Origin: Minisyncoccota bacterium
GTDB taxonomy: Bacteria; Patescibacteriota; Minisyncoccia; Phycocordibacterales; UBA2100
Direction of reading: 5' to 3'
NCBI GenBank assembly: GCA_031291875.1
Contig: JARLIE010000300.1
Span: 1-47,551, forward strand
Length of the DNA stretch: 47,551 bases
A program made the translations under genes and the position numbers. The notes beneath the pieces were generated by a model. That model saw nothing but the letters and a program-made list of their open reading frames with translations, had not been told where the DNA came from and did not search any database. Positions 1-47,551 of this stretch are shown here, piece by piece. Each line of letters starts with the position of its first letter. The stretch's first letter is position 1.

Positions 1-63
1 CGGGGTATTTTTAGGGCGGCGGGGTATTTTCGCCCCCCCCGGCGCTGTGCTATTGTTTGCTAG

Positions 64-2505
64 ATGAAGACTTACGACCACACGAAAATTGAGAAAAAAT
101 GGCAGGAAGCCTGGTCAAAATCGAAGATCTACGAAACCAAAGATTCTGTTTCTGACACTTCCTCTGCGGCGGCCAAGAAAGAAAATTTCTATCTTTTGGT
201 CGAATTTCCCTACCCCTCGGGCAATCTCCATGTCGGCCACTGGTACTCCTTTGCGGTGCCGGATATTCTCGCTCGCACCCTCAAAATGGAAGGGAAGAAT
301 GTGCTCTATCCAATCGGTTTCGACGCGTTCGGTTTGCCGGCCGAAAACGCCGCAATCAAAAACAAGGTCAATCCCCGCGAGTGGACCGAATCGAATATGG
401 CCTACATGCGCGAGCAGCTCCGCTCAATGGGCGCCTCGTTCGACTGGTCGCGTGAGGTTGTGACGTGCCATCCCGATTACTATCGCTGGACGCAATGGCT
501 TTTCTTGCAGCTCTTCAAGGCGAATCTCGCGTATCGCAAGGAGACGATGGTCAACTGGTGCCCAAACGACAAAACCGTGCTCGCTAACGAGCAGGTCGTT
601 GATGGCAAATGCGAACGCTGTGGCCACGAAGTCGTACAAAAGGAAATGCTGCAATGGAACATCAAGATTACTGAGTATGCCGATCGCCTCGTCGACGATC
701 TCGAAAAACTCGACTGGCCCGAGCCGATCAAAGAATCACAGCGCAACTGGATCGGCAAAAGCGAGGGTGCAGAGATTGATTTTTCTCTTGATTTTGGAGA
801 GGAAAAAGTAAATGCCCGGACGGATGCCGATGGCAAGCGAGCGCATATCACTGTCTTCACGACTCGTCCGGATACGCTCTTTGGCGCAACCTATCTTGTG
901 CTCGCGCCTGAGCACCCATGGGTCACGCTCACGCTGCAACACAAAGCCATTTTGAAAAATAACGAGGAGGTCGCTGTCTACGTCGAACAGACGTCCAAGA
1001 AAACAGAACTCGAACGACAGCAAGAGACGAAAGAGAAAACTGGCGTAAAGCTCGAGGGGGTTGTTGCGGTCAATCCCGCAACGGGCGAAAAAATTCCATT
1101 GTACGTCGCTGATTACGTTCTCGCGGGGTACGGCACTGGCGCAATCATGGCGGTGCCCGCGCATGATGAACGAGACAGAGCGTTCGCCGAAAAATTTGGT
1201 TTGCCCATCAGGGAGGTGGTTTCAGATGATCGTAAACTCATGCATTCGGGAGAATACGATGACCTATCGATTGAAGAAGGCAAAAAGAAAATCACCGAAG
1301 TCTTCGGTCGCCGCAAAACCACCTACAAACTTCGCGATTGGATCGTTTCGCGCCAGCGCTATTGGGGCGTACCGATTCCTATAATCCACTGCCCAAGCTG
1401 CGGCAGTGTTGCTGTACCCGACAACCAGCTGCCGGTATTGTTGCCTGAAACAGACGATTATTTGCCCGACGGAAAAGGCAAATCGCCGCTCGCCAAAGTT
1501 GAGTCGTTTGTACAGGTGAAGTGCCCTCAGTGTGGCGGTGATGCGCAGCGCGAGACCGACACGTTCGATACGTTCATCGACTCTTCCTGGTATTTCTTGC
1601 GTTACGCCGATCCGAAGAACGAGAAGGAATTTGCCGCAAAAGATAGGCAAGCTTTGTGGATGCCGATCGATTTATATTCGGGAGGTGCGGAGCACACGAC
1701 GATGCACTTGCTCTATAGCCGCTTCTGGCACAAAGCGCTCTTCGATCAGGGATTGGTTGCCGATAGTGAACCGTACCTCAGGCGCATGAACCGAGGCATT
1801 ATTCTGGGCCCGGACGGCCAGAAAATGAGCAAATCCAAAGGCAATGTGATTGACCCGGACGATGTGGTTCGTCGGCTCGGCGCGGACACTGTGCGCATGT
1901 ACCTGGCGTTTATCGGTCCGTACAACGAGGTTGCGAGCTATCCCTGGAATCCGGATGGCGTCGTCGGCGTGCGGCGCTTTTTGGAGCGGCTGTGGCGTGC
2001 CCAAGAATTGGTGGTGGAATCAGACAAGCTCGACGACAAGAGCTATTCGATCATCGATCGCGAACTGCACCGCACGATCAAGAAGGTCGGCGAGGACGCG
2101 AAGCAGCTGAAGTTTAATACGGCCATTAGCCAAATGATGATCTTTCTGAATACCATCGAGAAGGAGAAGCAGATCGGCAAAGCGCAGTGGGAGACGTTAC
2201 TGAAATTACTTGCGCCCTTTGCGCCGCACATGGCTGAAGAGCTCTGGCACGAGAGCGGACGCGAAACCTCGATCCATGCCGAAAGCTGGCCTTCGTTTGA
2301 TCCGAAGCTTTTGGTGAGCGAAGAGGGGGTTATCGCGATTCAGATCGACGGGAAAATGCGCGGCGAAATCACGATTGCGAGCGATTCGCCTAAAGATGCG
2401 GTTGAAGCAGCAGCACGAGAAAAAGTCGCGGCACGACTGGAAGGGAAAACGATCACCCGTACCATTGTTGTGCCGAACCGGTTGGTCAACTTTGTGACCG
2501 CTTAA
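64..2505 (+). CDS. leuS: Leucine--tRNA ligase
   Basis: 813 aa; FPYPSGNLHVGH (HIGH), GFDAFGLPAENAA, editing domain FTTRPDT/GTGAIMAVPAHD, SRQRYWG, KMSKS. Confidence 0.98.
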   Translation: MKTYDHTKIEKKWQEAWSKSKIYETKDSVSDTSSAAAKKENFYLLVEFPYPSGNLHVGHWYSFAVPDILARTLKMEGKNVLYPIGFDAFGLPAENAAIKNKVNPREWTESNMAYMREQLRSMGASFDWSREVVTCHPDYYRWTQWLFLQLFKANLAYRKETMVNWCPNDKTVLANEQVVDGKCERCGHEVVQKEMLQWNIKITEYADRLVDDLEKLDWPEPIKESQRNWIGKSEGAEIDFSLDFGEEKVNARTDADGKRAHITVFTTRPDTLFGATYLVLAPEHPWVTLTLQHKAILKNNEEVAVYVEQTSKKTELERQQETKEKTGVKLEGVVAVNPATGEKIPLYVADYVLAGYGTGAIMAVPAHDERDRAFAEKFGLPIREVVSDDRKLMHSGEYDDLSIEEGKKKITEVFGRRKTTYKLRDWIVSRQRYWGVPIPIIHCPSCGSVAVPDNQLPVLLPETDDYLPDGKGKSPLAKVESFVQVKCPQCGGDAQRETDTFDTFIDSSWYFLRYADPKNEKEFAAKDRQALWMPIDLYSGGAEHTTMHLLYSRFWHKALFDQGLVADSEPYLRRMNRGIILGPDGQKMSKSKGNVIDPDDVVRRLGADTVRMYLAFIGPYNEVASYPWNPDGVVGVRRFLERLWRAQELVVESDKLDDKSYSIIDRELHRTIKKVGEDAKQLKFNTAISQMMIFLNTIEKEKQIGKAQWETLLKLLAPFAPHMAEELWHESGRETSIHAESWPSFDPKLLVSEEGVIAIQIDGKMRGEITIASDSPKDAVEAAAREKVAARLEGKTITRTIVVPNRLVNFVTA

Positions 2506-3982
2506 AAACTTTCGTACCGGAGGAGGCGTCTTCGAGTTCGTATCCTTTCTCGGAGAGTTCAGCTCGCAGCCGATCGGCGCTGTTCCAGTCGCGCTTGTCG
2601 CGGGCCGCATTGCGCGCTTCTACGACTTCTCGAATATCGCTTGGTAATTCGGCAGGCGAGAGTTCTGTTTTGAGGTGCGACGCGGCAAGTTTTTTAAGCT
2701 CTGTGCTTGGTTCGGCGAGCTCAAGTCCGAGTACCAGGTTGAAATCCATCAGCGCCGCCAGGAGTTCATCCGGAGCAAGCGATTCGTCTTTAACTATTTC
2801 CCACATGACGGCGAGCGCGCCCGGCGTATCAAGATCATCATTGATACGCTCGTGAAATTTCGCGCGCCAACGGGCTGGGACTTCGCCCGGAACGACGTCG
2901 AGCGAGAGTCGTAGGGCAAGAAGTTTCGTGAGCGCGTTTTGGGACGCCTCGAGTGCTTCCCAAGAGAAATTCGAATTGGTGCGGTAGTGCGCGCCGAGAA
3001 AAAGATAGCGCAGTGAAAGTGGATGAAACCCGCGTTCGACAATTTCTGAGAGGTACACGACATTGCCGTCGGATTTTGCGATCTTCGCGCCTTCGATCTG
3101 CACGTGCGAGCGATGCAGCCAGAATCGCGAAAGGGGATGCTTGCCGGTCGCAGCTTCAGACTGCGCGATTTCATTGTTGTGGTGCACCGGAATATGCTCA
3201 ATACCGCCCGTGTGAATATCAATCTGCTTGCCGAGCGTCGAGTTGATCATGGCAGAGCACTCGATATGCCAGCCCGGAAATCCCATGCCCCACGGAGAGT
3301 CCCAGCCAAGCTTGTCGTCTTTTTTCCAGAGGACGAAGTCGGTCGGATTGTGTTTTTCACCCACTACCTCGACGCGCGCGCCAGCCTTCAGTCCTTCGAT
3401 GTCGATGCCGCCGAGCTCGCCGTAGGCCGCGAAGCGGGAAGTGTCGTAGTAGACGGCGCTCTTGCCTTCGTACGCATAGCCCTTTTCGACCAGAGTTTGT
3501 ACGAGCGCGATTTCGGCCTTGAGGTACGCACTTGCCCGTGGAAATTCGATACGATCGATCGGTACATTGAGCGACTTTAGGTCACTGAGGAATATCGCTG
3601 TGTATTTTTCAGCGAGCAGTGCCATGTTTTCCATAGTGACGCTCATATTCTCCCGCTTGAGGCCCTTCGTCATTTTGTCTTCGCCCTCGTCGGCATCGGA
3701 GGTGAGGTGGCCGAAGTCGGTGATATTGATGACCTGTTTAACTTTGAATTCGTTGTATTCGAGCGTGCGGCGTAGGACATCCGTAAAGACGAACATCGAA
3801 AGGTTGCCGATGTGCTGCATGCCGTAGACCGTTGGTCCACAGTTGTACATGCGCACGGAGTGCGCGTTGCCGGGGAGCGTGAATTCTTGCTTCTCTTTAC
3901 CGAGCGTATTGAAAAGAAAAAGCGGTTCGCGCCCGTGTACCGGCGCGGGTTCTTTGCCCGTGAGTTTGCCTAGCAGTGACAT
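2486..3982 (-). CDS. cysS: Cysteine--tRNA ligase
   Basis: YNCGPTVY, HIGN, NITD, PGWHIECSAM, HHNNEIAQ, KIAKS (KMSKS equivalent); overlaps the leuS 3' end by 20 bp. Confidence 0.97.
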   Translation of the reverse strand: MSLLGKLTGKEPAPVHGREPLFLFNTLGKEKQEFTLPGNAHSVRMYNCGPTVYGMQHIGNLSMFVFTDVLRRTLEYNEFKVKQVINITDFGHLTSDADEGEDKMTKGLKRENMSVTMENMALLAEKYTAIFLSDLKSLNVPIDRIEFPRASAYLKAEIALVQTLVEKGYAYEGKSAVYYDTSRFAAYGELGGIDIEGLKAGARVEVVGEKHNPTDFVLWKKDDKLGWDSPWGMGFPGWHIECSAMINSTLGKQIDIHTGGIEHIPVHHNNEIAQSEAATGKHPLSRFWLHRSHVQIEGAKIAKSDGNVVYLSEIVERGFHPLSLRYLFLGAHYRTNSNFSWEALEASQNALTKLLALRLSLDVVPGEVPARWRAKFHERINDDLDTPGALAVMWEIVKDESLAPDELLAALMDFNLVLGLELAEPSTELKKLAASHLKTELSPAELPSDIREVVEARNAARDKRDWNSADRLRAELSEKGYELEDASSGTKVFKRSQS

Positions 3983-3991
3983 AGGAGTAGC

Positions 3992-4903
3992 TTACAACCA
4001 TTCTTGGCGTTTAAAGTACCAAAACATAACGAAGACCGCGGCGACCATGCCGCCGACAATGATCCACCAGTCGTACGGCAAGCCGATGATCGGCTGGTAT
4101 TTCGTGTCCATACTAAAGAGCGCGGCAAAAAGCGTAAGCGGGAAGGTCGTGAAGGCGAGGATCGTGAAGCGCTTCATGGTCTCGTTCTGCTTCGTAGTGA
4201 GGAGCGAGTTGTTGGTTTCGCGAAGCTCGTGGAGGAATTCCGTGTGGCGCATGATGTGATTGTGGACGCGGTAGTACTCGTTGGAGAGCTGTCGAAGGTA
4301 GGGCGCGAAATCGGGCCCAAAGAACGCGGCAGCGCCTTCGTCGAACGAATGCAGTGTCTCGCGGTGTGGCTCGATGGTCTGGCGTAAGTTGAGGAGATCT
4401 CGCGCCGTTTTGGAAATCCCGGTCACCATCTGAACCTCGTGGCCGGAGAAGATATGCTCTTCGATAACGTGGAGATCATGCTTTACATACTCCACCTCGT
4501 GATCGATCGAGCGATACAGCTTGCGAAGCATATAGAAGAACATAAAGCCGGCATGTTCGCCGATATTGCTTTCATCGAGTAGGGAATTAACCTCGAATAC
4601 TTTCGAGAATTTGTGCAGCGGGTCGACGACGTCGTATCGTGTGGTAATGAGGAACTGCCGCCCGATTACAAAATCAACTTCCTGTTCCGGGGCGGAGTGC
4701 GAATGGTGCAGCGCGGGGAAGTGCAACACGACGTACGCGTAATCGCCATAAAATTCAGCGCGAGATTTGGTGGAGGGTATCAAAAGTTCTTCCGCAACGA
4801 GCGGTTCGAGACGAAACTCTTCGGCCAACGCGACCACTTCATCGCGCGTCGGCGATTCAAGGTCAATCCAAACTAGGCCGCCGTGTTCGTAGCGGGATTG
4901 CAT
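3992..4903 (-). CDS. corA: CorA-family Mg2+/divalent cation transporter
   Basis: WIDL..PT N-terminus, NETMKRFT, two C-terminal TM helices with FSMD in place of the GMN motif; start moved to ATG 4903, just downstream of a TGCTATACT promoter. Confidence 0.85.
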   Translation of the reverse strand: MQSRYEHGGLVWIDLESPTRDEVVALAEEFRLEPLVAEELLIPSTKSRAEFYGDYAYVVLHFPALHHSHSAPEQEVDFVIGRQFLITTRYDVVDPLHKFSKVFEVNSLLDESNIGEHAGFMFFYMLRKLYRSIDHEVEYVKHDLHVIEEHIFSGHEVQMVTGISKTARDLLNLRQTIEPHRETLHSFDEGAAAFFGPDFAPYLRQLSNEYYRVHNHIMRHTEFLHELRETNNSLLTTKQNETMKRFTILAFTTFPLTLFAALFSMDTKYQPIIGLPYDWWIIVGGMVAAVFVMFWYFKRQEWL

Positions 4904-4955
4904 ACGAAAAGTATAGCATGTCAAATATTCGCGAGACGGTTGGTGGAAAGCTTTT

Positions 4956-5080
4956 TCAGGAATGGTTGGAATAAAACTTTTTGCGTCTGCGGGGCGAGCT
5001 TCAAGTATGGTGAGAGCTAGTTCGAGTATAGTGAGTCGCTAGTCCTCGCCAGCAAAAAGTTTTATTCCAACCATTCCTGA
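4956..5080. repeat. Perfect 29-bp inverted repeat with 67-bp spacer
   Basis: 4956-4984 TCAGGAATGGTTGGAATAAAACTTTTTGC is the exact reverse complement of 5052-5080. Confidence 0.95.
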
Positions 5081-5130
5081 CAGTTTCGGCTCTCTTTGGA
5101 GAGAGCAAAACGTATGAGATAATACCGCCC

Positions 5131-6387
5131 ATGAAAGGAAGTCGTTCTCCGATTTCAGCCCCGATACTTGGCGCGATAGCGATGCTGCTTATGGGACTCA
5201 GCGTCGGTTTTTTGGTGGGTGAACACAGCGCTAATGCCGCGCTTGCAGACAGCGGAGCGCCGCAAGGCGTCGACTTTTCTCCGGTGTGGAGCGCCTGGAA
5301 TATCATTCAGCAGGATTATGTGCCCGTTTCGGTCGCTTCATCTTCTCCCGTAGCGACCTCGTCGCCGGATCTCCAGCAAAAGAAGGTTTGGGGTATGATC
5401 TCAGGTCTCGCTGCCTCGCTGAACGACCCGTACAGCTACTTCCTCCCACCGACGGAGAACAAGCAGTTCTCCTCCGACATGAGCGGCACCTTCGACGGCA
5501 TCGGAACGGAAATCGATGTCAAAAGCGGCCAGCTCGTTGTGCTCTCACCGCTCACCGGCACGCCGGCTTCCAAAGCGGGTCTTAAGGCAGGGGATCAAAT
5601 TCTCGATATCGACGGCTCGAGCACTGCACAAATGGACGTCAATACTGCCGTTTCCGCCATTCGTGGTCCTGCCGGAGCAAATGTGACGCTCACAATTATG
5701 CGCACCGGCTGGGATTCGCCTAAAAAATTCGTCATTACACGCGCGCCGATCAATGTCCCGGAAGTGCAGACGATAAAGCGCCCGGACGGCATCTTCGTCA
5801 TCTCGCTGGCCGAATTCACCTCAAATTCGCCGGATCTCTTCCGCAATGCGCTTCGTCAGTTCGTCGAAAGCGGTGATACGAAGTTGGTCATCGACCTGCG
5901 CGAAAATCCGGGTGGGTACTTGGACGCCGCTGTCGATATCGGCAGCTACTTCCTGCCCTCGGGTGACACGATCGTGACCGAAGATTACGACGGTCATCAA
6001 CCCAACATCGTGCACAAGTCGTACGGGTACAATATCTTCAATAACAATCTGAAAATGGTGGTGCTCGTCGACGGAGGCACGGCTTCCGCTGCCGAAATTC
6101 TCTCCAGCGCCCTGCGGTACTATGGGGTTGCGCAGTTGGTCGGCACCGACACGTACGGCAAAGGTTCGGTACAGGAGCTTATTCCGATCACAGCAGACAC
6201 TAACTTAAAACTTACGGTCGCCCGCTGGCTCACACCAAGCGGCTCTCCGATCCCGACTTCCGGCATTGTCCCGGACGTGAAGGTGAGCTTAAGCACCACA
6301 ACGACCGCCGATCTTCAAATGCAAAAAACCGCGCAGCTTCTTGGCGGTGATCCCAGTGCAACCGGTACGCCGCAAATCGTTCAATAG
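5131..6387 (+). CDS. S41A carboxyl-terminal processing protease (PDZ + S41)
   Basis: N-terminal TM, DPYS, PDZ (GIG...GLKAGDQI), DLRENPGG, TASAAE (catalytic Ser), GKGSVQ (catalytic Lys). Confidence 0.95.
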   Translation: MKGSRSPISAPILGAIAMLLMGLSVGFLVGEHSANAALADSGAPQGVDFSPVWSAWNIIQQDYVPVSVASSSPVATSSPDLQQKKVWGMISGLAASLNDPYSYFLPPTENKQFSSDMSGTFDGIGTEIDVKSGQLVVLSPLTGTPASKAGLKAGDQILDIDGSSTAQMDVNTAVSAIRGPAGANVTLTIMRTGWDSPKKFVITRAPINVPEVQTIKRPDGIFVISLAEFTSNSPDLFRNALRQFVESGDTKLVIDLRENPGGYLDAAVDIGSYFLPSGDTIVTEDYDGHQPNIVHKSYGYNIFNNNLKMVVLVDGGTASAAEILSSALRYYGVAQLVGTDTYGKGSVQELIPITADTNLKLTVARWLTPSGSPIPTSGIVPDVKVSLSTTTTADLQMQKTAQLLGGDPSATGTPQIVQ

Positions 6388-6394
6388 TCAATCT

Positions 6395-6838
6395 ATGAAA
6401 GTCCTCATGATCAAGGATGTGGGAGGTGTCGGCCGACGAGGCGAAATCAAAGAGATAACCGACGGTTACGCGCTCAATAATTTGATCCCGCGAGGACTCG
6501 CAGTACAAGCCACTCCTGAAAAGATAAAGGCGCACGAAGCCGCGACGCAACAACAAAACGAGCAGCGAGCAAAGGAGCAGCAGGCACTGATACACAAGGT
6601 ACAGAGCCTTGAGAACGCGCGTATTGAGCTCTCGGCTAAGGCGACGCAGAAGGGAGGGCTATTTAAATCGCTCGGCATCACCGATATCAAAAAAGCGATA
6701 CTCAGCCAGCGGCAGATAGATTTGCCTGAAGAGGCAATCATGCTCGAAAAGCCGATCAAGGAAATCGGCGATCACGCTGTTGAAATTAAAACAGCCGGGA
6801 CAAAGGCCCGGCTGATAGTTTCGATAGAGGGAAATTAA
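6395..6838 (+). CDS. rplI: 50S ribosomal protein L9
   Basis: MKVLMIKDV..VGRRGEIKEITDGYALNNLIPRGLA; C-terminal GGLFKS and PIKEIGDH; start at ATG 6395. Confidence 0.95.
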   Translation: MKVLMIKDVGGVGRRGEIKEITDGYALNNLIPRGLAVQATPEKIKAHEAATQQQNEQRAKEQQALIHKVQSLENARIELSAKATQKGGLFKSLGITDIKKAILSQRQIDLPEEAIMLEKPIKEIGDHAVEIKTAGTKARLIVSIEGN

Positions 6839-7111
6839 TTAGACGACGTCGACGATGCGGCGAGTCGAGGAGCGACCGTCGTAGTCTGTCTTGCGGGTCG
6901 TGCGGAAGCGAACGACGCCTTCTGCGAGTGCAAAAAGCGTGTGGTCCTTGCCCACGCCGATTTTGCGGCCCGGGAGAATCTTGGTACCGCGTTGGCGGAC
7001 GATGATCTCACCGACACCGACTTTTTGACCGTCAGCGCGCTTAACGCCGAGGTATTTCGGGTTGGAATCTCGAAGGTTATGTGATGTTCCGCCTGCTTTT
7101 GTATGCGCCAT
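6839..7111 (-). CDS. rpmA: 50S ribosomal protein L27
   Basis: MAHTKAGG...[28 protein letters not shown]. Confidence 0.97.
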
Positions 7112-7125
7112 AGTGGTATACTGTT

Positions 7126-7494
7126 TTGGTGAACGGGGTCACTATACAGGGTTTTTTGCTGCGCTGCAAGCTACTGGTAGAAGGGGGTATAGGGGAATGG
7201 GGCTTATTCCTAGTCCTATTTTCAGTAGCCATTTGTGCGTACGGTTTGGGACGGATTTCCATGCTCGAGACCATCAAGCCACCGATTGCGATAGAAGAGG
7301 CTCCACAAACGGCCCAGATCCTTGCCGTAGCCCCCGGCGGCTATGTCGTAGCCTCCCGCAGCGGGTCTGTCTACTACCTCCCGTGGTGTGCCGGTGCGGA
7401 CAAGATACCAGCCGACAAGCAGCTTTGGTTTACAAGCGAAGCGGCTGCGCAAAAGGCCGGGTATACACCCGCAAAAAGTTGTAAAGGTCTGTAA
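7126..7494 (+). CDS. Membrane-anchored protein with Ada-type metal-binding C-terminal domain
   Basis: TM segment, then [14 protein letters not shown]...[17 protein letters not shown]; start codon uncertain. Confidence 0.7.
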
Positions 7495-7556
7495 CCGCCC
7501 GTACGCCGGGCCTATCGTGTGGGCAGGCGCGAGGCACGTGGTATACAATACTCGTC

Positions 7557-8165
7557 ATGATGACCCTCGAGAGTACACACGAGGAAGTGCTTGCAGAAAT
7601 GGAGCGACTGCGCGTTTTGTATGCGCTGAAGCAAACGCTCCGCTATATGAGCAAGCGTCCCGACGAGCATTCTGAATCGGTCGCCGAGCACCTCTTCGCG
7701 ATGCAGGTCCTCGCGCTCTATTTTCTTCCGCTGGAAGATCCGCAGGGCAAGCTCGATCGCGCTCGCATCAACGAGCTCATTCTTTTTCACGAACTCGGCG
7801 AGATCGAAACCGGCGATATTCCGTTCCACAAAAAGAATCGCGAACACGTCGCAGAAGAGCAGCGGGCGGCCGTGCGGGTTTCCCAGCGATTGCCGGAGTC
7901 CATGCAGCAACTTGCGCTCGAGAGATCGCAGGAATTTGAAGAACGCAAAACACCCGAGGCGCTTTTTGCCGTTGCGATCGACAAACTGGAACCCGTTTTC
8001 GAAATGTACGAGGAACGCGTCTTGCCGCTTTTCAAACGACAGCAAATAACCCGGAGTTTCGCGGTAAACGTAAAGCGCGAAGCAACCAAAAACTTCCCGT
8101 ATATGCGCAAATTCTTGGATGCCTGGGAAGCGAGGGCGGTTTCGCTCGACATCTTTCCAGAGTAA
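7557..8165 (+). CDS. HD-domain hydrolase (HD_3/YfbR-like), HE variant
   Basis: LK...R...ESVAEH, FHELGEIETGDIP, DKLEP. Confidence 0.85.
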   Translation: MMTLESTHEEVLAEMERLRVLYALKQTLRYMSKRPDEHSESVAEHLFAMQVLALYFLPLEDPQGKLDRARINELILFHELGEIETGDIPFHKKNREHVAEEQRAAVRVSQRLPESMQQLALERSQEFEERKTPEALFAVAIDKLEPVFEMYEERVLPLFKRQQITRSFAVNVKREATKNFPYMRKFLDAWEARAVSLDIFPE

Positions 8166-8174
8166 ACTACCCCT

Positions 8175-8771
8175 ATGCTTGTCGTTGATTGCGAAATGAC
8201 CGGTCTTGAACCGAATGAACACTCCATTGTGAGCGTGGGAGCGGTCGATTTTGAACGTCCGACAAGACGCCTCTACGAGGAGTGCCGTATGTGGGATGGC
8301 GCCAAAGTCGAACCTGCGGCGCTCGTGGTGAACGGCTTTACCCGGGAGCAGGTTATGGATCCAGCGAAGCAGAGCGAAGCCGACCTCGTGCACTCGTTCA
8401 TTACTTTTGCGGAAGATATGGGCGATACAACGTTGGCGGGCCAGAACGTGTTCACCGATCTCTATTTTCTTCGCGCAGCCGCGATCCGCGCGGGACACAC
8501 CGCGTGGCCCTTTGCACACCGCATCATCGACATCCACTCGCTGTGCTTCGAGCACATGATTCACCGCGGCCTCCAGCCACCGATAGATCCCAATAAGCAT
8601 CACTCATCACTCAATCTCGATAAAGTTTTGAATTATTGCGGGATTCCTGAAGAGCCGCGCCCGCACAATGCGCTTACAGGCGCGCTGTGCAACGCCGAGG
8701 TTATCGCGCGCATCCTCTATGGCCGCAAACTACTTCCCGAATTCGAGCAGTACGAAATTCCTTGGAAGTAA
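8175..8771 (+). CDS. DEDDh 3'-5' exonuclease family protein
   Basis: VVDCEMTGL (ExoI), GQNVFTDLYFL (ExoII), PHNALTGA (ExoIII, Asp missing). Confidence 0.85.
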   Translation: MLVVDCEMTGLEPNEHSIVSVGAVDFERPTRRLYEECRMWDGAKVEPAALVVNGFTREQVMDPAKQSEADLVHSFITFAEDMGDTTLAGQNVFTDLYFLRAAAIRAGHTAWPFAHRIIDIHSLCFEHMIHRGLQPPIDPNKHHSSLNLDKVLNYCGIPEEPRPHNALTGALCNAEVIARILYGRKLLPEFEQYEIPWK

Positions 8772-8827
8772 CCCAACGAGCAGGTGCTTCATCCAAATTT
8801 CACGCGCGCAGAACAAGATGAGCCTTC

Positions 8828-9640
8828 ATGAGTACTACGACAGCTGGGGTATACCCGTCATTTTTTGATCCAACAACGCTGCTCGGGGCGCTCTTTTTTG
8901 CACTGGTTGTCATCGTGCTCGCATGGCTCGTCGGCAGCGGGCTTAATCTATTGATCCACCGCTCCTTAGATCGAGCCGAAGCGGCGGGCACCGACTCGAC
9001 TTCAATTCGGTTTTTGGGCCAACTCGGGCGCGTGTTCGTCTACATTCTCGGATTTACGCTGTATGCCTATATCGTTCCGCCACTGCACGACTTGGGAACG
9101 GCGTGGCTCGCAAGCGTCGGGCTCTTTTCTGTCGTGATTGGTCTTGCGACGCAAAGCACGCTCAGCAACCTCATTGCCGGAATTTCAGTAATCCTTTACC
9201 GCCCGTTTCGAATAGGGGACAAGATCGAAGTGGCGACGCCGGCAGGACCGGAAATCGGCGCGGTCGAGAGTATCGATTTGGGTTACACCACTTTGCGCGC
9301 ACACGACGGCAGGAGAGTGGTCGTGCCCAACAGCATCGTCGCCTCACAAACCAACATCAATTTTTCCCGCAATTCCGCGCGCATGCTGATTGAGCTCTCC
9401 GTCGCGGTGCAAAGCGGGTCGGATATCGACCAAGCCCGCAAGCTCTTTCTCACTGCGGCGAAGACAGTTCCGAAAATCGCGAAGATCAACGGTTGCTTTA
9501 TCACGACCATGACCAAGGAAGCTACAACGCTCATGCTTTCGGTCATGTGCTTCGATCCAAGCGATGTGGTGGGGATACGATCCGATGTGCTTGAGGAGTT
9601 TAAAAAGCAGCTCGACGGCGTCGGTATCGCACTGGGATAA
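8828..9640 (+). CDS. Small-conductance mechanosensitive channel (MscS family)
   Basis: 3 TM, IGLATQSTLSNLIAG, RPFRIGDKI, G.VESIDLGYTTLR, VVPNS. Confidence 0.93.
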   Translation: MSTTTAGVYPSFFDPTTLLGALFFALVVIVLAWLVGSGLNLLIHRSLDRAEAAGTDSTSIRFLGQLGRVFVYILGFTLYAYIVPPLHDLGTAWLASVGLFSVVIGLATQSTLSNLIAGISVILYRPFRIGDKIEVATPAGPEIGAVESIDLGYTTLRAHDGRRVVVPNSIVASQTNINFSRNSARMLIELSVAVQSGSDIDQARKLFLTAAKTVPKIAKINGCFITTMTKEATTLMLSVMCFDPSDVVGIRSDVLEEFKKQLDGVGIALG

Positions 9641-9681
9641 AAGAGTTGGCCCGCATATACTGCGGGCCAAAAGTAATCGAA

Positions 9682-10113
9682 TTATTGACACCGTGGATAC
9701 AAGCGCTCCAGCGCTCGACCCGAGAGACGGATCATTTTCGGCGTGAGGCCGCCACGCTTCTTGATCCAGGCTTGGATCGGTCTTGGATACGAGCTCATTA
9801 GGAGCTCGGTAGCCCCGGGTGAGGTTACGGGCCTTCCGTCGTTGCCGTAATCCCATGCCGCATGGAAGCCGAGCACTGCGCGCGACGTCACGCAGACACG
9901 TCCTTTTGGAATAAAGGCGGTGACCAGTGTGCAGGCCGAAAGGCACTTTCCATCGATCACGATCTGCTCGCCGCTGTCGCGCAGCATCTCGTACTTACCC
10001 ATGTAGGTGCCGATCCGGCCGCCTCTGTCGTCGGAGATACGGATTTGCATCGCATGGGTTGGCGTTGAAAGGAGCATCGACGAGAACAAAAGCGCGCAAA
10101 AAAATCGAAACAT
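9682..10113 (-). CDS. Secreted protein, ClpP/crotonase-like (resembles Rhizobiales hypothetical proteins)
   Basis: Signal peptide; DDRGG, IDGKCLSACT, LGFHAA; SD AGGAGG upstream. Confidence 0.7.
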   Translation of the reverse strand: MFRFFCALLFSSMLLSTPTHAMQIRISDDRGGRIGTYMGKYEMLRDSGEQIVIDGKCLSACTLVTAFIPKGRVCVTSRAVLGFHAAWDYGNDGRPVTSPGATELLMSSYPRPIQAWIKKRGGLTPKMIRLSGRALERLYPRCQ

Positions 10114-10172
10114 CGAGAGTCCCTCCTATTGTGTTGCATTTACTGCAGCATACCAACCGGCCCCAAAAAAAG

Positions 10173-10200
10173 AAGTCCCGGGCAAGTAGCCACGGGACTT
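10173..10200. terminator. Hairpin, probable bidirectional terminator
   Basis: AAGTCCCG(G)GC...GC(CA)CGGGACTT flanked by A-rich and T-rich runs. Confidence 0.5.
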
Positions 10201-10300
10201 TGAGTCATGTGCTGAATTCCAGGATAGGGAACTATGAACGAATACCCGGAACTCTCGCTCTAGGGTAACGAATTACCGTGGAGGCGCGATGAAGGAATCG

Positions 10301-10329
10301 TTGACATATAACAATAAACATGTTATCAT
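10301..10329 (+). promoter_or_regulatory. Sigma70-type promoter
   Basis: TTGACA-17 bp-TATCAT with extended TG; SD GGAGG follows before ATG 10358. Confidence 0.75.
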
Positions 10330-10357
10330 CCCCGAAGCTCAACTGGAGGATAGTTAC

Positions 10358-10531
10358 ATGAACGAATTTCAAGCCGAAATTCAAGCAAATCAAGCCGGTT
10401 CGCGTGACCATCTCGGTCGCCTCGTGATCGTTGTGCTCTTGCTCATCTGCGGCATATCCGCCGGGATGGTGCTGGTCGCGAACAATACGGATTTCTTCTC
10501 GAGCTCGTCGAGCACCGCCTGCCGCATCTGA
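10358..10531 (+). CDS. Small single-TM hypothetical protein (57 aa)
   Basis: Promoter, SD, hydrophobic segment LVIVVLLLICGISAGMVLVA and a downstream terminator. Confidence 0.65.
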   Translation: MNEFQAEIQANQAGSRDHLGRLVIVVLLLICGISAGMVLVANNTDFFSSSSSTACRI

Positions 10532-10553
10532 TCTTTCTAACCCCCCCCCAAAA

Positions 10554-10579
10554 AAAAGGCCGGAACTCTCCGGCCTTTT
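10554..10579. terminator. Intrinsic terminator (bidirectional)
   Basis: AAAAGGCCGGA-ACTC-TCCGGCCTTTT. Confidence 0.8.
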
Positions 10580-10600
10580 ACTTTTGGATTTAAAAAAGAA

Positions 10601-10854
10601 ACCCGGAAGTGACTCCGGGTGTGCGGCAATGGGTTCTCGGCAGGGGTGAGAACCGTTCCGCAAGTCACTTCATCGTAGCATAGCGCTGAGCACGGCAGAG
10701 GATACCTTCCGGTAGAAACACGTACGAACACCGGCAAAAAACAGATAGGGCTCGTATGAAAGAGACTATCTGCTAAAAGCAGAAATCAATTTCATACGAG
10801 CCAAATCAAGGGAAGATCTCCTCTGCAATCGCCATTGTTTCGGCGATGCAGAGG
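10601..10854. ncRNA. Candidate structured RNA / hairpin cluster
   Basis: At least five stems, plus a 9-bp alternative or pseudoknot pairing between 10606-10614 and 10663-10671. Confidence 0.35.
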
Positions 10855-10926
10855 TACTGTTAGTATAACTCCCGATATTTGCTCTATGGTACAATTACAC
10901 CATTACCTGTAACCACAATAATCACC

Positions 10927-11145
10927 ATGAAAACGATGACCTGTGCCCAGATGGGAGGACCTTGCGAAGAAAAACTTAGTGGCAACACTCCCGAGGAGTT
11001 GATGGGAAATGCCATGCACCATCTTGAAGCTGCTCACCCGCAAATGGCAGCAGACGTCAAGGCGACTCCAGCAGATGCTCCTATGATGGTGGAGTGGAAC
11101 AAGAAGTTTATGGAGGATTGGGGGAACACGCCGGATTCTGAATAA
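10927..11145 (+). CDS. DUF1059-like small metal-binding protein
   Basis: MKTMTCAQMGGPC....G.TPEELM....HL...H. Confidence 0.7.
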   Translation: MKTMTCAQMGGPCEEKLSGNTPEELMGNAMHHLEAAHPQMAADVKATPADAPMMVEWNKKFMEDWGNTPDSE

Positions 11146-11180
11146 GAATCGGTTTCTCATTAGAAATACAATCGGTGTTT

Positions 11181-11489
11181 ATGGTTTGGTACCTGTACGT
11201 TGCGGGATTTTTCGCAGGAGCTTTTTTGGCTAATGCGGTCCCGCATTTCGTGCAGGGAGTTGCCGGAAACAAATTTCCGACACCGTTTGCAAAACCACCC
11301 GGGAGAGGGCTGTCGTCTCCGATGCTCAATGTGCTCTGGGCGCTCTTGAATATTGTGATCGGTTACCTGTTTCTGAGGATAGGACAAGTGAGTGCCGACA
11401 CTACACTCTCGCTCGTTGTCTTTTTTGTTGGCGCCTCGGTGATTAGCATTTTCTCGAGCATGAATTTTCAGAAGAAGGACAGAGAATAG
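11181..11489 (+). CDS. Small membrane protein (conserved hypothetical)
   Basis: 3 TM; NAVPHFVQG..G.KFPTPFA.PPG.GLSSP..NVLW pattern. Confidence 0.75.
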   Translation: MVWYLYVAGFFAGAFLANAVPHFVQGVAGNKFPTPFAKPPGRGLSSPMLNVLWALLNIVIGYLFLRIGQVSADTTLSLVVFFVGASVISIFSSMNFQKKDRE

Positions 11490-11616
11490 TCGACCCGAAA
11501 GTCGCATTTCGCGACACAATTTTATTATTGACAAGATACGATTTTCGTATATTCTCTTTTTTGCATCAACCAAAAAAGGAGGTTTCGATGCACAAGCCCA
11601 ACTGGAGTGAAGCCCC

Positions 11617-11745
11617 GTGACGGCGAGTTCCAAGCTCTTTAATTTGATCGGCATGACCCTGAAGTCGACCCTCGATGCCGCCGCCAATATCGGCGCTGAC
11701 ACCGGCACCGGCCAGGTCGCGAGCATGGCCGCCATCGATCATTGA
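11617..11745 (+). CDS. Putative 42-aa peptide, coupled to an upstream 10-aa ORF (11588-11620)
   Basis: GTGA overlap, GGAG upstream, GC3-rich codons; promoter at 11528 and terminator at 11838. Confidence 0.35.
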   Translation: MTASSKLFNLIGMTLKSTLDAAANIGADTGTGQVASMAAIDH

Positions 11746-11837
11746 TCGGGCGCGCGCCGGCTCGATGTTTGCCTGTAGGCGAACTAACCTCTCTGAGGAA
11801 TTAGATTTGCCCGCTGAACCCAGGTGAACATCACATT

Positions 11838-11865
11838 GGCCCCACTTAGCTTGCTAAGTGGGGCC
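11838..11865. terminator. Intrinsic terminator hairpin
   Basis: GGCCCCACTTAG-CTTG-CTAAGTGGGGCC, perfect 12-bp stem between convergent units. Confidence 0.8.
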
Positions 11866-11890
11866 TCCATCTTTTTAAAACGCACCAACC

Positions 11891-12109
11891 TTATTGGCCT
11901 TGGGCAGGATATTCCTTTGCCAGCCATTGCGCGAACTGAAGTGCCTGTGTTATCGAGCTTGAGGCATCCGGCGACGAGGAGGTCGCTTGATTTACTGGTG
12001 AAGAAACATTCGAGCTTGAGCTCAAGTGCAGGAAGAGTATGGCTAGAATGAGAATCACGCCGACGATCAATGCCACAAGTCCTAGGGAAACCTTTTTCTC
12101 AGGGTACAT
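11891..12109 (-). CDS. Small membrane-anchored protein (72 aa)
   Basis: ATG 12109 lies 6 nt after TATACT; TM followed by an S-rich linker. Confidence 0.6.
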   Translation of the reverse strand: MYPEKKVSLGLVALIVGVILILAILFLHLSSSSNVSSPVNQATSSSPDASSSITQALQFAQWLAKEYPAQGQ

Positions 12110-12231
12110 GCCTAAAGTATATAACCCAAAGCATTGCTCCTGGGACCCATTTCGAGAATAGAGTAGTGTAAGTGAACAAAGCGTGTCATAAAACAATCCA
12201 TCTCTAATTTTGTCAAATAAGGTGCTATACT

Positions 12232-12478
12232 GTGCAGGTCGCAAGAGTATCTCATCAAAGCGTGCATTAGACTCGTTTATATCCATGAGTCGACCGCGGA
12301 AACTATCCGCAGTGGAAAGTATCTAGACGTACGCTTAGGAAACAGAGTTTGCTTCGGAGGGGTCATAACGGCTCCGAATGTGTAACGCCTAAACGTCGTA
12401 CTTTAAAAAATCATCCGAAATGTTTGCGCAGTTGCTACTGCGCAGCAGGACTATTTACTTTCTAATCAAAACATTACC
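12232..12478 (+). promoter_or_regulatory. Long structured 5' leader / candidate cis-regulatory RNA
   Basis: TGCTATACT at 12223-12231, followed by four stem-loops before TTG 12479. Confidence 0.4.
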
Positions 12479-13570
12479 TTGAAAACAACTACTATATTCG
12501 CCGTCGTTATCGTGGTCGTCATCGCAATTGCCGGCTGGTTCTACTACGCCAATCAGGGCGTTGTCTCAACCGCAAGTACCACGGCGACTTCTACTGCCGG
12601 TACGACCGGAACTTCTGGAGATACCGGCCAAACCCAAACACAACCGAGCGCACCGACCGTTGTTACGGATTCTACGGTCGCCCCTACAAATTCAACTGCC
12701 GTTGTTACCGGCACGGTGACCCCGAACGGTACGCAGACAGCGTACTGGTACGAATTCGGAACAACATCGAATCTCGGCAGCAAAACATCGGTGGAATCAA
12801 TCGGTTCTGGTTGGAGCCCGATCCCGTCACCGGGGTACATTACGGGGCTTGCCACTAATACGCAGTACTACTACCGCCTCGATGCCGAAAATCAATACGG
12901 CTCTATAAACGGCACAACCTACAGCTTTAGTACCAACAACACGCCGGCAGTACACGGCAGCGTTCCGACGGTAAGCAGCAATGTCGCCGAAAACGTCAAC
13001 GCTACCGGTGCAACCCTCACGGCGAGCATCAATCCTCGTTCGTCACAGACGACCTACTGGTTCGAATACGGGACGGACACCACCTTCGGACAGGTGAGTG
13101 GCTTCCAATCGGCCGGTAATTCAGCTACTGCGGTCGCTGGTTCCGCGACGATCTCGGGACTCAACTCGCACACAACCTACTACTTCCGTGTCGACGCTCA
13201 GAACCAATATGGAACGGTAAACGGCACGACACAGAGCTTTATGACTACCGGCCCTGCCGCTTCGGCAGCACCGGTCGTCACGACGCAGCTCGCAAGCGCT
13301 GTCGGAACAACCACCGCGACACTCAATGGCACGGTGAATCCTAGCGGCACGCAAACCACCTATTGGTTTGAGTACAGCACCGACTCGCTCTTGGGCTCAG
13401 TGCTTACGCATTCGACGGCGCGACAATCTACGGGTTCGACGCCGACTACCGCTTCGGCGCAAGCGCAAATCTCGTCGCTTCAGCCGAGCACTAAGTACTA
13501 CTATGTAGTCGTAGCGCAAAACTCAGCGGGAGTGGTGCGCGGCGATAAACAAACCTTCACAACTAAATAA
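12479..13570 (+). CDS. Membrane-anchored surface protein with three fibronectin type III-like repeats
   Basis: N-terminal TM, T-rich linker, 3x (A.L.G.VNP.G.QT.YWFEYGT...GL...T.YYYR..AQN..G). Confidence 0.88.
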   Translation: MKTTTIFAVVIVVVIAIAGWFYYANQGVVSTASTTATSTAGTTGTSGDTGQTQTQPSAPTVVTDSTVAPTNSTAVVTGTVTPNGTQTAYWYEFGTTSNLGSKTSVESIGSGWSPIPSPGYITGLATNTQYYYRLDAENQYGSINGTTYSFSTNNTPAVHGSVPTVSSNVAENVNATGATLTASINPRSSQTTYWFEYGTDTTFGQVSGFQSAGNSATAVAGSATISGLNSHTTYYFRVDAQNQYGTVNGTTQSFMTTGPAASAAPVVTTQLASAVGTTTATLNGTVNPSGTQTTYWFEYSTDSLLGSVLTHSTARQSTGSTPTTASAQAQISSLQPSTKYYYVVVAQNSAGVVRGDKQTFTTK

Positions 13571-13574
13571 TCAT

Positions 13575-13817
13575 ATGGGTATCATTCTCTGGATAATATT
13601 TGGCGGCCTCGTAGGCTGGATCGCTTCGATGATCATGGACAGTAAGGAGGGATTGCTCTGGAACATCATCATCGGGATTGTCGGCTCGGTTATCGGTGGA
13701 TTCATCATGAGCCTCCTCGGCGTAGGAGGCGTAGACGGCTTCAACCTCTACAGCTTCGTCGTCGCGCTCATCGGTGCCTGTATCCTGATCTGGGGCGTAC
13801 GCGTCATCAGACGGTAA
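13575..13817 (+). CDS. GlsB/YeaQ/YmgE (transglycosylase-associated) membrane protein
   Basis: WIIFGGLVGWIAS..M, NIIIGIVGSVIGG, VALIGACILIW. Confidence 0.92.
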   Translation: MGIILWIIFGGLVGWIASMIMDSKEGLLWNIIIGIVGSVIGGFIMSLLGVGGVDGFNLYSFVVALIGACILIWGVRVIRR

Positions 13818-13851
13818 ACGGCTCGCAGCAGGTGCATAGAGCACTCACGTT

Positions 13852-13891
13852 GTGTAAGAAAACGCCCTCGCTTGAGGGTGTTTTCTTTTAC
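13852..13891 (+). terminator. Intrinsic terminator
   Basis: AGAAAACGCCCTC-GCTT-GAGGGTGTTTTCT. Confidence 0.8.
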
Positions 13892-14047
13892 AAGAGCGTT
13901 GCATCCTTGTCAGATCGGTACAGATCCGTCCGTATGGGGAAGTGCTATGATTGATGCACGCAGGTGCTGAAAGAAAGATGAAGCTGTCGCGTACTACTCG
14001 CGCATAGACTAATTATTTATAGCGGTAAAGAAAAACATCATCGGTAT

Positions 14048-14545
14048 ATGAATAAGAAAGGAATCGTTGTGGTAATTATCGGCATTATTGTGTTGGTCGG
14101 GATCGCTTCGCTGCTTTTGAGTAGCTTTGGCTCGACCTCGAGCACGTCGGCAACTACCTCGACCCAGACTCAAACCCAGACACAGGCGAGCACGACAGCG
14201 TCAGTGTCTTCAAGCACCGTGCCGCTGATGAGCAGCACAGGAGTTTTGTTCACGCAATACAAAAATTACAGTAAGGCGCACGAAATCTTCCCGACGCTCG
14301 CATCCGACACGAAAAAGGCGATGGGCGCCTTTGGCTACACGCAGACCGACCTCGGCAACAACACCTACAAGATCACGCTAACTAACAAAGCGGAAAATTA
14401 TTCCGGACAAAGCGTTATCGTAACGGCTGGTCAGTCCGTATACTTCATCGAGCCGGCGACGGGCGATGATAGCGCAACAGAAGACTCGATCACCACTGAC
14501 GACTCGTTGGTCGCCGTAGATGCACAGGGGTACATGCTCCAATAG
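14048..14545 (+). CDS. Membrane-anchored exported hypothetical protein
   Basis: N-terminal TM, S/T/Q-rich linker, small beta-rich domain. Confidence 0.7.
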   Translation: MNKKGIVVVIIGIIVLVGIASLLLSSFGSTSSTSATTSTQTQTQTQASTTASVSSSTVPLMSSTGVLFTQYKNYSKAHEIFPTLASDTKKAMGAFGYTQTDLGNNTYKITLTNKAENYSGQSVIVTAGQSVYFIEPATGDDSATEDSITTDDSLVAVDAQGYMLQ

Positions 14546-14547
14546 TC

Positions 14548-14919
14548 ATGCAAACTGCTTTGCGCATCGTCACCAACCCAGAAAACATATTGAGCTACGC
14601 GCTCGGGTTTGTCGTTTCCTGGTTTGGGTTGAATGAGATTTTTTGGCCGCAAGAATGGGTGACGTTCGCGCCGCCGTTTCTCGGGGACGGAACGCTTGCC
14701 GTAAGTCTCGTGGTGCTCCACGGTATCGTGCTCGCGAGCTGCGCGCTCCTACTTTTCACCGACACCTATCGTCGCTATGCGGCCGCACTTCTTGCGCTCG
14801 TCTTCTTGGAGGTCATTGTCGATCTCACGACCCAAACCGGGCTTTCTGATATCGCGGTGCGGGATGTCGGACTGTGCGGGATGTCGACCGGCTTAGCGTT
14901 CCTCTCCTCCTCGCGCTAG
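14548..14919 (+). CDS. DoxX-like membrane protein
   Basis: 4 TM; WFG..E...P..W and IAVRDVGL. Confidence 0.7.
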   Translation: MQTALRIVTNPENILSYALGFVVSWFGLNEIFWPQEWVTFAPPFLGDGTLAVSLVVLHGIVLASCALLLFTDTYRRYAAALLALVFLEVIVDLTTQTGLSDIAVRDVGLCGMSTGLAFLSSSR

Positions 14920-14940
14920 ATCAGCGCGCTGCGTGTCTCT

Positions 14941-15492
14941 ATGTACTCGCTCGATCTTGATGTTTTTTATGCGCTTCATAGTCTAGCCGGCCAAAGCGGA
15001 TGGCTCGACGCGCTTATCGTCTTTTTTGGCGAATACGTTTTGTATATCCTCCTTGCACTTCTTGCCTACCTCATTCTTCGAGCCGCCTTTATGGGAGACA
15101 TGAAAAAGGCATACGCATATTGCGGCTCGGCGTTCGGAGCGCTGCTCGCGCGTTTTGGTGTCGAGCCGTTCATTCATCTCTTCTATCAGCGCGAACGACC
15201 GTTTCTTGCGCTGCATGTATCCCACCTTCTGACCGATACAACGTATTCGTTTCCGTCAGGACACACGATATTTCTCTTCGCGCTCGCGACCGGTATGTAC
15301 TTCGTGCATAAGCCGCTCGGCTACCTTTTCTTTGCAGCAGGGCTTTTGGTGGGTCTGGCTCGGGTGATTTCCGGCGTGCACTATCCAACTGATATTCTCG
15401 GCGGGATCGTGCTCGGCACATGTACCGGTGCGCTCTTTTTTGTGCTTTGGCAAAGCGTTGGGAGAAGGTTCAATCTCGCGCTCTCAAAATAG
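14941..15492 (+). CDS. PAP2-family phosphatase (BcrC-like undecaprenyl-diphosphatase)
   Basis: RERPF, SFPSGH, ARVISGVHYPTDILGG. Confidence 0.92.
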   Translation: MYSLDLDVFYALHSLAGQSGWLDALIVFFGEYVLYILLALLAYLILRAAFMGDMKKAYAYCGSAFGALLARFGVEPFIHLFYQRERPFLALHVSHLLTDTTYSFPSGHTIFLFALATGMYFVHKPLGYLFFAAGLLVGLARVISGVHYPTDILGGIVLGTCTGALFFVLWQSVGRRFNLALSK

Positions 15493-15530
15493 CTTCCATA
15501 GAGCGAGCAAGTAGGATACAGTCCTCTCGT

Positions 15531-16982
15531 ATGTCCAAGGACGAAACCATTATCCGCTTTCAAGGCGTCTCGCACGAATTCGGCGGACGCAAAATCATCC
15601 TCGATGAGGTAGATTTTTCGGTGCGCCGCGGTATGAAGGTTACTCTCATGGGTCAAAACGGTGCCGGTAAAAGCACCATTTTTAAGCTCATTATTGGTGC
15701 GGAACAGCCGGAATCCGGCGAGATCATGATCGCCTCGGGCCTCACCATTGCGACGGCGCGGCAGGTGATTCCGCGCGCTGAGATGCAGCTCACGGTTCGG
15801 GAATTTTTCGAAAAGATGTTCTCCAAAAAAGTTTACGATATCGATCCTCGTATCGACGACGTGCTCGAGGTGGTTAATCTGCATGCCCCACACGATCGTC
15901 TTGTCGGCAGCTCCTCAGGTGGTCAGCAGGCGCGTCTGTTGCTCGCCTCGGCCTTGATCCAGGAACCGGATCTTTTGCTGCTCGACGAGCCGACCAACAA
16001 CCTCGACAAAGCCGGCATCGAACACCTCACAAAGTTCCTTATCAACTACGACAAAACCTGCATCGTCATTTCCCACGACGCGGCGTTTCTCAACTCCTTT
16101 ACGCAGGGCGTGTTGTATCTCGACGTGCACACGCACAAAGTTGAGCAGTATGTCGGCAATTATTCCGACGTGCTTCGCGATATTACCGCTCGCGTCGAGC
16201 GGGAGAATATGAAAAACGCGCAGCTCGAGAAAAGCATCATCGCCAACAAGGAGAAGATGAACTTCTTCGCGCAAAAGGGCGGCAAGATGCGTTTGGTTGC
16301 CAAAAAGATGCGTGAGAAAGCGGCGGAAATGGAAGAGTCGCTCGTTGACGTGCGACGCGAGGACAAGACCATCCGTCCGTTTACGATTCCTGCTCAGAAA
16401 GAGCTCTCCGGCGAGATCCTGAAGATCACCTCGTACACCACACTGAAGGATCACAAGCCGAAGGTTCACAAAAAGACGCTCGTGTTGAAGAAAAATCAGC
16501 ACTTGCAGCTGGTTGGTCCCAACGGAATCGGCAAATCAACCTTGCTTGAGTCGATCGCAAATGGCTCGGCGGAAGGCGCGGAAGTAGCAAAGGGGATTGT
16601 GATCGGCTACTACCGCCAGGACTTTTCAAACATGGATTTTGAGCGTTCAGTGTACGAAGAGCTCGCTTCTGTTATGAAAAATGCGCGGGAAGAAGAGCTT
16701 CGTTCAACCGCCGCCGGATTCCTCATCGACGCGGAATTGCTACGTACCAAGATCGGACATCTTTCGGAAGGACAAAAGGGGCTGGTAGCGTTTGCGCGAC
16801 TCGTCCTTATGAAGCCGGGACTCCTCATTCTCGACGAACCGACCAACCATATGAACTTCCGACACCTGCCGGTCATTGCAAAAGCACTCGATTCATATGA
16901 AGGCGCGATGATTCTCGTGAGTCACGTGCCCGAATTTGTCTCGCAAATTCGTATCGACGAGAAACTCGACCTTGCAAAGTAG
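15531..16982 (+). CDS. ABC-F family ATPase
   Basis: Two NBDs (GQNGAGKST, SGGQ, LLLDEPTNNLD, ISHD; GPNGIGKST, LSEGQ, LDEPTNH, VSH), no TM; start at ATG 15531. Confidence 0.93.
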   Translation: MSKDETIIRFQGVSHEFGGRKIILDEVDFSVRRGMKVTLMGQNGAGKSTIFKLIIGAEQPESGEIMIASGLTIATARQVIPRAEMQLTVREFFEKMFSKKVYDIDPRIDDVLEVVNLHAPHDRLVGSSSGGQQARLLLASALIQEPDLLLLDEPTNNLDKAGIEHLTKFLINYDKTCIVISHDAAFLNSFTQGVLYLDVHTHKVEQYVGNYSDVLRDITARVERENMKNAQLEKSIIANKEKMNFFAQKGGKMRLVAKKMREKAAEMEESLVDVRREDKTIRPFTIPAQKELSGEILKITSYTTLKDHKPKVHKKTLVLKKNQHLQLVGPNGIGKSTLLESIANGSAEGAEVAKGIVIGYYRQDFSNMDFERSVYEELASVMKNAREEELRSTAAGFLIDAELLRTKIGHLSEGQKGLVAFARLVLMKPGLLILDEPTNHMNFRHLPVIAKALDSYEGAMILVSHVPEFVSQIRIDEKLDLAK

Positions 16983-17021
16983 GGAAGTGACCACTTGCTT
17001 TGAGGTGATATAGCTACTCTA

Positions 17022-20000
17022 GTGCTACTACAGTACGGTACTTGTAGAGTCGTTAGCCCTACAGGAACTTACTCAATAATGGTTGGGAGTGGAGGAGCAG
17101 GAGGTACTTCCGGAGGTGACGGCTCAAATGGCGGCAATAGTGGATTCTATACGATTCTTGCGCTAGGGGGTGGTGGTGGGGCTGCAAATAACCACGATAA
17201 TGGTGCTGTTGGAGGTTCAGGTGGCGGTGGGTCCTGGGGTGGCAGCGGAGGCTCCGCAACTTCCAGTCAAGGTAATTCAGGGGGCAACGGCAGCGGAGGA
17301 GCAAATTATGCTGCAGGTGGGGGTGGCGGAGCGGGGGCTGCGGGCTCAAATGCACCGAATTCAAACGTTGGCGGCAATGGAGGTGGTGGAACAAGCAGTA
17401 GTATCTCCGGTTCACTAGTGACCTATGCCGGCGGTGGCGGTGGAGGTGGAGGTAATAGTAGTGGTGGAACGGGCGGATCAGGCGGAGGCGGTGCAGGATC
17501 AACCCCTGCAGTTGCGCCCAGCAATGGCACAGCAAACACGGGAGGAGGCGGGGGTGGCGCTGGCGGAAATGGCGCAACAAGCTGCGGTAGTCCTGGTATT
17601 AGCGGCGGCAGTGGAGGCTCAGGGGTAGTTGTCGTTGCTTATCCAACCGCACAGGCGAGTAATTTTACGTGCGGTGGCAGCTTGACCACGAGTGGCAGTA
17701 ATTCAATCTGTACATATACATCAAGTGGAACCTTCACGGTAAATTCGGTTGCACTTTCAACCTCGACACAAAGTTACTCAGACGCATTTGCATACATCGC
17801 GTCTCCACTTAATTCTTCTTTGTACACGAATTATGTGTACGATCCGTTGGGACGAACGACAGTTGCATCGAATATCGTCGGCACGACAACAAACACGTAT
17901 GCTGGCTGGGAGACAACGACTACCGATCCGGATGGACATGTAAAAGATTACTTTAACGATGACTTCGGCAATTTGATACAGGTAGTGGAACATCTTGCCG
18001 TCGGAAATGCGACGACGACTTACATGTATGATGCAGTTAATAATCTAGCGACAACAACGGATGCTGTCGGAAATGTTCGAGCATTTACCTATGACGGTTT
18101 AGGGGATCGACTTACTGCCCAGGATCTTCACGCCCCAGCCGACTCAACGTATGGAACATGGTCGTATACCTATGATCCGCAAGGAAACTTGAAATCAACC
18201 GTTGATCCGGACGGCCATGCAATTACCGATACCTATTCGGCGTTAAACCAACTTGCTACAGAATCGTTAACTGGTTCAGGTGTACAGATATCGAATTCTT
18301 ATGCCGGATGTTCGTACGGCAAAGGACAACTTTGTATAGCTTCTAGTACAGTCGCAAGAATATTGTATGGGTACGATCCGTTCGGCAGAATAATTATCGC
18401 AACCACGACTATCGCGACATCTAGCATTACTGCGACCTATGTCTTTAATTATGGATATGATCGACAGGGAAATCTCACCAGTGTTTTGAACAAAACAACT
18501 GGCGCATTTGTGGGTTATTTGTACGACACCGCCGGCCTCATTGCGAGCACTTCGAGAGGATTCGGTGGAGCAACATCCACCATTGCCTCGATGTTTAGTT
18601 ATTCTCCCATAAATCAAGTTGGTCAGGTAATTTTCGGATCAGGTGCCTCGACCACCTACTCGTATGATCCCAATGTTCTGTATCGCCTTACGAGAATTCG
18701 TACCCTTGGCGCAGGATCTACGACAACAGTTACCACCACCTATGCTACCTCGACCTTGAATAATAGCGTTGTTTCGTATTGGAAACTGGACGGGAATAGT
18801 AACGATGCTGCTGGTGGCAACAATGGTTCCGACAGCAACATCACGTACTCAAATGGAAATGGCATCATTAACCAGGGCGCAGGATTCAACGGTTCTTCGA
18901 GTGAAATAACGACGACTTTTTCCAGTTTTGGTTCATTTGCTACAGGCACGGTATCTGCTTGGGTGAAATTCAATTCACTATCCTCGGGCGAGATTATAGG
19001 GGAGTGGGATGTATACCCGGGCCATATTCTTGCCCTTTTGACAGATGGCACCAACCTCAGTTGTAATCGAGGGGCTGTGACGACGAACGCACAATCGTCT
19101 TATCCGATATCGAATTTCAGTACGGGTATCTGGTACAACATTGTTTGTACGGTTTCAGTATCGGGTGGTATTGCTTCGACTCAACTATACGTGAACGGGA
19201 CTGCGGTTGGCACCAATGTAAGTTCAGCTGGTACTCTCGATACCGGATCGAAAGCTCTTTCGTTAGGATCCGATTATTACAATGGGGCATGGGGCGGCTT
19301 CCTTAATGGAGATATTGACGAGGTCGGTATTTGGAATCGATTACTCACGCCAGGCGAAATTACGCAACTTTATAATTCTGGTGTAGGTGTTCCGTATCCC
19401 TTTGTGACGGCTACTAGCTCGACAACAACAGGATCTACTGCGCTACAGGATCTGAACTATACCTACGATCCGGTTGGTAATATTACGAGTCGCGTAGATA
19501 ATTCGGCCAACGGATATGGACAGCAGGTAACGTACACGTACGATCAACTCAACCGATTGCTCTCAGCCTCAACCACGCTTAGTAATAGTAATTCGTACGA
19601 CCAAACCTTTGCTTACGATCTTTTGGGTAATCTTCTGACGGGTCCAAACGGAACTTATTCCTACACAGGGAATACCGGGTCAAACTATGCGAATCCTGAT
19701 GCAGTTACGCAAACGGTTCTAACAACCGGCGCATCTGCACCAACTATCGTGTTCGACAACAGCACCTTAGGAGGTGCCGGTTCGTACGTATCCTCGCTCA
19801 CATTCGCGCATACGACCAACAACACTGGAAATGGTCTCATTTTGGTCAGCATTGAGGAAGCTTCACCAAGTGTCTGTAATAGCGCTTCGATCACTAGTGT
19901 TACTTATAACGGAGTGAGCCTCTCAAATCTTGGTTACTATACGAGTAACTCAAGTCCGATTAATGGGGGAATGCAAACGTTCTACGGCTTCTCTCCGGCA

Positions 20001-21674
20001 ATAGGGACTCATAATGTTGTTATAACAGCAAGCGGGAACTGCATAGGATATGCTGTTGCGGCGACATACACGGGCGTAAAACAAAGCGGTATCCCCGATG
20101 CTTCAGGTGCTGGTAATCCATTGAGCGATAGCGGTGCTGTTACGTATTTCCAAGCGACCACAACTACTGCGAGCAATAACGCGTGGGCAGTTCTTGCAGC
20201 AGTGCCATCTGCCAGCAACAGCGCATCGGCAGGCCTAAGAACGAATATTCGACAGCAATCGCTGGGGAATATCGTTTACGCAGATTCTATGGGACCGATC
20301 TCGCCGGCGGGTCCGCTGGCACTCAACTGGACGACCTCTGCACCGACAGACTGGCTGGCAAATTACTTCTCAATCCCTGCGGCATCATCGAGTCCAGGAG
20401 TAACTGCTACGACGACGTATTCGTACGACAAAAATGGTAATCTCACTGAGCTCGTAACTGGCGCTACCACAACCACCTACGCATATGATTATCTCAACAG
20501 GCTCGTCGCAATTGGAACAAATGGCGCCACCACTACCTTGTATGGATATGATCAATTCGGGAATCGCATGTTTCAAATAATGGGAAGTACGACGACGCTT
20601 TATCCGAACAAGTACTATTCTATCGTTACTACGGCCGGCGTCGGTACAAGTACAACCGCGACCACTACCGACTATGTTTGGCTGCCGAGCCAGGGCGGAC
20701 AACCCGATCAGCTCCTTGCGGAAATATTCCAGCCGCTCGTTAATGGCGTCGCCACTGGAACCGCCTCTACTTACTACGTTCATTCTGATAACCTCGGCAA
20801 CATCGACGTCCTGTCCGACGCGTCGGGGACAGCTCAGCAAGTTCTCAGTTACTACCCCTATGGTGCGAACGTTGTAAATAGCGGACAAAATATCAGCTCG
20901 CGTCAGTTCGAGGGACTCTTCAACGACTCGAGCGGATTGGTCTACAGCAATGCCCGCTACTACAATCCAGCGCAGGGGCAATTCACCTCAGAAGACCCAA
21001 TGTTCTTGGGCGACCCGCGACAACAAAATTTGCAGGACCCACAAGCGTTAAACGCGTACTCATATGCGGAAGATAATCCGATCTCGAAGAACGATCCTAG
21101 TGGAAAGCAGTGGGTGGAGGCTGCCGAAGAAGCTAGCAACGAAGGCGAAGTGATGATTCAAAATGCTCCCTCAGAATGGAATGCAATCACGCAAGCGCTT
21201 TCCTCGCAGTCATTCCAATACTATCAGGAACAAGCGGTATCATATTTAAATCCCGTAATAAGTGATATTACCAGCTTACCGAACAGAATCCCGAGCAGCT
21301 TAGGTCCAAAAATACTTTATTTCGGCGCAGGCGCTATTTCCTTGATAGGTGCCGGAGAGGAATACGGTCAAAAGATTTTAGATGCAATAGACCAGTTCGC
21401 AAACATCCCAACGGGTCCATCAACACCAACCATCTCAACATATTATGGGAATCCGAATGCGAACTATTTCACGCAGGCCACCATTAGTGCGTATCACCCT
21501 CAGATAAACACTAATGTATCAACACACGTTCAGATAGGTTCAGGTGGTGGACAGAATACGAGTTCATCACAGCAGATCTCAAGTAATCCGCAAGCAGGGT
21601 ACAGCGCTTTCGTCGGACTCTTTAACCCATTCGTACCTCAATCAGTCTCAACGCCCTCAGTAGCCAAACATTGA
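17022..21674 (+). CDS. RHS repeat protein (polymorphic toxin-like), probably 5'-truncated, with Gly-rich, LamG and beta-sandwich insertions
   Basis: YD repeats (YDPLGR, YDAVNNL, YDGLGDR), core end ARYYNPAQGQFTSEDP...NAYSYAEDNP...DPSGK; LamG (YWKLDGN...GDIDEVGIWNRLL). Confidence 0.88.
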   Translation: MLLQYGTCRVVSPTGTYSIMVGSGGAGGTSGGDGSNGGNSGFYTILALGGGGGAANNHDNGAVGGSGGGGSWGGSGGSATSSQGNSGGNGSGGANYAAGGGGGAGAAGSNAPNSNVGGNGGGGTSSSISGSLVTYAGGGGGGGGNSSGGTGGSGGGGAGSTPAVAPSNGTANTGGGGGGAGGNGATSCGSPGISGGSGGSGVVVVAYPTAQASNFTCGGSLTTSGSNSICTYTSSGTFTVNSVALSTSTQSYSDAFAYIASPLNSSLYTNYVYDPLGRTTVASNIVGTTTNTYAGWETTTTDPDGHVKDYFNDDFGNLIQVVEHLAVGNATTTYMYDAVNNLATTTDAVGNVRAFTYDGLGDRLTAQDLHAPADSTYGTWSYTYDPQGNLKSTVDPDGHAITDTYSALNQLATESLTGSGVQISNSYAGCSYGKGQLCIASSTVARILYGYDPFGRIIIATTTIATSSITATYVFNYGYDRQGNLTSVLNKTTGAFVGYLYDTAGLIASTSRGFGGATSTIASMFSYSPINQVGQVIFGSGASTTYSYDPNVLYRLTRIRTLGAGSTTTVTTTYATSTLNNSVVSYWKLDGNSNDAAGGNNGSDSNITYSNGNGIINQGAGFNGSSSEITTTFSSFGSFATGTVSAWVKFNSLSSGEIIGEWDVYPGHILALLTDGTNLSCNRGAVTTNAQSSYPISNFSTGIWYNIVCTVSVSGGIASTQLYVNGTAVGTNVSSAGTLDTGSKALSLGSDYYNGAWGGFLNGDIDEVGIWNRLLTPGEITQLYNSGVGVPYPFVTATSSTTTGSTALQDLNYTYDPVGNITSRVDNSANGYGQQVTYTYDQLNRLLSASTTLSNSNSYDQTFAYDLLGNLLTGPNGTYSYTGNTGSNYANPDAVTQTVLTTGASAPTIVFDNSTLGGAGSYVSSLTFAHTTNNTGNGLILVSIEEASPSVCNSASITSVTYNGVSLSNLGYYTSNSSPINGGMQTFYGFSPAIGTHNVVITASGNCIGYAVAATYTGVKQSGIPDASGAGNPLSDSGAVTYFQATTTTASNNAWAVLAAVPSASNSASAGLRTNIRQQSLGNIVYADSMGPISPAGPLALNWTTSAPTDWLANYFSIPAASSSPGVTATTTYSYDKNGNLTELVTGATTTTYAYDYLNRLVAIGTNGATTTLYGYDQFGNRMFQIMGSTTTLYPNKYYSIVTTAGVGTSTTATTTDYVWLPSQGGQPDQLLAEIFQPLVNGVATGTASTYYVHSDNLGNIDVLSDASGTAQQVLSYYPYGANVVNSGQNISSRQFEGLFNDSSGLVYSNARYYNPAQGQFTSEDPMFLGDPRQQNLQDPQALNAYSYAEDNPISKNDPSGKQWVEAAEEASNEGEVMIQNAPSEWNAITQALSSQSFQYYQEQAVSYLNPVISDITSLPNRIPSSLGPKILYFGAGAISLIGAGEEYGQKILDAIDQFANIPTGPSTPTISTYYGNPNANYFTQATISAYHPQINTNVSTHVQIGSGGGQNTSSSQQISSNPQAGYSAFVGLFNPFVPQSVSTPSVAKH

Positions 21675-21696
21675 TTTATAATGTAACTAACGCTTT

Positions 21697-21963
21697 ATGT
21701 TGCACATCATATTTTACCTAGCATTTTTGTACTTCATATTCATCGGATTTTATCGTTGGTCTAAACATGGAGGCAGACATCAGCTTCTGTCCGTTGCCGT
21801 TGGGTGTTTTGGCATTGCTGTATTGCTGATAAATGACTACGGCGGTTTATTTTTCACATCCTCCTCGCATTTGAGAATCACGTATGATGTGGCTTCCGCA
21901 TTCTTAGATGTTATCGTAGCACTCGGAGTTATTTATCTTCTGATACAAGAATGGAGACGGTAA
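21697..21963 (+). CDS. Small 3-TM protein, candidate immunity protein
   Basis: 22 bp after the RHS stop; AT-rich, hydrophobic, 88 aa. Confidence 0.6.
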   Translation: MLHIIFYLAFLYFIFIGFYRWSKHGGRHQLLSVAVGCFGIAVLLINDYGGLFFTSSSHLRITYDVASAFLDVIVALGVIYLLIQEWRR

Positions 21964-21974
21964 CGACGGAGTGA

Positions 21975-22517
21975 TCACTTCGCCCCAACCAATGTTTTCA
22001 CCATCCTCCCATGCTCGTCTCTGATGTGAACATGCTTCGCGTATCCTTTCTTGCCCGCTTCGGATCGAAGTTTTTTCCGGTCGATCTCACCGTGTATTCG
22101 AAACGGTAGAGCATCCGATTTTCCGTCGGCAGGAATCGATCCCATGAGCGTGAGTTTGTCGCGGTCGAAGAGTATCTGCTCAAGATGATCGTGTAGGAAT
22201 TTCCGCTTTGTCTCCACATCGGTAATCGCTTCAAGTCGCGCCCGGGCGTTGGCGCAGTACTGTTTGATTCTCGTAATCGACGCCCCGTTTCGGTCTTGCG
22301 TCGCATTCGAGATTTCAACTTTTATCCGGTTGAGTTCTTTCAGCTTGCGGTCGATGGCGCGGCTCCTCTCGACGTACCTTTTCGTATTGGTGCGTCCCAT
22401 CGCGTACCCATCCATGAGGCGACGCCGCGTTTCGTCGAGCGCTCTAATCTTCTCGGCGACAGTCGCGAGCTCGTGCACCGCGTTCTCGTCCGGCAAGCCT
22501 CGCTCAGCATCGAGAAT
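21975..22517 (-). pseudogene. C-terminal remnant of a large serine recombinase
   Basis: Coiled coil with L..GYA.G....YV and KRKFL..HLEQILF...KLTL.GSIP; no catalytic or recombinase domain; in-frame TAG at 22518-22520. Confidence 0.55.
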
Positions 22518-22621
22518 CTACCCGAGCACAGCGTGGACACCCCTGAGGCTCCACTAGTCTCAAATCCCGGTGCCATATGTAGTCAGTGGCAAAGGAAATG
22601 GGCTGTGGTAGTATTTTTTGA

Positions 22622-23341
22622 ATGGATGACTTAGAGAATAGAGTTATTTCCCGCGGCTGCTTCTCTCAGGAGCGCAACAAGGAAATATACGACAAATGGT
22701 TTAAAAACAGCCCTCGATATCTCTTTCGTGCGACTGACGAGCAATATGGTATTTCTAAAATGGCATTCTGCGACGTCGGCTGCTCTTATGGAATGAATTT
22801 GCTGACAAATCCGAACTCATACGGAATCGATATTGTTTCCGACTATGTTGATTTTGCAAAGAGTATTGGACTCAAGGCCTACCTTCGCAATGTGGGAGTG
22901 GATAGCCTTGATGATCTTCCAAAAGTAGAAGCGGTATGGTGCTGCGCAGTGCCCGAGCATGTTGACTCGCCGCATCTTTTTTTGCTACAGCTGCGATCAC
23001 TTTTAAAGCCAGGGGGACTTGTCTTTGTTTGGGTGCCAACCATCCCGCCTTTCCCGTGGCTGCGATATATTCCTGGTTTGAAAAAGCATGTTACTGCACA
23101 TACACATTCGGACCATATAAATGCATTTACGCCGCGAACAATTCGATTCACCGCAGAACGTGCAGGTTTCGACACGATAGAACTGAATGCGATGTATCCA
23201 TTTCCGTTTCGTTGGCTCGGTAAATTTCTCTTTCTGCTCGATGGTGTGATGTATGTGGGACGCCGACGCGAGCAGGTGTATTTCGGTAATTCTACACGGA
23301 AAGGAAAAGAGGTTGACGACAAACCTGATCTGGCACGATAA
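22622..23341 (+). CDS. Class I SAM-dependent methyltransferase
   Basis: DVGCSYG, YGID, EHVDSP, LKPGG.VFVWVP, HINAFT. Confidence 0.88.
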   Translation: MDDLENRVISRGCFSQERNKEIYDKWFKNSPRYLFRATDEQYGISKMAFCDVGCSYGMNLLTNPNSYGIDIVSDYVDFAKSIGLKAYLRNVGVDSLDDLPKVEAVWCCAVPEHVDSPHLFLLQLRSLLKPGGLVFVWVPTIPPFPWLRYIPGLKKHVTAHTHSDHINAFTPRTIRFTAERAGFDTIELNAMYPFPFRWLGKFLFLLDGVMYVGRRREQVYFGNSTRKGKEVDDKPDLAR

Positions 23342-23362
23342 ATCGTTTGCTATACTTTCGGT

Positions 23363-23635
23363 ATGGACGAATTTGCCAAGATGGACATTTTCTTTGTGGT
23401 CACGACCATCGTCACTGCGGTGATGGGAATCGGCGTTGCTCTTATTTTGTATCGAATATGGGCAATCCTCGGGCACGTGCAACGGTTCGCGGAGCTGATG
23501 AACCACGAAGCGGAGCTTGTTAGTAAAGATCTTGCAGAGTTGCGCGAGAGCGTCTCGACCAAAGGATTCCGCATGCGCTATCTCGTGCGCTTCTTCAAAG
23601 GTACCTTCAGCGAATTGATGGGGATGAAAGATTGA
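23363..23635 (+). CDS. Single-TM hypothetical protein
   Basis: DIFFVVTT..V TM; leaderless promoter TGCTATACT 6 nt upstream. Confidence 0.75.
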   Translation: MDEFAKMDIFFVVTTIVTAVMGIGVALILYRIWAILGHVQRFAELMNHEAELVSKDLAELRESVSTKGFRMRYLVRFFKGTFSELMGMKD

Positions 23636-23668
23636 AGGATTATTTTTACCACATTTTTATTCTACGCT

Positions 23669-24085
23669 ATGATGAAAACAAAAACTGAAACAAAGGACAA
23701 AAAAATCGAAAGGCATCCTGCACTCGCGGCGGTTGCTATCGCAGGACTTGCGGCCGGGTATTACTTCTACGCAAGCAAGGATGCGGGAAAGCATCGCAAG
23801 ATCGCTACGAAGTGGGCGCGTGAGCTGAAGAGCGATGTATTGAAGCAAACCAAAAAAGTGAAGAACGTCGATAAGAAGACCCTTTCAGCTATTGTCGATA
23901 GCGCGGCGAAGGCCTATTCGGGGGCGCGTGGTCTCGACAAGAAACAAATCGCACAAGCAGCGAAAGAATTAAAGGCCAACTGGGACAAGGTGGTGAGCGA
24001 GGTCCGCGGTGAGGCCAGCAAGGTCAAGAAAGCCGTAGCTCCTCGAGCGGCGAAGAAGCGCACTGCAGCAAAAAAGAGCAGCTAA
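23669..24085 (+). CDS. YtxH-like / Lys-rich hypothetical protein
   Basis: Ala-rich TM AAGYYFY followed by charged helices. Confidence 0.7.
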   Translation: MMKTKTETKDKKIERHPALAAVAIAGLAAGYYFYASKDAGKHRKIATKWARELKSDVLKQTKKVKNVDKKTLSAIVDSAAKAYSGARGLDKKQIAQAAKELKANWDKVVSEVRGEASKVKKAVAPRAAKKRTAAKKSS

Positions 24086-24122
24086 GTGACAGCGAGCTAG
24101 CTAACGCGAAGGGCAGTGCCGA

Positions 24123-25154
24123 TCACTTTCTCGAAACGGAAGGAGTCGCCATGAGGCTGTAGATATGCACGACCGATACGAATATTGATAGGACCAACGG
24201 CCCCAAAATAAACCCAAGAGGTCCGAAAAAGATGACGCCTCCCAAGATCGAAAAAAGCACAAAGATAGATGGGACGGGGAGGCCTTTGCCGAAGAAGTAA
24301 GGCGTGAGTACGTTGTCGACAATTGCGATCACAAAAAGACCGAAAAGAGTAAGGGTGACTGCGCCAAGCACATTACCTTGAAGATAGAGGTATATGATCG
24401 CCGGAATAAAGGCAAATGGGGTACCAAGGCCCGGAATCGCGCCGATGATGCCGCCGATCGAACCGAGAAGGATTGCATTGGGGATCTGGAAAAAGTAAAA
24501 GCCGACGCTGATAAGAAGCCAGCGAACAAGCGCCACGACCAGGGTTCCTCTCACGATGGATCGAATCGTAAGGTAGCTGTCATGTAATATCGCGCGTGTT
24601 TTCTCTTTTCCGAACGGACTCGTTTCTTCCACTTGTGCAAGGAGTGCATTGCCATCGCGCAAAAAGAAAAAGAATGCGAGCAGCATGAGAAACGTTTCAA
24701 GGGTGACATAGAACGTCTGGTATACGATTGAGGCAAGGTTGCCCGAAATGAACGCAAATACATTTCCGATAGAGGCACTCAGATCGAATGAAAATTCGGG
24801 AAATACATAACGTATAGGGTTTTCGATGAATGTCTGGATCGTCTGCAGGTACTGCACGCCGTTTCCTTGCGCACCTACGTAGAAGTTCTGTGCCTCGCGA
24901 AATATCTGCAGACCGAGGAAAAATAACGGCACGATGCAGAATATAAGTACGAGTGCGACCACGATCAGCGCTGCAAGGTTGTTCCAGCCGTGCAACCGGC
25001 GCGCCAGAGCTTCGTAGGGCCTATGGAAAAGCGCGGCAAAGACGGCAGCGAGTACAAGAATTTGTAGGAAGGGCGCGAAGACGAAAAAGACAAGGACGCC
25101 GACGCAGACAAAAAGCGCCAGAAATGAATAGCTCTCTACATTGTCTCTGTCCAC
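24123..25154 (-). CDS. AI-2E family transporter (PerM/YdiK-like)
   Basis: FFFLRDG, IPGLGT, DNVLTP, GG.IFFGPLGFILGP; start GTG about 25154. Confidence 0.9.
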   Translation of the reverse strand: MDRDNVESYSFLALFVCVGVLVFFVFAPFLQILVLAAVFAALFHRPYEALARRLHGWNNLAALIVVALVLIFCIVPLFFLGLQIFREAQNFYVGAQGNGVQYLQTIQTFIENPIRYVFPEFSFDLSASIGNVFAFISGNLASIVYQTFYVTLETFLMLLAFFFFLRDGNALLAQVEETSPFGKEKTRAILHDSYLTIRSIVRGTLVVALVRWLLISVGFYFFQIPNAILLGSIGGIIGAIPGLGTPFAFIPAIIYLYLQGNVLGAVTLTLFGLFVIAIVDNVLTPYFFGKGLPVPSIFVLFSILGGVIFFGPLGFILGPLVLSIFVSVVHIYSLMATPSVSRK

Positions 25155-25286
25155 GCCTTCAGAGTAGCACACGGAGCTCTGCAACTGTAGGAAGCAGGGT
25201 TTCGAATCAATGGCTGCATTCGAGAGCTGATCGGGGGTCAATTTGCTGTTTCTCGTGTGTGTCCTTGCTATACTTCGCCTACCGGT

Positions 25287-26054
25287 ATGAGCACACTCTT
25301 TTGGCCCGAGTTTGGGATCCTCTTTCTTGCAGCCCTTATCGGCGCTGCCGCAGTGGTGCCCTATGGCTTACGTCTTGCCCAAGGCAAACCGCTCAAGTTT
25401 TCCATCCAAGTCGTGTTCCTCTTGTCGCTCGTACAAAACGCGATTCTATTTGGAATTGCAATTGGGCTTGGCCTTTTGGCAGCTCACGCAATCGGCCTTG
25501 GTGCCCCCTACCTTGAATCACTACTCGCGGGAGCGAATATCCCAGGATCAGCAGGGCCCGTGATTGCGCTGGTTCTCGGTAGTGTTGCCGGTGCCTCCCT
25601 GCTTATCGCTGATCTGTTTTTTGAACCGTACTGGCCACAGGCCTTACGTGAGGTAGCGCTCAAAACGTCGGTACTTGAAAATCTCCTGGCCTCTCTCTAC
25701 GGCGGTGTTAATGAGGAATTGCTTTTGCGCTTGTTTGGGTTTTCAGCGCTCGCATGGCTCCTGTCACTGGTCACGCCCCTGAGTACGCCAATTCTTTGGG
25801 TGGTAAACGTCGTGATGACGATTCTTTTCGGGGCAGGTCATCTACCTGCGCTCAAGCAAATGCTTGGGAGTATCCCGAGGCTGATGATGATCCGAACGAT
25901 GTTTCTCAATGCACCGATAGGCCTTCTGTGCGGCTGGCTTTTCTGGACGTATGGCATCGAAGCCGCAATCGTTGCACACTTTTCGACCGATATCGTCTAT
26001 CACGTTTTTGGTACGTTTGTACTCCGTCGAATCGGATCACGCGCGCGTGCGTAA
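25287..26054 (+). CDS. CPBP (CAAX/Abi) intramembrane metalloprotease
   Basis: EELLLR, FGAGH, AAIVAH motifs. Confidence 0.88.
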   Translation: MSTLFWPEFGILFLAALIGAAAVVPYGLRLAQGKPLKFSIQVVFLLSLVQNAILFGIAIGLGLLAAHAIGLGAPYLESLLAGANIPGSAGPVIALVLGSVAGASLLIADLFFEPYWPQALREVALKTSVLENLLASLYGGVNEELLLRLFGFSALAWLLSLVTPLSTPILWVVNVVMTILFGAGHLPALKQMLGSIPRLMMIRTMFLNAPIGLLCGWLFWTYGIEAAIVAHFSTDIVYHVFGTFVLRRIGSRARA

Positions 26055-26112
26055 TACCTCTCGTTGAGACGTACCTACAGTCCAAAAGGGAAGTAAGTGC
26101 TACACTGTAGGT

Positions 26113-26217
26113 ATGAAAAATTGGTACTCGTGGAGCTCACCAATAGGACTCGGGTTCTGGCTGATCGCCTGCGGCATTTTCTTTGTTCTTCTGCACTATG
26201 TCGGGCTGTTGCCATAA
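26113..26217 (+). CDS. Unannotated 34-aa membrane peptide
   Basis: MKNWYSWSSPIGLGFWLIACGIFFVLLHYVGLLP; TGCTACACT promoter 6 nt before ATG. Confidence 0.6.
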   Translation: MKNWYSWSSPIGLGFWLIACGIFFVLLHYVGLLP

Positions 26218-26234
26218 GTAGTACGGACGAGGGT

Positions 26235-27017
26235 ATGCGAAAAGTTCCGCAAATAACGGTTTTTTTCTGGATCGTTAAAATTCTGACAACTGCGCTCGGC
26301 GAAAGTACCTCCGACTACCTCGTCTTTTCGATTAATCCATATGTTGCCGTAGGGATCGGTGCGCTGGGATTTGTAATCGCCATTGTTGCTCAGTTTTTGG
26401 CAAAAAAATACAACGCATGGCTTTATTGGTTTGCCGTCACGATGGTCGCCATCTTCGGCACCATGGCGGCTGATGTCGTGCATATCGTGCTCGGGATCCC
26501 ATATCTGTACTCCACAATCTTTTTCGCGCTGGCTCTCGTTCTGATCTTCGTACTTTGGTGGATGGTCGAGAAAACACTTTCGATACACAGCATTACGTCA
26601 CCGCGTCGCGAATTCTTTTACTGGGCAACTGTATGTGCCTCCTTCGCGCTCGGCACTGCCGCGGGCGACATGACCGCTTTCACGTTCAATCTCGGCTTCT
26701 TGGCATCGGGTCTCTTGTTTGCCGGTATCATTGCGCTGATCGGTGTTCTTCACTATGCCACCAAGGGTTGGCTCACTGAGCATCACCGACACCAAAGCGC
26801 AAACGCCGTGCTCGCATTCTGGCTCGCGTACATTTTCACCCGCCCGCTTGGGGCATCGTTCGCCGATTGGACGGGTAAGGCGCACAGTGTAGGTGGACTT
26901 GGGTGGGGAGACGGCATGGTCAGCGGCATCCTTGCCATTTTGATCATCGGATTCGTCTGGTATCTCTCGAGCACACGTGTCGATATTGACCGCTCTCACG
27001 AAGCTCGTGCGCGATAG
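26235..27017 (+). CDS. COG4705/DUF347 repeat membrane protein
   Basis: KVPQIT.FFWIVKILTT.LGE..SD, GTMAAD, RE.FYW, GTAAGD, TRPLGASFAD. Confidence 0.9.
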   Translation: MRKVPQITVFFWIVKILTTALGESTSDYLVFSINPYVAVGIGALGFVIAIVAQFLAKKYNAWLYWFAVTMVAIFGTMAADVVHIVLGIPYLYSTIFFALALVLIFVLWWMVEKTLSIHSITSPRREFFYWATVCASFALGTAAGDMTAFTFNLGFLASGLLFAGIIALIGVLHYATKGWLTEHHRHQSANAVLAFWLAYIFTRPLGASFADWTGKAHSVGGLGWGDGMVSGILAILIIGFVWYLSSTRVDIDRSHEARAR

Positions 27018-27120
27018 TAGCAACTGGGCTGGGTTTTAACCCGGCTCTCTAGTATTGCCGGTAGCATTTACTAAGAAGACAGGTTGTCGTATAGTTCCAT
27101 GAGTCAATAGGGAGGTTCTC

Positions 27121-27777
27121 ATGACGTTAAGACGCTTTTCGGTGAGCGAGAGAGAACTAGATGTTTTTCTCGCTGAATTACCTCCGGTGTGTCTATGGTT
27201 AATGCTATGGATGGCAGGACTCGCGATGGCCTTTGTAGCTACTATGACAACATTGGCACTCATCGCTGTGGTAGCCACCCCAGCATACGCTTCGAAGGTT
27301 CCCTTGGGTGAGAATGTTCTTGCGCCGATGGCAAACACCGTGTTTTGCTTGAAGTACAAGGACGATTGCAAATCTAGCGTAGAAAATACTGTGAGCTTCT
27401 CAAAGGTTGAGAGCACACTGAACGCCGTCAATGTGGAGGTGAACCGCGAAATACTCTTTGATCCGAGCACGACAAGCACGACAAGTGCTATCGTGGAAAA
27501 GTGGCACGTATGGCCTCAAGCAGGTCAGTGTCACGATTATGCTGTCACCAAACGGCATGAACTCTTGAAACTTGGACTGCCCGCGGGAGCATTACGTCTC
27601 GCGGAAGTCGCTATTCCAACCGGTGAACACCATCTCGTATTGGTGGTCGAAACGAAAGAAGAGGATCTCGTGCTCGATAATTTGCGCCCAGTTATTACGC
27701 CTTGGGAGAATTTGCCCTACCATTGGATTCGCATTCAATCTTCTGCGAACCCCAATTTTTGGCTAGCCATCAAGTAA
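27121..27777 (+). CDS. Transglutaminase-like cysteine peptidase (BTLCP, C93)
   Basis: VN.EVN, GQCHDYAVTKR (Cys), HHLVLVV (His), VLDNL (Asp); SD GGAGG. Confidence 0.88.
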   Translation: MTLRRFSVSERELDVFLAELPPVCLWLMLWMAGLAMAFVATMTTLALIAVVATPAYASKVPLGENVLAPMANTVFCLKYKDDCKSSVENTVSFSKVESTLNAVNVEVNREILFDPSTTSTTSAIVEKWHVWPQAGQCHDYAVTKRHELLKLGLPAGALRLAEVAIPTGEHHLVLVVETKEEDLVLDNLRPVITPWENLPYHWIRIQSSANPNFWLAIK

Positions 27778-27804
27778 CACCCCGGATTATCCGGGGTGTT
27801 TTTT
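27776..27804. terminator. Terminator between convergent genes
   Basis: AACACCCCGGA-TTA-TCCGGGGTGTTTTTT. Confidence 0.8.
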
Positions 27805-30800
27805 AACTAGAGTAGATCGAATTGATATACGCTCGAGTCGAAGCGCCGAATATGCCCGTGCCTTTCTTTAGTTTGACGGGCGCAAGTATCTCCTGCGCAT
27901 GCGCGTCTTGGAACTTACTCAGTGCGAGTGCGGTACGCGTACCAAAGTACTGCGTCTCGTGGCCCGGAGAGCCAGGGCCGGAGGTAGCAACGGTAAACCC
28001 ATGACTGTTTAAGTATTTTTGAAGGAGGATGACCTCGGGATCGCTTTGGCGTGGGTGCAGGTTCTTCGTAAACATGAACGACGTCCGCCCGACGCTTGCG
28101 GTACCCATACTCGAAGCGTATACGACCGTTCCGTTGGGATAATCGACTTGAGCTTGGGGCGCGAGGTAGTTGGGGAGACTCGCCGCCGTACCAGTAAAGA
28201 TAGGACCGTTGCTGGTGGATGTTGGTGCTGGCGAACCACCGCCTGAAGTTGCTTGATCGCCAAAAAGAGCGAAGTCAGAAAAGTTGGTCGTGGTGCACGA
28301 GACGGTCTGTGCGGTCGTATTAACGATACAGCTTGAAAGTGGCGACCATGACGGGCTGTCGTAGCGATAAATCCAAAGCGTCGAGGCATCAAGGCCGCTT
28401 ATTTGAGAGGAGGTGTAAGAGAGCGTAACGGTGATCGGCGATGAAAAGGTCGAAAGCGTGGTCGTTGCGTCCGTGAGCGCTTTAATATTGAAAACGGGCG
28501 TCGATGCCTTGGTGAATCCTGAGGGTGTGCCTGCGCCCGCAAAGAAGCTCGTGGCATCGAGCTCGTTCGCTTGGAATGTAGCCGCCGAAGTGGTCCCCGA
28601 GAAATTTGCAGGTACGGTCAGTGAAAGGTTGTCCTGAGTAAGCGAACCTCCCGTTGAGGTTGCAATGGCATTCTCTGCGGTCGCTGAAATCGACGCGCCG
28701 CCGGTACAGCCGGTCGTTTTGAATGTTTGATCAGAACTAGTCGCCGAGTCGGAACCGGCAGTTTGTCCGTACACGGCGTAATGGAACTGGGTGCAAGAAG
28801 GCAATCCTGCGAGCGTTACGCTGTGGCTCGTCACGCGCGGAGCGGTATCTGTTTGCGCTGTGGAAGTTGAATAGGTCGAAGAAAGACCGAACGAAACTCT
28901 CGACGAGGCCGCCGTCACCGTTTGCCAAGTGATCGTCGCGCCGCTCGAGGAGGGTGAAGCTGCAACCAGGGTCGGCGTTGCTCCCACATTTGCGACCGTA
29001 AAGACGACACTACTTGAGGTCGAATAGTTATTGAGGCTGTTGCGCGCGACGGCGAAGGCGAAATGGCTTCCGGAAGAGGTAGCCGTCGAATCCCAGCTCA
29101 GGGAATACGGAGCACTCGTGTCTTCGCTGCCTTGTTTTGCGCCATCGACGTAGAACGTGACGCCGGCAACCGATACATATGAGTCGCTCGCGCTCGCCGA
29201 AAGTGTCACGACAGATGAGGTCGACTCATTCGAAACGGGCGTGGTCAACGAAACGCTTGGTCCCGTATTATCGATGACGAATGAGACCGCGCTCGAGGTC
29301 GCGTAGTTGTTCGAAGTGTCGCGCGCAACCGCGAGCGCCGAATAGGTACCCGTCGACGTGGCAGTCGTATCGTATGTTTCCGTATAGGGTGTGCTCGTTA
29401 TTTCGCTGCCTATTTTCACGCCGTTGAGATAGAACGTGACTCCCGCAACAGCGACATTGTCAGAGGCGGTTGCGGAAAAGGTCATCGTGCTCGAAGTCGC
29501 TTCGCTCGCGATCGGATCGGTGAGGAAAACGGTGGGCGGCGTGGTATCGCCCCCGCCGTTGTATTCATAGGCGCCGATGTCCGGGGCATTGGTGCGCCCC
29601 AAGGTACGTTGGTCGGAGGTCGGAACGGTGATCGTAGCGCCGTTTACGCTGTATGAGGTCGAGGTTCCTTGATCGATGCCGATTGATCCTGCCTGCAGGG
29701 GAATTACGTACGTGCCGGTGTTGCTGTCTTGAGTCAAGGAACCAAGGTTCAAAGTACCTGTCGTACTCGTTCCATACATCACGAACGTGCCGCTCCCGGA
29801 GGTGTTGGTCCAGTCGGAGGTGGTGGTGGCGATACCGGCACCCGGAACGAAGATTCCCAGAATATTATTTCCTTCGCTCGTGAACGTGCCGCCCGTGCGC
29901 TCTACATCAACATTGGTACTACTCGTTGCGAAGTTGCCGGCGACGAGAGTATTACGCAAGTACAACGAGCCGGAACTGAGGTAGAGGCTCGCCAGGGCGC
30001 CGTAGTTGCCGCTGATCGTATCGTTGGTGAGCCAGGCCTTGCCGGTAGTGATACCGATAGCAGCGCCGGCGCCGGTAGATTGCGCATTGTTGCCAGAAAA
30101 GGTGGAATTGGAAATGAGCACCGCGGGGGTAGAGCCGCCGAGTGCAATCGCGCCGCCGGTTGCGCTGGTAACGTTGTTGCGAAACGACGAGTTCTGGATA
30201 GTGGTTGTACCAGCAGAAACGTAGAGGCCCGCGCCGTTGGCAGCGCCGGAGAGGCAGCTAAACATATCGATATGCGAAAGCGTCACCTGTGCACTGCCGG
30301 TTATATCCATACAACCGCCATTCACGGAGCTGAGATTTCCGTATTGCATTGTAAGATTCTTGATCGCTACCGTGAACGCGTTTGCAATGGTGAATACGCG
30401 TTCATTTGCGCTGTTGCTCGTGGCACTCGCTTCAATGATCGTGGAGGTCGGACTCTGGCCCGTAATAGTGAGGTATTTGCCGAGAGTGAAGCCACTCGTT
30501 ACGGCGTCTCCCGTTTCGCCGGCACTCGCCCAATTGAACGTGCCCGTGAGATTTATCGTATCGCCGTCGACGGCTGCGTTGTATGCCTTTGTGAAGGTCG
30601 CATAGGGATTACCGCTCGAGCCATTACCCGTCGAATCATTACCGGTCGAGGAATTTGAATAGATGGTGGTTCCGGTGTACACACCACGCAAGATGGGGTT
30701 GGTGCTCGTTGCGCTCGTCAGATATTGCTGGTACCCAGAGGTGCCGTTGTATTCGACGACATCGACAACGTATGGCTGCCCATACTGCAAATTGGAAACA

Positions 30801-32701
30801 GTGACGCTGGTGCCACTACCGTTGGCTACGGTGTACCATCCGGTGGTGCCGATCTGGGTTCCCGAGCCAAATACCGTGCTGGGCGTGTAGGAGGTGTTGT
30901 TCACTGCAGGCGCGGTGGAGGTGCTCGTGGTCGCCGCTATAAAGACGTCGCTGTCCGCACCGTTGCCATTGGTCCAGGTAATGGTCGCCGAGCCACCCGA
31001 TATCGAACCGAACGAAACGCTTTTGGCGGGAATCGTCGGGGTCGTGTAGGAAATTGTCGATGTCGCAGCCGGGTTGCCTGTCGATGTCGCAGAGAGATAT
31101 TGTTCGCTGCCAGGGTTGCCGTTAAGCTCCACTACCTGAACGTCATAGGTTGTACTTGCGGAAAGCCCCGCAATGCTCACGCTTGTTCCGGTGCCCTTGT
31201 ATACGGCGTACCAGCCGCTTGAGCCGATCTGCGTCCCGGAACCAAAGGTGGCATTCGCTGTATAGGTCGTATTGTTTACTGGTACGGCGGCGGCCGAAGG
31301 GCTGGAGGTCGCGGCGACCAACACCAATTGCAGGCCGCCGTTGCCGTTGGTCCAGCTCGCCGTCATTGACGATTGCGTAACGCTCGAAAAGGTAACATTG
31401 CTGGCGGAAACCGTCGGAGCGCTTTCCGAGAGCTGCGCATTGTATTCATACGCTCCGATACCTGGCGGATTATTACGGTACAGCCCGCGCTGATCGGTAA
31501 ACGGCACACTGACACCGTTGTTGGAGGTGAACGTTCCTGCGCCGATCGCGGCGGATCCTGACGAGAGCGCGAGCGTTTGAGTCTGATTGGTCGCGCTGTT
31601 ATTCGCAAGCGTATTCGAGAGGTTTACCGTCGTCGTCGTGCCGACGATGTTGTGGTTCGTCCCATTGGTGAAGTTGGTTCCGTTGATCTGCGAACCGACG
31701 ATGTTGTAGGAACTGACGACTGTCGCGCCACCCACATCCCAGTCGGCCGAGCCGTTCGGGTTTGTATTGCCGAAGATCAAGTTGTTCTCAAGATACAGCG
31801 GTGCCGCTCCGGACTCGGTCTGGACGCCGCCGGCATCGTTGGTGCTGCTCGCGGTGTTATACGCGATCGTGTTGTTGGTGAGAATTACCGTATCGCTCCC
31901 GCTATTGTAGAAATCATTGAACGCGTCGGATTGCGAGTTGCCGGTAAAGGTCGAGTTGGTGACGATCATTGAGCCGTAGTAGCCACTGATCGCAGAGCCG
32001 GTCGTCTTCGCGCTGTTGCCGACGAACGTGGAATTGGTGATTGTCGATAGTCCTTGGGAGAGTTGCAAACCGCCACCGAACTCGTTGGAGGAACCTTCTG
32101 CGGAGTTTCCTTGGACGGTACAGTTGTTCATCGTAAACGTATTAGAACCACCTGTATAGAAATCGTAGTATGCGCCGCCATAGCCGTTGGTGGCGTAATT
32201 GTCATTTAAGATGCAGTTTTGGAAGGTGATGTTGTCACCACTGTTGCTCGCACCGATCGATACGCCTCCGCCATTGCTCGCAACATTGCCGTACTGGATG
32301 GTCAGGTTTTCGAACGTGACCGTTAAATTGGAGCTGGCCATCGAAAATACTCGACGATTTGCCGTGCCGGGGGTCGATGAGGCTTGGACAATTGTGGAGG
32401 TCGCGCTCTGGCCCGTAATCGTGATGTTCTTATTGATTGTAAAGCCGGTCGTAACGGTCGTCGTTTCCGAAGCATTCGACCAGTCAAAGGTGCCGGTCAG
32501 GTTGATTGTGTCGCCAGAACTTGCCGCTGCGTATGCTTTGGTGAATGTTTGATACGGGTTACCGCTCGTGCCGGCGCCAGTCGTGTCGGAGCCGGTCGAG
32601 GAGTTGGCATAGATCGTCGCAGCAGAGGCGACGGTGGCACAGGCGAAGAAGCTCGCTGTGCATGCAAGAATGATGAGTATGCGGCTGTGTGAGCCTCTCA
32701 T
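27803..32701 (-). CDS. Large secreted surface protein: 2x beta-helix/choice-of-anchor Q, FN3, 2x Ig (Big), peptidoglycan-binding C-terminus
   Basis: Signal peptide; duplicated TIY.NSSTG.D.TG.G.SGNPY.TFTKAY module; DQR....P.IGAYEY twice; ASDNVAVAGVTFY Ig repeats; LQKYLN..G...YFG.RT. Confidence 0.85.
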   Translation of the reverse strand: MRGSHSRILIILACTASFFACATVASAATIYANSSTGSDTTGAGTSGNPYQTFTKAYAAASSGDTINLTGTFDWSNASETTTVTTGFTINKNITITGQSATSTIVQASSTPGTANRRVFSMASSNLTVTFENLTIQYGNVASNGGGVSIGASNSGDNITFQNCILNDNYATNGYGGAYYDFYTGGSNTFTMNNCTVQGNSAEGSSNEFGGGLQLSQGLSTITNSTFVGNSAKTTGSAISGYYGSMIVTNSTFTGNSQSDAFNDFYNSGSDTVILTNNTIAYNTASSTNDAGGVQTESGAAPLYLENNLIFGNTNPNGSADWDVGGATVVSSYNIVGSQINGTNFTNGTNHNIVGTTTTVNLSNTLANNSATNQTQTLALSSGSAAIGAGTFTSNNGVSVPFTDQRGLYRNNPPGIGAYEYNAQLSESAPTVSASNVTFSSVTQSSMTASWTNGNGGLQLVLVAATSSPSAAAVPVNNTTYTANATFGSGTQIGSSGWYAVYKGTGTSVSIAGLSASTTYDVQVVELNGNPGSEQYLSATSTGNPAATSTISYTTPTIPAKSVSFGSISGGSATITWTNGNGADSDVFIAATTSTSTAPAVNNTSYTPSTVFGSGTQIGTTGWYTVANGSGTSVTVSNLQYGQPYVVDVVEYNGTSGYQQYLTSATSTNPILRGVYTGTTIYSNSSTGNDSTGNGSSGNPYATFTKAYNAAVDGDTINLTGTFNWASAGETGDAVTSGFTLGKYLTITGQSPTSTIIEASATSNSANERVFTIANAFTVAIKNLTMQYGNLSSVNGGCMDITGSAQVTLSHIDMFSCLSGAANGAGLYVSAGTTTIQNSSFRNNVTSATGGAIALGGSTPAVLISNSTFSGNNAQSTGAGAAIGITTGKAWLTNDTISGNYGALASLYLSSGSLYLRNTLVAGNFATSSTNVDVERTGGTFTSEGNNILGIFVPGAGIATTTSDWTNTSGSGTFVMYGTSTTGTLNLGSLTQDSNTGTYVIPLQAGSIGIDQGTSTSYSVNGATITVPTSDQRTLGRTNAPDIGAYEYNGGGDTTPPTVFLTDPIASEATSSTMTFSATASDNVAVAGVTFYLNGVKIGSEITSTPYTETYDTTATSTGTYSALAVARDTSNNYATSSAVSFVIDNTGPSVSLTTPVSNESTSSVVTLSASASDSYVSVAGVTFYVDGAKQGSEDTSAPYSLSWDSTATSSGSHFAFAVARNSLNNYSTSSSVVFTVANVGATPTLVAASPSSSGATITWQTVTAASSRVSFGLSSTYSTSTAQTDTAPRVTSHSVTLAGLPSCTQFHYAVYGQTAGSDSATSSDQTFKTTGCTGGASISATAENAIATSTGGSLTQDNLSLTVPANFSGTTSAATFQANELDATSFFAGAGTPSGFTKASTPVFNIKALTDATTTLSTFSSPITVTLSYTSSQISGLDASTLWIYRYDSPSWSPLSSCIVNTTAQTVSCTTTNFSDFALFGDQATSGGGSPAPTSTSNGPIFTGTAASLPNYLAPQAQVDYPNGTVVYASSMGTASVGRTSFMFTKNLHPRQSDPEVILLQKYLNSHGFTVATSGPGSPGHETQYFGTRTALALSKFQDAHAQEILAPVKLKKGTGIFGASTRAYINSIYSS

Positions 32702-32751
32702 TGCCAAGGATTATACCAGTCGTGTGTAGCTCTATGGAACAGTGTTCGTGA

Positions 32752-33888
32752 TCAAAGATCGCCGTTCTTGATGCGGCGGCGTAGTTCGTGCGCCTGCGCG
32801 TTGAGGAAGTGTAGGTTGTGATACGACATGAGCTTCATGCCGCTAAGCTCGTGCGCGCGCATGAGGTGACTGATATAGCTGCGCGAATAGGTTTTGCAAA
32901 TATCGCACGTGCAGGTCTTGTCGAGCGGCTTTTGGTCCGTAAGAAAGCGACGATTGCGAATGTCGATGCGGCCGCTCGAGGTGAATGCGACACCGCGGCG
33001 CGCGTAGTGCGTAGGCGCGATGCAATCAAAGGTATCCGCGCCCGCGCTCGCGATGTAGGGAAAATCCTCCGGGTGCCCGACGCCAAGGAGGTGTCGTGGC
33101 TTGTCGGCCGGCAAAAGATCGGTAACTTCGCCCACAACTTTCTTGAGTGAGCGTTTGTCGTAGCCAAATTCTCCTCCGATGCCAAATCCATCAAAGGGCA
33201 GTGCGCCTATCTGCGCTGCACTGTGCGCTCGCAATTCGCTAAAAGCGCCGCCTTGCACGATTCCATACAATGCCTGCTTCGAGGTACGCGCTTTGAGGCA
33301 GAGCGCTGCCCAGCGATGGGTTCTTTCTACTGACGTGCGCATGTATTCGATATTCGCAAGCGGAGAAGGGCATTCATCGAATGCAAACATAATATCTGCG
33401 CCGAGCGATTGCTGAATACGGATCGATTCTTTGGGCCCAAGGAAAAGCGGTGTGCCGTCTAGAGGGGAGCGGAAATACACCCCCTCTTCGGTGATCTTGA
33501 GGGCGTGAGGCTGACTGCCTTCGACGAGATTTTTCTCCTGCTCGTCCTTCAATGCTTTTCCCATGCCGTGATCTTTGCCGAAACCGAGGCTAAATACCTG
33601 GAAGCCCCCGGAATCGGTCATGAGCGGCTTGTCCCAGTTCATAAATCCATGGATGCCGCCCGCTTTTTTCATAATTTTCTCTCCGGGTGCGACGTAGAGG
33701 TGATAGGTGTTGCAGATAAGAACTTGCGAGCCGACCTCGGCGACCTCCTCACTATCGAGCGTGCGCACGGTCGCGCGCGTCGCGACCGGCACGAACGCCG
33801 GTGTTTCGATATCGCCGTGGGGTGTCGAAATGACGCCAAGGCGAGCGCGGGATTTTTTGGAGCGTTTGAGTACTTTGAATTCGAGCAT
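32752..33888 (-). CDS. tgt: tRNA-guanine transglycosylase
   Basis: TPAFVPVAT, NTYHL, TDSGGFQVFSL, DEC, GIVQGG, PRHLLGVG, Zn site CTCDIC...H. Confidence 0.96.
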   Translation of the reverse strand: MLEFKVLKRSKKSRARLGVISTPHGDIETPAFVPVATRATVRTLDSEEVAEVGSQVLICNTYHLYVAPGEKIMKKAGGIHGFMNWDKPLMTDSGGFQVFSLGFGKDHGMGKALKDEQEKNLVEGSQPHALKITEEGVYFRSPLDGTPLFLGPKESIRIQQSLGADIMFAFDECPSPLANIEYMRTSVERTHRWAALCLKARTSKQALYGIVQGGAFSELRAHSAAQIGALPFDGFGIGGEFGYDKRSLKKVVGEVTDLLPADKPRHLLGVGHPEDFPYIASAGADTFDCIAPTHYARRGVAFTSSGRIDIRNRRFLTDQKPLDKTCTCDICKTYSRSYISHLMRAHELSGMKLMSYHNLHFLNAQAHELRRRIKNGDL

Positions 33889-33986
33889 ACAGAATGTGCG
33901 TGCAGCATAACGTATTGCGAGCATCGCGTATATTGTCGACGTTCGTAGGTGCTACACTCTGTATTATCGTTTATTCCACATTTTGT

Positions 33987-34052
33987 ATGGCAAAGGGAAA
34001 CAGCTCGCGCAGAAAAGAAGTCAAGAAACCAAAGAAATCCAAAAAGAAATAG
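33987..34052 (+). CDS. Unannotated 21-aa basic peptide
   Basis: MAKGNSSRRKEVKKPKKSKKK; TGCTACACT promoter at about 33950. Confidence 0.6.
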   Translation: MAKGNSSRRKEVKKPKKSKKK

Positions 34053-34063
34053 CTCGGTCGCAA

Positions 34064-34267
34064 TTAGAGCAGACCCGCTCGAAGCGAAAGCCATCCGATC
34101 CAGAGGACCAGGACTAGGTAATAGAGTGCCCAGCCGGGCGCAGGAGGGAACACACGCGACACGAGCCTGAAATGCTTGAAGTACCACTTTTGCCCGAACA
34201 TCGCGACCATGTTCGCGGCGATACTGTCGATGCATAGCAGGTAAAAAATGAATGCATCAATGGTCAT
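34064..34267 (-). CDS. Small 2-TM hypothetical protein
   Basis: Leaderless promoter TGCTATACT 6 nt upstream; hydrophobic helices. Confidence 0.7.
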   Translation of the reverse strand: MTIDAFIFYLLCIDSIAANMVAMFGQKWYFKHFRLVSRVFPPAPGWALYYLVLVLWIGWLSLRAGLL

Positions 34268-34312
34268 GCGGAAAGTATAGCAGTATTAGAACATGTGTGC
34301 TTCAACTCAGGC

Positions 34313-34654
34313 ATGTTCGCGTTCCTCTATAATCCCGCGATCGCATGGATTCTCGTTGTGGTCGCCACGGTTATTGAAACGGCTTGGTTCGTCGTTCTCA
34401 AGCAATCTTCCGGGCTACAGGCGTGGCCATGGAACCTTATTGGTTATCTTATGGTTTTTCTGGATATACCATTGCTTTCAATTGCACTTAAAAATCTTCC
34501 CGCTGGCAGTGTTTATGCCTTCTGGACGGGAACTTCCGCCGTTGCGATTGCAATAATCGGCATTTGGTTCTTCGGGGAATCCACCAGTTTCTGGAGACTC
34601 TTTTTTATTGGAATAGTCGTGATTGGCATAATTGGAGTAAATCTCACTGGTTGA
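34313..34654 (+). CDS. SMR/DMT small multidrug-type transporter
   Basis: 4 TM; membrane Glu (IETAW), P.GSVYAFWTG, FFGE. Confidence 0.88.
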   Translation: MFAFLYNPAIAWILVVVATVIETAWFVVLKQSSGLQAWPWNLIGYLMVFLDIPLLSIALKNLPAGSVYAFWTGTSAVAIAIIGIWFFGESTSFWRLFFIGIVVIGIIGVNLTG

Positions 34655-34725
34655 GTAAGCGATATCCAAAAAACAAAATAGCCCGCATCTTAGGGCTATT
34701 TGAGGTCTACAAAAGAGAGTGTTTC

Positions 34726-34917
34726 TTATCGAGAATTGTGGCGTCCGAGATACCAGACTCGAAGTGCCGGAAGTATCGCGATTGATAGGATTGCTGCAAT
34801 GATTTTTCCCCAACGGGAATGTTCTCCTGTGAGAATTAAGAAAAACCAGATATAGATGTTGATGTCGCTGGGGAGTGCGAAAAGTTCAGCCGTGTATTCG
34901 TCGAAGAACTTCCTCAT
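34726..34917 (-). CDS. Small membrane hypothetical protein
   Basis: SD AAGGAGG before ATG 34917; hydrophobic segments. Confidence 0.45.
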   Translation of the reverse strand: MRKFFDEYTAELFALPSDINIYIWFFLILTGEHSRWGKIIAAILSIAILPALRVWYLGRHNSR

Positions 34918-35055
34918 GACCACCTCCTTAGGTCGTTCTGCTAGAACGCTACCATGACGCTAGAGCAGAGACAAAGAAATCACTGATCCGGCTCACGCTT
35001 GCATCGGCTCGCGAGCCGACGCCATTTCATTTGGAGATTTGGTAATATCATAGAT

Positions 35056-35619
35056 ATGAGAAAACTAATTGTATTTAGTCATTTATCACTCGATGGAATA
35101 GCGGCGATACCTAGCGGTAATTTGAATTGGATTTCCTATGATAAAGACTTGCAAGCGTGGGCCGAGACAATCGTGGCGGATACAAGCACTGCTTTGTATG
35201 GTCGTGTTACGTATGAACTGATGAAATACTGGAAAACAGTTCCCTTGAATCCAGACGCCTCAAAACACGATCTAGAGCATGCGCGCTGGATTGAAAATGT
35301 GGAGAAAATAGTTGTTTCAGAGCCTGATCTGATACCGGATTGGAATAATGCAAGGGTAATCAGTGAAAATATTGAAGCGGAAATTCTAAAACTAAAAGAG
35401 CAGCCAGGCAAAAACATCACCGTATTCGGGAGCCCGACGGTTGCAAATCTTCTCATCAAGATTGGGCTGGCGGATGAATTTCAGCTTTCAATTAATCCAG
35501 TAATCCTGGGTGATGGAAAGTTCCTCTTTAAAGACATCAACAATACAAAATTAAAGCTTCTTGAAGAAAACAGCTTTGCATCGGGTGTAACCACGCTTCA
35601 TTATCAACTAATAAAATAG
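35056..35619 (+). CDS. Dihydrofolate reductase-family (RibD C-terminal-like) protein
   Basis: MRKLIV...SLDG, GRVTYE, LKEQPGKNI.VFGS, DEFQL.INPVILGDGK.LF. Confidence 0.92.
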   Translation: MRKLIVFSHLSLDGIAAIPSGNLNWISYDKDLQAWAETIVADTSTALYGRVTYELMKYWKTVPLNPDASKHDLEHARWIENVEKIVVSEPDLIPDWNNARVISENIEAEILKLKEQPGKNITVFGSPTVANLLIKIGLADEFQLSINPVILGDGKFLFKDINNTKLKLLEENSFASGVTTLHYQLIK

Positions 35620-35750
35620 GCCCTATACCGTTGAAAAATGGGGTCCGACTCCACTTATTTCGTCCACAATATAAGGCGAAACAAATCGGCTTAGTATGAC
35701 GTATTATGGGGGGACAGGTTGTTTATTAATAGTAACTGTTTATAGGTTCT

Positions 35751-36203
35751 ATGTATAAAAAAGTATTAGCTACCACGGTCTTGATCACAGGATTGGCTGC
35801 CGCAGTGCCGGCTTTCGCACAATCGACCACGACCCCGGCTGTGACGACAAGTACGTCTTCAACGGTTACGACGAAGATTGCTTGTGTAGGAGCTGCTGTG
35901 AATGCGCGCGAGCACTCGATCGGCACCGCGATGAGCACGCTCACTACAGCAGAGAACTCTGCATATAGCGCACGTGCGACCGCACTTCAGCAGGCATACA
36001 CACTGACAACACTCAGTGCAGTAAAAGCTGCTGTAAAGACCGCATGGTCGACGTTCTCTTCCTCAATGAAGAGTGCGCGCCAGACGTGGCAGACTTCACG
36101 CAACAGCGCATGGGCGACATACCGCACAGCAGCAGTTGCTTGCAAAGCTCCCGCCGGAACTGGTGACGGAGTAAATTCAGGAAGCGAGGCAAGTGGTAAC
36201 TAA
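35751..36203 (+). CDS. Secreted helical hypothetical protein
   Basis: Signal peptide (PAFA/Q), Cys pair, Ala/Thr-rich helices. Confidence 0.75.
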   Translation: MYKKVLATTVLITGLAAAVPAFAQSTTTPAVTTSTSSTVTTKIACVGAAVNAREHSIGTAMSTLTTAENSAYSARATALQQAYTLTTLSAVKAAVKTAWSTFSSSMKSARQTWQTSRNSAWATYRTAAVACKAPAGTGDGVNSGSEASGN

Positions 36204-36220
36204 TTTCTAGTGCCAAGTAC

Positions 36221-36250
36221 ACAAAAGCCGCTTTAAAGAGCGGCTTTTGT
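36221..36250 (+). terminator. Intrinsic terminator
   Basis: ACAAAAGCCGCT-TTAAAG-AGCGGCTTTTGT. Confidence 0.85.
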
Positions 36251-36271
36251 GTTTTCATGCTTCGCAAGTGA

Positions 36272-36706
36272 GTGTACGTAGATTGCATTACCGTGACGCA
36301 ATGGATCTATGGTTACCGGAGTGAGATTCTAAAAGCGGCACTAAAAGCCTTCCAGATCGCAAGTAATATTGAGCTTGCAACTGGCTACTTTGGTCCTAAA
36401 ACGCATGCGCTCATTAAAACTTTGGCAAACGCGTCTTCTACGGCATCCGTCATTTCAATGGCAACTTCCACAGCATTTACTCGTGATCTTCAGGAAGGTA
36501 TGAGCGGCCCAGACGTTACGCTTTTGCAAACATTGCTCATACACGACAATGCAGGCCCCGCCGCTCAAACGCTCTTACAAACTGGTACCAGCACCTACTT
36601 TGGCTCCGTCACGAAAGCGGCCTTAATCGAATATCAGCAACAGCAGAACATTGTTCCGGCCCTAGGGTATTTCGGCCTTAAAACAAGGGCGATCATGGTT
36701 CAGTGA
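36272..36706 (+). pseudogene. C-terminal peptidoglycan-binding-domain fragment of a surface protein
   Basis: Begins mid-domain (KAALKAFQ...GYFGPKT), then a full RDLQEGMSGPDVTLLQ...YFG..TKAAL.EYQ domain; no signal peptide or good start. Confidence 0.55.
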
Positions 36707-36842
36707 CAGGCGGGGAAATGTACTCTAAAAGTGGGGTTGGGGTACCCCGGCTCTATATTTGGGGTAATCTGAATTTGCAATGAACCCTAGCAAATCAAGC
36801 TAACCATTGAGGAAATAAGCCAAGATTTCGATGTGGATAACC

Positions 36843-36930
36843 TTGTGTAATTTGCGCAATTTGATATACTCACACACGAATCAATACGAAAGAGGGCCCA
36901 AAAGGTGTTAGTGCCTAAGGGCCCTTTTTC
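36843..36930 (+). ncRNA. Promoter plus ~55-nt hairpin transcript convergent on the NYN gene
   Basis: TTGTGT-16-TATACT (TG-extended), then hairpin GAAAGAGGGCCC...GGGCCCTTTTTC (36888-36930); no ORF. Confidence 0.35.
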
Positions 36931-36933
36931 AAT

Positions 36934-37452
36934 TTATGCGTGCTTATATTCAATCTTTTTCCGTACATCTGCGTCTCCAAGATTGGCAAAAAATTCACTC
37001 CCCATCTTTTTATACAGAGAGGAGGCAAACTCGGAATTAGGGAAAAGCATTTTCCCGAACTTCTCTTTCTTGATTAGGAAATCAACCATCTTTTTATAGT
37101 CGCCATCTCCTGAGACGATATAAATCTTTCCCGTCAACTCACCCTCAACGAGCTTTCTCATCACATTAAAAATGATGTCACAATCAACATTTCCTTTCTT
37201 TTTACCCTTAAGCGCTGCGGAATGCTCACGAAAGGAAAGAATAAATCCTGCTTTTTGAAGATTATCGTAGAGATCTTGTTCACCCTCTGAGATATAGCCC
37301 AAGAAGTAATAGGCTTCTCCAACTTTGTATTTATCTTTTAGGTAGGTGCGTAAACGTGCGTGATTTACGGCCCAACCTTTCTCCTTAGTGCCCAAATGTA
37401 GATTTTGTCCATCGATGAAGGCGAGATTGGGATTTTGCGGATCGATTGTCAT
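36934..37452 (-). CDS. NYN/LabA-family (PIN-like) ribonuclease
   Basis: AFIDGQNL, KGNVDCD, VSGDGDY acidic motifs. Confidence 0.92.
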   Translation of the reverse strand: MTIDPQNPNLAFIDGQNLHLGTKEKGWAVNHARLRTYLKDKYKVGEAYYFLGYISEGEQDLYDNLQKAGFILSFREHSAALKGKKKGNVDCDIIFNVMRKLVEGELTGKIYIVSGDGDYKKMVDFLIKKEKFGKMLFPNSEFASSLYKKMGSEFFANLGDADVRKKIEYKHA

Positions 37453-37632
37453 AAAATAGCCGATAAGGCTTCGCAAATAATACCATTTTTAGCCTCTAAT
37501 AAATCGTGGGAAAAACCTCCATTATTAACTTCGCACACTCGAGGTTGTGCGAAGCTAGCATCCCTACAATAAATGCGAAAGGGGAGTGTGTGGACAAAGA
37601 TCATGGCTCACCGAATTTAAGAAAAACCACCT

Positions 37633-38199
37633 TCATTGCGAAGGTGGTCCGAGGATTTTTTCGATCGATTGGAATAAGTCGATCATTTCTTCGCATCGCG
37701 CATAGACATCCGGATCGATATGCCAGCGTTCCTGGTCCAGCACTGATTCCGCGCCTTCAATATGACCATGTGACATCTTGTAGGGCGAGTGATATACAAG
37801 CATCCTTGAACCCTTAACGTGCGGCGCATGATGCAAATATTGTATGACGATGAGAGTTGGCTGCCAGGGACTGTTCCTTACTTCCTCAACAATTTCCCAA
37901 TTTCGTGGCAACCAGCCATCCCAGCAGAACTTCACCTCTACAAACTCTCTTTCGAGCTTCGGTGCTTCACCTTCCTTTGGAAGAAGCAGATAGAAGTCCG
38001 GCATGCCGCTTAGTTGATTTTTTAGTCCGGCATTGAAATTCACGTCACGGGTCGGTAGGAGCGGACGAATCCACTCGTATCCCGTCCTACGAATATCAAC
38101 GCCGGAACCCCGAAACATCATTTCAGTAATTGCTTCGGCAAAACGCCCTTTGAAAGGGCTCTGATAGTTCAGTTTTTCTCCCACAGCATCATCCTCCAA
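37633..38199 (-). CDS. Putative PD-(D/E)XK nuclease-fold protein
   Basis: GRFAE helix, MPDF...FVEVKF. Confidence 0.6.
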   Translation of the reverse strand: MEDDAVGEKLNYQSPFKGRFAEAITEMMFRGSGVDIRRTGYEWIRPLLPTRDVNFNAGLKNQLSGMPDFYLLLPKEGEAPKLEREFVEVKFCWDGWLPRNWEIVEEVRNSPWQPTLIVIQYLHHAPHVKGSRMLVYHSPYKMSHGHIEGAESVLDQERWHIDPDVYARCEEMIDLFQSIEKILGPPSQ

Positions 38200-38326
38200 T
38201 GTTCATGTACTTGCTTAGGCATACCACGGGAATCGGTAGACTGTAAATTTGTTCACGAAATGATAGAGATTCCATAGATATACTGCCGGTTGACATCAGA
38301 AGAAGCTAGGAGGATGCTTTCAGAAT

Positions 38327-38557
38327 ATGAGCAAAAGGGGGCTCAAGCTCACAGAGAAGCAATTCGCTTGGCTTCTCTTCTTAGCTATGTTTGCGGCTTA
38401 TTTTATAGTCTATTTCGCTGGATCGTACCTGCGTAATTGCATTTTCGTTTGGCCTCCTCGTTTTGACATTAAGGCGTGTTGGGATGAGCAGATACAGCCG
38501 GCACAACAGAATGCGGCGGAAAATGCATACAATTTTCTACCCGACATAAAGTTTTAA
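38327..38557 (+). CDS. Small single-TM hypothetical protein
   Basis: 76 aa with a TM and two Cys; 8 bp upstream of the HNH gene. Confidence 0.55.
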   Translation: MSKRGLKLTEKQFAWLLFLAMFAAYFIVYFAGSYLRNCIFVWPPRFDIKACWDEQIQPAQQNAAENAYNFLPDIKF

Positions 38558-38565
38558 ATATCGAC

Positions 38566-39282
38566 ATGGCAATACCTAACGCTCAGTACGAGATACCGGT
38601 CTTGAAGGCACTAATAAAATTAGGTGGAAGATCGACGGTTCAAGAAATTTATCCTGTAGTGGAAAAGATAATGTTCTCGCTCCTTAGGAAGAGCCCTGGA
38701 GAATATGGCAGCCACAAAAGTTCGAAGGAGCCAATATGGCACAACAAGACAAGGTGGGCCAGAGAGGCCCTAAAACAAAAACATGAACTTCTCGGTACAG
38801 AGAAAGGTGTATGGAGCATCACTCCTTTAGGGAGGGAGCGCATAGACCTTATCAGGGAATCCAAATCTGACCCCGATTCTTTAGATAGCGAAGACGACAA
38901 GCAAAACCTGCTAACGGAATATACCGACTTTTCCGAGGCGGAGTCTATCGAGAAAGTTGAAGAAGGGCGTAGGTTACTCCGCTATCACTATGTTCGAGAG
39001 CGCAATCCAAAAATCATTCACATGGCAAAACAAATTGCGCTAAAGAAATACGGAGAATTGCGTTGCGAGGTTTGCAAATTCTCGTTCAAAGAAAAATATG
39101 GGAAGCGCACGGAAACATACATTGAAGGGCATCATCGACTTTCTGTTCGCGATATGGGCCAAGGGCACAAAACCGCGGTAGAAGACATAGCTTTGTTGTG
39201 TTCAAACTGTCACAGAGCAATACACGCGAAATATCCTTATATTTCTGTTGAAGAACTAAAGGCGATTACAGTGGTCAGTTGA
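38566..39282 (+). CDS. Mrr-N winged-helix + McrA-like HNH endonuclease (probable modification-dependent restriction)
   Basis: P.LKAL..LGG...W.NK.RWAR..L...GVWSIT..G (Mrr_N); RERN, CEVC.FSF...YG, IEGHH, LLCSNCHRAIH. Confidence 0.85.
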   Translation: MAIPNAQYEIPVLKALIKLGGRSTVQEIYPVVEKIMFSLLRKSPGEYGSHKSSKEPIWHNKTRWAREALKQKHELLGTEKGVWSITPLGRERIDLIRESKSDPDSLDSEDDKQNLLTEYTDFSEAESIEKVEEGRRLLRYHYVRERNPKIIHMAKQIALKKYGELRCEVCKFSFKEKYGKRTETYIEGHHRLSVRDMGQGHKTAVEDIALLCSNCHRAIHAKYPYISVEELKAITVVS

Positions 39283-39359
39283 AGACTTACGTTTCATTTG
39301 GTAAGTGTTAGTATGAAGACAAGCTCGTACAGTGAAATAAGAGCTGATATACGTCAAGT

Positions 39360-40676
39360 ATGCCAGATTCCTCTAAAAGAGATATAAAAATCGAGACAGA
39401 TCCTCGGAAAAGGCTCTTCATTGAATTGCTAACCAGAGATATTTCACTAATCGACTGCATTCTGGATTTGATTGATAATTCAGTAGACAGCGCTGTTCAG
39501 CTTGCCAAATTTAAAGCCTCAGCAGGTCTTAGTAAGAAGCCAACTAAGAGACTCGCTAAGTTCCTAGTCTCCGTTAACTTATCGCCTCAAGAGTTCTCCA
39601 TCGTTGATAATGCTAAGGGGATAGACGAGATCACAGTCAAAGAGGAGGTGTTTCGTTTTGGTGCAACCAACAAAAAAAGAAATACTTCTGGTTTGAGCGT
39701 ATACGGGATAGGCATGAAAAGAGCCCTTTTTAAGATTGGGAGAGAGATCAAATTCGAGTCGAAAACGAAGGAGGAGAGGACGACCGTAAACATGGACGTC
39801 GATGAGTGGATGGGCGATGAAGAAAATTGGGCTATAAAAGGAAGCACGCAAAAGAACACTGGAAAATCTACAGGTACAAATATTGTGGTTCGGAAAATCA
39901 ATCCAGATATTGCGCGAAATTTCTCAAGCCCAGCGTTTCAAAGACTCTTGATCGATAAGATCGCAATGACACACGGCGTTTTCCTTCACAATGGCTTGCG
40001 GATTGAAGTAAATGGAACTTCAGTCAAAAGCCATATGCCGACAATAGCTTCCTCAAAACGTGTTGGGATATCTTCTAAAGTCTTTACCAAAGGAGAAGTC
40101 AAAATTCGAATAATAGCGGGGCTTTCTTCAAATGACGAAAGAGCTTCAGACGGTTGGTATGTCTTCTGTAACGGAAGAATGATCCTCGAAGGAGATAAAA
40201 GTTACCAAACTGGGTGGGGTACAAATGATCTTAGAAAGTTCCATGCAAGTACAGGCAAATTCATTGGCTTTGTTTATTTTGAAAGCAACGACGTGAGCCT
40301 GTTGCCTTGGACAACAACGAAAAACGCGGTTGATTATGATTCAGAAATATATCAATACGCATTGGGACACATGATTACCATAGCGAAGCCGATCGTTAGG
40401 TACTTGGTAAAGCAGTTTTACAAGCAGAAGAAAGACAAAAAAGGTGTGGAAGCTGCTTTGGATGGAGCAAAGGAGGTATCGGTAGCGACTGTTGGTCCAA
40501 GTTCTCTATTTTCGGTTAAGTTACCTAAAAACATAAAGGGAAATAAAGAAGAAATTGCATACGAAGTTGCGACGAAAGACATTTCGAAAGTTAGGAAATT
40601 TGAAGAAGACGAAGATATGCCAAATGAAGAGATTGGCCGTAGAACTTTTTATTACTTCTTGAACCACCAAGAGTAG
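39360..40676 (+). CDS. MORC-like GHKL ATPase (HATPase_c + S5-like domain)
   Basis: DLIDNSVD (N box), DNAKGI (G1), YGIGMKRA (G2), GTNIVV (G3), GWYVFCNGRMI. Confidence 0.88.
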   Translation: MPDSSKRDIKIETDPRKRLFIELLTRDISLIDCILDLIDNSVDSAVQLAKFKASAGLSKKPTKRLAKFLVSVNLSPQEFSIVDNAKGIDEITVKEEVFRFGATNKKRNTSGLSVYGIGMKRALFKIGREIKFESKTKEERTTVNMDVDEWMGDEENWAIKGSTQKNTGKSTGTNIVVRKINPDIARNFSSPAFQRLLIDKIAMTHGVFLHNGLRIEVNGTSVKSHMPTIASSKRVGISSKVFTKGEVKIRIIAGLSSNDERASDGWYVFCNGRMILEGDKSYQTGWGTNDLRKFHASTGKFIGFVYFESNDVSLLPWTTTKNAVDYDSEIYQYALGHMITIAKPIVRYLVKQFYKQKKDKKGVEAALDGAKEVSVATVGPSSLFSVKLPKNIKGNKEEIAYEVATKDISKVRKFEEDEDMPNEEIGRRTFYYFLNHQE

Positions 40677-40678
40677 TC

Positions 40679-41611
40679 ATGGCGTTAAATTATCAGCTGC
40701 GCCCGGCTAAACATATTGAACGACATATATTTGTCGATGTTTTACAGCATTTAAGAAACGCTGGACACGATATTTCGAGATATCATTATGTAGGATTTGG
40801 TTCGCATCACTACGTGGATTTTATATTATTTCATCGTCTTCTATCTATCCGAACGATGACATGCGTAGAAAAGGAGGAGAGCAAAGCGAAACGAATGTCT
40901 TTCAATAAGCCCTATAAATTCATTAAACTCGAAATAGAGGACGTAATGGATTTTATGCCCAAGATCAACAATAGAGACAAATATATTGTTTGGCTTGATT
41001 TTGAATGTCATCTAAATGCAGAAGTGATGTCACACATAGCATCATTAGTTAACACACTCGCAAACGGCTCTGTTTTTATGATCACTGTCAATGCAAACCC
41101 ACCCTCAAGAGATAATTCCACTCCGCAAAGTCCAGAAGAAATCGAAAGAGAAAGGGAAAAATATTCTAAGGAACTTAGCCCATATTGTGGCACTGTGCGT
41201 AATGAAGATGTAACAAGAAAAGAACTGCCAAATCTACTAGTTCGTTCGATGAGTGCAAAAATCGCTGATGCTCTAATAGGAAGGACGAACGATGATTTCT
41301 TACAACTATTTAATTATGTTTACCAAGATGGTCAAAGAATGCTTACCTATGGAGGGATTGTTGACCAAAAGGATCGAACTCAGACAATCAAAGACTCGTT
41401 GAAACGTGTTGAACACGTAAATTATGATTCAGAACCACGCGCAATAAACGTACCTGCCTTAACAATGCGAGAGAAGCTCTTTCTGGATAAGAAAGTCCCA
41501 AAGTCGGGCACCATCCATAATATTCCTTTCGAATTAACTTCAGACGAAATCAAGAACTACGTTGAATACGCGCGGTATTACCCGACTTACCATGAAATAC
41601 AGGCGAGTTAA
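40679..41611 (+). CDS. Putative Rossmann-fold methyltransferase ('O-methyltransferase', Methyltransf_35-like)
   Basis: NYQLRPAKHIER N-terminus, YVGFGS motif I, M.CVE acidic end of strand 2, WLDF, Y.DGQRMLTYGG; family name recalled, needs an HMM check. Confidence 0.7.
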   Translation: MALNYQLRPAKHIERHIFVDVLQHLRNAGHDISRYHYVGFGSHHYVDFILFHRLLSIRTMTCVEKEESKAKRMSFNKPYKFIKLEIEDVMDFMPKINNRDKYIVWLDFECHLNAEVMSHIASLVNTLANGSVFMITVNANPPSRDNSTPQSPEEIEREREKYSKELSPYCGTVRNEDVTRKELPNLLVRSMSAKIADALIGRTNDDFLQLFNYVYQDGQRMLTYGGIVDQKDRTQTIKDSLKRVEHVNYDSEPRAINVPALTMREKLFLDKKVPKSGTIHNIPFELTSDEIKNYVEYARYYPTYHEIQAS

Positions 41612-41623
41612 TCCTCTGTAGAG

Positions 41624-42892
41624 TTACTTTTCAGTAACTTCGTTACGAATTTTGCTCAAAAAGGGGTACTTTGTGATTTCATTTTTTTGAACGGTAGCGG
41701 TGAGTTTATTCGTCTTATTTGCGTTGTAGCCATATAAATTCCTTGTATAGATCTTTTTTTGGAATTCTTTGACATCAAAGATAAAGATAAATTCAGATTG
41801 GATACCAAATTTTGAGAGGGGAGGGTTAGCCACCATCTTCGCGATCTCTTTCTTCAAAGCAGCAAATGATTTTTTATTCTTGAGCAACAAAGTATATTCA
41901 ATTGTAATTAATTTATTCAAAACGGACGGCTTTTTATTCTTATCTCGAACGTAAACGTTCGTAATGTATTCCGGGAAGATTTTATCTAAGTTCTTCTTTA
42001 GTACATCCGCAAACTTTAGGGCTCGTAAATTCAATATTTGTTTTTGAAAGTTAACCTGTTTCGAATTGATTTTTGAATTCGCATATTCTTTTAATCGTCT
42101 CTTTGTGTTCTTCTTTATGTGTTTCTTAAACATTTTTATGTATCGAGCATTCAATTCGAAGCCAGCATATTTTCTTTTAGTAAATACCGCTTGCGCAGGA
42201 ACAGTGCCTGAACCCGCAAAAGGATCGAACACAACGTCACCCTCATCGGTTGTGAGGTCTATTATTTGTTTAACCAGACCTTCCGGGAGAGGACAAAAAT
42301 GGTCAACATATCCATTCCCCCAGGATCCTTGGGTAGGTATGTCAAAGCTCCATATCTCAGTCGGAGTCTTGCCCTTGGGGTTATAACGTTCGGGATACTT
42401 AACCCACCACTGCTTTAAATCACTGTAATCTCGAATTCTGTCGATGCGATATTTAAAGTTTTCAGACTTCTTGAAAACAAGAATATACTCAATCAGTCCT
42501 CTCATCTGTCCTTTTTTTGACCACGGAACAGTTCTTTCTTTCCTCCAAATAATAATTTCTTGCAATATCCACCCAGTCCCCTTTAGTTCTCTGGCAAAGT
42601 CGAAGGGAAGTGTATATATCTCTCCTTTTCGGCGGAACGTATCGATTATTACCCAAAGTGTACCTGTGTCTTTGGTTATATCGTGGGTTTTCTTGAAAAC
42701 ATCTTTGAGGTCAGCGAGATAGGCAGGATATTTTTGCCCGAAACCGATTTGTTTCTTGTGCCCGTAATCTTTTAGATCAAAGTAGGGAGGGGAGGTGATG
42801 GTCACATCAACACGGTGCCCTTTCATTACTCGATCTAGATCTCGAGCATCGGCGTTGTGAATTTTACCGATGGGATTTGTGCGCGTTTTCAT
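41624..42892 (-). CDS. Beta-class amino DNA methyltransferase (probable m4C) with C-terminal extension
   Basis: TSPPY motif IV first, H.CPLP..L, DPFAGSGT motif I later, GFEL...Y; about 150 extra C-terminal aa. Confidence 0.9.
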   Translation of the reverse strand: MKTRTNPIGKIHNADARDLDRVMKGHRVDVTITSPPYFDLKDYGHKKQIGFGQKYPAYLADLKDVFKKTHDITKDTGTLWVIIDTFRRKGEIYTLPFDFARELKGTGWILQEIIIWRKERTVPWSKKGQMRGLIEYILVFKKSENFKYRIDRIRDYSDLKQWWVKYPERYNPKGKTPTEIWSFDIPTQGSWGNGYVDHFCPLPEGLVKQIIDLTTDEGDVVFDPFAGSGTVPAQAVFTKRKYAGFELNARYIKMFKKHIKKNTKRRLKEYANSKINSKQVNFQKQILNLRALKFADVLKKNLDKIFPEYITNVYVRDKNKKPSVLNKLITIEYTLLLKNKKSFAALKKEIAKMVANPPLSKFGIQSEFIFIFDVKEFQKKIYTRNLYGYNANKTNKLTATVQKNEITKYPFLSKIRNEVTEK

Positions 42893-42923
42893 GGCTTAAA
42901 CACAGTATATATTTTTTGTACAG

Positions 42924-43160
42924 AAAAGCCCGTTACTACGGTCCGCGGGTACAGGCGAGTATTGGCATGATGACCACCGGGCGGTATCATGTGCTCACAC
43001 ATCCAATATTGGCCCGAGAGGGCGACAGCCTAAACCACTAGAAATAGAGGCATGGCTGAGGAATCGCGTTCAACATAGACAACCCGTCATTCAGGGCGTT
43101 GAACGCGTTATATGGGGAAACCTGTATAGGGCCGCAAGGCCTCCTGGTGGCGGGCTTTTT
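42924..43160 (+). ncRNA. Unidentified ~237-nt multi-branch structured RNA
   Basis: 15-bp closing helix 42924-42938/43145-43159; GNRA-capped hairpins (GAGA 43016, GAAA 43041, GAAA 43117, GCAA 43134); CCUAA/AUGG receptor motif; G-U pairs favour the + strand. Confidence 0.75.
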
Positions 43161-43199
43161 GTTTACCTGCCATCGGATTAGCAACTAAGCTTTATTCGT

Positions 43200-43688
43200 A
43201 TGGCGAACAGTATTTCGAGAGTATTTAAATGGGCTGGTATTGTACTGCTGGTGATTCTCATGGGCGCATTCTTTGCGGGAGCAACCAACTCGTCTCCGTC
43301 GTCACCGAATGTGGCGAATACCGATGCAGTACAGAGTACAGCACCGCAGCTCACTGCAGCACAAGCCAGCAGCTCTCAAGAAACTACGAATCAGACACAG
43401 GCGAATTCATCGTCTCAGGGAGGTGGAACTGGTCTTGTCAGAAAAACTACGACAGGCGTCGTGCGACTCAGTACGGTCGATTTTAATCAGGCTTTGGGCA
43501 TAAGCCAACAGGTCATCATCTTTGGCGGGGACGCAGATGCTGTCGATGATGGATCGGGATGGATATGTGTCGTAAATGGTGAGAACAACTTCGTTAGCGC
43601 AGTCATCGGGGACACAGTAACGGTCACGGGAGAAAATGCCGTCGGCACTCCCGCGCTTATTAGCTGCCGCGTCGATTCTCTCCAATAA
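43200..43688 (+). CDS. Membrane-anchored protein with OB-fold-like C-terminus
   Basis: TM, S/Q-rich linker, C.V......GDTVTVTG....P.L.SC. Confidence 0.6.
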   Translation: MANSISRVFKWAGIVLLVILMGAFFAGATNSSPSSPNVANTDAVQSTAPQLTAAQASSSQETTNQTQANSSSQGGGTGLVRKTTTGVVRLSTVDFNQALGISQQVIIFGGDADAVDDGSGWICVVNGENNFVSAVIGDTVTVTGENAVGTPALISCRVDSLQ

Positions 43689-43698
43689 TGGGCGTTTC

Positions 43699-44361
43699 TC
43701 AGTACGAACGCTGCGTGAGCCATAATGCGTAAGTGAGTTCTCGAATATGTCTCTGGTACATTTTGTGACAAATCAAATACTGATCCCAATTTATTTCGCC
43801 CCTATTTCTCTGGCCTTCGCACTCTTTGAGCCACCTACGTGCCATTCTCGAATCAAAATAGAAGTCACCCTTTGGTGAGGGAATTGGTGGAATTTTCGGT
43901 GGTTCTGCCGGCAACTTAACAGGTTTTGGAGGAACTTTTGCGGTTTCGATTATTACCGCAATATCTTGCCGATCGACTAACTTTTCCTCGCTAGTTGGGT
44001 TGTCTACGAATTCACTAATTTTAGTCTCTGCCTTCGTGTAAGTATATGTGGGGATTTGTGACGGCGTTTTATAAACCGGAGAAAATCCCGCGACATAAGA
44101 ATGATGTTCACCTCGCAAGATTCTCTTACAGTCACGTTGGAAGGAATTAAAATGAGGATGCACCGTGATAAAATGTAACCACTGCTTCTTGGTGATGCCA
44201 GTACGCAGCAATGCTCTTTTCAGAGTAATACCTTCCTTCAAATCAGAAAGGATGCCAAGTAAGGCATTGCGGTCATTCCACCATCCGGAGTATGTTTGAA
44301 AGATCGGCAGATCTCGATCATGCTCGCGGACGGTGAAGGCTGTTTTCTTCTGTGGAGACAT
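43699..44361 (-). CDS. Hypothetical protein with HTH-like N-terminus (phage terminase-small-like pattern)
   Basis: L..LKEGITLKRALLRTGITKKQW.HF...HP.F; Pro-rich linker; start ATG 44361 after TATACT. Confidence 0.45.
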   Translation of the reverse strand: MSPQKKTAFTVREHDRDLPIFQTYSGWWNDRNALLGILSDLKEGITLKRALLRTGITKKQWLHFITVHPHFNSFQRDCKRILRGEHHSYVAGFSPVYKTPSQIPTYTYTKAETKISEFVDNPTSEEKLVDRQDIAVIIETAKVPPKPVKLPAEPPKIPPIPSPKGDFYFDSRMARRWLKECEGQRNRGEINWDQYLICHKMYQRHIRELTYALWLTQRSY

Positions 44362-44427
44362 ATATACAGTATAAGGAATAGCCAGCGAATTTAATTTCTT
44401 GCTATTCAAGGGGAGAGAGTGAGGGGA

Positions 44428-44505
44428 TTGGTACTTTTGGCACCAAATTCTCTGATTCCAAAAAATACCATTTTCCTCTGACGAATTTGGAGACAAAAGT
44501 ACCAA
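44428..44505. repeat. Imperfect 23-bp inverted repeat
   Basis: TTGGTACTTTTGGCACCAAATTC versus GAATTTGGAGACAAAAGTACCAA (21/23). Confidence 0.8.
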
Positions 44506-44727
44506 AGTCCAAAAGAATGGCTGTATGTATAGCGCTCAGTTCAACAAAAAAACATCTGGGTCAATTTCATACGAGTATAGATAATTCGAGGGAATAGGGG
44601 TTATGGGTACCTTTGGTACCTATGACAGCACTTCGCACAATATATCTTTTGCGAAGTACGGCTAGGGCTACATTGGGATCGTTCTGGGGCCGCGGCCTTG
44701 GCGGGATTGGCCTGTATGGCCCTTGGA

Positions 44728-45381
44728 ATGCCTTATACTGCGCTTGTGTACGCCGACAAGATAAAAGCCCTGCTTTCCCCTGCCGAGCGCAGGATTTTTG
44801 CAAAGTTGCGTGATCCGCGCCGCATTCAGGATTACCTCGATACGCTGCCCATCAACTTCGAGACTTCTTGCGATACCTATATGTCGCCTCGCCGAGTTCT
44901 GCGAAGCGAGATCGCCCATTGTTTCGAAGGCGCTTTATTTGCGGCTGCTGCGCTTGCATACCACGGTCAAAAGCCACTCCTACTCGATCTGAAGACGACA
45001 CCGATAGACGAAGATCATGTCGTGGCGCTTTTTAAATTGAACGGACGTTGGGGCGCGATTTCAAAAACAAATCACGCGGTGCTTCGGTATCGAGATCCGA
45101 TTTATAAAGACGTGCGCGAGCTCGCCATGTCGTACTTTCACGAATATTTTTTGCCGAGCGGTAAGAAAACGCTCTATTCGTATTCTGCGCCGTTTGATGT
45201 TTCAAAATTTGCGCCCGAGCGCTGGCTTACCGCCGAAGAAGATTTGCAATGGCTTGTCGACGCCTTGGATCAGTCTCGACATTTCCCTATCGCTTCCAAA
45301 AAACAACTGCGTGCGCTTCGCAACGCAACGAAGTTTGAGATCGAAACGACAGCGCCCGTGCAATGGCGCAAGCCGCGTTAG
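44728..45381 (+). CDS. Conserved hypothetical protein, transglutaminase/papain-like
   Basis: AHCFEGALFAAA, DHVVALF, WGAISKTNH..LRYRDP. Confidence 0.75.
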   Translation: MPYTALVYADKIKALLSPAERRIFAKLRDPRRIQDYLDTLPINFETSCDTYMSPRRVLRSEIAHCFEGALFAAAALAYHGQKPLLLDLKTTPIDEDHVVALFKLNGRWGAISKTNHAVLRYRDPIYKDVRELAMSYFHEYFLPSGKKTLYSYSAPFDVSKFAPERWLTAEEDLQWLVDALDQSRHFPIASKKQLRALRNATKFEIETTAPVQWRKPR

Positions 45382-46736
45382 AGCGCGGGCAGATAGTTGA
45401 GCGGGTTCAGGTAGCCTGACACTGGTGGCACCGGCATCACGGCCGTCGAGCAGGCGCCGTGGCCGCCTGTTGCTTGGCCAAGCGGAATGATCTTGGTCAC
45501 AGACGAGACGTAGACGCCAAAGTGCAGGTGTGGACCGGTCGCGTAACCCGTTTCGCCGCTGTAGCCGATCACCTCTCCCGTCGAAACTTGCTGGCCTTGC
45601 GTGACACTTATTTTTGAAAGGTGCGCGTACATCGTGTTGATGCCGTTGTTGTGCTGGATCATCACCCATTTGCCGAACGAGCCGCCGACGCAGCTCGGGG
45701 TTGCATCGGTGTTGCCGGTCGCGAGAATGACGCCGTCGAGGGCGGCCATAACGGGAGTTCCAATCGGCGCGGAAATATCGAGACCATCGTGCCCGTGGCC
45801 GCTGTAGAGCGCCTGGTGTGCGTCGGCAAAATTGGTATTGCCGAAATACTGGGTGATCCTGATCTTTCCGCCGATTGGCCAAGAAAGCGTGCCGGGCGCA
45901 AAACCGAGAATTTGGTTCTGGTTAACAGTCTGGTTGTATTGCGCCTTGAGGTTGTTGAGCTGTTGCTCGAATTGGGACTCCTGCGCCTTCTTCTGCGCGA
46001 TAATCGCCTGGTACGCGGCTTCCTGCGATTTGGTCTGCGCGAGCAGCTGGCTTTGCGTCTCCTTCGTTGCCGAAAGTGAACCTTGTTGGACGGTGAGCTG
46101 TTGCTGTTGCTGCTGCAATTGCTGATTTTTCACGAGCTGTGCGCTCTTGTGATCGTTGAGTGTTTGCTTTTCGGTCGCGAGCTGCGAGATGGTGGTGTTG
46201 ATGGCGCCTTGGATCGTCTCGACATCGTCGATGTCTTGCCATGCTTGTTGAATACCGTCGGAGGTAAGAAGCTGCACCGAAAGCGGCGCGGTGTCTGTTT
46301 CGTTGAGAATGCGAATCGACTCCCCTAATCCTTTTTGCAAATTTGCGATTGAGGCTTCGTCGCCTGAGATACTGTCGCTCAATTGCTGTATTTGCAGCTG
46401 GGTCGTATTGATCTGCTTATTGGTGATTTGGATGGAGGTGTTGGTCTTCTTGATGGAAAGATTGAGCTGTCCGATCGTGTTTTGCAGCGTTTGGCCTTGT
46501 TGCTGTGTGAGGTTAAGTTGCTGTTGATACTGCGCAATCTCGCCATTGAGCTGGTTGATCTGCTGTTGGTTCTGATCGATTTGCGATTGGAGGTTGCTCG
46601 AAGCGCTCGAGGTGGCACCGGTTGTGTCAGCATAGACGATACCGCAACTCACGACGAACGCACCGAGTACGACGGCGAGCATAGAAAAACGCATACGCGT
46701 AAGAGTACGCCACATCCTAGGTGCGCGGTAGTTCAT
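45378..46736 (-). CDS. Coiled-coil M23 peptidase (murein hydrolase)
   Basis: Signal/TM, Q-rich coiled coil, HDGLD (HxxxD), YAHL, TGPHLHF; true start may be about 46694. Confidence 0.92.
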   Translation of the reverse strand: MNYRAPRMWRTLTRMRFSMLAVVLGAFVVSCGIVYADTTGATSSASSNLQSQIDQNQQQINQLNGEIAQYQQQLNLTQQQGQTLQNTIGQLNLSIKKTNTSIQITNKQINTTQLQIQQLSDSISGDEASIANLQKGLGESIRILNETDTAPLSVQLLTSDGIQQAWQDIDDVETIQGAINTTISQLATEKQTLNDHKSAQLVKNQQLQQQQQQLTVQQGSLSATKETQSQLLAQTKSQEAAYQAIIAQKKAQESQFEQQLNNLKAQYNQTVNQNQILGFAPGTLSWPIGGKIRITQYFGNTNFADAHQALYSGHGHDGLDISAPIGTPVMAALDGVILATGNTDATPSCVGGSFGKWVMIQHNNGINTMYAHLSKISVTQGQQVSTGEVIGYSGETGYATGPHLHFGVYVSSVTKIIPLGQATGGHGACSTAVMPVPPVSGYLNPLNYLPAL

Positions 46737-46748
46737 ACGGGAGTGGAA

Positions 46749-47551
46749 TTATTGCGTCGTGCGTTTAAGCAAGCCGATGGCATTTGAGACCCGACGAATT
46801 GCCGATTCTTTACCAACGATTGAAGCGATCAGAAACGGGTCCGGACTTTTGGCGCGGCCAGAAAGCGAATACCGAAGCGGCCAAAGCACGTTGCCGCGAC
46901 CCTCTGCTTCCGCGTACGGCCAAATCGCCGCTTTTATTTTTTCAGGATCGCTGCACTCGGTATCGGAGCGCGCCTGCAGAATTTCAAGGATTGCCGTGAG
47001 GTATTCAATCGCCTTGACAGGATCGCCATTTTTTTGCGGAATACTTGCTGGTTCCGATTGGGGATCGACAAAGAAGTAATCGTACTCCCCTTCCCCTACC
47101 TGCGCGTCGATGTCATCCCATAGGGAGATGCGCTCACGCAGGAGCGGTAGAAGTTTGAGACCAATAGATTCGTCCCAAACGATAGAATGCTTCTCGAGAG
47201 CCGTTCGTAATCGTTCGAGCGCCATCGCTGCGAAATCATCGTCGCGCATCTTGAGGAGGTATTCTCTGTTGAACCAGCGGAGTTTTTCGATGTCGAATAC
47301 GGCGCCGCTTTTGTGTAGGTCGGCAAGATCAAACTCGGCGATCATGTCCGCAACGGAGAGCATCTCCTTGCCGGAAGGCGGTGTCCAACCCAAGAGTGCG
47401 AGGTAATTGAGGATCGCCTGCGGCAAAATTCCCATTTCGCGATAACGTTTGACGGAAGTCTCGTGTTTGCGCTTCGACATCTTGCTTTTATCCGGCATCA
47501 GAATGAGCGGCAGGTGCGCGTACGCCGGTATCTCAAAACCGAGCGCGCGGA
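46749..47551 (-). CDS. gltX: Glutamate--tRNA ligase, 3' part (runs off the window end)
   Basis: YAHLPLI...KMSKR, G.LPQAILNYLALLGW, AVFDIEKL.WFN, WPLRYSLSG...SP. Confidence 0.95.
   Translation of the reverse strand, partial: RALGFEIPAYAHLPLILMPDKSKMSKRKHETSVKRYREMGILPQAILNYLALLGWTPPSGKEMLSVADMIAEFDLADLHKSGAVFDIEKLRWFNREYLLKMRDDDFAAMALERLRTALEKHSIVWDESIGLKLLPLLRERISLWDDIDAQVGEGEYDYFFVDPQSEPASIPQKNGDPVKAIEYLTAILEILQARSDTECSDPEKIKAAIWPYAEAEGRGNVLWPLRYSLSGRAKSPDPFLIASIVGKESAIRRVSNAIGLLKRTTQ

What the first reader, a model, noticed from the sequence alone, without database searches (positions are those of the whole stretch)
42924..43160. Unannotated ~237-nt RNA with four GNRA tetraloops and a tetraloop receptor, next to the defence module
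Seen: closing helix AAAAGCCCGUUACUA/UGGUGGCGGGCUUUU. It encloses stems 42959-43009 (with inner 42966-42991), GCCC-GAGA-GGGC, CAGCC-UAA...CUA-GAAA-UAG...AU-GGCUG, a perfect 10-bp stem 43065-43074/43098-43107, UUAUAUGGG-GAAA-CCUGUAUAG and GGCC-GCAA-GGCC. A pseudoknot 42945-42950/43082-43087 is possible. The G-U pairs favour the + strand. Known: CCUAAG/UAUGG is the 11-nt GAAA receptor; CCUAAA/CAUGG here is a close variant, typical of tertiary-folded ribozymes and large ncRNAs. Inference: a functional RNA, possibly a component of the adjacent system. It lacks the RNase P, SRP, tmRNA and group I/II core motifs that I know.
Basis: partly seen in the sequence, partly recalled or inferred. Interest (0 to 1): 0.85.

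Follow-up and report, generated by a model that had tools for sequence, protein, structure and literature searches.

The report
LOOT RNA leader with pseudoknot switch
The right-hand two thirds of the reported RNA is a copy of LOOT, a known RNA family of unknown function in tiny-genome (CPR) bacteria; the left third is promoter DNA, and about 120 copies suggest a folded leader that can switch shape ahead of the next gene.

Summary
Window 43027-43142 (+) matches Rfam LOOT (RF03000) over the whole model: 71.2 bits against a cut-off of 46.4. The four GNRA loops, the receptor-like loop and the 10-bp stem are real.

The 5' third (42924-42996) is not part of the conserved RNA.
- Folded alone it is no better than shuffles (z -0.18).
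- No relative shares it.
- It holds a sigma70-like promoter, 42962-42967 and 42985-42990.

The 'closing helix' is real complementarity, but only in this copy. In 102 copies the 3' tail pairs instead with the P2 loop. This 7-bp pseudoknot core is 99% paired, with two-sided changes at all 7 pairs. Alternatively the tail pairs with an 'anti-tail' beyond the U-rich stretch.

A same-strand ORF follows in 98 of 107 loci, and in 20 of 20 loci from other classes. It usually starts within 60 nt and often has a hydrophobic N-terminus.

Best reading: a roughly 170-nt LOOT leader, 42997 to about 43165-43176, that switches conformation ahead of ORF 43200-43688. No link to the neighbouring defence genes is shown, and no RNA data exist.

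The parts
42924..42938 (+). It is an upstream copy of an anti-tail-like sequence and is probably not part of the RNA.
   Evidence: It pairs with 43145-43159 at -25.9 kcal/mol, with 0 of 1000 shuffles as good. It lies in sequence that no genus relative shares. It matches the downstream anti-tail of L024 at 12 of 13 positions, but that likeness is not significant: 29 of 300 shuffles reach the score.
42962..42990 (+). Sigma70-like promoter: -35 TTGGCA at 42962-42967, a 17-nt spacer, and -10 TATCAT at 42985-42990.
   Evidence: 10 of 12 matches. A -10-like hexamer is present in 79 of 102 loci and mostly ends 3-9 nt before the alignment anchor, which sits 2 nt before the conserved ACA. The consensus TnTGnTATAAT lies upstream of ACAA in alignment A1.
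42997..43011 (+). Inferred 5' end and conserved leader (family consensus ACAAYUnAAU).
   Evidence: The leader columns are conserved in A1 and A4. ACAA is 72-89% conserved at the anchor. The start point is inferred from the promoter spacing; it is not measured.
43012..43023 (+). P0, an optional GNRA hairpin (GCCC-GAGA-GGGC).
   Evidence: 34 of 102 rows have letters in all 8 stem columns. All 4 pairs show two-sided changes, and 74.5% of cells are paired.
43027..43057 (+). P1: outer stem, receptor-like internal loop (43029-43034 and 43051-43055), inner stem, and a GAAA loop at 43041-43044.
   Evidence: Rfam alignment. P1a is 95.6% paired and P1b 90.5%. The receptor halves read CCUAAA in 75 of 102 and CAUGG in 74 of 102. 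Columns 43034 and 43051 co-vary: A/C 80, C/U 15, C/C 5, G/U 1, A/U 1.
43065..43107 (+). P2: a 10-bp stem with an apical loop at 43075-43097.
   Evidence: All 10 pairs show two-sided changes. The apical region folded alone has a mean of -4.8 kcal/mol, z about -2.1.
43083..43095 (+). 5' strand of the pseudoknot, in the P2 loop.
   Evidence: see the 3' strand below.
43109..43128 (+). P3 hairpin with a GAAA loop at 43117-43120.
   Evidence: GAAA is present in the P3 zone in 102 of 102 rows. The helices are 89-95% paired.
43129..43142 (+). P4 hairpin with a GCAA loop at 43134-43137. The Rfam model ends here.
   Evidence: The pairs vary on both sides. MAFFT aligns this variable hairpin poorly, so only 73-75% of cells are paired.
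43143..43154 (+). 3' tail. It is the 3' strand of the pseudoknot and also the 5' arm of the alternative hairpin H5 (43144-43154).
   Evidence: The seven core pairs (43083-43089 with 43148-43154) are 99.4% and 99.0% paired over 102 distinct sequences, and every pair shows two-sided changes. The cognate loop-tail duplex averages -24.1 against -13.6 kcal/mol for non-cognate pairs, with 0 of 2000 permutations as good. Twenty loci of other classes repeat this: -23.2 against -13.5.
43156..43164 (+). U-rich stretch (UUUUUGUUU). It is either the U tract after the pseudoknot helix or the loop of H5.
   Evidence: Three T columns are at least 90% conserved in A3 and A4. The median is 5 T in the stretch after the pseudoknot strand.
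43166..43176 (+). Anti-tail, the 3' arm of hairpin H5 (11 bp with 43144-43154).
   Evidence: Cognate pairs average -13.8 against -11.4 kcal/mol for non-cognate pairs, with 0 of 2000 permutations as good. In 65 of 80 loci the minimum-energy fold has at least 6 bp. The hairpin is stronger on the + strand.
43200..43688 (+). Downstream ORF of 162 aa, with an N-terminal membrane anchor and no Pfam or NCBIfam family.
   Evidence: The ORF just downstream is on the same strand in 98 of 107 loci.

Best explanation
The feature is one of three LOOT RNAs (Rfam RF03000) in this Patescibacteria genome.

The unit is not 42924-43160. It is a promoter (42962-42990), then an RNA that starts near 42997. The RNA comprises:
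- a conserved leader;
- P0;
- P1, which carries a receptor-like internal loop;
- P2;
- P3, with an invariant GAAA loop;
- P4;
- a 3' tail.

The tail (43143-43154) closes the fold by pairing with the P2 loop (43083-43095). This makes an H-type pseudoknot of about 12 bp, followed directly by a U-rich stretch.

The same tail can instead pair with an anti-tail just beyond that stretch (43166-43176, hairpin H5). The RNA therefore has two mutually exclusive states, both kept by selection.

Inferred mechanism: LOOT is the 5' leader of the co-oriented ORF 43200-43688.
- The pseudoknot plus the U tract acts as a conditional terminator. Alternatively it defines a compact 'closed' state.
- Read-through lets H5 form and holds the 'open' state.
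- The leader thereby gates expression of the downstream gene, in response to a signal that is still unknown.

Shown: family membership, the helices, the pseudoknot, H5, the promoter motif and the gene arrangement. Inferred: the start and end of the RNA, co-transcription with the ORF, termination at the U tract, and any sensing. The confidence given is for the leader-with-switch reading; that the core is a LOOT RNA is close to certain.
For: Identity:
- Full-length Rfam match, 71.2 bits, E 1.6e-11.
- Three copies in the genome.
- The family is found in 40 of 116 genomes of the genus, 29 of 151 of the class sample and 30 of 151 of the phylum sample, and in 0 of 14 control genomes.

Boundaries:
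- BLAST matches in the 22 other genomes with a match start at window 42970 or later and end by about 43183.
- There is a promoter-like site with 10 of 12 matches.

Pseudoknot:
- 99% paired, with two-sided changes at 7 of 7 pairs.
- Cognate against non-cognate energies differ, with 0 of 2000 permutations as good, and 20 loci of other classes repeat the result.
- It is more stable on the + strand by at least 2 kcal/mol in 91 of 102 loci, and on the - strand in 1.

H5:
- 0 of 2000 permutations reach the observed value, and the other classes repeat this.
- It is biased to the + strand.
- RNA-level selection therefore reaches beyond the U-rich stretch.

Leader arrangement:
- The downstream ORF is on the same strand in 98 of 107 loci (4 opposite, 5 none). 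Upstream neighbours are 44 same and 46 opposite.
- The start codon lies a median 31 nt after the profile end, and within 60 nt in 89 of 98 loci.
- In the other classes the ORF is on the same strand in 20 of 20 loci.
- The N-terminus is hydrophobic in 64 of 98 downstream ORFs. The comparison values are 229 of 1274 genome-wide ORFs and 1 of 46 upstream divergent ORFs.
Against: - No transcript data. All 7 sequencing runs that hold the locus are DNA, so the start, the end and co-transcription are not measured.
- The link from the switch to expression is not shown. Start-codon occlusion by the freed anti-tail is no more frequent than in a control with translation-start regions swapped between loci. 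A drop in accessibility of more than 0.15 occurs in 22% of observed loci against 36% of controls. Pairing with the anti-tail zone occurs in 43% against 41%.
- Only 6 of 65 loci show a terminator-type second hairpin.
- H5 is weak or absent in about half of the loci: 54 of 102 reach -14 kcal/mol or better. One of the genome's own copies, L003, has its start codon right after the U run.
- The downstream genes share no function. Most have no Pfam family, which is unlike a classical riboswitch regulon.
- Rfam files LOOT as 'Gene; sRNA'.
- The loci are related to each other and the ORF calls are crude, so the counts overstate independence.
Confidence: 0.55

Rival explanations
1. LOOT is a stand-alone, trans-acting small RNA of about 165 nt, ending at the U tract after the pseudoknot. 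The gene behind it is expressed on its own, and the co-orientation reflects tight gene packing.
For: Rfam types the family as 'Gene; sRNA'. It has its own promoter. A GC-rich helix is followed by a U-rich stretch. The downstream genes have no common function. The start-codon occlusion test was negative.
Against: Co-orientation holds in 98 of 107 and 20 of 20 loci, while upstream genes split 44 to 46. The gap to the start codon is mostly under 60 nt, which leaves little room for a separate promoter, and none was found there in the window. H5 co-varies and is biased to the + strand, so selected RNA extends past the U stretch.
Confidence: 0.25
2. A transcript from the weaker upstream promoter starts near 42920, and its 5' arm (42924-42938) captures the tail, giving a 237-nt RNA with a closing helix.
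For: The complementarity is far beyond chance: -25.9 kcal/mol, 0 of 1000 shuffles, the strongest of 102 loci. A promoter-like site at 42886-42913 (9 of 12 matches) would start a transcript near 42920. The full 237 nt fold with z -5.27.
Against: No genus relative shares 42924-42969. The family shows almost no upstream-to-tail complementarity: -15.9 against -15.3 kcal/mol. The 5' third alone is unstructured (z -0.18). The helix would displace the pseudoknot, the best-conserved helix of the family. Promoter-like sites are common here: 2 were found against 0.8 expected.
Confidence: 0.1
3. The tail, anti-tail and upstream arm are DNA-level inverted repeats. They would serve as recombination or insertion sites where variable genes are placed behind a LOOT promoter. 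The upstream arm would be a scar of such an event, next to the inserted defence genes.
For: The genes behind LOOT are very diverse and accessory-like: methylases, nucleases and small membrane proteins. There are 1-4 copies per genome with a patchy spread. The upstream arm resembles downstream anti-tails, matching L024 at 12 of 13 positions.
Against: Both pairings are clearly stronger on the RNA-sense strand through G-U pairs, which DNA hairpins would not need. The likeness of the upstream arm to anti-tails is not significant: 29 of 300 shuffles reach the score. No LOOT remnant lies on the far side of the defence genes, 36500-39500. No recombinase association was looked for.
Confidence: 0.07

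Closest known systems
LOOT RNA motif (Rfam RF03000; from the Weinberg et al. 2017 motif set)
   Same: The core 43027-43142 matches the whole 121-position model, above the curated cut-off. [quoted passage not shown]
   Different: The Rfam model stops at P4. It therefore holds no promoter, leader, P0, 3' tail pseudoknot, U stretch or anti-tail. Its inner P2 stem is mostly non-canonical in this copy (the marks in the NC line). I could not see the original supplement, which may describe more.
ZTP (pfl) and other pseudoknot riboswitches (recalled knowledge, not tested by any search)
   Same: A distal 3' strand closes the sensor fold by a long-range pseudoknot. The same strand can instead enter a competing hairpin with downstream sequence.
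   Different: No Rfam riboswitch family matches the window at gathering score. No ligand is known and no coherent regulon is seen. Here the competing hairpin is not followed by a U tract; the U stretch follows the pseudoknot strand.
c-di-GMP-I (GEMM) riboswitch (recalled knowledge)
   Same: It uses a GNRA loop docking into a receptor between two hairpins. It occurs in several copies per genome, ahead of diverse genes, many for envelope proteins.
   Different: There is no match to that family. The architecture differs, and no ligand evidence exists.
Intrinsic (Rho-independent) terminators
   Same: A GC-rich helix of about 12 bp is followed directly by a U-rich stretch and often preceded by A-rich sequence.
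   Different: The two strands are about 50 nt apart. The 5' strand sits in the loop of another helix, so the stem is a pseudoknot. The simple terminator scan finds nothing here.
11-nt GAAA tetraloop receptor
   Same: CC-UAAN / NAU-GG internal loop. One family member (L012) carries the textbook CCUAAG/UAUGG form. A GAAA loop is present in 102 of 102 copies.
   Different: The usual form here is CCUAAA/CAUGG. An A/C pair replaces the G/U pair, and a C/U pair does so in 15 of 102. Docking, and whether it occurs within one molecule or between molecules, was not testable.

Membership tests
LOOT RNA (Rfam RF03000) | Score at or above the curated gathering score, over the full model. | tested here: met
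   71.2 bits against 46.4, model positions 1-121 of 121, E 1.6e-11. The whole-genome search repeats it.
LOOT RNA (Rfam RF03000) | P1 hairpin with a conserved CCUAAA / CAUGG internal loop. | tested here: met
   43029-43034 and 43051-43055. Present in 75 and 74 of 102 relatives.
LOOT RNA (Rfam RF03000) | Long P2 hairpin, P3 hairpin with a GAAA loop, P4 hairpin with a GNRA or UNCG loop. | tested here: met
   GAAA is present in 102 of 102.
LOOT RNA (Rfam RF03000) | Inner stem in the apical part of P2, as in the Rfam consensus. | tested here: inconclusive
   Most of these pairs are marked non-canonical in the window. The apical region folded alone gives a mean of -4.8 kcal/mol, z about -2.1, across 102 copies. 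It competes with the pseudoknot.
Riboswitch / cis-regulatory leader | Conserved structured domain directly upstream of, and co-oriented with, a coding gene. | tested here: met
   98 of 107 and 20 of 20 loci. The start codon is within 60 nt in 89 of 98.
Riboswitch / cis-regulatory leader | Mutually exclusive, conserved alternative pairings. | tested here: met
   The pseudoknot and H5 share the tail, and both co-vary.
Riboswitch / cis-regulatory leader | One state hides the ribosome site, or forms a terminator in front of the gene. | tested here: inconclusive
   Start-codon occlusion is no more frequent than in the swapped control, and a terminator-type second hairpin occurs in 6 of 65 loci. The U stretch after the pseudoknot is conserved, but termination there is only inferred.
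Riboswitch / cis-regulatory leader | Ligand binding, and a functionally coherent set of controlled genes. | not testable with these tools
   No ligand can be tested. The genes are diverse: 6 DNA methylases, 5 PG_binding_1, 4 zinc ribbons, and most with no family. They share only a hydrophobic N-terminus, in 64 of 98.
Component of the neighbouring defence module | Recurrent linkage to the same defence genes, in the same transcription unit. | tested here: not met
   The module lies upstream, and its nearest gene is divergent. Upstream neighbours of LOOT have no preferred strand. Only 6 of 98 downstream genes are defence-type methyltransferases.

The most novel reading that the evidence does not exclude
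LOOT is an orphan riboswitch-like attenuator that is widespread in Patescibacteria. Its tetraloop-receptor fold is closed by a pseudoknot whose 3' strand also serves as the stem of an unusual, split intrinsic terminator. An unknown signal decides between this closed state and the open H5 state. In this way it would control a scattered set of envelope, secreted and restriction-modification genes in these host-dependent bacteria.
Probability: 0.35. Interest if true: 0.75.

Novelty: new member of a known kind. Interest (0 to 1): 0.45.

Why it matters
As submitted, the finding is a further copy of a catalogued RNA family, so the claim of a new RNA class falls.

What remains of interest is the family itself. 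LOOT has no known function. In my two paper searches that could retrieve it (a third mixed-term search, ranked by other terms and bears little on this), it appears in print only as an entry of the 2017 motif catalogue and in one passing remark on covariation.

The comparison made here adds four things that the Rfam model lacks:
- a promoter and leader;
- a very well supported pseudoknot with a 3' tail;
- a competing hairpin;
- a near-constant position directly ahead of a same-strand gene, often for a membrane-anchored protein.

If the leader reading holds, LOOT would be a regulatory RNA class specific to CPR bacteria, whose gene regulation is almost unknown. It would also be an example of a terminator stem built as a pseudoknot. 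Both are directly testable in vitro with ordinary templates.

Tried and rejected
Expression data. The look-up of sequencing runs listed 7 runs from 3 studies and no RNA holder.

Literature. The main text of PMC5737381 mentions LOOT only as an author's name in its reference list (find). It holds none of the words Parcubacteria, tetraloop, candidate phyla, Microgenomates or groundwater (find). Searches for 'LOOT RNA' and 'LOOT motif' gave one listed paper, of which I read one passage. A wider search gave nothing relevant (listing only).

Start-codon sequestration by the freed anti-tail. It looked convincing by eye in the window, L001, L018 and L025. It was rejected as a general rule after the swap control.

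Upstream arm as a remnant of another LOOT's anti-tail. The likeness is short and not significant: 29 of 300 shuffles reach the score. No LOOT remnant was found in 36500-39500, even at E up to 10.

Pairing of the conserved leader with the P2 loop. I considered this by eye on the output and dropped it as inconsistent between subfamilies. It was not tested formally.

H5 as an ordinary terminator. By eye it is followed by A-rich rather than U-rich sequence (output). This was not counted.

Rows dropped:
- 13 of the 121 profile hits were exact duplicates, leaving 108 unique sequences.
- 6 of the 108 unique copies, with a tail slice under 18 nt, were left out of the loop-tail test.
- 5 were left out of alignment A3 (L016, L120, L023, L110, L119).
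- L021 was also left out of A4, because its profile match begins inside the RNA.
- 14 of 94 loci were skipped in the platform analysis because the tail-to-start stretch was shorter than 40 nt.
- For the replicate I took one best hit from each of 20 of the 29 non-own genomes with a match, roughly in order of score.

Full report
WHAT IS THERE

A scan of the whole window against Rfam gives one match above the gathering score. LOOT (RF03000) matches 43027-43142 on the + strand at 71.2 bits against a cut-off of 46.4, E 1.6e-11, over model positions 1-121 of 121.

- P1, 43027-43057, with internal loop CCUAAA/CAUGG and a GAAA loop.
- The 10-bp P2 stem, 43065-43074/43098-43107.
- P3, with a GAAA loop at 43117-43120.
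- P4, with a GCAA loop at 43134-43137.
- A fourth GNRA hairpin, P0 (43012-23), lies just 5' of the model.

The 237 nt fold better on the + strand (z -5.27) than on the - strand (z -2.91).

WHERE THE FAMILY OCCURS

The genome (1.63 Mb, 312 contigs) has three LOOT copies. Matches above the cut-off occur in:
- 16 of 61 sampled relatives;
- 39 of 116 genomes of the genus, plus one weaker match;
- 29 of 151 genomes of a class sample;
- 30 of 151 genomes of a phylum sample;
- 0 of 14 well-known control genomes.

The nearest named relatives of a window protein are MAGs labelled Paceibacterota, Kaiserbacteria and the like.

THE 5' THIRD

BLAST of 42893-43199 against the 116 genomes of the genus finds 22 other genomes with a match. 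No match begins before query position 78 (window 42970), and most begin at 88-113. They end at query 204-292, and the full-length ones at about 266-292. Nothing covers 42924-42969.

Folded alone, 42924-42996 gives z -0.18, and 71 of 200 shuffles fold at least as well. The 75 nt upstream of the leader start give z -0.4 in the window and a mean of -0.55 over 102 loci.

The same stretch holds a sigma70-like promoter: TTGGCA at 42962-42967, a 17-nt spacer and TATCAT at 42985-42990, with 10 of 12 matches. Across the family the consensus upstream of a conserved ACAA reads TnTGnTATAAT. A -10-like hexamer is present in 79 of 102 loci, and 29 of these have TG two bases upstream.

I infer a start near 42997.

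THE CLOSING HELIX

The complementarity of 42924-42938 with the tail is real: -25.9 kcal/mol, with 0 of 1000 shuffles of the upstream region as good. It is the strongest of 102 loci. For the family, however, cognate upstream-to-tail energies (-15.9) barely differ from non-cognate ones (-15.3), and 14 of 2000 permutations do as well. It is a property of this copy.

The upstream arm looks like the anti-tails found downstream of other copies, matching L024 at 12 of 13 positions. Such a short likeness is not significant: 29 of 300 shuffles reach the score. A weaker promoter-like site at 42886-42913 (9 of 12 matches) could start an RNA near 42920, so the long form cannot be excluded.

THE TAIL'S CONSERVED PARTNERS

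The sequence after the end of the Rfam model is conserved. It co-varies with the P2 apical loop.

On a MAFFT alignment of 103 sequences (102 distinct), the seven core pairs 43083-43089 with 43148-43154 are 99.4% paired. Every pair shows two-sided changes; for example one pair reads GC 47, CG 27, AU 15, UG 6, UA 5. A full-length alignment gives 99.0%. On these alignments it is the best-kept helix of the RNA.

A test that does not depend on the alignment agrees. The cognate loop-tail duplex averages -24.1 kcal/mol against -13.6 for non-cognate pairs, with 0 of 2000 permutations as good. The cognate tail is in the best quarter for 101 of 102 loops. The helix has a median of 12 bp. It is more stable on the + strand in 91 of 102 loci and on the - strand in 1.

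Directly after it comes a U-rich stretch, with three T columns at least 90% conserved.

THE SECOND PARTNER: HAIRPIN H5

The tail also pairs with a segment just beyond the U-rich stretch (hairpin H5). In the window this is 43144-43154 with 43166-43176, 11 bp.
- Cognate pairs average -13.8 kcal/mol against -11.4 for non-cognate pairs, with 0 of 2000 permutations as good.
- 54 of 102 loci reach -14 or better, against 29% of non-cognate pairs.
- 65 of 80 loci have at least 6 such pairs in the minimum-energy fold.
- It too is stronger on the + strand. The subset used for that count was chosen on + strand energy; over all 102 loci the means are -13.8 and -11.1.

The pseudoknot and H5 use the same nucleotides and so exclude each other. 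H5 also shows that selection acts on RNA beyond the U stretch.

REPLICATE IN OTHER CLASSES

Twenty loci from other classes of the phylum give the same picture:
- Pseudoknot: -23.2 against -13.5 kcal/mol, 0 of 2000 permutations.
- H5: -12.4 against -10.0 kcal/mol, 0 of 2000 permutations; 8 of 20 loci at -14 or better.

GENE CONTEXT

There are 108 unique copies. The longest ORF just downstream is on the LOOT strand in 98 of 107 assessable loci (4 opposite, 5 none). Upstream neighbours are 44 same, 46 opposite and 16 none, of 106.

With the first start codon after the RNA, the start lies a median 31 nt beyond the end of the profile match, and within 60 nt in 89 of 98 loci. In 64 of 98 the first 60 residues hold a hydrophobic 17-mer. 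The comparison values are 229 of 1274 crude genome-wide ORFs and 1 of 46 upstream divergent ORFs. In the other classes the downstream ORF is on the same strand in 20 of 20 loci, and 10 of these are hydrophobic.

Pfam finds little in common among the downstream proteins: N6_N4 DNA methylase in 6 of 98, PG_binding_1 in 5, zinc ribbons in 4, Ltp, Mrr_cat and HNH in 2 each, and no family in most. PADLOC picks out the same 6 methyltransferases.

In the window the downstream ORF (43200-43688) is a 162-aa protein with an N-terminal anchor and no family.

These loci are related to each other and the ORF calls are simple, so the counts are descriptive.

THE DEFENCE MODULE

The genes to the left are:
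- Mrr_N plus HNH, 38566-39282.
- HATPase_c_3, 39360-40676.
- Methyltransf_35, 40679-41611.
- An N6_N4 DNA methylase on the - strand, 41624-42892.

They are upstream of LOOT and the nearest is divergent, so LOOT is not in their transcription unit. The other two copies in this genome have other neighbours. No linkage is shown.

MECHANISM

Shown: a promoter motif, a compact fold with an invariant GAAA loop and a receptor-like loop, a pseudoknot that closes the fold, a U stretch, a competing hairpin, and a same-strand gene close behind.

The receptor columns co-vary: A/C 80, C/U 15, C/C 5, G/U 1, A/U 1.

Inferred: LOOT is the 5' leader of that gene. The pseudoknot plus U stretch has the geometry of an intrinsic terminator, a GC-rich helix followed at once by Us (established knowledge). 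Its stem, however, is split and knotted.
- If it forms in time, transcription stops and a LOOT RNA of about 165 nt results.
- If not, the anti-tail is made and H5 holds the open state.
- The local hairpin that the P2 apical region can form (mean -4.8 kcal/mol, z about -2.1) would compete for the 5' strand.

What tips the balance is unknown.

Against a simple model: start-codon occlusion by the freed anti-tail is no more frequent than in a swapped control, and only 6 of 65 loci show a terminator-type second hairpin. No transcript data exist.

NOVELTY

The object is a new member of a known family. The Rfam model ends at P4. The only text I could find on LOOT is a remark about six helices and cross-covariation. 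The promoter, leader, pseudoknot, H5 and leader-like placement are not in anything I could read. The 2017 supplement, which I could not open, may already show some of them.

Noticed in passing
window 38566-42892: A compact defence-like island: an Mrr_N plus HNH nuclease, a HATPase_c_3 protein (faint MzaB likeness, E 1.6e-4, far below the cut-off), a Methyltransf_35 'putative O-methyltransferase', and a divergent N6_N4 DNA methylase.
   Followed up: partly
window 43003-43012: The leader of this copy holds a perfect 10-nt palindrome (CCAAUAUUGG). Close relatives keep most of it. It could be a self-pairing or dimer contact, or chance.
   Followed up: no
L024, L025, L073, L079, L082 and the window, the 30 nt before the leader start: Close relatives carry short hairpins whose 3' arm abuts or overlaps the -10 box. 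The sequences differ but the pairing is kept. This was seen by eye in the output. Several of these loci also share a conserved block of about 50 nt further upstream.
   Followed up: no
102 loci, +23 to +62 nt from the tail start (window about 43165-43204): UUAUU and UUUAU are enriched just after the anti-tail: 24 of 102 loci against about 8 expected from shuffles. ATTA peaks at +35 to +41.
   Followed up: partly
L015, L021, L039, L062, L073, L082 (downstream of LOOT): In some subfamilies the anti-tail is also the 5' arm of a second hairpin that is followed by a run of U. This gives a four-segment, attenuator-like layout. By my criterion it is counted in only 6 of 65 loci.
   Followed up: partly
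L031 (G100, contig 11), two LOOT copies about 1.2 kb apart; G172 contig 3, two copies about 7 kb apart: LOOT-plus-gene units can lie in tandem on one contig.
   Followed up: no
L023 (G033): This copy lacks the P4 hairpin. The Rfam alignment had taken its tail for P4, yet the tail still pairs with its P2 loop over 10 bp by eye.
   Followed up: no
G000 as a whole: The assembly (1.63 Mb, 312 contigs) is larger than most genomes of its genus, which are about 0.7-1.1 Mb as listed. It might hold more than one strain, which would affect the count of three LOOT copies.
   Followed up: no
G000, crude genome-wide ORFs: Only 162 of 1359 ORFs of at least 150 aa have GGAG, GAGG or AGGA at -4 to -18 of the first start codon, and 6 of 98 LOOT-led ORFs do. 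This suggests little use of Shine-Dalgarno sites, but the start codons are not curated.
   Followed up: no
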